In this document: piece after piece, positions 1 to 38,274 of the stretch
How the letters are laid out: every line of letters begins with the position of its first letter
How positions within the stretch are numbered: the stretch's first letter is position 1
Origin: an uncultured Candidatus Saccharibacteria bacterium
Lineage (GTDB): Bacteria > Patescibacteriota > Minisyncoccia > Phycocordibacterales > UBA9973
Reading direction: 5' to 3'
Length of the DNA stretch: 38,274 nt
NCBI GenBank assembly: GCA_964401625.1
Contig: CAYNYY010000006.1
Span: 1 to 38,274, forward strand
Made by a program: the position numbers and the translations under genes
The notes under the pieces: generated by a model
The model's input: only the letters and a program-made list of their open reading frames with translations
The model's database searches: none
Told to the model about the DNA's origin: nothing

Positions 1-48
1 ATTAACTTTCTTCATTTTCAAAATAGGTTCGTGCAAAGGTAAGTAATA

Positions 49-167
49 GTCCACACAAAGAAACATCTCCAAATAAATCGGTCGCGCGCTTGCGCGCTGT
101 TGTGATGATAGGATGAGAGAAGTCGGATTTGGTTTTGGAAACAACGGCGAATTCGGTGGGTGGGCAA
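49..167. repeat. Left arm of 119-bp inverted repeat flanking the recombinase (partner 1636-1754)
   Basis: Reverse complement of 49-167 matches 1636-1754 at 118/119 positions (mismatch 145/1658), checked by hand. Confidence 0.95.
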
Positions 168-223
168 TGGGTGCAAGAAATGAAATAGAAACAGATTCTT
201 CTTTTTTAATATCAAAAAACTAT

Positions 224-1816
224 ATGACAAACAAACCAAAATATTTTCTATATGCTCGCAAATCAACAGAAGATGATAATCATCAAATTATGAGTATTGA
301 AGCTCAACTTTTTGAGCTTCATGAATTTGCTCGTAAAGAAAATCTTGAAATTATTGAAGAATTTCAAGAGTCGAAAAGTGCAAAGAAACCAGGTCGTGAA
401 AAATTCAGCGAGATGATGGGGAAGATTGAAAATATGGATGGTGTAGGTATTCTCGCATGGCACCCTGACAGATTAGCGAGAAATAGTATTGATGGAGGGC
501 GTATCATCTACGCTGTAGACACGACCAAGGTCATTTCTTTACGCTTTCCGACATTTTGGTTTGAACCAACCCCGCAAGGGCTCTTTATGCTTCAAGTGGC
601 TTTCGGACAATCTAAATATTATTCTGATAATTTAAAACAAAATGTAGAGCGAGGCATCCGCCAAAAAGTTCGAAGAGGTGAGTGGTTGGTTAAAGGTCCC
701 CGTGGCTATATCAATAATCCAAAAACGAGGAATATTGAACCTGACCCTGTTCTTGCAAGAATTATTGTAAAAGCATATAAAGAATTCGCCACGGGGAAAT
801 ATACACTTCCAACTATGTCACAGTTTTTGGCGGAACACGGTGTTATTACGAAAAGTGGAAAGCCACTTGGTAATTCTTCTACTTCTGGTTTATTAACAAA
901 TAAAGCCTATCTTGGTTTTGTAAAACACAAAAGTGAATTTTACCCTGGAAGTTTTACGCCAATTATTTCTCCTACATTATTTGAAGCTGTTCAAAGGCGA
1001 TTGAAAGAACGAGCCAGACCTCGCAAAACAAAAGTTGGACACAATTTTCCTTTTACAGGATTATTCCGTTGTGGTGAGTGTGAAAGTATGATAACGGCTC
1101 AATGGGCGAAAGGTAATGGTGGGCGCTATCGTTATTATCGTTGTACAAAAAAGAAAGGAAAATGTTCACAACCATATTTGCGAGAAGATTTACTTGTTTT
1201 TCAATTAAAGGAACAGCTTCGAGGAATTACGCTTCCCGACGAGTGGATAAAGTATATGGAAGAAAAAACGAATGAATGGGAAAAAGAAACGAAAATCTCG
1301 TCGGAAAGCTATGTCGGGCGGATTAAATATAATGAGAGAGAGATACAGAAAAAACTCGATAATTTAATTACGATGTATCTAGACGGTCATATTCCAAAGG
1401 AAAATTATCTCACTAAGAAAAACGAATTATTAAAACAAAAAGTATCTCTCGCATATAAAATAGACTCCGCCCGAACAGAGAGAAATAATTGGGTCGAACC
1501 CTTGCGGGAATGGATTTTAGATATAAAAAAAGCCACGCAATTGATTTCAAGCGACAATTTTTTTGAAATTAAAGACTATTTCAAAAAAATTGGAACGAAC
1601 CAAACATTGCGTGACAAATCCGTTTCAATCTCATTTTGCCCACCCACCGAATTCGCCATTGTTTCCAAAACCAAATCCGACTTCTCTCATCCTATCATCA
1701 CAACAGCGCGCAAGCGCGCGACCGATTTATTTGGAGATGTTTCTTTGTGTGGACCCTACAGGGGTCGAACCTGCTACCTCCTCATTGCAAATGAGGCGCT
1801 CTACCAGATGAGCTAA
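224..1816 (+). CDS. Large serine recombinase (resolvase catalytic domain, recombinase domain, zinc ribbon, coiled coil)
   Basis: YARKST catalytic Ser motif, DRLAR motif, CGEC...YYRC...C zinc ribbon. ATG at 224 (MTNKPKYFLYARKS) preferred over ATG 113, which lies inside the repeat. The last 20 codons are antisense to tRNA-Ala. Confidence 0.92.
   Translation: MTNKPKYFLYARKSTEDDNHQIMSIEAQLFELHEFARKENLEIIEEFQESKSAKKPGREKFSEMMGKIENMDGVGILAWHPDRLARNSIDGGRIIYAVDTTKVISLRFPTFWFEPTPQGLFMLQVAFGQSKYYSDNLKQNVERGIRQKVRRGEWLVKGPRGYINNPKTRNIEPDPVLARIIVKAYKEFATGKYTLPTMSQFLAEHGVITKSGKPLGNSSTSGLLTNKAYLGFVKHKSEFYPGSFTPIISPTLFEAVQRRLKERARPRKTKVGHNFPFTGLFRCGECESMITAQWAKGNGGRYRYYRCTKKKGKCSQPYLREDLLVFQLKEQLRGITLPDEWIKYMEEKTNEWEKETKISSESYVGRIKYNEREIQKKLDNLITMYLDGHIPKENYLTKKNELLKQKVSLAYKIDSARTERNNWVEPLREWILDIKKATQLISSDNFFEIKDYFKKIGTNQTLRDKSVSISFCPPTEFAIVSKTKSDFSHPIITTARKRATDLFGDVSLCGPYRGRTCYLLIANEALYQMS
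1636..1754. repeat. Right arm of 119-bp inverted repeat, inside the recombinase 3' end and including the last 5 nt of tRNA-Ala
   Basis: Reverse complement of 49-167. Confidence 0.95.
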
Positions 1817-1822
1817 GGGCCC
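1750..1822 (-). tRNA. tRNA-Ala(TGC)
   Basis: GGGCCCT acceptor stem, CCTCA-TT-TGC-AA-TGAGG anticodon arm, GGTTCGAC T-loop; CCA not encoded. Confidence 0.96.
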
Positions 1823-1916
1823 ATATTCTTAATGGATGTTTACATATTACCTTATTTTATTTTTTTTGCAACATTTTTTATATTCGTAAGTTTTATTTTA
1901 AGGAAGGACTTGATAT

Positions 1917-1933
1917 TATACCCCATAGGGGTT
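1917..1933. promoter_or_regulatory. Putative CsoR-family operator
   Basis: TATACCCCATAGGGGTT, a C/G-tract palindrome just upstream of the csoR-like start; resembles known CsoR operators. Confidence 0.7.
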
Positions 1934-1945
1934 AATATATTAAAT

Positions 1946-2209
1946 ATGAATTATGATAAGAAAAAAATTATAAAAAGACTTAATATTATAAAAGGTCAGA
2001 TTAGAGGACTAGAAGAAATGATTAATAATGATACTTATTGTATTGATATCATTACTCAAAGTTCAGCCGTAAAACAAGCCTTATCTGGGGTTGAAGATAT
2101 TTTATTAAAAAATCATTTATCTAGTTGTGTTGTAGATCAAATAAAAGGTGGAGCTACTGATAAAACGGTTGAAGAAGTTCTCAAGGTTTATAAATTAAAA
2201 AGGAAGTAA
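1946..2209 (+). CDS. csoR: CsoR/RcnR-family metal-sensing repressor
   Basis: RLNIIKGQIRGL...YCIDI...NHLSSC with Cys-His-Cys ligand set; start at 1946 gives a typical length of about 87 aa. Confidence 0.88.
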   Translation: MNYDKKKIIKRLNIIKGQIRGLEEMINNDTYCIDIITQSSAVKQALSGVEDILLKNHLSSCVVDQIKGGATDKTVEEVLKVYKLKRK

Positions 2210-2296
2210 TATTTTCTCTTGTTATTACTAGGGTGGGGTATTTTCTGTTGGGAGTAAGTATACTATTTTAATGTAATTTGCTACAATTTATAGAGT

Positions 2297-3811
2297 ATGT
2301 CATTAAATAAATCTAATAAAATACAAATAATTAAATATGCACCTCCACCCACCGATTTGCCGATTCTAACAGGTTCCGATCCGAATGATGTAACTTTTCT
2401 TGGTAGAACAAACTATGTTGCAGCTTTAGAAGAAAAAAAATTTATTTTTGGTATTAAGCGTATAGATCGTAGACGGCATATGTACATCATAGGTAAATCT
2501 GGAGTGGGTAAATCAAAGTTACTAGAGCTAATGATTCGTCAAGATATTGCTTACGGTAGAGGTGTTTGTGTTATAGATCCTCACGGAGATCTTCTAGATG
2601 GTATTTTAGATTTTATTCCTAAAGAAAGAGTTGAAGATGTTTGTGTCATTGATCCTGGAGATGTTGATTTTCCGATATCTTTTAATCCGTTAGCAAATAT
2701 TGATCCTAATTTTAAACATCAACTTACTCAAGGATTAATAGAAGTTCTCCGTAAACAATTTGGAGCTAATTGGACTCCTCGTTTAGAGCACGTTTTTCGT
2801 TTTACAACTTTAGCTTTATTAGATTATCCTCACGCTACAATGCGTGGAATGATTTCAATGTTAACAGATAGAAATTATCGTCAAAAAGTTACTGAATATA
2901 TTGAAGATGATATGGTCAAGCGGTTCTGGGCAATTGAATTTGCTGATTGGTCTGAGAAATTTGATACAGATGCAATTATTCCTTTGGTTAATAAACTTGG
3001 ACAATTTTTATCTGATCCAATGCTTAGAAATATTTTTGGACAGGAAAAAAATAAAGTTGATATTGAAAGATTAATGAATGAACAAAAAATTTTATTGATT
3101 AATCTTTCTAAGGGTAAACTTGGAGAAGAAAACTCGTCTTTTTTCGGAGCGATGTTTTTAACGAAGATTAAACAAGCTGGTATGGCTCGAGCAAAAATAG
3201 ATCCGAAAGATCGTCAAGATTTTTATTTATATGTAGATGAATTTCATAATATAGTAACTGATACTTTTGAGAATATTCTCTCTGAATCTAGAAAATATGG
3301 AATTAATTTAGTCATTGCTCATCAATATATTGGACAGTTATTACCAAAAGTTCAACAAGCGGTGCTTGGGAATACTGGATCCATTATTTGTTTTAGGGTT
3401 GGTGGTGATGATGCATTAAAACTTAAACCAGAATTTGCCCCAATCTTTGATGTCAAAGATATGATCAATTTAGGTGTTGGTGAGTTTTATATAAAAATGA
3501 CAATTGACGGAGAAAGTTATGATCCATTTTCAGCCGAAACTTTACGAGTTTTACCGGCGACCCATAAATCTCTTCGCCAAGAAATTATGGAAGCCTCTAG
3601 AAGAAAATATGCAATTTCAGCTGGTGATGCTCAGAGATTGATTGCTGAGGAAGAAGCGACTATTATCAGATCAACTCAAGAAAAAGCTGCTATTACTGGT
3701 GGAACTAATCCATCATCAAATAAATCTGAAAATAAACTCAATGAATCTAATGAACCTAATTCTCAACAAAATCCTTCGAAAGAAGAAAAAGGAGGTGAGC
3801 CTTTAATTTAA
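2297..3811 (+). CDS. VirD4/TraD/HerA-like (type IV coupling protein-like) P-loop ATPase
   Basis: RRHMYIIGKSGVGKS Walker A, VIDPHGD, LYVDEFH Walker B, ESRKYG...AHQ motifs. Confidence 0.85.
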   Translation: MSLNKSNKIQIIKYAPPPTDLPILTGSDPNDVTFLGRTNYVAALEEKKFIFGIKRIDRRRHMYIIGKSGVGKSKLLELMIRQDIAYGRGVCVIDPHGDLLDGILDFIPKERVEDVCVIDPGDVDFPISFNPLANIDPNFKHQLTQGLIEVLRKQFGANWTPRLEHVFRFTTLALLDYPHATMRGMISMLTDRNYRQKVTEYIEDDMVKRFWAIEFADWSEKFDTDAIIPLVNKLGQFLSDPMLRNIFGQEKNKVDIERLMNEQKILLINLSKGKLGEENSSFFGAMFLTKIKQAGMARAKIDPKDRQDFYLYVDEFHNIVTDTFENILSESRKYGINLVIAHQYIGQLLPKVQQAVLGNTGSIICFRVGGDDALKLKPEFAPIFDVKDMINLGVGEFYIKMTIDGESYDPFSAETLRVLPATHKSLRQEIMEASRRKYAISAGDAQRLIAEEEATIIRSTQEKAAITGGTNPSSNKSENKLNESNEPNSQQNPSKEEKGGEPLI

Positions 3812-3930
3812 TTAAAAATTAAAAATTAAAAATAAAGATTAAAACAAAAATTTGTACAAATTGCAAAAATATTTTTAACAGAACTTAAACTGAATTAAAC
3901 TTTACATATCAAAATTAACGTTGTATAACA

Positions 3931-3949
3931 TTACCAGCCTTGCTGGGTT
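3931..3949 (+). repeat. REP-like hairpin TTACCAGCCTTGCTGGGTT, copy 1
   Basis: Identical 19-mer at 4634-4652 and inverted at about 36949-36967; CCAGC-CTT-GCTGG stem-loop. Confidence 0.88.
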
Positions 3950-3978
3950 TTATATATAAAAATTGCTACAATATAAAT

Positions 3979-4629
3979 ATGTCAATCAGAAAAGTTAATT
4001 TTATTAAAGGGGAATATTATCATATTTATAATCGAGGGAATAGTAAACAGAAAATTTTTAGAGATAAACAAGATTATGAATATTTCTTATATTTACTTTT
4101 TCTTTCCAACGAGAATAAAAAGTTTAAGATTTCTTTTTTAGAATCTGATGTTTATAAAACTAAAAGGGAGAGTCAAGTGGTGGCAATTGGAGCATATTGT
4201 TTAATGCCGAATCATTTTCATATTATTATAACTGAAATGAATAAAGAAGGTATAAGTAAATTTATGCATAAAGTTTCTAGTGGATATGCCCATTATTATA
4301 ATAAAAAATATAAAAGAACAGGATCTCTATTTGAAGGAAAATTTAAATCACAATATATAGATACCGATAACTATCTAAAATATTTATTTTCTTATATACA
4401 TTTAAATCCAATAAAATTAATTCAAAGAGATTGGAAAGAAAAAGGGATACAAAACAAACATAGAATTATAGATTTTTTAAAAAATTATAAATATTCAAGT
4501 TTCTTGGATTATTTAGGTATTGAGAGAAAAGAGAATTTTATTTTAAATAAAAAAGTATTTCCGAATTACTTTTTATCCACTAAAGATTTTATGAATGAAA
4601 TATTTGACTGGCTTAAAATAGAGTTGTAG
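3979..4629 (+). CDS. REP-associated tyrosine transposase (RAYT; Y1 HUH family)
   Basis: YYHIYNRG, YCLMPNHFH (HUH), GSLFEGKFKS, YIHLNP and YSS motifs; ATG at 3979. Confidence 0.9.
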   Translation: MSIRKVNFIKGEYYHIYNRGNSKQKIFRDKQDYEYFLYLLFLSNENKKFKISFLESDVYKTKRESQVVAIGAYCLMPNHFHIIITEMNKEGISKFMHKVSSGYAHYYNKKYKRTGSLFEGKFKSQYIDTDNYLKYLFSYIHLNPIKLIQRDWKEKGIQNKHRIIDFLKNYKYSSFLDYLGIERKENFILNKKVFPNYFLSTKDFMNEIFDWLKIEL

Positions 4630-4633
4630 AAAG

Positions 4634-4652
4634 TTACCAGCCTTGCTGGGTT
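4634..4652 (+). repeat. REP-like hairpin, copy 2
   Basis: Direct repeat of 3931-3949, just after the transposase stop codon. Confidence 0.88.
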
Positions 4653-4772
4653 GGATCTGGGTTGGATTTAGATGATAATTTAAAAATCATGATATAATAT
4701 AATTAGAATACAAAGGTCGTCCGACTAGAATCGGAGTCCGATTCTAGCTAAAATAATTTATTTATATATTTT

Positions 4773-5078
4773 ATGATTTTTATACACATAACATGTAAAG
4801 ATATAGAGGAAGCTCAAAAGATTGGTAATTTGATTATTGAAAGAGAAATAGGAGCCTGTGTTGATTTTTGGCCGATTTCTTCTTGTTACAATTTTGAAGG
4901 GAAACTCATATGTAAGACACGAGCAAAACTTTTAATTACTACTTTTGAATCAAAAATTGATGCTATCACCAAACTTATTTCTGAACATCATTCGTATATT
5001 GTTCCGCTTATTGCTGGAGTAGATATTAGGCGCATGAATCGCCCTTATAAAGAATGGATGATGAAAGTAATAAAATAA
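4773..5078 (+). CDS. cutA: Divalent-cation tolerance protein CutA
   Basis: EEAQKIG...GACV...HHSYIVPLI...YKEW pattern, 101 aa. Confidence 0.8.
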   Translation: MIFIHITCKDIEEAQKIGNLIIEREIGACVDFWPISSCYNFEGKLICKTRAKLLITTFESKIDAITKLISEHHSYIVPLIAGVDIRRMNRPYKEWMMKVIK

Positions 5079-5225
5079 ATAATATGTTACCTAAAACAGT
5101 TGTGATTTTTTGGGAATCATATAAACCTGAGTTGTATCACTCTTCAATTTTAAACAAATAATAAATTATTGAACTAACAATTTGACTTTTTTATTTGTTT
5201 ATTTAAGGTATAATATAGATATAAT

Positions 5226-7340
5226 ATGGATAATAATGAAATACCATACAATCGTGATGTAACTTATTTTGCTCGAACAAATTTTCGAAATACAAATGAG
5301 ATTTTTGGTATTAAACGTAATGATCGGAGACAGCACATGTATATACTTGGTAAATCTGGTTCAGGTAAATCTGTACTTCTTTCTAATTTGATTATTCAAG
5401 ATATTAAGAATGGTGAAGGAGTTTGCGTAGTTGACCCTCACGGAGAATTAGTAGAAGAATTATTGCATTTAATTCCAGACAATAGAGCTGATGATGTCAT
5501 CTATTTTAATCCAGCTGATACGGATTTCCATGTTGGGTTTAATGTAATCCAGTTAACTGATCCAAAATATAAACACCTCGTAGCCTCAGGGTTAATGGGT
5601 ATTTTCACGAAAATATGGGCTAATGCTTGGAGCGCTAGGATGGAATATATTTTGAACAATACAATTTTAGCTTTACTTGATACTCCTAATACGACAATGT
5701 TGGGCATTCCTCGTATGTTGGTAGATAAAGATTATCGTCAAATGATTATAAATAACCTGAAAGATCCAGTGGTTAAAGCTTTTTGGGTTCATGAATATGA
5801 ACAATGGCGAGAGCAATTTCGTAATGAAGCTATTGCTCCTATTCAGAATAAAGTTGGACAATTTCTCTCTACTTCAATTATCCGTAACATTGTTGGTCAA
5901 TCAAAATCCACTATAGATATTTTCAAAATAATGAACGAAGGAAAAATTTTTCTTGTCAACGTTTCCAAGGGTCGTATCGGAGAAGATAATTCAGCTCTAC
6001 TTGGTGGGATGATTATTACTAAAATACAACTAGCCACAATGGAGCGTGTTCGTATTCCAGAAAATGAGAGGAGAGATTTTTATTTATATGTTGATGAATT
6101 CCAAAATTTTGCTACAGATTCATTCGCTAATATTTTATCGGAAGCTCGTAAATATCGCCTTAATTTAACAATGGCTCATCAATATACAGCTCAGCTTGAT
6201 AATAAAGATAGTTCAAAAGTAAGAGATGCAGTTTTTGGGAACGTTGGAACTATGATAGTCTTCCGAGTCGGGGCTGATGATGCAGATTTTTTAGAAAAAG
6301 AATTTGAACCAGAATTTACAACTCAGGATTTAGTAAATCTACCGAACTACCATATTTACTTAAAATTAATGATTGATGGTGAGACTAGTCGTCCATTTTC
6401 TGCTTCAACCCTTCCTCCACTTAAAGTAGATTTATCTTTGGGAATTAAAGATAAAATTATTAATAATTCTCGTCGTCTCTATACTCGTCCGCGCGAAGAA
6501 GTTGAAGATGAAATTTCAAGATGGAGTGGAATGCTTCAAACATCCAATGGTGAATCTAAATATAAAGCTGATTGTTCAAATTGTAAAAAAACAACTATGG
6601 TGCCCTTTGAACCTAAAGATGGAAGACCTGTATATTGTAAAGATTGTTTGTATAAGATTAAAAATGGTCAATTAAAACCTAGTTCTGGATTCACTGTATC
6701 TAATAAACCATCTATTGTAGAAAGAGAAACAAAATCATCTGGAGTATTAGCGATGCTTGGTATTGAATTTGATAATAATGATTTAAAATCACAAATATCT
6801 AACAATAAAAATATAAAAGATGTTACTAATGTTGAAAAATTAAAAAGTATCAAATCTAAAATTTTAACCTTAGGGCAAAAAAAATCTTCCAAAACAAATA
6901 AAAAACGTTCTAAACCTTCACCTCTTTTGAAAGAATTACTCAAAAAAATAGATATAAATAGTAAAGGGAAGATAGGGACTGAAAAAGAGGAAGTCAAAGA
7001 AATTAAAATTCAATTACCAAAACCTATTTCACTTAATTCTCTTAAAGAAACAGATAGGATAAAAAGAATTAATGAAAACATTATTCCAACCAAAGAAGCT
7101 TCTGAAGAAAAAAAAGCTCCTCTTAAGGATTTACTTATGAAAGTAAATAAAAGTAAAGAAAAACCAATTCCAGAACCAATTCCAGAACCAATTCCAGAAC
7201 CAATTCCAGAACCTGAAGATGATAAAATAGAAAATAAAGATTATAAAATTATTCAAAATAAAGATGAATCTAATATCGGGCAAAAAAAAGATTTAGAAAA
7301 AGAAGTTCCTGAAGATGTCTTGCGTAAGATTTTGGAATAA
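5226..7340 (+). CDS. Second VirD4/TraD-like ATPase with CxxC-x17-CxxC zinc ribbon and Lys-rich C-terminal tail
   Basis: GKSGSGKS, DPHG, YVDEFQNF, EARKY motifs; CSNC-KKTTMVPFEPKDGRPVY-CKDC. Confidence 0.85.
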   Translation: MDNNEIPYNRDVTYFARTNFRNTNEIFGIKRNDRRQHMYILGKSGSGKSVLLSNLIIQDIKNGEGVCVVDPHGELVEELLHLIPDNRADDVIYFNPADTDFHVGFNVIQLTDPKYKHLVASGLMGIFTKIWANAWSARMEYILNNTILALLDTPNTTMLGIPRMLVDKDYRQMIINNLKDPVVKAFWVHEYEQWREQFRNEAIAPIQNKVGQFLSTSIIRNIVGQSKSTIDIFKIMNEGKIFLVNVSKGRIGEDNSALLGGMIITKIQLATMERVRIPENERRDFYLYVDEFQNFATDSFANILSEARKYRLNLTMAHQYTAQLDNKDSSKVRDAVFGNVGTMIVFRVGADDADFLEKEFEPEFTTQDLVNLPNYHIYLKLMIDGETSRPFSASTLPPLKVDLSLGIKDKIINNSRRLYTRPREEVEDEISRWSGMLQTSNGESKYKADCSNCKKTTMVPFEPKDGRPVYCKDCLYKIKNGQLKPSSGFTVSNKPSIVERETKSSGVLAMLGIEFDNNDLKSQISNNKNIKDVTNVEKLKSIKSKILTLGQKKSSKTNKKRSKPSPLLKELLKKIDINSKGKIGTEKEEVKEIKIQLPKPISLNSLKETDRIKRINENIIPTKEASEEKKAPLKDLLMKVNKSKEKPIPEPIPEPIPEPIPEPEDDKIENKDYKIIQNKDESNIGQKKDLEKEVPEDVLRKILE
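7164..7211 (+). repeat. 12-bp tandem repeat x4 (CCAATTCCAGAA, encoding PIPE)
   Basis: Four exact copies read directly. Confidence 0.9.
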
Positions 7341-7344
7341 ATTT

Positions 7345-8784
7345 ATGTCCAAGTTAAAAATACAACACTATATAATATTTATCATAATATTTTTTTCTTG
7401 GTTTAATTTTGTAAATGCTCAAGTAATTTTTAATGAGATACAATTGAATCCAACTGGAAATCGATTTATTGAACTTTATAATTCTGGCGATAATTCTGTA
7501 GATTTAACTGGTTGGTATATTCAAAGAAAAACGATAAATGGCACAAGTTTCAGCTCTTTAGTTTCTAAGACTTATCTAAAGGATATAAGCATTGATAGTA
7601 AAGGTTATTTGTTAATTTCAAAAAACTCGTTAAGTAATACGAATGTAATTGTTGATAATTTAACTCTAACAAAATCAAATACAATTCAAATAAAAAATTC
7701 AAACAAAAAAATTGTTGATAAAGTTGGTTGGGGCGATGTTACTGATTGTGGTAATATTTGTGCTCCTAATCCACCGGAAGGCAAAAGTATTCAAAGAACT
7801 TCCAATGGAAATTGGATTATTGGTGTCCCAACTACGGGAAAAATAAATCAGAGTACAGATAATTCAGGAATAGGGAATAACAATTCATCAAATACTAATC
7901 AAAATGAAAATTCTGATGTTCAAATAATTATAAGTCAAGAACAATCAGCTCCTAGAAAAATAATGGCAAAAATAATCAGCCCAAAAATAATTTTTGCCCA
8001 AACACCCTTCTTAATAAATGCTTCTATTACTACTAACAAAGAAGAAACATTAAAGCGTGGTAAATTTAAATGGAATTTTGGAGATGGAACAATAAGCTCT
8101 GATAATAATTCAAAAGAATTCAAACATATTTATTATTATCCAGGTGAATATGTTATTTCACTTAATTATTGGGAATATGGGGGGCTTAACCCAGATGTCT
8201 CGGATAGAATTATTGTGAATGTTATTCCTTCTGAAATCTCCATTAGTTCAACTGGTCCCAAAAATGATCCTTTTGTTGAGCTTGAAAATAAATCAAACCG
8301 AGAAATGAATCTTTCTGGTTGGATCATCACTGCTGGTATAAAAAAATTTACAATTCCTCAAGGTACTATAATTTTAGCTAAAGGGAAATTAAAATTATCG
8401 CCAGTGATAACAAATTTTAAACAAAATGATTTAAATTTTATTTTGCTTACTAACCCTGAAGGTAAAATAATAATAATGTATCCTAAACAAAAAATAAAAA
8501 CACCAAGAACTTTAATCAAAAGTTGGCATACTTACAAAAAATTAGCTGTAACAAAAAAATCTGTTTCCAATATAGATCCACCTATTATAGATTTAAATAA
8601 ATTGGGAGCTAGTGCTGCTGGAAGTAGTAATACAGATTATCCTTGGTCTGCTTACTCTTATTTTGGATTAGGTTTTATAATCCTTATTGGTATATCTAGT
8701 ATTTTATTTTTACAGAAAAAAGATAATTCAATTGATTATCTAAAAAAAGATATTCGCGCTGAAGATATAAATATAATTGAATAA
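7345..8784 (+). CDS. Surface protein with lamin-tail domains, PKD domain and C-terminal membrane anchor
   Basis: Signal peptide, FIELYN...VDLTGW and FVELEN...LSGW (lamin-tail-like), WNFGDG...HIYYYPGEY (PKD), C-terminal hydrophobic helix. Confidence 0.75.
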   Translation: MSKLKIQHYIIFIIIFFSWFNFVNAQVIFNEIQLNPTGNRFIELYNSGDNSVDLTGWYIQRKTINGTSFSSLVSKTYLKDISIDSKGYLLISKNSLSNTNVIVDNLTLTKSNTIQIKNSNKKIVDKVGWGDVTDCGNICAPNPPEGKSIQRTSNGNWIIGVPTTGKINQSTDNSGIGNNNSSNTNQNENSDVQIIISQEQSAPRKIMAKIISPKIIFAQTPFLINASITTNKEETLKRGKFKWNFGDGTISSDNNSKEFKHIYYYPGEYVISLNYWEYGGLNPDVSDRIIVNVIPSEISISSTGPKNDPFVELENKSNREMNLSGWIITAGIKKFTIPQGTIILAKGKLKLSPVITNFKQNDLNFILLTNPEGKIIIMYPKQKIKTPRTLIKSWHTYKKLAVTKKSVSNIDPPIIDLNKLGASAAGSSNTDYPWSAYSYFGLGFIILIGISSILFLQKKDNSIDYLKKDIRAEDINIIE

Positions 8785-8789
8785 TTTCT

Positions 8790-9368
8790 TTAGCCTATTT
8801 TTTCTAAAGCCTTGACTATTTTTTTGAAATCTTTATTCAAAGTTTCTCTCATTCCACCATTGTATAATGCAGCAGCGGGATGATATAACGGCATAAATGC
8901 TTGCCTTCCAAATTCCTCAGTTGTTTTTATCAAAAGTTTTCCATGTAGATTTGAGATTTTTTCGTTCGGAAAAAATCTCAACATAGAATGTCTACCCAAA
9001 AAAATTATTAATTTAGGAGAAATTATTTTTAATTCCTCAATCAACCATTCATTGCAAGCCTCTTTTTCTTGTGGTTCCGGGTCACGATTATTAGGCGGTC
9101 TATATTTTACGATATTTGTAATATAAATATCTTCTCTTTTTTTACCTATATTTTTTAGCATCTCAGATAAGAATTTGCCGGCAGCTCCGACAAATGGTCG
9201 TCCTTCAATATCCTCATTTTTACCAGGAGCTTCTCCAATAAAAACAATATCACTCTTAGCATTTCCATCACCAAAGACTGCTTGGGTTGCAGTTTTTTTT
9301 AATTCACAAGTGCAATTTTTTTCCCAATATCTATTTAATTCATCCAATTTTTCTTGTTTAGAATTCAT
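8790..9368 (-). CDS. Uracil-DNA glycosylase family 4
   Basis: FIGEAPG, GRPFVGAAG, RPPNNRDP, YHPAA motifs. Confidence 0.92.
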   Translation of the reverse strand: MNSKQEKLDELNRYWEKNCTCELKKTATQAVFGDGNAKSDIVFIGEAPGKNEDIEGRPFVGAAGKFLSEMLKNIGKKREDIYITNIVKYRPPNNRDPEPQEKEACNEWLIEELKIISPKLIIFLGRHSMLRFFPNEKISNLHGKLLIKTTEEFGRQAFMPLYHPAAALYNGGMRETLNKDFKKIVKALEKIG

Positions 9369-9429
9369 CTATTTTATTATAAAGCATATATTCTAATAAT
9401 AGAAGTTTCTAAAAGATATTAAAATCAAT

Positions 9430-10941
9430 TTATTTCAATATCTTTATATCTGCACCTATAGAATTTAAACGCTCAGCAATTTTTTCATAACCACGATTAA
9501 TCATATATACATTACGAAGGATAGAGGTGCCTTCCGCCCCTAACATACTAATTAGAATAATCATTGCCGGTCTAAGGGCTGGGGGGCAGACTATCTGAGC
9601 GCTTTTTAATTGAGTTCCTCCATTAATATAGACTCTGTGTGGATCGGCCAAAGTTATACTAGCTCCAAGACGATTTAATTCTGTAAAATAAATTGCACGA
9701 TTCTCATAAGTCCAATCATGAATCATTGTTTGTCCTTTAGCTCTTATAGCAATTGGCACAAAAAATGGAAGGTTATCCATATTAATTCCTGGGTATGGAT
9801 TTGCATGTATTTTATCAGCTAAAGCTTTTAATTTTGATGGATAAATTTTTAAATCTATTAAATTCGTTTGATTATTATAAGACTTGTATTTTTTAAGTAT
9901 TTTATACTTTAATCCCATTCTTTTTAATTTCTCTATTTCAAGCGATAAAAAATCTATTGGGCATCTTGTAATAGTTAATTCCGAGTTTGTTACAATTGTT
10001 GCCGAAATAAACATCATTGATTCTATTGGGTCTTCGCTATTTGAATATTCAATATCTTTTTTAATTTTATTTATTCCATGAACAGTAATAGTTGTTGTTC
10101 CTATTCCATCTATTTTTACACCAAGTTTTTCAAGGAAGAAACAAATTTCTTGAACCATATAATTAGCACTAGCAAAAGAAATAATTGTTTCTCCTGGGAT
10201 TTTAGATGCAGCCATTATAATGTTTTCACAGGCTGTATCTCCCGCTTCATACATTACTATTTCTGCTGGCTTCAGTTTTGCATTTTTTATAATATACTCT
10301 TTAGAAGTTGTTTTTATTTTTATACCTAATTCTTCCATTGCATAGATATGTGCAGCAATTGTTCTCTTTCCTAAATTACATCCTTGAGCATGAGGAAGAG
10401 AAAATGTTGAAATTAAATGGATTAATGGCCCCATAAACATTATAATTGAACGAGTTCTAATAGCTGAGTTGACATTTATTTTATCCATTAGAATCTTTTT
10501 TGGAGGTACAATTTCAATAGAATTTTGACCTATCCACTTGACTCTAACTCCAATACTTTCAAGTATTTCTATGACTCTATAAACTTCTTCAATTCTAGCA
10601 ATTCCGTGTAATATTGTTTTTCCTCCATTTAATAATGAAGCACAAAGAAGACCCACTGATCCATTTTTTGAAAAATTTGTTTTTATGGTTCCGTGTAATT
10701 TCTTTCCACCTATGACCTCAAAATCAATTGAATCCTTGATAGTAATTATTTTATGTTCTAAAACATTACTTATTTTTGATAATAATTCAGTCGTAAAATT
10801 TTGCTCTCCTTTCTCCATTCTAGGAATTGAACTCTGCGATGTCTTAAGTTCTTTAGCGAAGGCTTTTTGAGTTAAGCCACGATGCTCACGAAGTTTTTTA
10901 ATAAAATAGCCTATTTTTTGTTGTTCAGTTAATTTTTTCAT
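9430..10941 (-). CDS. murA: UDP-N-acetylglucosamine 1-carboxyvinyltransferase with N-terminal XRE helix-turn-helix
   Basis: LREHRGLTQ...TSQSSIPRMEKGEQN HTH, then SKNG, GCNLGKR and GYEKI MurA motifs. Confidence 0.9.
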   Translation of the reverse strand: MKKLTEQQKIGYFIKKLREHRGLTQKAFAKELKTSQSSIPRMEKGEQNFTTELLSKISNVLEHKIITIKDSIDFEVIGGKKLHGTIKTNFSKNGSVGLLCASLLNGGKTILHGIARIEEVYRVIEILESIGVRVKWIGQNSIEIVPPKKILMDKINVNSAIRTRSIIMFMGPLIHLISTFSLPHAQGCNLGKRTIAAHIYAMEELGIKIKTTSKEYIIKNAKLKPAEIVMYEAGDTACENIIMAASKIPGETIISFASANYMVQEICFFLEKLGVKIDGIGTTTITVHGINKIKKDIEYSNSEDPIESMMFISATIVTNSELTITRCPIDFLSLEIEKLKRMGLKYKILKKYKSYNNQTNLIDLKIYPSKLKALADKIHANPYPGINMDNLPFFVPIAIRAKGQTMIHDWTYENRAIYFTELNRLGASITLADPHRVYINGGTQLKSAQIVCPPALRPAMIILISMLGAEGTSILRNVYMINRGYEKIAERLNSIGADIKILK

Positions 10942-11075
10942 ATTTTTTCTAAAAAATAATTATATTTATAAATATATAAACTTGCTCATTATATCTCATA
11001 TATGATATAATCGCAATAGCTACTTATTTGTGAAAAAAATTATTGATTTATATTGATTAGATTATTTTAAATAAA

Positions 11076-12122
11076 ATGTTGAATATTCAAGAAAATGTAG
11101 ATACTAAAGATTACACCACCTTTAAAATTGGAGGGTGGTTTCGTTATTTTGTGATTATTTCTTCAGTAGAAGATCTTCCATCGCTTTACGCTATCGCGCA
11201 AAGTGATGGAAGATATAAAGGTATTCCAATATTCATTTTAGGTGGAGGTTCAAATATTATTTTTCCTGATGGAACAATAGAAGTTCTTGCAGTTAAAATG
11301 GAAATTAAGGGATTTAAGATTGTGAATGAGACTGAAGAGTATGTAGATATAAAAATTGGAGCTGGAGAAAATTGGGATAACATTGTTGCTCAAACAGTTA
11401 AAATGGGTTTTTCTGGACTTGAATCTTTATCAGCTATTCCAGGAACTGTTGGAGCTACTCCAGTCCAAAATGTTGGAGCTTATGGTTCAGAAGTTAAAGA
11501 TACTATAATTAAAGTTGAAATTTTTGATATTAAGAATAATAAAATAAAGTATTTTTCTAATAGTGATTGTGAGTTTAAGTATAGAAATAGTATTTTCAAG
11601 AATAAAGTTAAGGGTCAATATGTTATAACTGCTGTTATTTATCGATTAAGTAAATTTTTAATTAAAGTGCCAGATTATTCTAGTGTCAAAAAATATTTTA
11701 TAGATAATGACATTGAAAGTCCTAAATTAAAAGATATTCGTGAAGCGATTATTTCTATCCGTCAAAAAAAACTTCCAAATCCAGAAGAACTACCTAATGT
11801 TGGATCATTTTTTAAAAATCCAATTATTTCAGAAGAATCTTTTCTTTTTATGTGTCAAAGATATAGTTTAAGCAGTAAAGATGTTTCTTATTTCAAAGTA
11901 GGGAACAATAAAGTTAAAATATCGGCTGGTTGGTTAATAGAGAATTCAGGTTTAAAAGGTAAATCTTTTGGAAAGATTTCAGTTTATAGTAAAAATGCAC
12001 TTGTTTTAATTAATGAGGATAAGGCAACAAAAGAAAACCTGTTAAAAACTAGAAATGAAATAATTAAAATAGTAAAACAAAAATTTGGAATTATCCTAGA
12101 GCAAGAGCCTGAAATGCTGTAA
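11076..12122 (+). CDS. murB: UDP-N-acetylmuramate dehydrogenase
   Basis: LGGGSN, IPGTVGATPVQNVGAYG, GSFFKNP, LEQEP. Confidence 0.95.
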   Translation: MLNIQENVDTKDYTTFKIGGWFRYFVIISSVEDLPSLYAIAQSDGRYKGIPIFILGGGSNIIFPDGTIEVLAVKMEIKGFKIVNETEEYVDIKIGAGENWDNIVAQTVKMGFSGLESLSAIPGTVGATPVQNVGAYGSEVKDTIIKVEIFDIKNNKIKYFSNSDCEFKYRNSIFKNKVKGQYVITAVIYRLSKFLIKVPDYSSVKKYFIDNDIESPKLKDIREAIISIRQKKLPNPEELPNVGSFFKNPIISEESFLFMCQRYSLSSKDVSYFKVGNNKVKISAGWLIENSGLKGKSFGKISVYSKNALVLINEDKATKENLLKTRNEIIKIVKQKFGIILEQEPEML

Positions 12123-12151
12123 GAATTTTCTTTTATTATTTTTTTTATTTG

Positions 12152-12233
12152 TGCCGGAGGGGAGAATCGAACTCCCACCCCTTGCGAGACACGATTTTGA
12201 GTCGTGCGCGTCTACCAATTCCGCCACTCCGGC
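12152..12233 (-). tRNA. tRNA-Leu(CAA)
   Basis: GCCGGAG acceptor, CACGA-CT-CAA-AA-TCGTG anticodon arm, long variable arm. Confidence 0.96.
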
Positions 12234-12284
12234 AACTATATGGCTAGTATACCAAAACTTTTAGAAAATGCTAGAATAAAATAT

Positions 12285-13421
12285 ATGAAAAAAGAATTAC
12301 CACTTTCATACGTAGAGATTTCAAAGAAAAACTTAATTCACAATATTAAGCAATTTAGAAAATTACTAGATAAAAAAACTCAAATTGTTGGCGTCATAAA
12401 AGCTAATGCCTATGGACATGGAGATAAAGAACTAGTTAAAATTCTTAATCCTTATGTTGATTATTTCCAGATTAATAATATTGAAGAATTAAATAGAATC
12501 AAAAAACTTAGTCAAAAACCCATTCTTATCTTTGGTTATTTAAATGAAGATGGTATCAAAAAAGCTATAAAAGCCAAAGTAATTATTTCGGCTTTTGATA
12601 TGATTCATCTTTTAAAGATAAATCATATTGCTTCTACTTTGAGAATTAAAGCCAAAGTTCATTTACCAATTGATTCATATTTAGGAAGAGAGGGGATAAT
12701 GCCTAGTCAGGTAGAAAAAATTATTCCCGAGATTAAAAAAATGAAGAATATAATTTTAGATGGTGTCTATTCTCATTTTGCTAACATAGAAGATACGATG
12801 AATTTTACTCATGCCCAAAAACAGATTGATACTTATCATGAGTGTGTAGAACTATTCAAAAAAACAGGTTTTCCAGATATTAAAACTCATATTTCGGCAA
12901 CTTCAGGAATCTTGACCTATGAAAAAAATAATCATTTTCATGATATTGTTCGTCTTGGACTTGGCTTATATGGATTATGGCCCAGTGATTATTTAGAATA
13001 TTTAAGTAAAAATAAAGTTATTCTTAAACCAATTCTACGTTGGATAACTCATATAGCTCAAATAAAAATCCTGCCAGCTAATTATCCAATAGGTTATGGG
13101 TTGAGTTATATAACTAAAAAATCAACAAAAATTGCTGTTATTCCTCAGGGTTATGCTGATGGTTTAACTAGATTGCTTTCAAATAATGGGGAAGTATTGA
13201 TTAAGGGAAAGAAGGCAAAAATTCTAGGACGAGTGGCTATGAATATGATTGTTGTTGATGTTTCAAAAATTAAAGGCATTCAATTAAAAGACGAAGTTGT
13301 TTTTTTAGGGGAACAAGGTAAACATAAAATTACTGCCGAACAAATTGCTAAAGAAATAAAATCCATCAACTATGAAGTAATAACTAAAATTAGTCCACTT
13401 TTACCGAGGATTATAGTCTAA
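12285..13421 (+). CDS. alr: Alanine racemase
   Basis: VIKANAYGHG PLP-lysine motif, GYADG, GRVAMN; ATG 12285 avoids overlap with the tRNA. Confidence 0.95.
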   Translation: MKKELPLSYVEISKKNLIHNIKQFRKLLDKKTQIVGVIKANAYGHGDKELVKILNPYVDYFQINNIEELNRIKKLSQKPILIFGYLNEDGIKKAIKAKVIISAFDMIHLLKINHIASTLRIKAKVHLPIDSYLGREGIMPSQVEKIIPEIKKMKNIILDGVYSHFANIEDTMNFTHAQKQIDTYHECVELFKKTGFPDIKTHISATSGILTYEKNNHFHDIVRLGLGLYGLWPSDYLEYLSKNKVILKPILRWITHIAQIKILPANYPIGYGLSYITKKSTKIAVIPQGYADGLTRLLSNNGEVLIKGKKAKILGRVAMNMIVVDVSKIKGIQLKDEVVFLGEQGKHKITAEQIAKEIKSINYEVITKISPLLPRIIV

Positions 13422-13441
13422 ACTAAACTTATATAAATCAA

Positions 13442-13466
13442 ATGCGCAAGAACGGTTCTTGCGCAT
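13442..13466 (+). terminator. Hairpin after alr, possible terminator
   Basis: ATGCGCAAGAAC-G-GTTCTTGCGCAT perfect inverted repeat. Confidence 0.5.
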
Positions 13467-13514
13467 AAAAAAAATCTTGCTTTTTAAGATATTATGTAGT
13501 ATTCTACAATCACT

Positions 13515-13673
13515 ATGTCACAAAATAGACTTTTTAAATTAGCTTGTGTTGATTGTAAACATGTCAATTATTGGTCAAGTAAAAATAAGAAACTTGTTAC
13601 TAGAAAAATTGAGCTTAAAAAATATTGTAAATGGTGTAATAAAAATACTATACACAAAGAATTAAAAAAATAA
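13515..13673 (+). CDS. rpmG: 50S ribosomal protein L33 (zinc-type), missing from ORF track
   Basis: MSQNRLFKLACVDCKHVNYWSSKNKKLVTRKIELKKYCKWCNKNTIHKELKK, 52 aa. Confidence 0.95.
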   Translation: MSQNRLFKLACVDCKHVNYWSSKNKKLVTRKIELKKYCKWCNKNTIHKELKK

Positions 13674-13698
13674 ACCCGATAATCGAGTTTATTTTTTT
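13664..13698. terminator. Bidirectional terminator-like hairpin between rpmG and the tRNA-Trp transcript
   Basis: A-tract, TAAACCCGAT-A-ATCGAGTTTA, T-tract. Confidence 0.55.
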
Positions 13699-13713
13699 AA
13701 TTAATCAATATTA

Positions 13714-13838
13714 TATTGCGGGCGATGGAGGAATCGTGAGTACACTTTCGGTCACAAGTATTTTTCTGTTGAAAAATCTCGCGACCCCGACTCGCACCGT
13801 CGTGCTCCGTCTTTCGATTCCTTATCTACCGCGTAATA
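13714..13838 (-). other. Structured element carrying a direct and an inverted copy of the tRNA-Trp 3' end
   Basis: 23-bp direct repeat 13714-13736 = 13877-13899; degenerate inverted copy at 13813-13838; two internal hairpins. Confidence 0.7.
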
Positions 13839-13881
13839 ATAAATTAATCAGATAACTCCCAGTTATCTTCTTAAATTATTG

Positions 13882-13952
13882 CGGGCGATGGAGGAATCGA
13901 ACCCCCACCAAAGGTTTTGGAGACCCTCGTTCTACCGTTAAACTAATCGCCC
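13882..13952 (-). tRNA. tRNA-Trp(CCA)
   Basis: GGGCGAT/ATCGCCC acceptor, CT-CCA-AA loop, GGTTCGATT T-loop. Confidence 0.95.
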
Positions 13953-13995
13953 ATATCAAAGAGTATACTATAGAATACTTATATTTCCCACTATT

Positions 13996-14916
13996 TTAAT
14001 TAGTATTTAAGAATTTCTCAATTTTTTTAAAAACAATAAACTTATCGTTCTTTTTAGAAGGGTCAATCCAAATTATATTCTTATCTCGTTTAAACCAAGT
14101 TTTCTGTCTTTTGGCGAATTGCCAAATTTTGATATTGAGTTCTTCTATCATTTTTTCTTTTGAAATTTTATTTTGTAAATAAAGTGCTCCATAACGATAT
14201 TCAAGCCCTAAAGTGTCCATTCTTTTCCAAGATACTCCTATTTTATGAAGATTATTTATTTCTTTTAGCATCCCTTTTTTAATTCTAGAAAGCAAGCGAA
14301 TATGAATTTTATTTCTTAGATTTTCTGAAGGAATAGTCAATCCAATTCTTAAGATATTGTAATAGTTTTTTTTCTGAGAATTATTAGCTATAGGTAAAAC
14401 TTTACCTATAGCTTTCGTTATTTCAATTGCTCTAATGAGACGGACTTTATTATTTTTATCTATTATTTCAGCTCTTTCTTTATCAGCTTTCTTTAATATC
14501 TTAAAAAGTTCCTGAGTTGTCCTTTTCCCCAATTTAACCCTAAGTTCTTTATTTGGTGGAACTTTAGGTAAATTAGTTCCATTTATCAAAATATCAATAT
14601 AAAAACCAGTTCCTCCACAGATAATTGGAGTTTTACCTTTTTTAAAGATTTCTTTTATTTTTTTATTAGCCAACTCTTGAAAATCATTAACTGAGAATAT
14701 TTTTTTAGGAGAAATCACATCAAGAAGATGATGGGGGATTTTCTTCATTTCCTTTTTAGTTATTTTACCTGTTCCTAAATTCATTCCTTTATATACTTGT
14801 CTAGAATCAGCTGAAATTATTTCGCCATTAATTTTTTTAGCAATTTCCACCGCAAAATCACTTTTACCAGTAGAAGTTTGACCAAGAATTACTATTATTT
14901 TATTTCTCTTTCTCAC
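13996..14916 (-). CDS. miaA: tRNA dimethylallyltransferase
   Basis: GQTSTGKS, SADSRQVY, GGTGFY, FAKRQKTWF; GTG start. Confidence 0.95.
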   Translation of the reverse strand: MRKRNKIIVILGQTSTGKSDFAVEIAKKINGEIISADSRQVYKGMNLGTGKITKKEMKKIPHHLLDVISPKKIFSVNDFQELANKKIKEIFKKGKTPIICGGTGFYIDILINGTNLPKVPPNKELRVKLGKRTTQELFKILKKADKERAEIIDKNNKVRLIRAIEITKAIGKVLPIANNSQKKNYYNILRIGLTIPSENLRNKIHIRLLSRIKKGMLKEINNLHKIGVSWKRMDTLGLEYRYGALYLQNKISKEKMIEELNIKIWQFAKRQKTWFKRDKNIIWIDPSKKNDKFIVFKKIEKFLNTN

Positions 14917-14955
14917 TCTCGCATAATATCATTTTTTTTGTTATAATCTCAACAT

Positions 14956-15186
14956 ATGGGAGTAAAAGATTTTATAACTGAAAAATTAATACGTTCAAAA
15001 ATGAAAAACTTGCCGAAGAATCAGCAAGATATGTTCATTAAGTTAATTAAAGAAAACCCCGAACTCTTCAAGAGAATTGGAGATGAAGTTAAAGTTTTGA
15101 AAAAAAATGGGGTGAGCGAGATGACAGCTACAATGCAAGTTATGCGTAAATATCAGGCTGAAATTCAGAAATTAATGGCTCGATAA
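14956..15186 (+). CDS. Small hypothetical helical protein
   Basis: 76-aa ORF with a good extended -10 (TGTTATAAT) upstream. Confidence 0.7.
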   Translation: MGVKDFITEKLIRSKMKNLPKNQQDMFIKLIKENPELFKRIGDEVKVLKKNGVSEMTATMQVMRKYQAEIQKLMAR

Positions 15187-15268
15187 CTATTGTAGTTGAT
15201 TAGCTTAAATCAAAGATACTTGTTATAATTTATATGAGTTTATTAATTAACAACTAATTACAAATAGT

Positions 15269-16387
15269 ATGAAAAAACTAAGAATATTTTACATAATACC
15301 AATAATTTTAGGGTTTATGGCTTTTTCTAGTGTAGCTTCAGCGGATAATAATAGTATCATAAACAATATTCAAACTCCATCAGTACTTCCAGCTCAACAA
15401 ACATCACCAACAACTAGATTAAAGCCAGCATTTCCGATTAGGATAACACATGAAAGGAAGAGAATTAAATTAGGAAATACAATACAGAAAAATATTGAAA
15501 AAGTAATTAATAATAATAAAATAAATAAAGTAAAAAATATTTATAATCAAGATAAAAACGTTATAGATAATTTTCGTGCAGAAGTGAAAGCAAAAATAAA
15601 AAATGGTGAGTTAACACCAAAAGAAGCTTATATTCAAATACAACGACAAATGAAAGTTAGAATAACAAAAGCTCGATCTGAAATGAAAACAATTCGTGAA
15701 GAATTTAAGAAAAAAATAGGAACTAAAAATATTTCACTAAGAAATATTTTTAAATTAAAGCATGAAGCTATTGTTAAATTTGTTCAGTCTAAACAGAATG
15801 ATTTTAATCAAGAAGTTGAAGCCAATAAAGAAGAGGCTAAAGTTAAAATTAATGCCAGGAGATTATTATTTTTAAGAGGATTAGAGAGAGTAAAAAATCT
15901 AAAGAAAAGGGTTTCCATAGAAAATATTTCAAATCGTATCCAAGTCATAAATACTAAAGTGGTAGATGTATTTACTAGAAGAATCAATAGATTAGATTTT
16001 ATACTCGCAAGCATAGAATCTAGGACTGATAAAGTAGCAGTAAATAATATAGATGTAAGTGCTATACGTAATACTACTACATATGCAGAAACTGCTATTT
16101 CAAATGCTCGTGCTAGTATTGCTAATCAGGCTACGAAAGTATATACGATTTCTATAACAAGTGAATCTACCGCCAAAGCAACTGTAGAAAAAGTTCGAGA
16201 CGATTTAAAGGAAAACATAAAAGCTAGTCAAGATCTTATCAAACTTGCTGAAACTAAAGTTAGAGATTCACTAAATCTTTTATCCAAAATACCTAAAGTT
16301 AATGAGTTAAATGTTCCAGTAACTGTCGAAACTGGGAATTCAACTTCTTCTAAAGGAGTTAAAAATACTAATCCAACTAAACAATAA
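15269..16387 (+). CDS. Secreted coiled-coil hypothetical protein
   Basis: Signal peptide ending VASA, long charged helical body. Confidence 0.75.
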   Translation: MKKLRIFYIIPIILGFMAFSSVASADNNSIINNIQTPSVLPAQQTSPTTRLKPAFPIRITHERKRIKLGNTIQKNIEKVINNNKINKVKNIYNQDKNVIDNFRAEVKAKIKNGELTPKEAYIQIQRQMKVRITKARSEMKTIREEFKKKIGTKNISLRNIFKLKHEAIVKFVQSKQNDFNQEVEANKEEAKVKINARRLLFLRGLERVKNLKKRVSIENISNRIQVINTKVVDVFTRRINRLDFILASIESRTDKVAVNNIDVSAIRNTTTYAETAISNARASIANQATKVYTISITSESTAKATVEKVRDDLKENIKASQDLIKLAETKVRDSLNLLSKIPKVNELNVPVTVETGNSTSSKGVKNTNPTKQ

Positions 16388-16392
16388 AATAT

Positions 16393-16680
16393 ATGTCTAA
16401 TAAAAAATTAATTTTAATAGTTATAATAGTTGTCGTAATTATTATTTTAGGAGGAGTGACTTATTTTATGATTAAATCTAAAAACTCTATACCTGTAAAA
16501 AATAATAATTTGTCTCCAATTACAACTCCAATATCAACAACAAAAGTAAATAACGAAGTAAATGATGATACTACAACTCAAATACGAAATAACTTGAACG
16601 CCCTTGATACAAATTCAGGAACAGGAACAGGAACAGAAACAGATTTAAATTCTATAAATAAAGAAATAAATAATCTATAG
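16393..16680 (+). CDS. Small single-pass membrane protein
   Basis: N-terminal hydrophobic helix, Thr/Asn-rich tail. Confidence 0.7.
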   Translation: MSNKKLILIVIIVVVIIILGGVTYFMIKSKNSIPVKNNNLSPITTPISTTKVNNEVNDDTTTQIRNNLNALDTNSGTGTGTETDLNSINKEINNL

Positions 16681-16724
16681 GTTTAACAATATAATTTATC
16701 ATTCTTTTTTCTTAATACCATTTT

Positions 16725-17840
16725 ATGTCATCTTTATCAATCGGAATAGTTGGATTACCAAACGTCGGAAAATCAACGCTTTTTAACGCTTTGACAAAAA
16801 AAGAAGTATCTTGTGAGAACTATCCTTTTTGCACAATAGATCCATCTGTTGGGGTAGTAGCTGTGCCTGATAATAGATTATGGAATCTTTCAAAATTTTC
16901 AAAATCAAAAAAAACTATTCCGGCAGCTATTGAATTTGTAGATATTGCTGGATTAGTTGTTGGTGCTTATAAAGGAGAAGGTCTAGGAAATAAATTTTTG
17001 GCTAATATACGAGAAGTAGATGCTATCTTAGAAATTGTTAGGATTTTTCCATTAAAAAATGAAGGTCAGAACGAAATTTTACATGTAATGGGTAATATTA
17101 ACCCGCTTAGAGATATTGAAGTAATAAATCTTGAACTAATCATGGCTGATCTTGAAACTGTGACTAAAAGAAAAAGTAATATAAAACGTGAAGTAAAGAA
17201 GGGCGATAAAGATGCAATTGCAGAAGATAAGGCTTTAGAAAAATTAAAGATTTCATTTGAAAAGGGATTTTTAGCTCATGCAGTAAATCTCAATGACAAT
17301 GAAATGTCAAAAGTCAAAATGTTGAATCTATTAACCATTAAGCCTTTTATATATGGGCTTAATAGAATGGCTGGATCTTTGAGTTTAGATGAAACAAATC
17401 AAACTGAATTTCAGAAGTTAATAAATTATATTGAAAGTCTTGGTTCTAGGTATGTAATTATTGATGCCAAAATTGAAGAAGAATTAAAAGATTTTGATGG
17501 CGAAGAAAAAGAAATTTTTCGTAAGGAACTTGGAGGGAAAGATGATGGAATAAATAACCTTATTGTGGAAAGTTATAAACTTCTCAACTTGGAAACTTAC
17601 TTTACAACAGGAGAAGATGAAACCAGAGCTTGGACAATTAAAAAAGGAAGTACAGCTCCTATCGCTGGATTAGCTATACACACTGATTTTAAAGATAAAT
17701 TTATTCGGGCTGAAATTATAAATTGGCAGGATTTAATAAATTTAGGAAGTTATAATGAAGCTAGAACTAAAGGTAAAATAAAGACAGAAGGGAAGGATTA
17801 TGTTGTTAAAGATGGAGATGTCATAGAGTTCAAAATATAA
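16725..17840 (+). CDS. ychF: Ribosome-binding ATPase YchF
   Basis: GIVGLPNVGKST, NYPFCTIDP, DIAGLV, GEGLGNKFL, TGS domain. Confidence 0.97.
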   Translation: MSSLSIGIVGLPNVGKSTLFNALTKKEVSCENYPFCTIDPSVGVVAVPDNRLWNLSKFSKSKKTIPAAIEFVDIAGLVVGAYKGEGLGNKFLANIREVDAILEIVRIFPLKNEGQNEILHVMGNINPLRDIEVINLELIMADLETVTKRKSNIKREVKKGDKDAIAEDKALEKLKISFEKGFLAHAVNLNDNEMSKVKMLNLLTIKPFIYGLNRMAGSLSLDETNQTEFQKLINYIESLGSRYVIIDAKIEEELKDFDGEEKEIFRKELGGKDDGINNLIVESYKLLNLETYFTTGEDETRAWTIKKGSTAPIAGLAIHTDFKDKFIRAEIINWQDLINLGSYNEARTKGKIKTEGKDYVVKDGDVIEFKI

Positions 17841-17847
17841 TGTATAT

Positions 17848-18423
17848 ATGAAAAATGATTGGCAAAAAGCAACAATTCTTTTGAAAAAAAATGGAGTAGT
17901 AATCCTTCCGACTGACACTTTATATGGTTTAATTGGTAGTGCCTTATCTAAAAAAGCAGTTAAAAAAATTTATAAATTGAAAGAGAGAAACCTAAAAAAA
18001 CCTTTGATTATACTGATTATTTCTCTAAACGATTTAAATATATTTGATATAGAAATAAATGAAAAGCAGGCCAAATTTTTGAAAAAAATTTGGCCTGCCA
18101 AGGTGAGCATAATTTTACCATGTAATAAATCCAAATGGTTTTACTTACATCGTGGAACTAATTCAATTGCTTTTAGAATGATTGATCATAAAAATAAAAA
18201 CCTTTTTAATTTAATAAAAAAAGTTGGACCATTAGTTGCTCCGAGTGCGAATAAAGAAAATTTTTCCCCAGCTTATAATATAACTAAAGCGAAAAAATAT
18301 TTTGGAATGAGAGTTGCCTATTATATTGATGAAGGCGAAAAAAAATCATCTCCTTCCACTTTGATAAGAATAAATGATAATGGGAAAATAAGGATATTAA
18401 GAAAAGGTAGTGTAGTTTTATAA
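17848..18423 (+). CDS. tsaC: L-threonylcarbamoyladenylate synthase (YrdC/Sua5)
   Basis: PTDTLYGL, K-R-KPL, PSAN, ILRKG. Confidence 0.9.
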   Translation: MKNDWQKATILLKKNGVVILPTDTLYGLIGSALSKKAVKKIYKLKERNLKKPLIILIISLNDLNIFDIEINEKQAKFLKKIWPAKVSIILPCNKSKWFYLHRGTNSIAFRMIDHKNKNLFNLIKKVGPLVAPSANKENFSPAYNITKAKKYFGMRVAYYIDEGEKKSSPSTLIRINDNGKIRILRKGSVVL

Positions 18424-18434
18424 AGATTTATTGT

Positions 18435-18887
18435 TTATTTTTTTATTAAAGTATCATTATGTTGTTTCTTTAACTCAATAACTTCTTCAATAAGTTTTCC
18501 TAAAGTATTTTCAATACGTTCAAGCATTTTATCTTCCTCTTCTTCATCGTCATCATCAATATCTTCCTGAATCTCATCAATATCTTCCTGAATCTCATCT
18601 ACATCTTCCTGAATCTCATCAATATCTTCAGCCACTTCTTTTAGTCGTGTCATCTGTCGGTTGACACTCATCTGAATAAAAATAGCTAAATAAATGGCTT
18701 CAAGAGAAACAATAGTAGTTACAATAAGTAGTATTTTTTCCATATTTATACCAAGGAAATACAAGCTAAATGATACTATAAAGAATACAGTATGAGCCAA
18801 AATTGAGTTTGTTGAGCCAATCCAATTAGTTGAAATTATTGCCATTCGTTCAAATATATCCATTTGTTTTTTCTTCATTTTATGCAT
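18435..18887 (-). CDS. DUF1003-like membrane protein with acidic heptad repeats
   Basis: Two hydrophobic helices, VSLEAIYLAIFIQMSVNRQ. Confidence 0.75.
   Translation of the reverse strand: MHKMKKKQMDIFERMAIISTNWIGSTNSILAHTVFFIVSFSLYFLGINMEKILLIVTTIVSLEAIYLAIFIQMSVNRQMTRLKEVAEDIDEIQEDVDEIQEDIDEIQEDIDDDDEEEEDKMLERIENTLGKLIEEVIELKKQHNDTLIKK
18553..18629 (-). repeat. 21-bp tandem repeat, about 3.7 copies (EDIDEIQ)
   Basis: TCATCAATATCTTCCTGAATC units read directly. Confidence 0.88.
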
Positions 18888-19003
18888 AATGATGTTTATT
18901 ATACATTATTTTTCTGATATAATAAAATAATTATGAGTGAAAATATAGATAACAAAAAACAACCAAACTTTGAAAAAAATTCAACAAATAAAACAAAAAA
19001 TTT

Positions 19004-21403
19004 ATGAAAAATTATAATCATCTAAAAATAGAAAAGAAATGGCAAAAGATTTGGCAAGAAAATAAAATTTATAAAACATTAGATTCTCACAAAAAACCGA
19101 AATATTATGTTCTAGATATGTTTCCATATCTTTCTGGTAAAGGGCTACATGTTGGCCATCCTAAGGGTTATATTGCTACTGATATTATTTCTAGAATGAA
19201 AAGAATGCAAGGATTAAATGTTATGCATCCTATGGGTTTTGATGCTTTTGGTCTTCCTGCAGAAAATTATGCTATTAAAACTAAAACAAATCCTGCTGTT
19301 TTAGTTCCTAAGAATGTTGCTCATTTCAAAAAACAATTAAATATACTTGGTTTTGATTATGATTGGTCTAGAGAAATAAATACAACTGACCCTAAATTTT
19401 ATAAATGGACCCAGTGGATATTTTTACAAATGTTCAAAAAAGGGTTAGCTTATGAATCATACGAGCCTATTAATTGGTGTCCATCTTGTAAAACTGGTTT
19501 AGCTAATGAGGATTTAGAAAATGGTAAATGTGAACGTTGTGGTTCAGAGATAGAACAGAAACCGATGCGTCAATGGGTTCTTCGTATTACAAATTATGCT
19601 GAAAGATTACTTAAAGATTTAGATTTATTAGATTGGCCAGAATTTATTAAAGAGTCACAATATAATTGGATAGGAAAATCTGAGGGAGCAGAGATAGAAT
19701 TCAAAGTTGGGAATTTGATAATAAAAGTATTTACAACTCGTCCTGATACGCTTTTCGGTGCAACATATTGTGTTTTAGCACCAGAACATAAACTTGTTGA
19801 TAAATTAAAAAATCAAATAAAGAATTGGGTAGAAATAGAAAAATATCGCAAGGAAATTGCCAAAAAAACGGAAATTGAACGTACTGCGGAGGGAAAAGAA
19901 AAAACAGGAGTTGAATTAAAGGGTGTGAAGGCAATAAATCCTGTAAACAACGAAGAGATACCAATTTATATTGCCGATTATGTGTTAGCTTATTATGGAA
20001 CAGGGGCGATTATGGCAGTGCCAGCACATGATGAACGGGATTTTGAATTCGCAAAAAAATATAGATTACCTATAATTGAAGTTATTTTTAATAACAATAA
20101 TATAAAAGAAGAATCTTTTATTGGCACTGGTACATTAAAAAATTCCGGAAAATTTGATGGAATGGATAGCAATAAAGCAAAAATAGTAATAACTAAATTT
20201 GTTGGAGGAAAAATGAAGACGACTTACAAGCTCCGCGATTGGGTATTTTCACGTCAAAGATATTGGGGTGAACCAATTCCAATTATTCATTGTAGAAAAT
20301 GTGGGGTTGTACCTGTACCAGAAAAAGATCTTCCTGTCATTTTACCTAAGATTAAAAGTTATAAACCAACTGGAACAGGGGAATCGCCACTTGCTGATGT
20401 AGACAAATGGGTAAATATAAAATGTCCAAAATGTAAAGGTAAGGCAAAACGAGAAACAAATACGATGCCACAGTGGGCAGGAAGTTCTTGGTATTATTTA
20501 CGCTATATGGATCCTCAAAATAACAAAATTCTAGTTGATAAGAAAAAAGAAAAATATTGGAATCAAGTTGATCTTTATGTTGGTGGAGCAGAACATGCGA
20601 CTAGACATTTGATCTATGCTCGTTTTTGGCACAAATTTCTCTATGATATTAATGTCGTCTCAAACCCAGAACCATTTAAAAGACTGCAGTCAGTTGGGTT
20701 AATTATAGGAGAAGATGGAAGAAAAATGTCTAAACGCTTCGGTAACATTGTAAATCCAGATGAAATTGTCAAAGTTTATGGAGCTGACACCTTAAGACTT
20801 TATGAAATGTTTATGGGCCCCTTTAGTCAATCTGTTTCTTGGAGCACCAAAAGTATTATTGGTCCAAGACGTTTTATTGAAAAAATTTGGAGAATATCAA
20901 ATCAAATTATATTTAAAAATAAAACAGATGATGAATTAGAAAAATTACTTCATAAAACAATTAAAAAAATAACGGAAGATATAGAAACAATGAATTTCAA
21001 TACGGCTATTTCTTCAATGATGATCCTTGTTAATAAGATAGATTTAACTTTGATTGAAGGTAATAGTATGAGTAAAAAAGATTTCAAATTATTTTTACAA
21101 ATTCTAGCCCCATTTGCTCCACACATTACCGAAGAAATTTGGTTTAATTTACAAGAAAAAAAATCTATTCATTTGAGTAGTTGGCCTAAATATGATGAGA
21201 AAAAAATAATTGACAAAAATGTAAAAATTATTATTCAAATAAACGGTAAAGTCAGAACAGAATTAATTATTAGTAATGATATGAAAGAAGAAGAAGTTAA
21301 GAAAAAAGCTTTAGCAAATAAAGTTGTTATTTCTTGGATTAAAAATTCTAAAATTAAAAGGATAATCTATATTAATGGAAGGGTTGTTAGTATTGTTATC
21401 TAA
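19004..21403 (+). CDS. leuS: Leucine--tRNA ligase
   Basis: MFPYLSGKGLHVGH, FTTRPDT editing domain, KMSKR. Confidence 0.97.
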   Translation: MKNYNHLKIEKKWQKIWQENKIYKTLDSHKKPKYYVLDMFPYLSGKGLHVGHPKGYIATDIISRMKRMQGLNVMHPMGFDAFGLPAENYAIKTKTNPAVLVPKNVAHFKKQLNILGFDYDWSREINTTDPKFYKWTQWIFLQMFKKGLAYESYEPINWCPSCKTGLANEDLENGKCERCGSEIEQKPMRQWVLRITNYAERLLKDLDLLDWPEFIKESQYNWIGKSEGAEIEFKVGNLIIKVFTTRPDTLFGATYCVLAPEHKLVDKLKNQIKNWVEIEKYRKEIAKKTEIERTAEGKEKTGVELKGVKAINPVNNEEIPIYIADYVLAYYGTGAIMAVPAHDERDFEFAKKYRLPIIEVIFNNNNIKEESFIGTGTLKNSGKFDGMDSNKAKIVITKFVGGKMKTTYKLRDWVFSRQRYWGEPIPIIHCRKCGVVPVPEKDLPVILPKIKSYKPTGTGESPLADVDKWVNIKCPKCKGKAKRETNTMPQWAGSSWYYLRYMDPQNNKILVDKKKEKYWNQVDLYVGGAEHATRHLIYARFWHKFLYDINVVSNPEPFKRLQSVGLIIGEDGRKMSKRFGNIVNPDEIVKVYGADTLRLYEMFMGPFSQSVSWSTKSIIGPRRFIEKIWRISNQIIFKNKTDDELEKLLHKTIKKITEDIETMNFNTAISSMMILVNKIDLTLIEGNSMSKKDFKLFLQILAPFAPHITEEIWFNLQEKKSIHLSSWPKYDEKKIIDKNVKIIIQINGKVRTELIISNDMKEEEVKKKALANKVVISWIKNSKIKRIIYINGRVVSIVI

Positions 21404-21472
21404 TTTTTTGTATAGTATACTGTACAAATATAGAGTCAAAATAGTTATTAGTTAAGTATTACATAAAAAATT

Positions 21473-23812
21473 ATGCAGTCTAAAAAAATAAAATTTTTCA
21501 ATAGAACATCATTCGTGATTTTAATTCTTACCTTATTTGTTCCTTTCTTTTTCTTTATACCATACATATCTGTTACACTTGAAGCAAGTAAGGGTTTTTT
21601 AATTTCAATCGGAGCCACTCTGTCTCTCTCTTTTTGGTTAATTGCAAAGCTTGGTGAAGGTCATATTAAGATTCCTAAAGATAGATTAATAATGATTGGA
21701 GCAGTAATTCCGTTGATTTTTTTGATTTCATCTTTATTTTCATCGTCACTTTATAATTCACTCCTAGGTACAGGATTTGAGATAGGAACTTTTGGTTCTA
21801 TGTTGGTATTATTTATCCTATTTTTCCTTTCAGCTATTCATTTTCAAACAGAAAGGAAATTATGGTATTTTTTAACATCCATATTTATTAGTGCTTTGAT
21901 TTTGATGATTTTTGTATTACTTAATATCTTTATGGGATTGGGACATATATTCCCAAATTTTCTACAGGCAGTATCTTCAGGTAATCTAATGGGAGATTGG
22001 AATAATTTCATTTCATTTTTCGGACTTGTTTCTTTACTTCTTTTGTTTACCATTGAGTTTTTTAAAAATAAAAATAAAATTTTTCTTATTATCCAATACA
22101 TTATGTTGGTTCTCAGCTTACTTTTCTTAGCTGTTGTTAATATTCCATTAATCTGGACTCTAGTTGCAATCTTTTCTACTATAATTTTTGTTTATAGTAT
22201 TTCTACTCAATACTCTGGGGTTAAGGATGAACAAAAAGAAAACAAGAAAAAAAAGTTTCCATTTACAGCATTACTAGTTGTTTTTATATCGTTAATCTTT
22301 TTAGTTGGCAGTAATTTAGTAGGAGGTTTCTTTGCTAGATATATTAGTATTCCTAATGTTGATGTTAGGCCAACTATTATGACAACAAACCAGGTCGCTC
22401 TTAAATCTTTAAAACACAACCCATTATTAGGTACAGGGCCAAATACTTTTATTACGGATTGGTCTCTATGGCAACCTAAAGAGATTGCTCAAACGATTTT
22501 CTGGAATGTTGATTTTACAAATGGTTTTAGTTTCTTACAAACGACATTAGTTACAACTGGTTTACTTGGTTTTCTTGCTATTCTCTGGTTTATTATTATT
22601 CTATTTATAAGAGGAGTCCAGTCTTTGAAAATTGCTTTACAACGGCCACTTTCTAATTATTTTATGATAACAACTATCATAATTTCTGTTTATTCATGGA
22701 TTATGATTATTGTCTATAATCCGAACATACTAATAATGATGCTAGCCTTTACTTCTAGTGGGATGTTGATTGGGATATTAGTTCACAAGAAGGTTATCTC
22801 AACTCAAGAGTTCTCACTTGTAGATAATCCTCGTAATAGTTTTTTTGCAATTTTAAGTTTAATGATTTTGATGATATTATCACTTTCTTTGTCTTATGTT
22901 TATATAGAAAAATTTGCTTCTGTTGTTTATTTTTCAGAAAGTCTTAATGGTGAAATGACGATGAAATCATTATCCAAATCTGAAGGTTTACTTTTGAATG
23001 CAATTAATCTCAACAAGAATGATACTTATTATCGTAATTTATCTCAATTATATCTCAATCAGGTTGGACTTCTTGTTAATAACAAAAAAATATCAAAAGA
23101 TACTTTAAAGCTAAATCTACAACGATTGGTTACTTTAGCTGAAGAATCAGCTAATAATGCGATAAACCAAAATCCCAAACAATATCTAAATTATCTCAAC
23201 TTAGGGAATGTATATAGTTCAATGAGTTCACTTTCTGTAAAAAATAGTTATAAGAGTGCCGTTACCGCTTACAATAAAGCAAAAGAGTTAGCTCCTAATA
23301 ATCCCTCAATTATTTTAGCTAAGGCTCGACTTGAAATTATAAATAAAAACGATAATGAAGCGAAAAAGCTTATTCAAGATGCACTTGGATTAAAAACTAA
23401 TTATGTAAATGCTTACTTCTTGCTAGCTCAAATTGATTCACGAAAAGGGGATGTTACTAGTGCCATAAAACAAATAGAAATAGCTGCCCAAATGAATCCC
23501 AATAATCCAACGGTATTCTTTAGATTAGGAATTCTTCGATATAGTAATTCTGATTATACGGGAGCAGTTAGTGCTTTTGAGCAGTCAGTTATTTTAGATC
23601 CAGGTTCTTTTCAAGCCCATCTTCTCTTAGCTAAATCATATGGAAAAGCTGGTCGTAAAAATGATGCCTTACTTCAATATCACATGTTAGAAAAAGCATT
23701 GCCAAATAATAAAAATATAAAAAAAGATATTAAAGCACTTTCTGGTAACAATTCATCTGTTAAAACAACAACAAAAAATAAAACTGCAAGTAAGAACACT
23801 AAGGCTAAATAA
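21473..23812 (+). CDS. Polytopic membrane protein (O-antigen ligase-like) with C-terminal TPR repeats
   Basis: About 12 hydrophobic segments, LLGTGPNTF loop, TPR-like LAPNNP and ILDP repeats. Confidence 0.75.
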   Translation: MQSKKIKFFNRTSFVILILTLFVPFFFFIPYISVTLEASKGFLISIGATLSLSFWLIAKLGEGHIKIPKDRLIMIGAVIPLIFLISSLFSSSLYNSLLGTGFEIGTFGSMLVLFILFFLSAIHFQTERKLWYFLTSIFISALILMIFVLLNIFMGLGHIFPNFLQAVSSGNLMGDWNNFISFFGLVSLLLLFTIEFFKNKNKIFLIIQYIMLVLSLLFLAVVNIPLIWTLVAIFSTIIFVYSISTQYSGVKDEQKENKKKKFPFTALLVVFISLIFLVGSNLVGGFFARYISIPNVDVRPTIMTTNQVALKSLKHNPLLGTGPNTFITDWSLWQPKEIAQTIFWNVDFTNGFSFLQTTLVTTGLLGFLAILWFIIILFIRGVQSLKIALQRPLSNYFMITTIIISVYSWIMIIVYNPNILIMMLAFTSSGMLIGILVHKKVISTQEFSLVDNPRNSFFAILSLMILMILSLSLSYVYIEKFASVVYFSESLNGEMTMKSLSKSEGLLLNAINLNKNDTYYRNLSQLYLNQVGLLVNNKKISKDTLKLNLQRLVTLAEESANNAINQNPKQYLNYLNLGNVYSSMSSLSVKNSYKSAVTAYNKAKELAPNNPSIILAKARLEIINKNDNEAKKLIQDALGLKTNYVNAYFLLAQIDSRKGDVTSAIKQIEIAAQMNPNNPTVFFRLGILRYSNSDYTGAVSAFEQSVILDPGSFQAHLLLAKSYGKAGRKNDALLQYHMLEKALPNNKNIKKDIKALSGNNSSVKTTTKNKTASKNTKAK

Positions 23813-23842
23813 ATAGCTTTAATGATAATTAAATATAACTAA

Positions 23843-25531
23843 ATGGCTAAGCGTATCCTAGTATTTTTAAATAAAGAACTTAATGGAATGAATGAAGCCG
23901 CTTTATTATTAGGCGGCTTTGCTTTTCTTTCCCAAATATTAGGTTTAATTAGAGATAGAATGTTAGCTTATATGGTTGGGGCAGGACCGATATTGGATAC
24001 TTACTACGCTGCCTTTCGTATACCTGATTTTCTCTACATTTCTGTCGCTTCATTGGCTTCTGTAACTGTTTTAATGCCTTTTATCGTTGGTAAAATTAAT
24101 AGTGGTCCAGAAGGAAAGGAAATAGCTCATAGATTCTTAAACAATATATTCAGTGCTTTCATAATATTCATGGTTATTGCTAGTATTATTATGCTTATAG
24201 CTATGCCTTATTTAGCTAAGCTCATCGCACCAGGATTTTCACAATCACAATTAAAATTACTTATTACAGTTAGCAGAATAATGCTATTATCTCCTATTTT
24301 TATTGGATTATCTAATCTAATAGGGACTATAACTCAATTATATAAAAATTTTCTTGTTTTCTCTCTATCTCCTGTATTTTATAATATTGGAATTTTAGCT
24401 GGAATAATTTTTCTTTATCCAATATTAGGAATTTATGGATTAGGGATTGGTGTAATTATTGGTGCTATTTTACACCTTCTTGTCCAGATTCCTATAGTTG
24501 CAAATCATAAATTCCTTCCTAAATTAGTTTCTCGTATTGCTTGGAAAGAAGTATGGCAAGTTGCTAGATTATCATTGCCGAGGACATTAACTTTATCTAG
24601 CAACAGTATTGCTTTTATAGTCCTCATAGCTATGGCATCTACTTTGAAAGCAGGATCTATATCACTTTTTACTTTTTCTTTTAATTTACAGTCTGTTCCA
24701 GTAGGAATTATTGGTATTTCATATTCGGTAGCTGCCTTTCCTATTTTAGTTGAATCTTTTTCTCGTAAAAATATGAAAAATTTTGCTAATCATATAATAC
24801 AAGCTGCTCGGCAAATTATTTTTTGGTCTTTGCCTGTACTGGCCTTATTAGTAGTTCTTAGGGCTCAAATTGTTAGAGTTATTCTTGGATCTCGTACATT
24901 TACTTGGGCAGATACTCGTTTAACTGCAGCTGCAGTTGCTATTTTTGTTATATCCTTAGTTACACAAGGATTAGTTCTTTTATTCGTCCGAGGTTACTAT
25001 GCAGCAGGTAATACAAAAAAACCCTTATTTGTGAATGTTTTTTCTTCAATTATGGTTGTTGTTATGGCTTATTCATTTGTTCATATTTTTCATTCATACC
25101 CGAATATACTTTCTGAACTTGAATATATCTTAAGAGTTAAGAATGTGCCAGGGACAATAATGTTGGCTTTACCATTGGCTTATGCTCTTGGTTCAATTTT
25201 AAACTTTTTCCTAATATGGATATTATTCAAAAAAGAATTTTTAAGAAATATATCATTAAAACTCTGGCCAACTTTTATTCAGAGTTTTATCGGAGCAATC
25301 ACTATCGGAACAGCAACTTACATTTCTCTTGGAATATTTAGTAACATTTTTAATTTGAAAACTTTTCATGGGATATTTCTTCAAGGGTTTATTTCAGGCA
25401 TTATTGGTATAATTTTTGGTATAGCCATTCTACTCTTAATAAAAAACAAGGAGTTACATAGTATTATAAATACTCTAAATCATAAATTAAATCATGATCG
25501 TGTGATAGCTCCAGGACAAGGAGAATTATAA
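23843..25531 (+). CDS. murJ: Lipid II flippase MurJ
   Basis: SQILGLIRDR, YYAAFRIPD, RGYYA motifs. Confidence 0.92.
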   Translation: MAKRILVFLNKELNGMNEAALLLGGFAFLSQILGLIRDRMLAYMVGAGPILDTYYAAFRIPDFLYISVASLASVTVLMPFIVGKINSGPEGKEIAHRFLNNIFSAFIIFMVIASIIMLIAMPYLAKLIAPGFSQSQLKLLITVSRIMLLSPIFIGLSNLIGTITQLYKNFLVFSLSPVFYNIGILAGIIFLYPILGIYGLGIGVIIGAILHLLVQIPIVANHKFLPKLVSRIAWKEVWQVARLSLPRTLTLSSNSIAFIVLIAMASTLKAGSISLFTFSFNLQSVPVGIIGISYSVAAFPILVESFSRKNMKNFANHIIQAARQIIFWSLPVLALLVVLRAQIVRVILGSRTFTWADTRLTAAAVAIFVISLVTQGLVLLFVRGYYAAGNTKKPLFVNVFSSIMVVVMAYSFVHIFHSYPNILSELEYILRVKNVPGTIMLALPLAYALGSILNFFLIWILFKKEFLRNISLKLWPTFIQSFIGAITIGTATYISLGIFSNIFNLKTFHGIFLQGFISGIIGIIFGIAILLLIKNKELHSIINTLNHKLNHDRVIAPGQGEL

Positions 25532-25598
25532 AAAAAATGTAATTATAATTTTTCTGAAATAGCTTCTCTTTATAAGATTTATCTGATAACATTGAATT

Positions 25599-27452
25599 AT
25601 GCTTATTGGTAACATTCGAAATTTCTCTATAATTGCTCATATTGATCATGGTAAAAGTACTTTAGCAGATAGGATGTTAGAAGTAACTGGTACTATTGAA
25701 AAGCGTAAAATGAAGAATCAAATTTTAGACTCAATGGAACTTGAACGTGAACGTGGTATTACTATTAAAATGCAACCAGTAAGAATGCTCTGGTCTTCTG
25801 AGATTGGTACTAATAAAGAAAAAAAAGAATATATTCTTAATCTGATAGATACCCCAGGGCATATAGATTTCTCTTATGAAGTTTCTAGAGCTTTAAAAGC
25901 AGTAGAAGGTTCCATTTTACTTATTGATGCTACGCAAGGGGTTCAAGCTCAGACTCTAACTACCTTACAACTTGCTCGTAATATCGGATTAGTGATAATT
26001 CCAGTAATTTCAAAAATTGATTCTCCTTTAGCAAGAATTAATGAAGTAAAAACAGAAGTAGCTCTTTTACTTGATATTGATTCAGATACAATACTTCTAG
26101 TTTCAGGTAAAACTGGGGAAGGAGTTACAGGACTTTTAGAAGAGATTATTAAAAGAATTCCACCTCCAACTAAAACGGAAAAAATAAACTCATCTGGGCA
26201 AGCTCTTGTTTTTGATTTTAAATATGATAATCATCGCGGAGTAATTGTTTATGTTCGGGTGATGGAAGGTGAATTTAAGAAAGGAATGCCTCTTTTATTT
26301 GCTGTTTCAGCTGAAAAATTCATTTCTCTTGAAGTGGGAACTTTTTCTCCTAAAGAAGAACTTAAGGATTCTATAAAAGCTGGAGAAATTGGATATATTG
26401 TGACTGGTATTAAAAAACCTGGAATTGCTTCTGTTGGTGATACTATAACTTATTTAAAAAATCCGATGAAAGCATTATCTGGCTATATGAAACCTCGGCC
26501 AGTTGTTTGGGCATCTGTCTATCCTGAAAGCCAAAATGATTTTCCTAATCTAAAACAAGCCTTAGGACGTCTGTGTTTATCTGATTCCTCTTTTTCTTAT
26601 GAAGAAGAATCTTCAGGAACTCTTGGTCGTGGTTTCCGTTGTGGTTTTCTTGGCATGCTTCATTTAGAAATTATAACAGAAAGATTAAATAGAGAATTTA
26701 ATTTAGATTTAATTATCACTATGCCATCAATAACTTATAAAGTAATTCTTCGTAATAGTTCTTTGAATGATGATAAAACTCCAAAAGAAAAAATTATTTA
26801 CTCTCCTCATCTTTTCCCTGATGATGGGAATGTTTTGAAGATTTTTGAACCTTGGGTAAATGTAAAAATTATTATTCCCTCCATCTACTTAAGTTCATTA
26901 ATGCCTTTTATTTATGAACATGAGGGAAAAATAGAAACAACTGAAAATTTTGGAGATAATAGATCATCTCTTAATCTAAAAATGCCATTACGTGAATTAA
27001 TGCGTAATTTTTTCGATGACTTAAAAAGTCTTACTTCGGGTTATTCCTCTATCTCTTATGAGATAGAGGGTTATCGTGAAGCAGATGTTGTTAGATTGGA
27101 TATCATTGTGGCCAATGAGCCGGTAGTAGCTTTTACGAGGATAGTCTCGCGTAGAAGAATAGAAGAAGAGGCTAAATCTCAAGTTGAAAAATTACAAAGA
27201 ATTATTCCTCGTCAACAGTTTGCTTTTAAAATTCAAGGTAAAGCTCTTGGTAGAATAATATCATCAAAATCTGTCTCTGCTTTTCGGAAAGATGTTTTGA
27301 TGCATGGAAGTAAAGTAGTAGGAGGTGGAGATGTTAGTCGAAAGAAAAAATTATTAGAGAAGCAGAAGAAAGGTAAAAAGAGAATGCGAACCAACTCAAA
27401 AATAAACATCTCTCACGAAGTATTCTTAAAGATGATGAAAAATAGTAATTGA
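25599..27452 (+). CDS. lepA: Elongation factor 4
   Basis: IRNFSIIAHIDHGKSTLADR, GFRCGFLGMLH, KKLLEKQKKGKKRM. Confidence 0.97.
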   Translation: MLIGNIRNFSIIAHIDHGKSTLADRMLEVTGTIEKRKMKNQILDSMELERERGITIKMQPVRMLWSSEIGTNKEKKEYILNLIDTPGHIDFSYEVSRALKAVEGSILLIDATQGVQAQTLTTLQLARNIGLVIIPVISKIDSPLARINEVKTEVALLLDIDSDTILLVSGKTGEGVTGLLEEIIKRIPPPTKTEKINSSGQALVFDFKYDNHRGVIVYVRVMEGEFKKGMPLLFAVSAEKFISLEVGTFSPKEELKDSIKAGEIGYIVTGIKKPGIASVGDTITYLKNPMKALSGYMKPRPVVWASVYPESQNDFPNLKQALGRLCLSDSSFSYEEESSGTLGRGFRCGFLGMLHLEIITERLNREFNLDLIITMPSITYKVILRNSSLNDDKTPKEKIIYSPHLFPDDGNVLKIFEPWVNVKIIIPSIYLSSLMPFIYEHEGKIETTENFGDNRSSLNLKMPLRELMRNFFDDLKSLTSGYSSISYEIEGYREADVVRLDIIVANEPVVAFTRIVSRRRIEEEAKSQVEKLQRIIPRQQFAFKIQGKALGRIISSKSVSAFRKDVLMHGSKVVGGGDVSRKKKLLEKQKKGKKRMRTNSKINISHEVFLKMMKNSN

Positions 27453-27586
27453 TTTTTGAGTTAAGAGATGGGAAGATATAGTAAAATCATGCTAATGATA
27501 ACTAAAACCGAAATAATCCCGAATATTATCCTCATTTTTCGTTGACCTTTTGTGCTAAAAAACATAATATGATTATATAGTTTTTT

Positions 27587-27964
27587 ATGGCAGAATTCAA
27601 GAAGAAAAAGCAATATAATTTTTGGTATGCACCTTTAACTTTGATATTATTCTTAGGGTTGTTAATTTTTTCTGCTTTTAGAGTTGTTAATCTTACTAAA
27701 AAAGAAAGAGAAACAGTTAAACAAAAAGATTTGGCCTTAGATAATATACAAGCTCTACGTAATAGAGAGAATATTTTGACTCAGGATATCGCTAAGATGC
27801 ATACTAAAGAGGGTATTGAAAGTATTATCAGAGAGAAATATCAAGTTGTTAAACAAGGAGAAAAGATGATTATTATAGTTAATAATAATGAAGAGACCTC
27901 TTCTAAAACGAAAACTCTAGTTAAGTATAGTTTTTGGAATTGGATAATAAATTTTTTCAAATAA
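27587..27964 (+). CDS. Septum formation initiator (FtsB/DivIC family)
   Basis: TM helix, coiled coil, EGIESIIREKYQVVKQGE. Confidence 0.75.
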   Translation: MAEFKKKKQYNFWYAPLTLILFLGLLIFSAFRVVNLTKKERETVKQKDLALDNIQALRNRENILTQDIAKMHTKEGIESIIREKYQVVKQGEKMIIIVNNNEETSSKTKTLVKYSFWNWIINFFK

Positions 27965-28001
27965 TATATATAATATAAGATATAATAATACAAAAATATT
28001 T

Positions 28002-28072
28002 GCGGTCGTAGTTTAGTGGTAGAATTGATGCTTCCCAAGCATCGGGTGCGGGTTCGATTCCCGCCGACCGCA
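28002..28072 (+). tRNA. tRNA-Gly(CCC)
   Basis: GCGGTCG/CGACCGC acceptor, GATGC-TT-CCC-AA-GCATC. Confidence 0.96.
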
Positions 28073-28199
28073 CATTTAATAATAGTTTATTTTTTTAATA
28101 TAAAAATTATTTTATGCTATAATTTAATTAGGTTAAAAAATTATTAGTTAAATTATAGCCATCTTTATTATATTATGATGAGCTAGAAAAATAATTATT

Positions 28200-28439
28200 A
28201 TGCAAAAAGTCAGAATATATAGTACCCCCACATGTCATTTTTGTCATATGGCTAGAGATTTTTTTAAAGAAAATAATGTAGAATTTGAAGATTTTGATGT
28301 TTCTCAGGATTTAGAAAAAAGAAAAGAGATGATGGATAAAAGTGGGCAAATGGGTGTTCCAGTAATAATCATTGGTGAAAAATTAATTGTTGGTTTCAAT
28401 AAACCACAGATTTCAGAACTTTTAGGGATTAAAGAATAG
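28200..28439 (+). CDS. Glutaredoxin-like protein (NrdH/YruB type)
   Basis: YSTPTCHFC, SGQMGVPV, VGFN. Confidence 0.9.
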   Translation: MQKVRIYSTPTCHFCHMARDFFKENNVEFEDFDVSQDLEKRKEMMDKSGQMGVPVIIIGEKLIVGFNKPQISELLGIKE

Positions 28440-28463
28440 TAGTATTTTTTAAAATAATAAAGT

Positions 28464-28497
28464 ATTATAAAAACACCACTAGTGGTGTTTTTATAAT
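28464..28497. terminator. Perfect 34-bp palindrome, probable terminator
   Basis: ATTATAAAAACACCACT/AGTGGTGTTTTTATAAT. Confidence 0.6.
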
Positions 28498-28510
28498 TTG
28501 TATATATCTT

Positions 28511-28585
28511 GCCCTTATAGTTCAATGGATAGAATAGCTCACTCCTAACGAGCTGATCCAGGTTCAACTCCTGGTAAGGGCACCA
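28511..28585 (+). tRNA. tRNA-Arg(CCT) with encoded CCA
   Basis: GCCCTTA/TAAGGGC acceptor, CT-CCT-AA loop, GGTTCAACT T-loop. Confidence 0.92.
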
Positions 28586-28722
28586 GAAATTAGATAATAA
28601 TAAAATTGCATTGGATGTGAATTATTGTTAATATTAAATTATAAGATTTAAATAAAAATTAGTCGGTTTATTCAATGATATTTTATTATTGAATAACACT
28701 ATTAAGTAAGTTTAAATAAAAT

Positions 28723-29043
28723 ATGATTAATGAAATTAATATAAAGGAAGCGAAGATGTATATTGATAATGGAGCAACAATTTTAGATGTTCGGACGAAA
28801 GAAGAATATAAACAGGGTCATATAATAGAAAGTATCAACATTGATATCCACAATCCAATTTTTGAAGAAGAAGCTAGTAAACTTAATAAAGAAAAAAGTT
28901 ATGTTGTATATTGTGCAAGTGGGGCTAGGTCTCTAATTGCCGTAGATGAAATGCTAAAACTTGGTTTTGAAAATGTACACAGTATGGCCGGCGGTATATT
29001 TGAATGGAGAAAAGAGGGGATGGAGATAACCAATAACATATAG
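28723..29043 (+). CDS. Rhodanese-like domain protein
   Basis: ILDVRTKEEY..GHI, YCASGARS, GGIFEW. Confidence 0.92.
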   Translation: MINEINIKEAKMYIDNGATILDVRTKEEYKQGHIIESINIDIHNPIFEEEASKLNKEKSYVVYCASGARSLIAVDEMLKLGFENVHSMAGGIFEWRKEGMEITNNI

Positions 29044-29105
29044 ATTGTTGTGTTTTTATTTTTGTGTTACCATTCGTAATATATAACTAATAAATTAAAA
29101 ATAAT

Positions 29106-29669
29106 ATGATAAAAATAAATGAACAAATTCCTGATTTTGAAGTTGATGCTTATTATCAAGAAGATATAAAAAAACTAAAATTATCTGATTATAAAGGTAA
29201 GTGGGTTGTATTAATGTTTTATCCTGCTGATTTTACGTTTGTGTGTCCAACAGAATTAGAAGATATGCAGAAACATTATGAAGATTTTAAGAAAAATGGA
29301 GCTGAAATAATGAGTATAAGTACAGATACTGCTTATGTTCATAAAGCATGGCATGATGAGTCCGAAGCAATAGGAAAAGTTAAATATCCAATGCTTGCAG
29401 ATCCAGCGGGAAAAATTTCAAGGATGTTTGGTGTTTATATAGAGGATGAAGGAATTGCGTTAAGGGGAACATTTATAATAAATCCTAGTGGAGTTCTTAA
29501 GGCAATGGAAATACATAATAATGATATAGGAAGGAGTGCTGCAGAGGCACTAAGAAAAGTTGAAGCTGCCAAGTTTGTTGAAGAACATTCCGGTAATGTT
29601 TGTCCAGCAAGTTGGACTCCTGGGGATGACATACTAAAACCAGGAATTGATTTGATAGGTAAAATATAA
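29106..29669 (+). CDS. ahpC: 2-Cys peroxiredoxin AhpC
   Basis: FYPADFTFVCPTE and VCPASW. Confidence 0.96.
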   Translation: MIKINEQIPDFEVDAYYQEDIKKLKLSDYKGKWVVLMFYPADFTFVCPTELEDMQKHYEDFKKNGAEIMSISTDTAYVHKAWHDESEAIGKVKYPMLADPAGKISRMFGVYIEDEGIALRGTFIINPSGVLKAMEIHNNDIGRSAAEALRKVEAAKFVEEHSGNVCPASWTPGDDILKPGIDLIGKI

Positions 29670-29867
29670 TTTGTCCAAAAAAAAGTTTTTATATATTAAT
29701 TTTTTCAAAAATAGATTTAGAGTTGGAATAATCATGTAAAAAAATATGGAGTATCTTGGTGGAGGTGATAAAGTTGGAGTAGAATATTTAAAGGATGCAC
29801 CAATAATTTAATAAAGTTAGTACTTTTTTAGCTTTTATTTTTATTATAATTATGTTATATTTTTTTT

Positions 29868-29948
29868 ATGGATTCTAGTATTAAGGAGCTTTTGGAAAAA
29901 AATTTAGAGTTATCTAAAGAAAATAATGAGCTTCTTCATAAAACCTAG
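29868..29948 (+). pseudogene. Possible truncated remnant of a small coiled-coil protein gene
   Basis: 26-aa ORF MDSSIKELLEKNLELSKENNELLHKT with protein-like heptad pattern, ending 12 nt before tRNA-Phe. Confidence 0.4.
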
Positions 29949-29960
29949 AGGAATGTAATT

Positions 29961-30033
29961 GCTTGGGTAGCTCAGTTGGTAGAGCACGCGCTTGAAGAGC
30001 GTGTGGTCGGCGGTTCGAGCCCGCCCCCAAGCA
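29961..30033 (+). tRNA. tRNA-Phe(GAA)
   Basis: GCTTGGG/CCCAAGC acceptor, CGCGC-TT-GAA-GA-GCGTG. Confidence 0.95.
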
Positions 30034-30059
30034 CATACAACACACAAAATAATATACAA

Positions 30060-30094
30060 AAAAAACACCTTAGCTTTAAGCTAAGGTGTTTTTT
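30060..30094. terminator. Bidirectional intrinsic terminator between tRNA-Phe and the Hsp20 gene
   Basis: A-tract, CACCTTAGCTT-T-AAGCTAAGGTG, T-tract, between convergent genes. Confidence 0.8.
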
Positions 30095-30097
30095 ATA

Positions 30098-30604
30098 TTA
30101 AATAGATTTTACTTTTAATTTTGTTTCTTTATTTTTATTTATCTTTGGAAGTCTGATGATAAGCAATCCGTGCTTCTCAATAGCTTCTGCTTCTTCCGGA
30201 TCTACTTCCTCAGGTAATGAAATCGTTCGGGAAAATGACCCCCAATATAATTCTTGAGTAAAATAATCTTCAGTATTGACTGATTGATTTTCTTCTCTTT
30301 TTCCACGAATTACAACCATATCACGAGTTATAGTAATTGATAGATTGTCAGGATGAACTCCAGCAACCATTGTTTGAATAATTATTTCACTTTGAGTTTG
30401 ATATAAATCAATAGTTAATTCTGCATCAGACTCATCTTCCATTTCTAACTTTTCTTCATTATGTATATCTTTTAAATCTACTGAGTTTTCGTCAGAGACA
30501 TTGATAGTTCTTGCTGTATTAGAAGAATGATTTTCTTGAGCATCTTCTTCTTCCATTCGGATGCTTCCAGTTAAACGTTCTAAAAATGATTTCTTTTTTT
30601 CCAT
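30098..30604 (-). CDS. Hsp20/alpha-crystallin small heat-shock protein
   Basis: ELYWGSFSRTISLP, GLLIIRLPK. Confidence 0.9.
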   Translation of the reverse strand: MEKKKSFLERLTGSIRMEEEDAQENHSSNTARTINVSDENSVDLKDIHNEEKLEMEDESDAELTIDLYQTQSEIIIQTMVAGVHPDNLSITITRDMVVIRGKREENQSVNTEDYFTQELYWGSFSRTISLPEEVDPEEAEAIEKHGLLIIRLPKINKNKETKLKVKSI

Positions 30605-30612
30605 AAGTAATT

Positions 30613-31332
30613 TTATTGCGTTACGTATGGGGAAATATGTTTTCCCATACGTCTTAATTTTTCAAAAATAAGAATATTAATAATTACGACGACCCATAAT
30701 AAACCAAAGACACTAAGAAAGTTTTCGCCATTTCCTTTCATTATAAAAAAATTAAAGGCACTATGCAAGATAATAGCTAACGAAATTCCTATTAAGGCAA
30801 ATCTATTACGATATTTTTTCAAGTAAAAAGATAAGCCAAGAGCACTTCCAATCATGCTACTAGAAATAGCATGCAGTAACGTTGATCCGAGGAACCTTAA
30901 GTTACCAGTTAGTAAACCAACTACCATTCCATTTGTCTTGATTGGCTCTATTAAATATAGCACATTTTCAACAGCAGCAAACCCAAGAGCTACAGCGATG
31001 AAATACATTGGATAGTCAATTGGCTCATCAATGATATTACTTGATAAAAGTATAATCATTACGCCGATGAATTTCAATATCTCCTCAATAGCTGCCCAAA
31101 CTATAATTTGAATTGTATTATTTTGAATAAAATTTAAAGAATATCTCTCCATCCAAATTGCAACAAAAACAAAAAGTCCCCCAATTAAAAATGTTAAAAC
31201 TATTAAGCCAATTGGTTCTGGCTTTTTATCATCTTCTTCTTTAAACCAAAACCAAAGCCAAAAAATTGCTGGTATTACACCACTAAGAACGGCTAAAATA
31301 AAACTTTTAGATTCTTCAAATAAATTTAGCAT
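30613..31332 (-). CDS. PrsW-family intramembrane protease
   Basis: KPEP, IEEILK, LGFAAVEN, LHA and LHSAFN motifs. Confidence 0.88.
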   Translation of the reverse strand: MLNLFEESKSFILAVLSGVIPAIFWLWFWFKEEDDKKPEPIGLIVLTFLIGGLFVFVAIWMERYSLNFIQNNTIQIIVWAAIEEILKFIGVMIILLSSNIIDEPIDYPMYFIAVALGFAAVENVLYLIEPIKTNGMVVGLLTGNLRFLGSTLLHAISSSMIGSALGLSFYLKKYRNRFALIGISLAIILHSAFNFFIMKGNGENFLSVFGLLWVVVIINILIFEKLRRMGKHISPYVTQ

Positions 31333-33581
31333 TACTTAATTATTGGCCACTTAGTTACTATTAATAATTTTTTATTTTTAATCGGAATAAAAGACCAAAT
31401 CTCTTCTGTTACAAATGGCATAAATGGATGCAGTATAATTAGTATTTTTATTAAGGTATGTAATAAAAATTGTTTTCTTGAAATGCTTTCTTCTCTCGTT
31501 CCATTCTCTAATTTTTTCTTACTATTTTCTATAATAACATCGGCAAATCTTGACCAGGTATATTGATATATTTTTTCTCCGACAAGATAAAATTTATATT
31601 CTTTCATTTCCTTAGTAATATTTTCAATAAGTTTATGTCTTTCTTTTATTAATTCTAAGTCCTTTTTCGTGTATTTATCAAAATCTTCATCATACTCTAT
31701 ATCAGCTGTATTACTTAAAACAAACCTAGCGATGTTCCAAAGTTTATTGGCATAGTTTTTATAAGCCTTAATTTTATTTTCAGACATTTTGCTATCATTT
31801 CCAGGACCTGTTCCAATAATAAGAGACATTCTAACCGCATCAGCCCCAAACTTTTTTGAGACATCAAGTGGGTCTATTATGTTGCCAAGAGATTTACTCA
31901 TTTTTCTTCCTTGAGCATCACGAACCAAACCGTGAAGATAAACTATCTTAAATGGAATTTCTCCGAGTAAATATTGACTCATTAAAATCATCCTTGCTAC
32001 CCAGAAAAATAATATATCATAGCCAGTCTCTAGAATATTTGTTGGATGATATATTATTAAATCTTTTGTTTGTGCTGGCCAACCAAGAGCTGAAAAAGTC
32101 CAAAGTCCAGAAGAAAACCAAGTATCTAAAGTGTCTGGGTCTTGTTCAAAATTTGCATTGCAATGTTCACATTTTTGGGGATCATTACCTATTATTATTT
32201 CTTCACATTTAGATACTTCTTTTTCTCTTCCGGGGATAGGAACACATTTTGGTTCATGATACCAAACAGGTATTCTGTGCCCGTACCATATCTGTCTAGA
32301 AATGCACCAGTCATGTAAATTTTCTATCCAATTATAATAAACCTTCTTAAAATGGTTAGGAATAATTGCAATATCTTCATTTTTGACTGGTTCCATCATC
32401 AATTCTTTTAAAGTTTTTCCACCTCTATCTTTGATTGGTTTATTTACATTTATAAACCACTGAAGTTTAGGTAATGGTTCTATTATTCCACCTGTTCTTT
32501 CAGCTTTTGAGATATTTTGAATAATTTCTTCTTCTTTTTCAAGTAAACCTTCTTTTTTAAGCCATTCTACTATAATTAGTCTAGCTTCTGTTGTTTTTTT
32601 ATTTAATATATTTTCACCACCTACAATCATTTTGGCGTATTCATTGATTACTTGTTTTGTAGGAAGATTATGTCTAGTCGCTATTTCTGAGTCTATTTTA
32701 CTATGAGCTGGAGTTACTCCTAGAGCTCCTGTTCCAAAATCTTTTTCTACTGATTCATCTCCAATAATTTTTATTTTCAATTCAACTCCACAGAAGTTTT
32801 TTATAACATAAGTTTTACCAATATACTTTTTATAGCGTGGATCTTTTGGGTGGACAGCCACTGCAGTATCTCCAACTTTTGTTTCGGGTCTTGTTGTTGA
32901 TATTGAGATAGGAAAATCCTTTGAATATTTGAAAGTATAAAATTTAGCTTTTCTCTCTTCATAAATAATTTCATCATCTGAAATAACTGTCTGACCTTTT
33001 GGGTCCCAATTGACAACACGATATCCTCTATAAATCAACCCATCCTCGTACATTTTCTTAAAAGCAGTACGAACAGCTAAATTACGCTTATCGTCAAGAG
33101 TGAAAGCTTCGCGAGACCAATCAACTGAAGCCCCCATTTTTTTCATTTGGTCAATAATTATATTATGACTATTTTTAGCAAACTTGTTGACTCTATTTAA
33201 AAATTCTTCACGACCTAAGTCACTCTTTTTAATCTTTTCTTTTTGAAGTAGTTTTTCAACTTTCGTTTGAGTTGCGATTGCGGCATGATCAGTTCCTGGA
33301 AGCCAGAGAGTTTTATAACCGTTCATTCTAGCGAAGCGGACCATAATATCTTCAATGGTAAGCATTGAAGCATGACCGATATGAAGAGTTCCAGTTACAT
33401 TTGGTGGTGGTAAAACAATGGAAAATGGTTCTGCTTTTTCATCAATTATTCCTTTTTCTATACAAACATCAGGGTTAAAAAATCCACTTTCTTCCCAAAG
33501 TTTGTATATCTTATCTTCAGTATTTTGAGGGTCGTAAGGTTTTAAGAGTTTAGGATTAATATTCAGATTATCTTCATTCAT
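31332..33581 (-). CDS. valS: Valine--tRNA ligase, lacking the C-terminal coiled-coil arm
   Basis: PPPNVTGTLHIGH, DWCISRQIWYGH, KMSKS; ATG at 33581 preferred; stop overlaps the prsW start (TAATG). Confidence 0.96.
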   Translation of the reverse strand: MNEDNLNINPKLLKPYDPQNTEDKIYKLWEESGFFNPDVCIEKGIIDEKAEPFSIVLPPPNVTGTLHIGHASMLTIEDIMVRFARMNGYKTLWLPGTDHAAIATQTKVEKLLQKEKIKKSDLGREEFLNRVNKFAKNSHNIIIDQMKKMGASVDWSREAFTLDDKRNLAVRTAFKKMYEDGLIYRGYRVVNWDPKGQTVISDDEIIYEERKAKFYTFKYSKDFPISISTTRPETKVGDTAVAVHPKDPRYKKYIGKTYVIKNFCGVELKIKIIGDESVEKDFGTGALGVTPAHSKIDSEIATRHNLPTKQVINEYAKMIVGGENILNKKTTEARLIIVEWLKKEGLLEKEEEIIQNISKAERTGGIIEPLPKLQWFINVNKPIKDRGGKTLKELMMEPVKNEDIAIIPNHFKKVYYNWIENLHDWCISRQIWYGHRIPVWYHEPKCVPIPGREKEVSKCEEIIIGNDPQKCEHCNANFEQDPDTLDTWFSSGLWTFSALGWPAQTKDLIIYHPTNILETGYDILFFWVARMILMSQYLLGEIPFKIVYLHGLVRDAQGRKMSKSLGNIIDPLDVSKKFGADAVRMSLIIGTGPGNDSKMSENKIKAYKNYANKLWNIARFVLSNTADIEYDEDFDKYTKKDLELIKERHKLIENITKEMKEYKFYLVGEKIYQYTWSRFADVIIENSKKKLENGTREESISRKQFLLHTLIKILIILHPFMPFVTEEIWSFIPIKNKKLLIVTKWPIIK

Positions 33582-33618
33582 ACTATAAAATATAGCATTT
33601 TTAAGATTTCTTTTCAAT

Positions 33619-34890
33619 TTATAAAGATAGATTTCCTTTGGCTTTAATTAAATTTATATTTTTTGCCATCTTCTTATTTTGGTATTGAAAATATCCAGCA
33701 ATGGCTATCATAAGAGCATTATCACCAGTTAATTTTTTAGAAGGGAAATAGATTTTTATTTTTTGAGTAGTCAGACTACTTAATTTTAGTTTTTGGACTT
33801 CTTCTTTCATCATTTTTTGTAAATATCTATTAGCTGAAACTCCACCTCCTACAATTAAGGTTTTAATTTGATACTCTCTTATTGCTTTAATTGTTTTATA
33901 GACTAGTGTTTCTACAACAGCATTTTCAAATTCTTTCGCAACTTTTGGTTTATCCTTTTCTCTAATTTTATTATCTCTCAGATAATAAAGAACAGCAGTT
34001 TTTAAACCAGAAAAAGAAAAATCATAATCCTTTGAATTTATCATTGGGCGAGGAAAATGTACCTGCTTCGACAAAATGTTTGATTTTTCAGGTCCTCGGA
34101 TAAGGGAGGACGAGGAGTCAGACCGTGAAAAATCAAGCATTTTATCTTCGCTTTTTCTCTCCATTTCTGCTAATTTAGAAATTTCTGGTCCACCAGGATA
34201 GGGAAGCCCGAGCATTCTAGCTACTTTATCAAAAGCTTCGCCAGCGGCATCATCTCGAGTTTGCCCAATTTTTTTATATTTCATCCAATCTTTTATTAAA
34301 ACTAATTCTGTGTGACCTCCTGAAACGAGCAACGAAAGCATCGGGAACAAACCATCTTTTTTATTGATCACAAAACTCTTACTTTTTTTAGGAAAAATGG
34401 AAAATATATGCCCCTCCATATGGTTAACTGGGATAATAGGAATATCCCAGTATTTACTAAGAGCCTTAGCAAAATTAATCCCAACCCACAATGCTGGTTC
34501 AAGTCCTGGACCTATTGTTACTGCGATGGCGTCAATTTTTGGTTTTCTAATTTTAGTTATTCCTTCTATAAAATTATCATAAAGTTTTGGTTCTTTCTCT
34601 AGTATTTTATTTAATTCTTTATTTCTTTGCGCCGATAATTTTATATCTTTTTTATAAGTAGAAAACAAATTTGCTTCCCTTAAAACTTTTTTAAAGACAT
34701 TAAAAATATTTTTAGTATGTTCTCTTTTCGCCATCATTGGGAAAACACCACCATATTGAGTATGTATTTTAATTTGTGAAGAAATATTATTCCCTAAAAT
34801 TTTAAAATTAACTTTTGATTCAATATTTTTTACCACAACAACCGCTATGGCAGTTTCATCACAAGATGTTTCAATAGCTAAAATATTCAT
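33619..34890 (-). CDS. tsaD: tRNA N6-adenosine threonylcarbamoyltransferase
   Basis: IETSCDET, NHMEGH, VSGGHT, DDAAGEAFDK, FSFSGLKT, DNALMIA. Confidence 0.96.
   Translation of the reverse strand: MNILAIETSCDETAIAVVVVKNIESKVNFKILGNNISSQIKIHTQYGGVFPMMAKREHTKNIFNVFKKVLREANLFSTYKKDIKLSAQRNKELNKILEKEPKLYDNFIEGITKIRKPKIDAIAVTIGPGLEPALWVGINFAKALSKYWDIPIIPVNHMEGHIFSIFPKKSKSFVINKKDGLFPMLSLLVSGGHTELVLIKDWMKYKKIGQTRDDAAGEAFDKVARMLGLPYPGGPEISKLAEMERKSEDKMLDFSRSDSSSSLIRGPEKSNILSKQVHFPRPMINSKDYDFSFSGLKTAVLYYLRDNKIREKDKPKVAKEFENAVVETLVYKTIKAIREYQIKTLIVGGGVSANRYLQKMMKEEVQKLKLSSLTTQKIKIYFPSKKLTGDNALMIAIAGYFQYQNKKMAKNINLIKAKGNLSL
34070..34146. repeat. Long imperfect palindrome inside the tsaD coding sequence
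   Basis: AAAATGTTTGATTTTTCA-GGTC...GACC-G-TGAAAAATCAAGCATTTT; outer arms match 17/18. Confidence 0.8.
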
Positions 34891-34947
34891 AAAAATACTA
34901 TATCATAAGAGTTTTTATTTAGCTATTTTTATGATAAAATAATGATA

Positions 34948-35526
34948 ATGGAGAAAAAACACATCATTACAATTGCTGGCACATTAGGAAGCGGAAAATC
35001 ATCAACTGCTAAAATGTTGGCCAAAACTCTTGATTATCATCATTATTCTACAGGTGATTTTATGAGAGAGATTGCCAATGAAAGAGGTATATCATTGGGG
35101 GATTTAAGTAAAATAGCAGAGAATGATCAATCTATAGATAAAATTCTTGATAATTATAATTTAAAAATAGGTAAATTAGAAAATGTGATTTTAGATTCTA
35201 GACTTGGTTTTTATTTTATTCCTGAATCATTTAAAGTTTTTCTTGAGCTCAATTTAGAGATAGCATCAGAAAGGATTTTAAAGGATAAAAATATCAATCC
35301 AGACAGACAGACAGAAGCTACAGGTGATTTTAATACCAAAGAATCTATTATTAAAAAAATAAAAGAAAGATTATTAAGTGAAAGAAAAAGGTATAAGGAA
35401 TTATATAATATTGAGGACCAAACTTCTCATGATAATTTTGATTTAGTGATTAACACGGAAGAGATACCTCTCGTTGATGTTGTTGAAAAAATTATAGAAG
35501 AATATAAGAAATGGTTAATAAGTTAG
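34948..35526 (+). CDS. cmk: Cytidylate kinase (short, archaeal-like type)
   Basis: ITIAGTLGSGKSS, STGDFMR, DSRLG, RYKELY; start 34942 or 34948. Confidence 0.8.
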   Translation: MEKKHIITIAGTLGSGKSSTAKMLAKTLDYHHYSTGDFMREIANERGISLGDLSKIAENDQSIDKILDNYNLKIGKLENVILDSRLGFYFIPESFKVFLELNLEIASERILKDKNINPDRQTEATGDFNTKESIIKKIKERLLSERKRYKELYNIEDQTSHDNFDLVINTEEIPLVDVVEKIIEEYKKWLIS

Positions 35527-35529
35527 ATT

Positions 35530-36936
35530 ATGAAGATATTAAATGAATTATTAGAAGGAATATCTATTTTAGATTCGCATGGAAATGTAAATGTTTCAGT
35601 TTCTTCGATATCCTTGAATTCTAAAATAATTGAGCCGAACTCTCTTTTCATAGCGTTAGTCGGAAACATTGTTGATGGTCATTCTTTTGTGAACGAAGTA
35701 ATAAAAAAAGGAGCAAAGGTTATAATTCATCAAAATGATTTGGATGAATATCAAAAAGCGATTACTTATATTAAAGTTTCTGATACTCATAAAGTTGCTG
35801 GTATAATTTCTGGTAATTTTTATGATAATCCTTCGCGAAAATTGAAATTAGTTGGAGTTACAGGAACAAATGGTAAAACAACTGTTGCAACTCTTCTTTA
35901 TCAGCTTTTTATTAGACTTGGTTATAAAGTTGGAATGATAGGTACGATAGTTAATAAAATAAATGATAAATCATTTGAAGCAGAACGAACAACACCCGAT
36001 TCTGTTATTTTAAACAAGTTACTTTCTGATATGGTTAATGCCGAATGTGAGTATTGTTTTATGGAAGTTAGTTCTCATTCTGTCCCGGAAAAAAGAATTT
36101 CAGGAATTTCTTTTGTTGGAGGAATTTTCACTAATTTAACTTTAGATCATTTAGATTACCATAAAACACTTGAAAATTATCGGAAAGCGAAAAGGGGATT
36201 TTTTGAGACGCTTCCAGCTAGTGCCTTCTCTTTAACTAATATAGATGATCCTAATGGATTAACCATCACTAAAACAACTAAGGCTAAAAAATATACTTAT
36301 AGCCTAGAACATTCTGCTGATTTTTCTCAAATGTTAGAAACAAAATTAATTGGAAGATTCAATCTTTATAATATTTTAGCTGTTTATGGAACTGCAATTT
36401 TACTTGGGCAAAATAAAGATAGGATCAAAGAAATAATTAAAACCTTAGATTCTATTCCTGGACGATTTCAACATATTAAAAATAAAAAAGGAATTACTGG
36501 TATTATTGATTATGCTCATAGTCCAGATGCATTAGATAATGTGTTGAAAACGATTAAAGAAATAAAAGGAAATGGAAAAGTCATTTCTGTTATAGGTTGT
36601 GGCGGAGATAGAGATAGAAGCAAAAGACCTATTATGGCTCGTCTCGGTTACAATATGAGTGATATTCTTATTCTTACATCAGATAATCCTCGAACTGAAA
36701 AGCCTGAAGCTATAATAGAAGATATGAAAAAAGGTATTGATGACTTTTATTTAGAAAATAAAGTTTTTATAATTACTGATCGCTATCAAGCTATTGAAAA
36801 AGCTTGTTCTTTGGCATCTTCGGGAGATTTTGTTCTGATTGCTGGTAAGGGTCATGAAAAATATCAAGAAGCCAACGGTGTTAAAACCCATTTTGACGAT
36901 ATGGAAGAATTACAAAAATATTTATTAAAAAAATAA
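35530..36936 (+). CDS. murE: UDP-N-acetylmuramoyl-dipeptide--diaminopimelate ligase
   Basis: GVTGTNGKTT, MEVSSH, DHLDYH, DYAHSPD, SDNPR (mDAP-type), AGKGHE. Confidence 0.96.
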   Translation: MKILNELLEGISILDSHGNVNVSVSSISLNSKIIEPNSLFIALVGNIVDGHSFVNEVIKKGAKVIIHQNDLDEYQKAITYIKVSDTHKVAGIISGNFYDNPSRKLKLVGVTGTNGKTTVATLLYQLFIRLGYKVGMIGTIVNKINDKSFEAERTTPDSVILNKLLSDMVNAECEYCFMEVSSHSVPEKRISGISFVGGIFTNLTLDHLDYHKTLENYRKAKRGFFETLPASAFSLTNIDDPNGLTITKTTKAKKYTYSLEHSADFSQMLETKLIGRFNLYNILAVYGTAILLGQNKDRIKEIIKTLDSIPGRFQHIKNKKGITGIIDYAHSPDALDNVLKTIKEIKGNGKVISVIGCGGDRDRSKRPIMARLGYNMSDILILTSDNPRTEKPEAIIEDMKKGIDDFYLENKVFIITDRYQAIEKACSLASSGDFVLIAGKGHEKYQEANGVKTHFDDMEELQKYLLKK

Positions 36937-36946
36937 ACTCTCAAAC

Positions 36947-36968
36947 AAAACCCAGCAAGGCTGGTAAC
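36947..36968 (-). repeat. REP-like hairpin, copy 3 (distal)
   Basis: Reverse complement GTTACCAGCCTTGCTGGGTTTT contains the exact 19-mer flanking the RAYT gene. Confidence 0.88.
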
Positions 36969-36996
36969 ATTATAAAACATAATTTATTTTTATCAA

Positions 36997-38274
36997 ATGG
37001 TAGAATCTAAATCAGAAAACAAAATATGTCAAAATTGTAAAAAAGACTTTAAAGGGAAAAAAATTACAGTCATGGGGCTGGGGCTTTTAGGTAGGGGAAT
37101 AGGCTACACTAAATTTTTAGCAGAGTGTGGTGTAGATTTGATAGTGACTGATTTGAAAAGTAAAGAGCAGTTAAAAACTTCAATTAATGCTCTTAGTAAA
37201 TATAAGAATATAAAATTTATTTTAGGTAAACATCGTTTAGAAGATTTTAAAGGTAGAGATATGATAATGAAAGCAGCTGGTGTTCCATCAGATTCTATCT
37301 ATTTAAAAGAAGCCAAGAAAAATAAAATTCCAATTAAGATGGATGTGTCACTTCTTATTGAATATGCTCCTAAAATAACAATAGTTGGGATAACAGGAAC
37401 AAGAGGAAAATCCATGACGACAGCCATTATTTATAAAATTCTAAAAGATAACAAAAAATTCTTAAAGAAAAACGTTTATCTTGGAGGAAATGTTCGTGGT
37501 GTAGCTACTCTACCTTTATTAAAAAAAATAAAAGAAGGAGACATTTTAATATGTGAATTAGATTCTTGGCAGTTACAAGGGTTTGGAGAAGCTAAAAATT
37601 CTCCTAATATTTCTGTTTTTACTACTTTTATGCCTGACCATATGAATTATTATAAAAATTCTATGAAAAAATATTTTAATGATAAAAGTAAAATTTTTAA
37701 ATACCAAACAAAATCTGATACATTGATTATTTGTCCAGGAATGAAAAAATTTATTAAATCAAAAGATGTAAAAGGAAAATTTATAATTATTGATAAAAAA
37801 AATATTATTGATTGGAAATTTAATATTCCAGGAGAACACAATCGAGAAAACTTGGCTTGTGCAGTTGAAGTTGCTAATCAATTTAAAATACCAGTTTCAA
37901 AAATAAAAAAGTCTGTAAAAGATTTTAAGGGGTTAGAAGGGCGACTCCAATTATTAAGAGTATATAAAGGAATTAAAATATATAATGATAATAATGCGAC
38001 AACTCCCGCCGCTACTATTGCAGGTATTAAAGCTTTAACTTTTTCTAGACCTAAGGTAGATGAGAAAAATATTATTTTAATTTGTGGTGGTTCGGATAAA
38101 AAACTTGAATTAAATGATTTAATTAAGACTATAAATAAAAATTGTAAAGCCATAGTGTTTATTTCAGGTGCGGGAACTGATAAGTTATTAGGTTTAAATT
38201 TAAAGATAGAAAATTATAAAACAAAAAACTTAAACAAGGCAATTAAAAAAGCAGTAGAGATTTCTCAAAGAGGT
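36997..38274 (+). CDS. murD: UDP-N-acetylmuramoyl-L-alanine--D-glutamate ligase, partial (runs off window; missing from ORF track)
   Basis: KITVMGLGLLGRG, GITGTRGKS, ELDSWQL, PDHMNYY, FKGLEGRL, YNDNNAT. Confidence 0.92.
   Translation, partial: MVESKSENKICQNCKKDFKGKKITVMGLGLLGRGIGYTKFLAECGVDLIVTDLKSKEQLKTSINALSKYKNIKFILGKHRLEDFKGRDMIMKAAGVPSDSIYLKEAKKNKIPIKMDVSLLIEYAPKITIVGITGTRGKSMTTAIIYKILKDNKKFLKKNVYLGGNVRGVATLPLLKKIKEGDILICELDSWQLQGFGEAKNSPNISVFTTFMPDHMNYYKNSMKKYFNDKSKIFKYQTKSDTLIICPGMKKFIKSKDVKGKFIIIDKKNIIDWKFNIPGEHNRENLACAVEVANQFKIPVSKIKKSVKDFKGLEGRLQLLRVYKGIKIYNDNNATTPAATIAGIKALTFSRPKVDEKNIILICGGSDKKLELNDLIKTINKNCKAIVFISGAGTDKLLGLNLKIENYKTKNLNKAIKKAVEISQRG

Follow-up and report, generated by a model that had tools for sequence, protein, structure and literature searches.

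The first 1,822 nucleotides of the window (the whole stretch of DNA that was analysed, 38,274 nucleotides long, which forms the start of contig C6) raise the question of why a serine recombinase gene should lie between two nearly identical, inverted copies of its own 3′ end, directly beside a tRNA gene. An earlier note, made from the sequence alone, had proposed a one-gene cassette that inverts itself and thereby exchanges the C-terminus of its recombinase. We find instead that window 1-1822 would be one end, the one next to the tRNA, of an integrated genomic island that encodes a large serine integrase, a structural reading to which we assign a probability of roughly 70%, and that the cassette's other junction lies on a second contig, C20. 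The left arm of the repeat together with nucleotides 1-48 (window 1-167) appears to be a second, intact, inverted attP-type site, and of the alternatives offered in the note, that of an intact spare attP copy fits the left arm best. The layout is a real and conserved variant of serine-integrase island that is apparently undescribed; literature titles and abstracts mentioned neither this integrase family nor a serine integrase gene with inverted copies of attP on both sides, with supplementary att-site catalogues falling outside that search. Several candidate functions can be named for a mirror-image attP layout conserved in ultra-small bacteria, the self-inverting switch among them.

The repeat, the integrase gene and the tRNA gene

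The arms of the repeat were found again where the earlier note had placed them (Table 1), with 118 of 119 nucleotides complementary and a single mismatch (C at 145 versus A at 1658). Inward of the arms, the left copy carries an 11-nt insertion and then 20 nt of weaker similarity (17/20) that extends to 197/1616. A 119-nt repeat with one mismatch cannot be of chance origin in 38 kb, and the argument that a long inverted copy of an integrase 3′ end is unlike the trace of ordinary integration into a tRNA gene was upheld. The right arm, said to end in the last 5 nt of tRNA-Ala, indeed does so, the ARAGORN and Rfam bounds putting the shared stretch at 5-6 nt. This tRNA-Ala(TGC) is the sole tRNA-Ala of the assembly.

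Table 1. Features at the start of the window, in window coordinates.
Feature	Position	Strand	Description
C flank	1..48	-	outer half of the putative upstream attP-type site; GGTTCG..GCAAAGG motif as apparent tRNA T-loop mimic
Core	49..55 (inverted: 1748-1754)	.	7 nt; first 5 nt are the tRNA-Ala 3′ end
Left arm	49..167	+	inverted copy of the int 3′ coding end; GC hairpin 84-97
int upstream region	168..223	+	AT-rich; 11-nt insertion versus right arm; weak repeat continuation 179-197
int	224..1816 (ORF 113/224-1816)	+	large serine recombinase (integrase), 530 aa; Resolvase, Recombinase and zinc-ribbon domains
Right arm	1636..1754	+	int 3′ coding end; putative element-side half of attL; GC hairpin 1706-1719; mismatch at 1658
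tRNA-Ala(TGC)	1749-1822 (ARAGORN) or 1750-1822 (Rfam, 64.4 bits)	-	intact; putative attB-side half of attL
Promoter-like site upstream of tRNA-Ala	1915..1943	-	10/12 consensus matches; consensus match only

The int product carries a PF00239 resolvase-type catalytic domain at residues 8-154 (E = 1.6e-21) together with matches to PF07508 (3.5e-12) and PF13408 (1.8e-12), the Recombinase and zinc-ribbon domains. Its YARKST motif is unchanged across 22 aligned relatives, and one serine of the catalytic domain is assigned as the nucleophile, presumably correctly. In a model of P0008, an 81%-identical homologue, long helices (339-441) follow the ribbon strands at a pLDDT of about 70-80. By size and domains the protein is a large serine recombinase and not a small one of the Hin/Gin type with a C-terminal HTH. 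Its last 20 codons are read antisense through tRNA-Ala, giving the current ending ...SLCG-PYRGRTCYLLIANEALYQMS before the stop. When this frame is carried on out of the arm and into 1-48, read as the reverse complement, the left copy gives ...SLCG-LLLTFARTYFENEES, and both tails, including the TAA at 4-2, read as the note had claimed.

Transcription from the promoter-like site upstream of tRNA-Ala would enter int antisense. We infer that the promoter of int itself is probably in the AT-rich region upstream of the gene; a consensus scan called no promoter between the left arm and the int start codon. The complementarity of the arms could instead act in RNA, a transcript begun upstream of the left arm pairing its 5′ end with its 3′ coding end in a 119-bp duplex that silences int, and selection for pairing would be in keeping with arms that are complementary throughout. 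Among the 5 listed runs, 0 are recorded as RNA. We consider this very improbable, however, as the conserved insertion and the AT-rich stretch before the start codon suggest a promoter downstream of the arm, and the arm hairpin would stop incoming transcripts. Folding of the tRNA plus the arm gave z = -1.1, and the consensus fold of the GC-rich X region consists of a short hairpin alone (-2.7 kcal/mol). An Rfam scan (C20:2537-5591 and window 1-3400, E ≤ 0.1) returned the tRNA, one chance microRNA match and nothing else, leaving the X region without a match.

Island junctions and the assembly

Window 1-55 is identical to C20:4037-4091, after which C20 runs on into a different sequence, D. The 7-nt core is common to three junctions, namely C flank-core-arm in the window, tRNA-core-arm, and C flank-core-D on C20. 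We identify the tRNA-Ala/core/right-arm junction as the putative attL and the C flank/core/D junction on C20 as the putative attR, with the crossover presumably falling within the core. To the left of the att site, C20 encodes an AAA_15/AAA_21 ATPase, a trypsin-like protease and an HTH protein, a foreign-looking content with 22-26% GC in the putative cargo part versus about 30% genome-wide. This cargo and the upstream attP copy would be connected through the 55-nt overlap, which has exactly the assembler word length; the connection is drawn from that overlap and from relatives.

An empty attB (tRNA-Ala/core/D) was found in runs X2 and X3, where a contig at a depth of about 30 joins 1748-1823 to the reverse complement of D; these are Logan assembled contigs of other samples, not reads, and the two runs are possibly one data set filed twice. 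Most of int is uncovered in X2/X3, with just short stretches of relatives' conserved sequence matched. Junctions of attP form, in which int reads into the C flank, occur in relatives (L110, L195 and L097), and the four site types of an attB + attP to attL + attR reaction would thus all be represented. The locus has further traits of a tRNA-gene island: its site is a tRNA 3′ end, the tRNA is regenerated, int is adjacent, and the site is empty elsewhere. The direct repeat at the island is the 7-nt core only, and the enzyme is a serine, not a tyrosine, recombinase. The genome holds one copy of the element, whose boundaries are two occurrences of the core, one at the tRNA and one on C20. An insertion sequence or transposon with terminal inverted repeats was rejected, since conserved element sequence (C and X) goes on beyond the left arm and there is one copy per genome.

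Because the window begins contig C6, worry over a contig-end artefact was justified, and the overlap of 1-55 with another contig by the exact assembler word length adds to it. Nevertheless, an assembly fold-back or chimera, in which the left arm would be absent from the DNA, can for practical purposes be set aside. The independent X1 assembly holds a 517-nt contig identical to window 49-565 (zero differences), the two arms differ by one base, and the left copy has its insertion followed by a diverged continuation. The same layout, moreover, recurs in relatives, in contigs of up to 995 kb that include one-contig genomes. The fold-back that the earlier note had named as fatal to its proposal is contradicted by this contig and by the relatives' repeats. 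The X1 contigs comprise the C flank-core-D junction, 49-565 and 1725-3000+. These Logan contigs leave cover holes (for example 1601-1700), and their depth is 3.5-6.7 over int versus 11.4 for the flank. Assembled contigs cannot reveal the orientation across a 119-nt repeat.

The mirrored layout in relatives

Among relatives (the best 80 of about 550 or more per collection), we found an inverted repeat of at least 60 matched nt in 149 of 177 non-identical homologous loci, so the upstream inverted copy of the 3′ end, on whose conservation the switch proposal had been made to depend, is indeed conserved. A homologue at E ≤ 1e-50 was present in 60 of 151 sampled genomes of the order. Both arms were clear of locus ends in 72 of the first 109 loci, with a median length of 132.5 nt and a median identity of 0.979, and the right arm adjoined an ARAGORN tRNA in 69 of the 109 (Glu 25, Ala 11, Arg 10, Ser 9, Ile 6, and others). 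Mismatch between arms was 1-3%, even across the first 100 nt (66 loci); the arms are nearly identical within a locus, yet differ between loci. Identity is not obligatory, as L063, L087 and L018 have left and right arms of different types.

An inverted second X-C copy stands at the far island end in L030 (92/92), L100 (330/330), L112/L113 (201/212), L029, L020 and L092. In L100 and L112, the far-end C flank differs from the upstream C flank. L110 and L195 have an un-integrated layout with a C-type flank at both sides, and the existence of such copies indicates that excision or transfer happens. Inspection of L110, L097, L016 and L050 found no circular closure and no further repeat. A 23-nt direct repeat in L016 is the arm/tRNA-Glu junction behind an NN gap, in a scaffold of ambiguous layout. 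Measured from the far-end copy to int, the smallest islands span about 0.3 kb (L020) and about 1.1 kb (L030), and since they consist of int and little else, they leave no evident room for a directionality-factor gene.

We then compared the two half-sites through the position of a CGAAC motif, which could be scored in 48 of 52 loci, the remaining 4 being unscorable. In the C flank the motif lay at a greater distance from the core than it did in the tRNA, by 6 nt in 40 loci and by 5 nt in 8, and at the present locus the tRNA T-arm motif is 5-6 bp nearer the core than the C-flank motif. According to a study of large serine integrases (PMC11722253), the zinc-ribbon-domain motif is offset between attP and attB by 5 bp, or 4 bp in SPbeta, and the 5-6 nt shift is of this kind. 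The upstream copy appears to hold both half-sites with attP-type spacing, the tRNA side having spacing of the attB type.

Alignment of homologues showed that the tail encoded upstream is conserved as well. An ARTYF-like tail is in frame in 49 of 51 distinct left flanks of relatives, and the third position of its codons is the most variable (entropy 1.15 versus 0.85 and 0.69). It is the real C-terminus of int in tRNA-free copies (L016, L050, L064, L097, L104, P0006 and P0008) and in L193, and we read this "alternative" tail as the native C-terminus of the integrase. The left arm touches a contig end in L016, L050, L064, L097 and L104, where the native tail may partly reflect wrong assembler traversal. 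Because the crossover core would lie within int about 20 codons before the stop, integration would exchange the native tail (...FARTYFE.. up to its stop) for antisense-tRNA residues. Integrated tails shrink to 1-2 residues in L024, L030 and L012, suggesting that the tail is dispensable. In the model of P0008, a native-tail homologue (22-row alignment), mean pLDDT was 65.5 and the last ~55 residues were below 50.

Orientation of int and possible roles of the second copy

Inversion between the arms was expected to place int co-directional with the tRNA and to give it the native tail, and L193 has exactly this flipped layout, with tRNA-Ala, the arm and then int in the direction of the tRNA and ending in the native tail. 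Across genomes, int reads into the tRNA in at least 103 loci versus 1 flipped, perhaps 2 with L018. In L018, two tRNA-Glu ends in inverted orientation enclose int, a layout that depends on 16 nt at the start of a contig and in which the arms differ; a search of its genome (G144) for the left arm found no second copy. Were the two attP copies used equally well, flipped integrations would be expected often; 1-2 were seen against at least 103.

A frequent, reversible phase switch, driven by integrase-catalysed inversion of the stretch between the arms and setting both int expression (sense or antisense to the tRNA promoter) and the C-terminus, is in our view distinctly unlikely. The inverted sites flank the recombinase gene in the right geometry, the other tail is in frame and conserved with codon position 3 the most variable, the flipped state exists in nature, and many contigs break at the arms. 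Such breaks, however, are expected of any repeat longer than the assembler word size, the tail region is modelled at pLDDT < 50, and a tail that can be cut to 1-2 residues seems dispensable. Against it, too, stand the one-sided distribution of orientations and the nature of the sites, which would be of attP and attL type, a pair that is non-permitted for the large serine integrases studied (PMC11722253). The same study regards attP pairs as probably blocked even once they are synapsed (PMC11722253).

We tentatively prefer the view that the spare copy permits a rare change of orientation, with return to the native-tail form co-directional with the tRNA. On the structural reading of the island, gene conversion or recombination between the arms would hold them identical, and the excised circle would carry int flanked by two inverted attP sites. 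The module could come to stand next to a tRNA in either orientation through a RecA-type flip between the arms or, alternatively, through excision and re-integration by way of the other attP copy, and the form reading into the tRNA would be the stable, commonly seen one. That the spare copy has either a regulatory or insulating role or an accessory role in excision is nearly as likely.

As a regulatory or insulating element, the upstream copy would not be a recombination substrate at all; integrase bound there, perhaps in a synapse with the other site, would regulate int, and the GC hairpins of the arms would keep transcription from the tRNA or the cargo out of the int segment. Each arm has a conserved GC hairpin 35-55 nt from the core, followed by a U-rich stretch when read inwards, and in nearly every locus 20-120 nt separate the end of the left arm from the start codon downstream. 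The non-recombining attP-attP tetramers formed by the SPbeta integrase (PMC11722253) are consistent with such a role. Yet a binding site plus a terminator would take up about 60 nt and require no identity to the coding arm, whereas the arms agree over about 130 nt at about 98% identity, with mismatches spread evenly. The arm hairpins did not pass a strict terminator scan, and the core, about 170 nt from the start codon, is far away for an operator. We regard this role as unlikely.

It is improbable that the spare attP serves as an accessory site, either for excision without a directionality factor, the free coiled-coil arms of a third site unlocking attL/attR, or for two-site cassette exchange between two tRNA genes. 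The lack of evident room for a directionality-factor gene in L020 and L030, the un-integrated copies, with the excision or transfer that they indicate, and the two inverted tRNA-Glu ends around int in L018 argue for it. But the mechanism is without known precedent, the L018 layout depends on 16 nt at the start of a contig and its arms differ, and host-encoded factors or control by the tail swap are equally possible. The mirrored attP might also be a built-in directionality or orientation device of integrase-only mini-islands, or a third site that licenses excision without a directionality factor, which we hold to be quite unlikely. The toggle version would rest on the attP inside int and the intact inverted copy beside it. 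Its tRNA-locked form would have the foreign tail and lie antisense to the tRNA promoter, and its autonomous form would have the native tail and an intact attP.

We also considered a hairpin attP in single-stranded DNA and rejected it by reasoning only, as a serine recombinase that cuts double strands would leave hairpin-capped chromosome ends.

Among known systems, large serine integrases (phiC31, Bxb1, A118/LI and SPbeta SprA, as well as TnpX, TndX and CcrAB) share the resolvase, recombinase, zinc-ribbon and long-helix architecture, use a short core and integrate conservatively; here attB, attL and attR each appear as sequence junctions. They also share the shift of the outer motif (PMC11722253), which is 5-6 bp further out on the element side here. 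The present family differs from them in targeting the 3′ ends of many different tRNA genes, with the universal T-loop as host-side motif; in having attP inside the integrase ORF; in the second intact, inverted attP that flanks the gene with about 130 nt of identity; and in that a directionality factor is not evident in the smallest islands. Hin/Gin/Cin/Pin cassettes likewise consist of a serine recombinase gene between inverted sites, and a flip would alter expression; the hin gene is carried within the H segment, flanked by hixL and hixR, and Hin-type enzymes are about 190 aa long and use 26-bp sites and an enhancer plus Fis. Here, in contrast, a 530-aa integrase stands between two sites of different types (attP and attL) whose outer halves are the C flank and the tRNA, and one orientation dominates. 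The yeast 2-micron plasmid carries its FLP gene between 599-bp inverted repeats that hold FRT, FLP being a tyrosine recombinase and the plasmid a replicating one. The inferred excised circle would resemble it in that int and cargo segments would be split by a large inverted repeat (X + C + core + arm), each copy of which would hold the recombinase's site. Unlike the 2-micron case, the element has no visible replication genes, and a closed circular contig was not observed.

Integration that changes a gene product through an attP inside the gene is familiar from SSV1/pTN3-type archaeal integrases and from integration-dependent immunity in mycobacteriophages, where tyrosine integrases or repressors are concerned and the gene is split or a degradation tag is lost. 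As in those cases, integration would cut the element's own gene at attP, and the free and integrated proteins would differ. Here, however, only the last 15-20 residues would be exchanged, and a mirror copy of the lost end is kept beside the gene. tRNA-gene islands of the Islander/TIGER type and tycheposons similarly use a tRNA 3′ end, with int adjacent, the tRNA regenerated and cargo distal. Such islands usually come from tyrosine integrases and leave a longer direct repeat of the tRNA end (PMC4383910), and a few tycheposons have a large serine recombinase (10.1101/2020.12.28.424599). Here the core is 7 nt, and the repeat that stands out is an inverted one within the island.

Large serine integrases are leading tools for large DNA insertion, and this family appears to read the universal tRNA T-loop on the host side, with a mimic shifted by half a turn on the element side. 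Its re-targeting to at least ten tRNA types provides a natural series for studies of specificity and direction, and the mirrored attP, the crossover in int and the apparent lack of a directionality factor pose a testable question about excision in minimal elements. Either device, toggle or third-site excision, would if true be a novel means by which a serine integrase sets its own direction. The islands are frequent in Patescibacteria and carry defence-like cargo, and so bear on gene exchange in very small genomes. The repeats also explain the recurrent contig breaks beside tRNA genes in these genome bins.

The integrase cassette and its relatives

The recombinase gene int lies near the start of the window, the first 38,274 bases of contig C6 from a 536-kb genome (G000; 29 contigs, 98% complete), and its product is, as judged from domains and the logic of its sites, a large serine integrase. 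The earlier note had described a 119-nt inverted repeat with one mismatch bracketing this gene, a right arm made of the int 3' coding end and the end of tRNA-Ala, a current tail read antisense through the tRNA and an alternative tail in the same frame, and each of these was recovered. A script put the sole mismatch between the arms at 145/1658, and the position of tRNA-Ala places its last 5-6 nt within the right arm. The protein ends in 20 residues read antisense through the tRNA, and if the int frame is carried on past the arm along the minus strand of 1-48, the tail becomes LLLTFARTYFENEES*, stopping at 4-2. By the same script, an 11-nt insertion past the left arm is followed by 20 more nt of arm similarity, 17 of them matching.

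Coordinates of features in the window and on other contigs of the same genome
Feature	Location	Strand	Description
Left arm	49-167		119 nt; 99% complementary to right arm (repeat finder)
Right arm	1636-1754		119 nt
int	224-1816		530 aa; Resolvase, Recombinase and zinc-ribbon domains
tRNA-Ala(TGC)	1749/1750-1822	minus	
Genes beyond tRNA-Ala	1946-4626		CsoR-like metal-sensing repressor; 504-aa TraG/VirD4/HerA-like ATPase; IS200-like Y1 transposase homologue
Second Y1 homologue	C20:7672-8331		
Probable island cargo	C20:1-3276		AAA_15/AAA_21 ATPase; trypsin-like protease; HTH protein; GC 22-26%
X	C20:3277-4036		760 nt, non-coding; ~43-45% GC in a 30% GC genome; between cargo and C flank
~62-nt motif, in window	13751-13812	minus	next to tRNA-Trp
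~62-nt motif, in island	C20:3516-3577		inside X
~62-nt motif, contig C10	C10:6754-6815		

Of 8,000 candidates scored against the int protein, 6,728 were related at E <= 0.001; within the same order, 60 of the 151 genomes sampled had a match at E <= 1e-50. We analysed 189 loci (29 from same-order genomes, the best 80 from JGI metagenomes and the best 80 from named Patescibacteria genome records), 177 of them with non-identical genes. The upstream inverted copy of the gene's 3' end is conserved across these homologues, with a repeat of at least 60 matched nt in 149 of the 177. Most of the other 28 are truncated by a contig end; also among the 28 are L018 (see below), L103, whose 59/61 repeat falls just short of the threshold, and L063 and L087, in which upstream arm and gene 3' end belong to different target types (in one example, Ser-type for the arm and Ile-tRNA for the junction). 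At L052, about 1.6 kb is inserted between left arm and gene. For the 72 of the first 109 loci with both arms clear of the locus ends, median repeat length was 132.5 nt and median identity 0.979 (at least 98% identical in 36), compared with merely 41-83% identity between the proteins of different loci. Arm-versus-arm mismatch was 1-3% and uniform along the first 100 nt (66 loci), indicating that the arms are homogenised, or selected as a pair, along their full length.

Contig ends in this assembly share 55-nt overlaps, and window 1-55 is identical to C20:4037-4091, internal to an 8.7-kb contig whose sequence differs beyond, so an assembly fold-back was plausible beforehand. It is ruled out by a 517-nt contig from a separate assembly of run X1 (Logan contigs), which equals window 49-565 with zero differences and crosses from the left arm into the int 5' region, and by the layout being a family trait, found also in 400-995 kb contigs and one-contig genomes. 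Contigs in the genome bins of these loci very often start or end at either arm, and many carry the integrase alone on 1.7-2.7 kb; the arm repeat systematically breaks assemblies next to tRNA genes in Patescibacteria.

Attachment sites and the probable island structure

Across the family, the right arm adjoins an opposite-strand tRNA gene and overlaps its last 4-7 nt. ARAGORN placed a tRNA there in 69 of the first 109 loci (Glu 25, Ala 11, Arg 10, Ser 9, Ile 6, Val, Lys and Gln 2 each, Met and Tyr 1 each). The left arm adjoins a conserved flank, C, containing GGTTCG.GCAAAGG. C has its CGAAC at a greater distance from the arm than the tRNA has its T-loop copy, the difference being 6 nt in 40 loci and 5 nt in 8 (48 of 52 loci scored, 4 unscorable). 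According to PMC11722253, the motif bound by the zinc-ribbon domain of large serine integrases sits closer to the centre in attB than in attP, by 5 bp or, in SPbeta, by 4 bp. The CGAAC offset is this published difference between attP-type and attB-type half-sites, such that tRNA, core and arm are composed as an attL and C, core and arm as a complete attP.

A 7-nt core is common to the tRNA-core-arm junction (1748-1754), the C-core-arm junction (window 1-60) and a C-core-D junction on C20, where D is the sequence past the core. The empty attB, tRNA-core-D, is present in runs X2 and X3, which resemble one data set filed twice, as a contig that leads from the tRNA-Ala 5' end across the core and on into reverse-complemented D (2,709 nt, or 1,749 nt in X3; depth ~30). 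These runs cover window 1794-3000 at the same depth with one difference and leave most of int uncovered, apart from short stretches of relatives' conserved sequence. X1 contigs carry C-core-D (depth 6.1), 49-565 (6.7) and 1725-3000+ (11.4). The four junctions and the coverage in both data sets indicate that the int cassette with X and C has been inserted between tRNA-Ala and D. D and the remainder of C20 (MatE, D-Ala-D-Ala ligase) are chromosomal; the probable cargo also has a weak Abi_alpha match, under the family cut-off. The target is the single tRNA-Ala among 39 tRNAs found; the element provides its last 5 nt and so leaves it intact.

In several relatives the far island end is visible as an inverted X-C(-core) copy, 0.3-2.8 kb left of the upstream copy, matching at 92/92 (L030), 330/330 (L100) and 201/212 (L112/L113), more weakly in L029 and L020, and truncated at the locus edge in L092. 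The general order, in window orientation, is D', core'-C2'-X2', cargo, X1-C1-core-arm, int, arm'-core', tRNA'. Contig C6 stops at C because C1 and C2 of this genome are identical over at least 55 nt. We favour, at a probability of roughly 70%, the reading that this is the integrated island of a serine integrase, its attP within int and a mirrored attP conserved upstream of the gene. The island's excised circle would hold int between two inverted attP regions with cargo opposite; we saw no closed circle.

Orientation, C-terminal tails and the role of the upstream copy

Where flanks could be read, 89 loci pair a left C-type flank with a right-hand tRNA, 14 more combine a tRNA or tRNA-like right flank with an atypical left flank, and in a further 6 the left flank is short. 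A single locus, L193, has the flipped layout, with tRNA-Ala (2285-2360) on the int strand followed by an arm, int with the native, C-flank-encoded tail VIISFARTFFERE*, an arm and C'. Its arms diverge from position 17 on (130/144), so the orientation is set by sequence and not by the assembler's choice, and an Nramp gene upstream makes the flipped copy chromosomal. The flipped state is viable but rare. We regard the frequent, integrase-driven phase switch of the earlier note as quite unlikely. The flipped state could arise from a flip between the arms or from integration via the upstream attP. By PMC11722253, attP x attL is not recombined by the large serine integrases studied, and even attP pairs that have synapsed are believed to stay inactive, making RecA-type exchange over ~130 nt of identity the more conservative flip route. 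L018 (G144:C1:1-3112, in another genome) has int between two inverted tRNA-Glu 3' ends, the left one just 16 nt at the contig start, with arms of different types, and may be a two-site exchange product or a recombinant between two islands.

Read in the int frame, 49 of 51 distinct left flanks encode [IL]L.FAR[TN][YFH]FE with a stop a few codons on. Variability peaks at the third codon position (entropy 1.15 versus 0.85 and 0.69), a coding signal that is suggestive rather than proof because the motif partly doubles as a DNA site (CGAAC; TTCGAA). The ARTYF-like tail proposed earlier is a real C-terminus in the homologous proteins P0006 and P0008 (2 of 35 sequences read) and in L193; it also ends the protein in L016, L050, L064, L097 and L104, where assembler mis-traversal of the repeat is possible because the left arm touches the contig end. 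In L110 and L195, int runs into a variant C flank, yielding a different tail, and C-type flanks on both sides give the un-integrated layout. Tails of integrated copies differ by tRNA and are 1-2 residues at their shortest. The arm and C together encode exactly the final ~55 residues of P0008, which score below pLDDT 50 in a structure model.

For the upstream copy of the mirrored-attP island, our leading candidate function, though at less than even odds, is a rare change of orientation between a tRNA-locked and a native form; these odds overlap partly with those of the frequent phase switch, both involving flipping. A regulatory or insulating role, to which an inward-facing GC hairpin in each arm would lend itself, appears unlikely. 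An accessory part in excision or cassette exchange, of which L018 may be a product, seems improbable.

The element has the usual function of a tRNA-gene island but is unusual in its T-loop-reading serine enzyme, a crossover inside int and an internal attP in mirror image. It resembles Hin-type cassettes and the 2-micron plasmid in layout and is not related to them. No description of an integrase gene between mirrored attP sites turned up among the titles and abstracts covered by the literature search. Such an island is of solid interest for site-specific recombination and for the mobile DNA of Patescibacteria, although a one-gene switch, if demonstrated, would have been more striking.

Neighbouring repeats and a second tRNA-linked junction

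The two Y1 homologues would flank the attB region in the empty-site chromosome. Near the TraG-like gene, the 59-nt stretch at window 2444-2502 is a dispersed short repeat, recurring ~2.3 kb onward in the same run contig (557-nt step back, 2300 letters between). X matched nothing in Rfam; relatives conserve its last ~130 nt, with a covarying short hairpin just past the native-tail stop. The three copies of the ~62-nt motif are 77-85% identical. Elsewhere in the genome, C25:1-60 (L118) carries a second C-type motif, then a tRNA-Ser-like core and unrelated sequence, an attR-like junction with no integrase nearby, and contig C10 (C10:1-88) starts exactly at the 3' end of tRNA-Ser(GCT). These two contig starts suggest a second island or remnant at tRNA-Ser, its middle absent from the genome bin.
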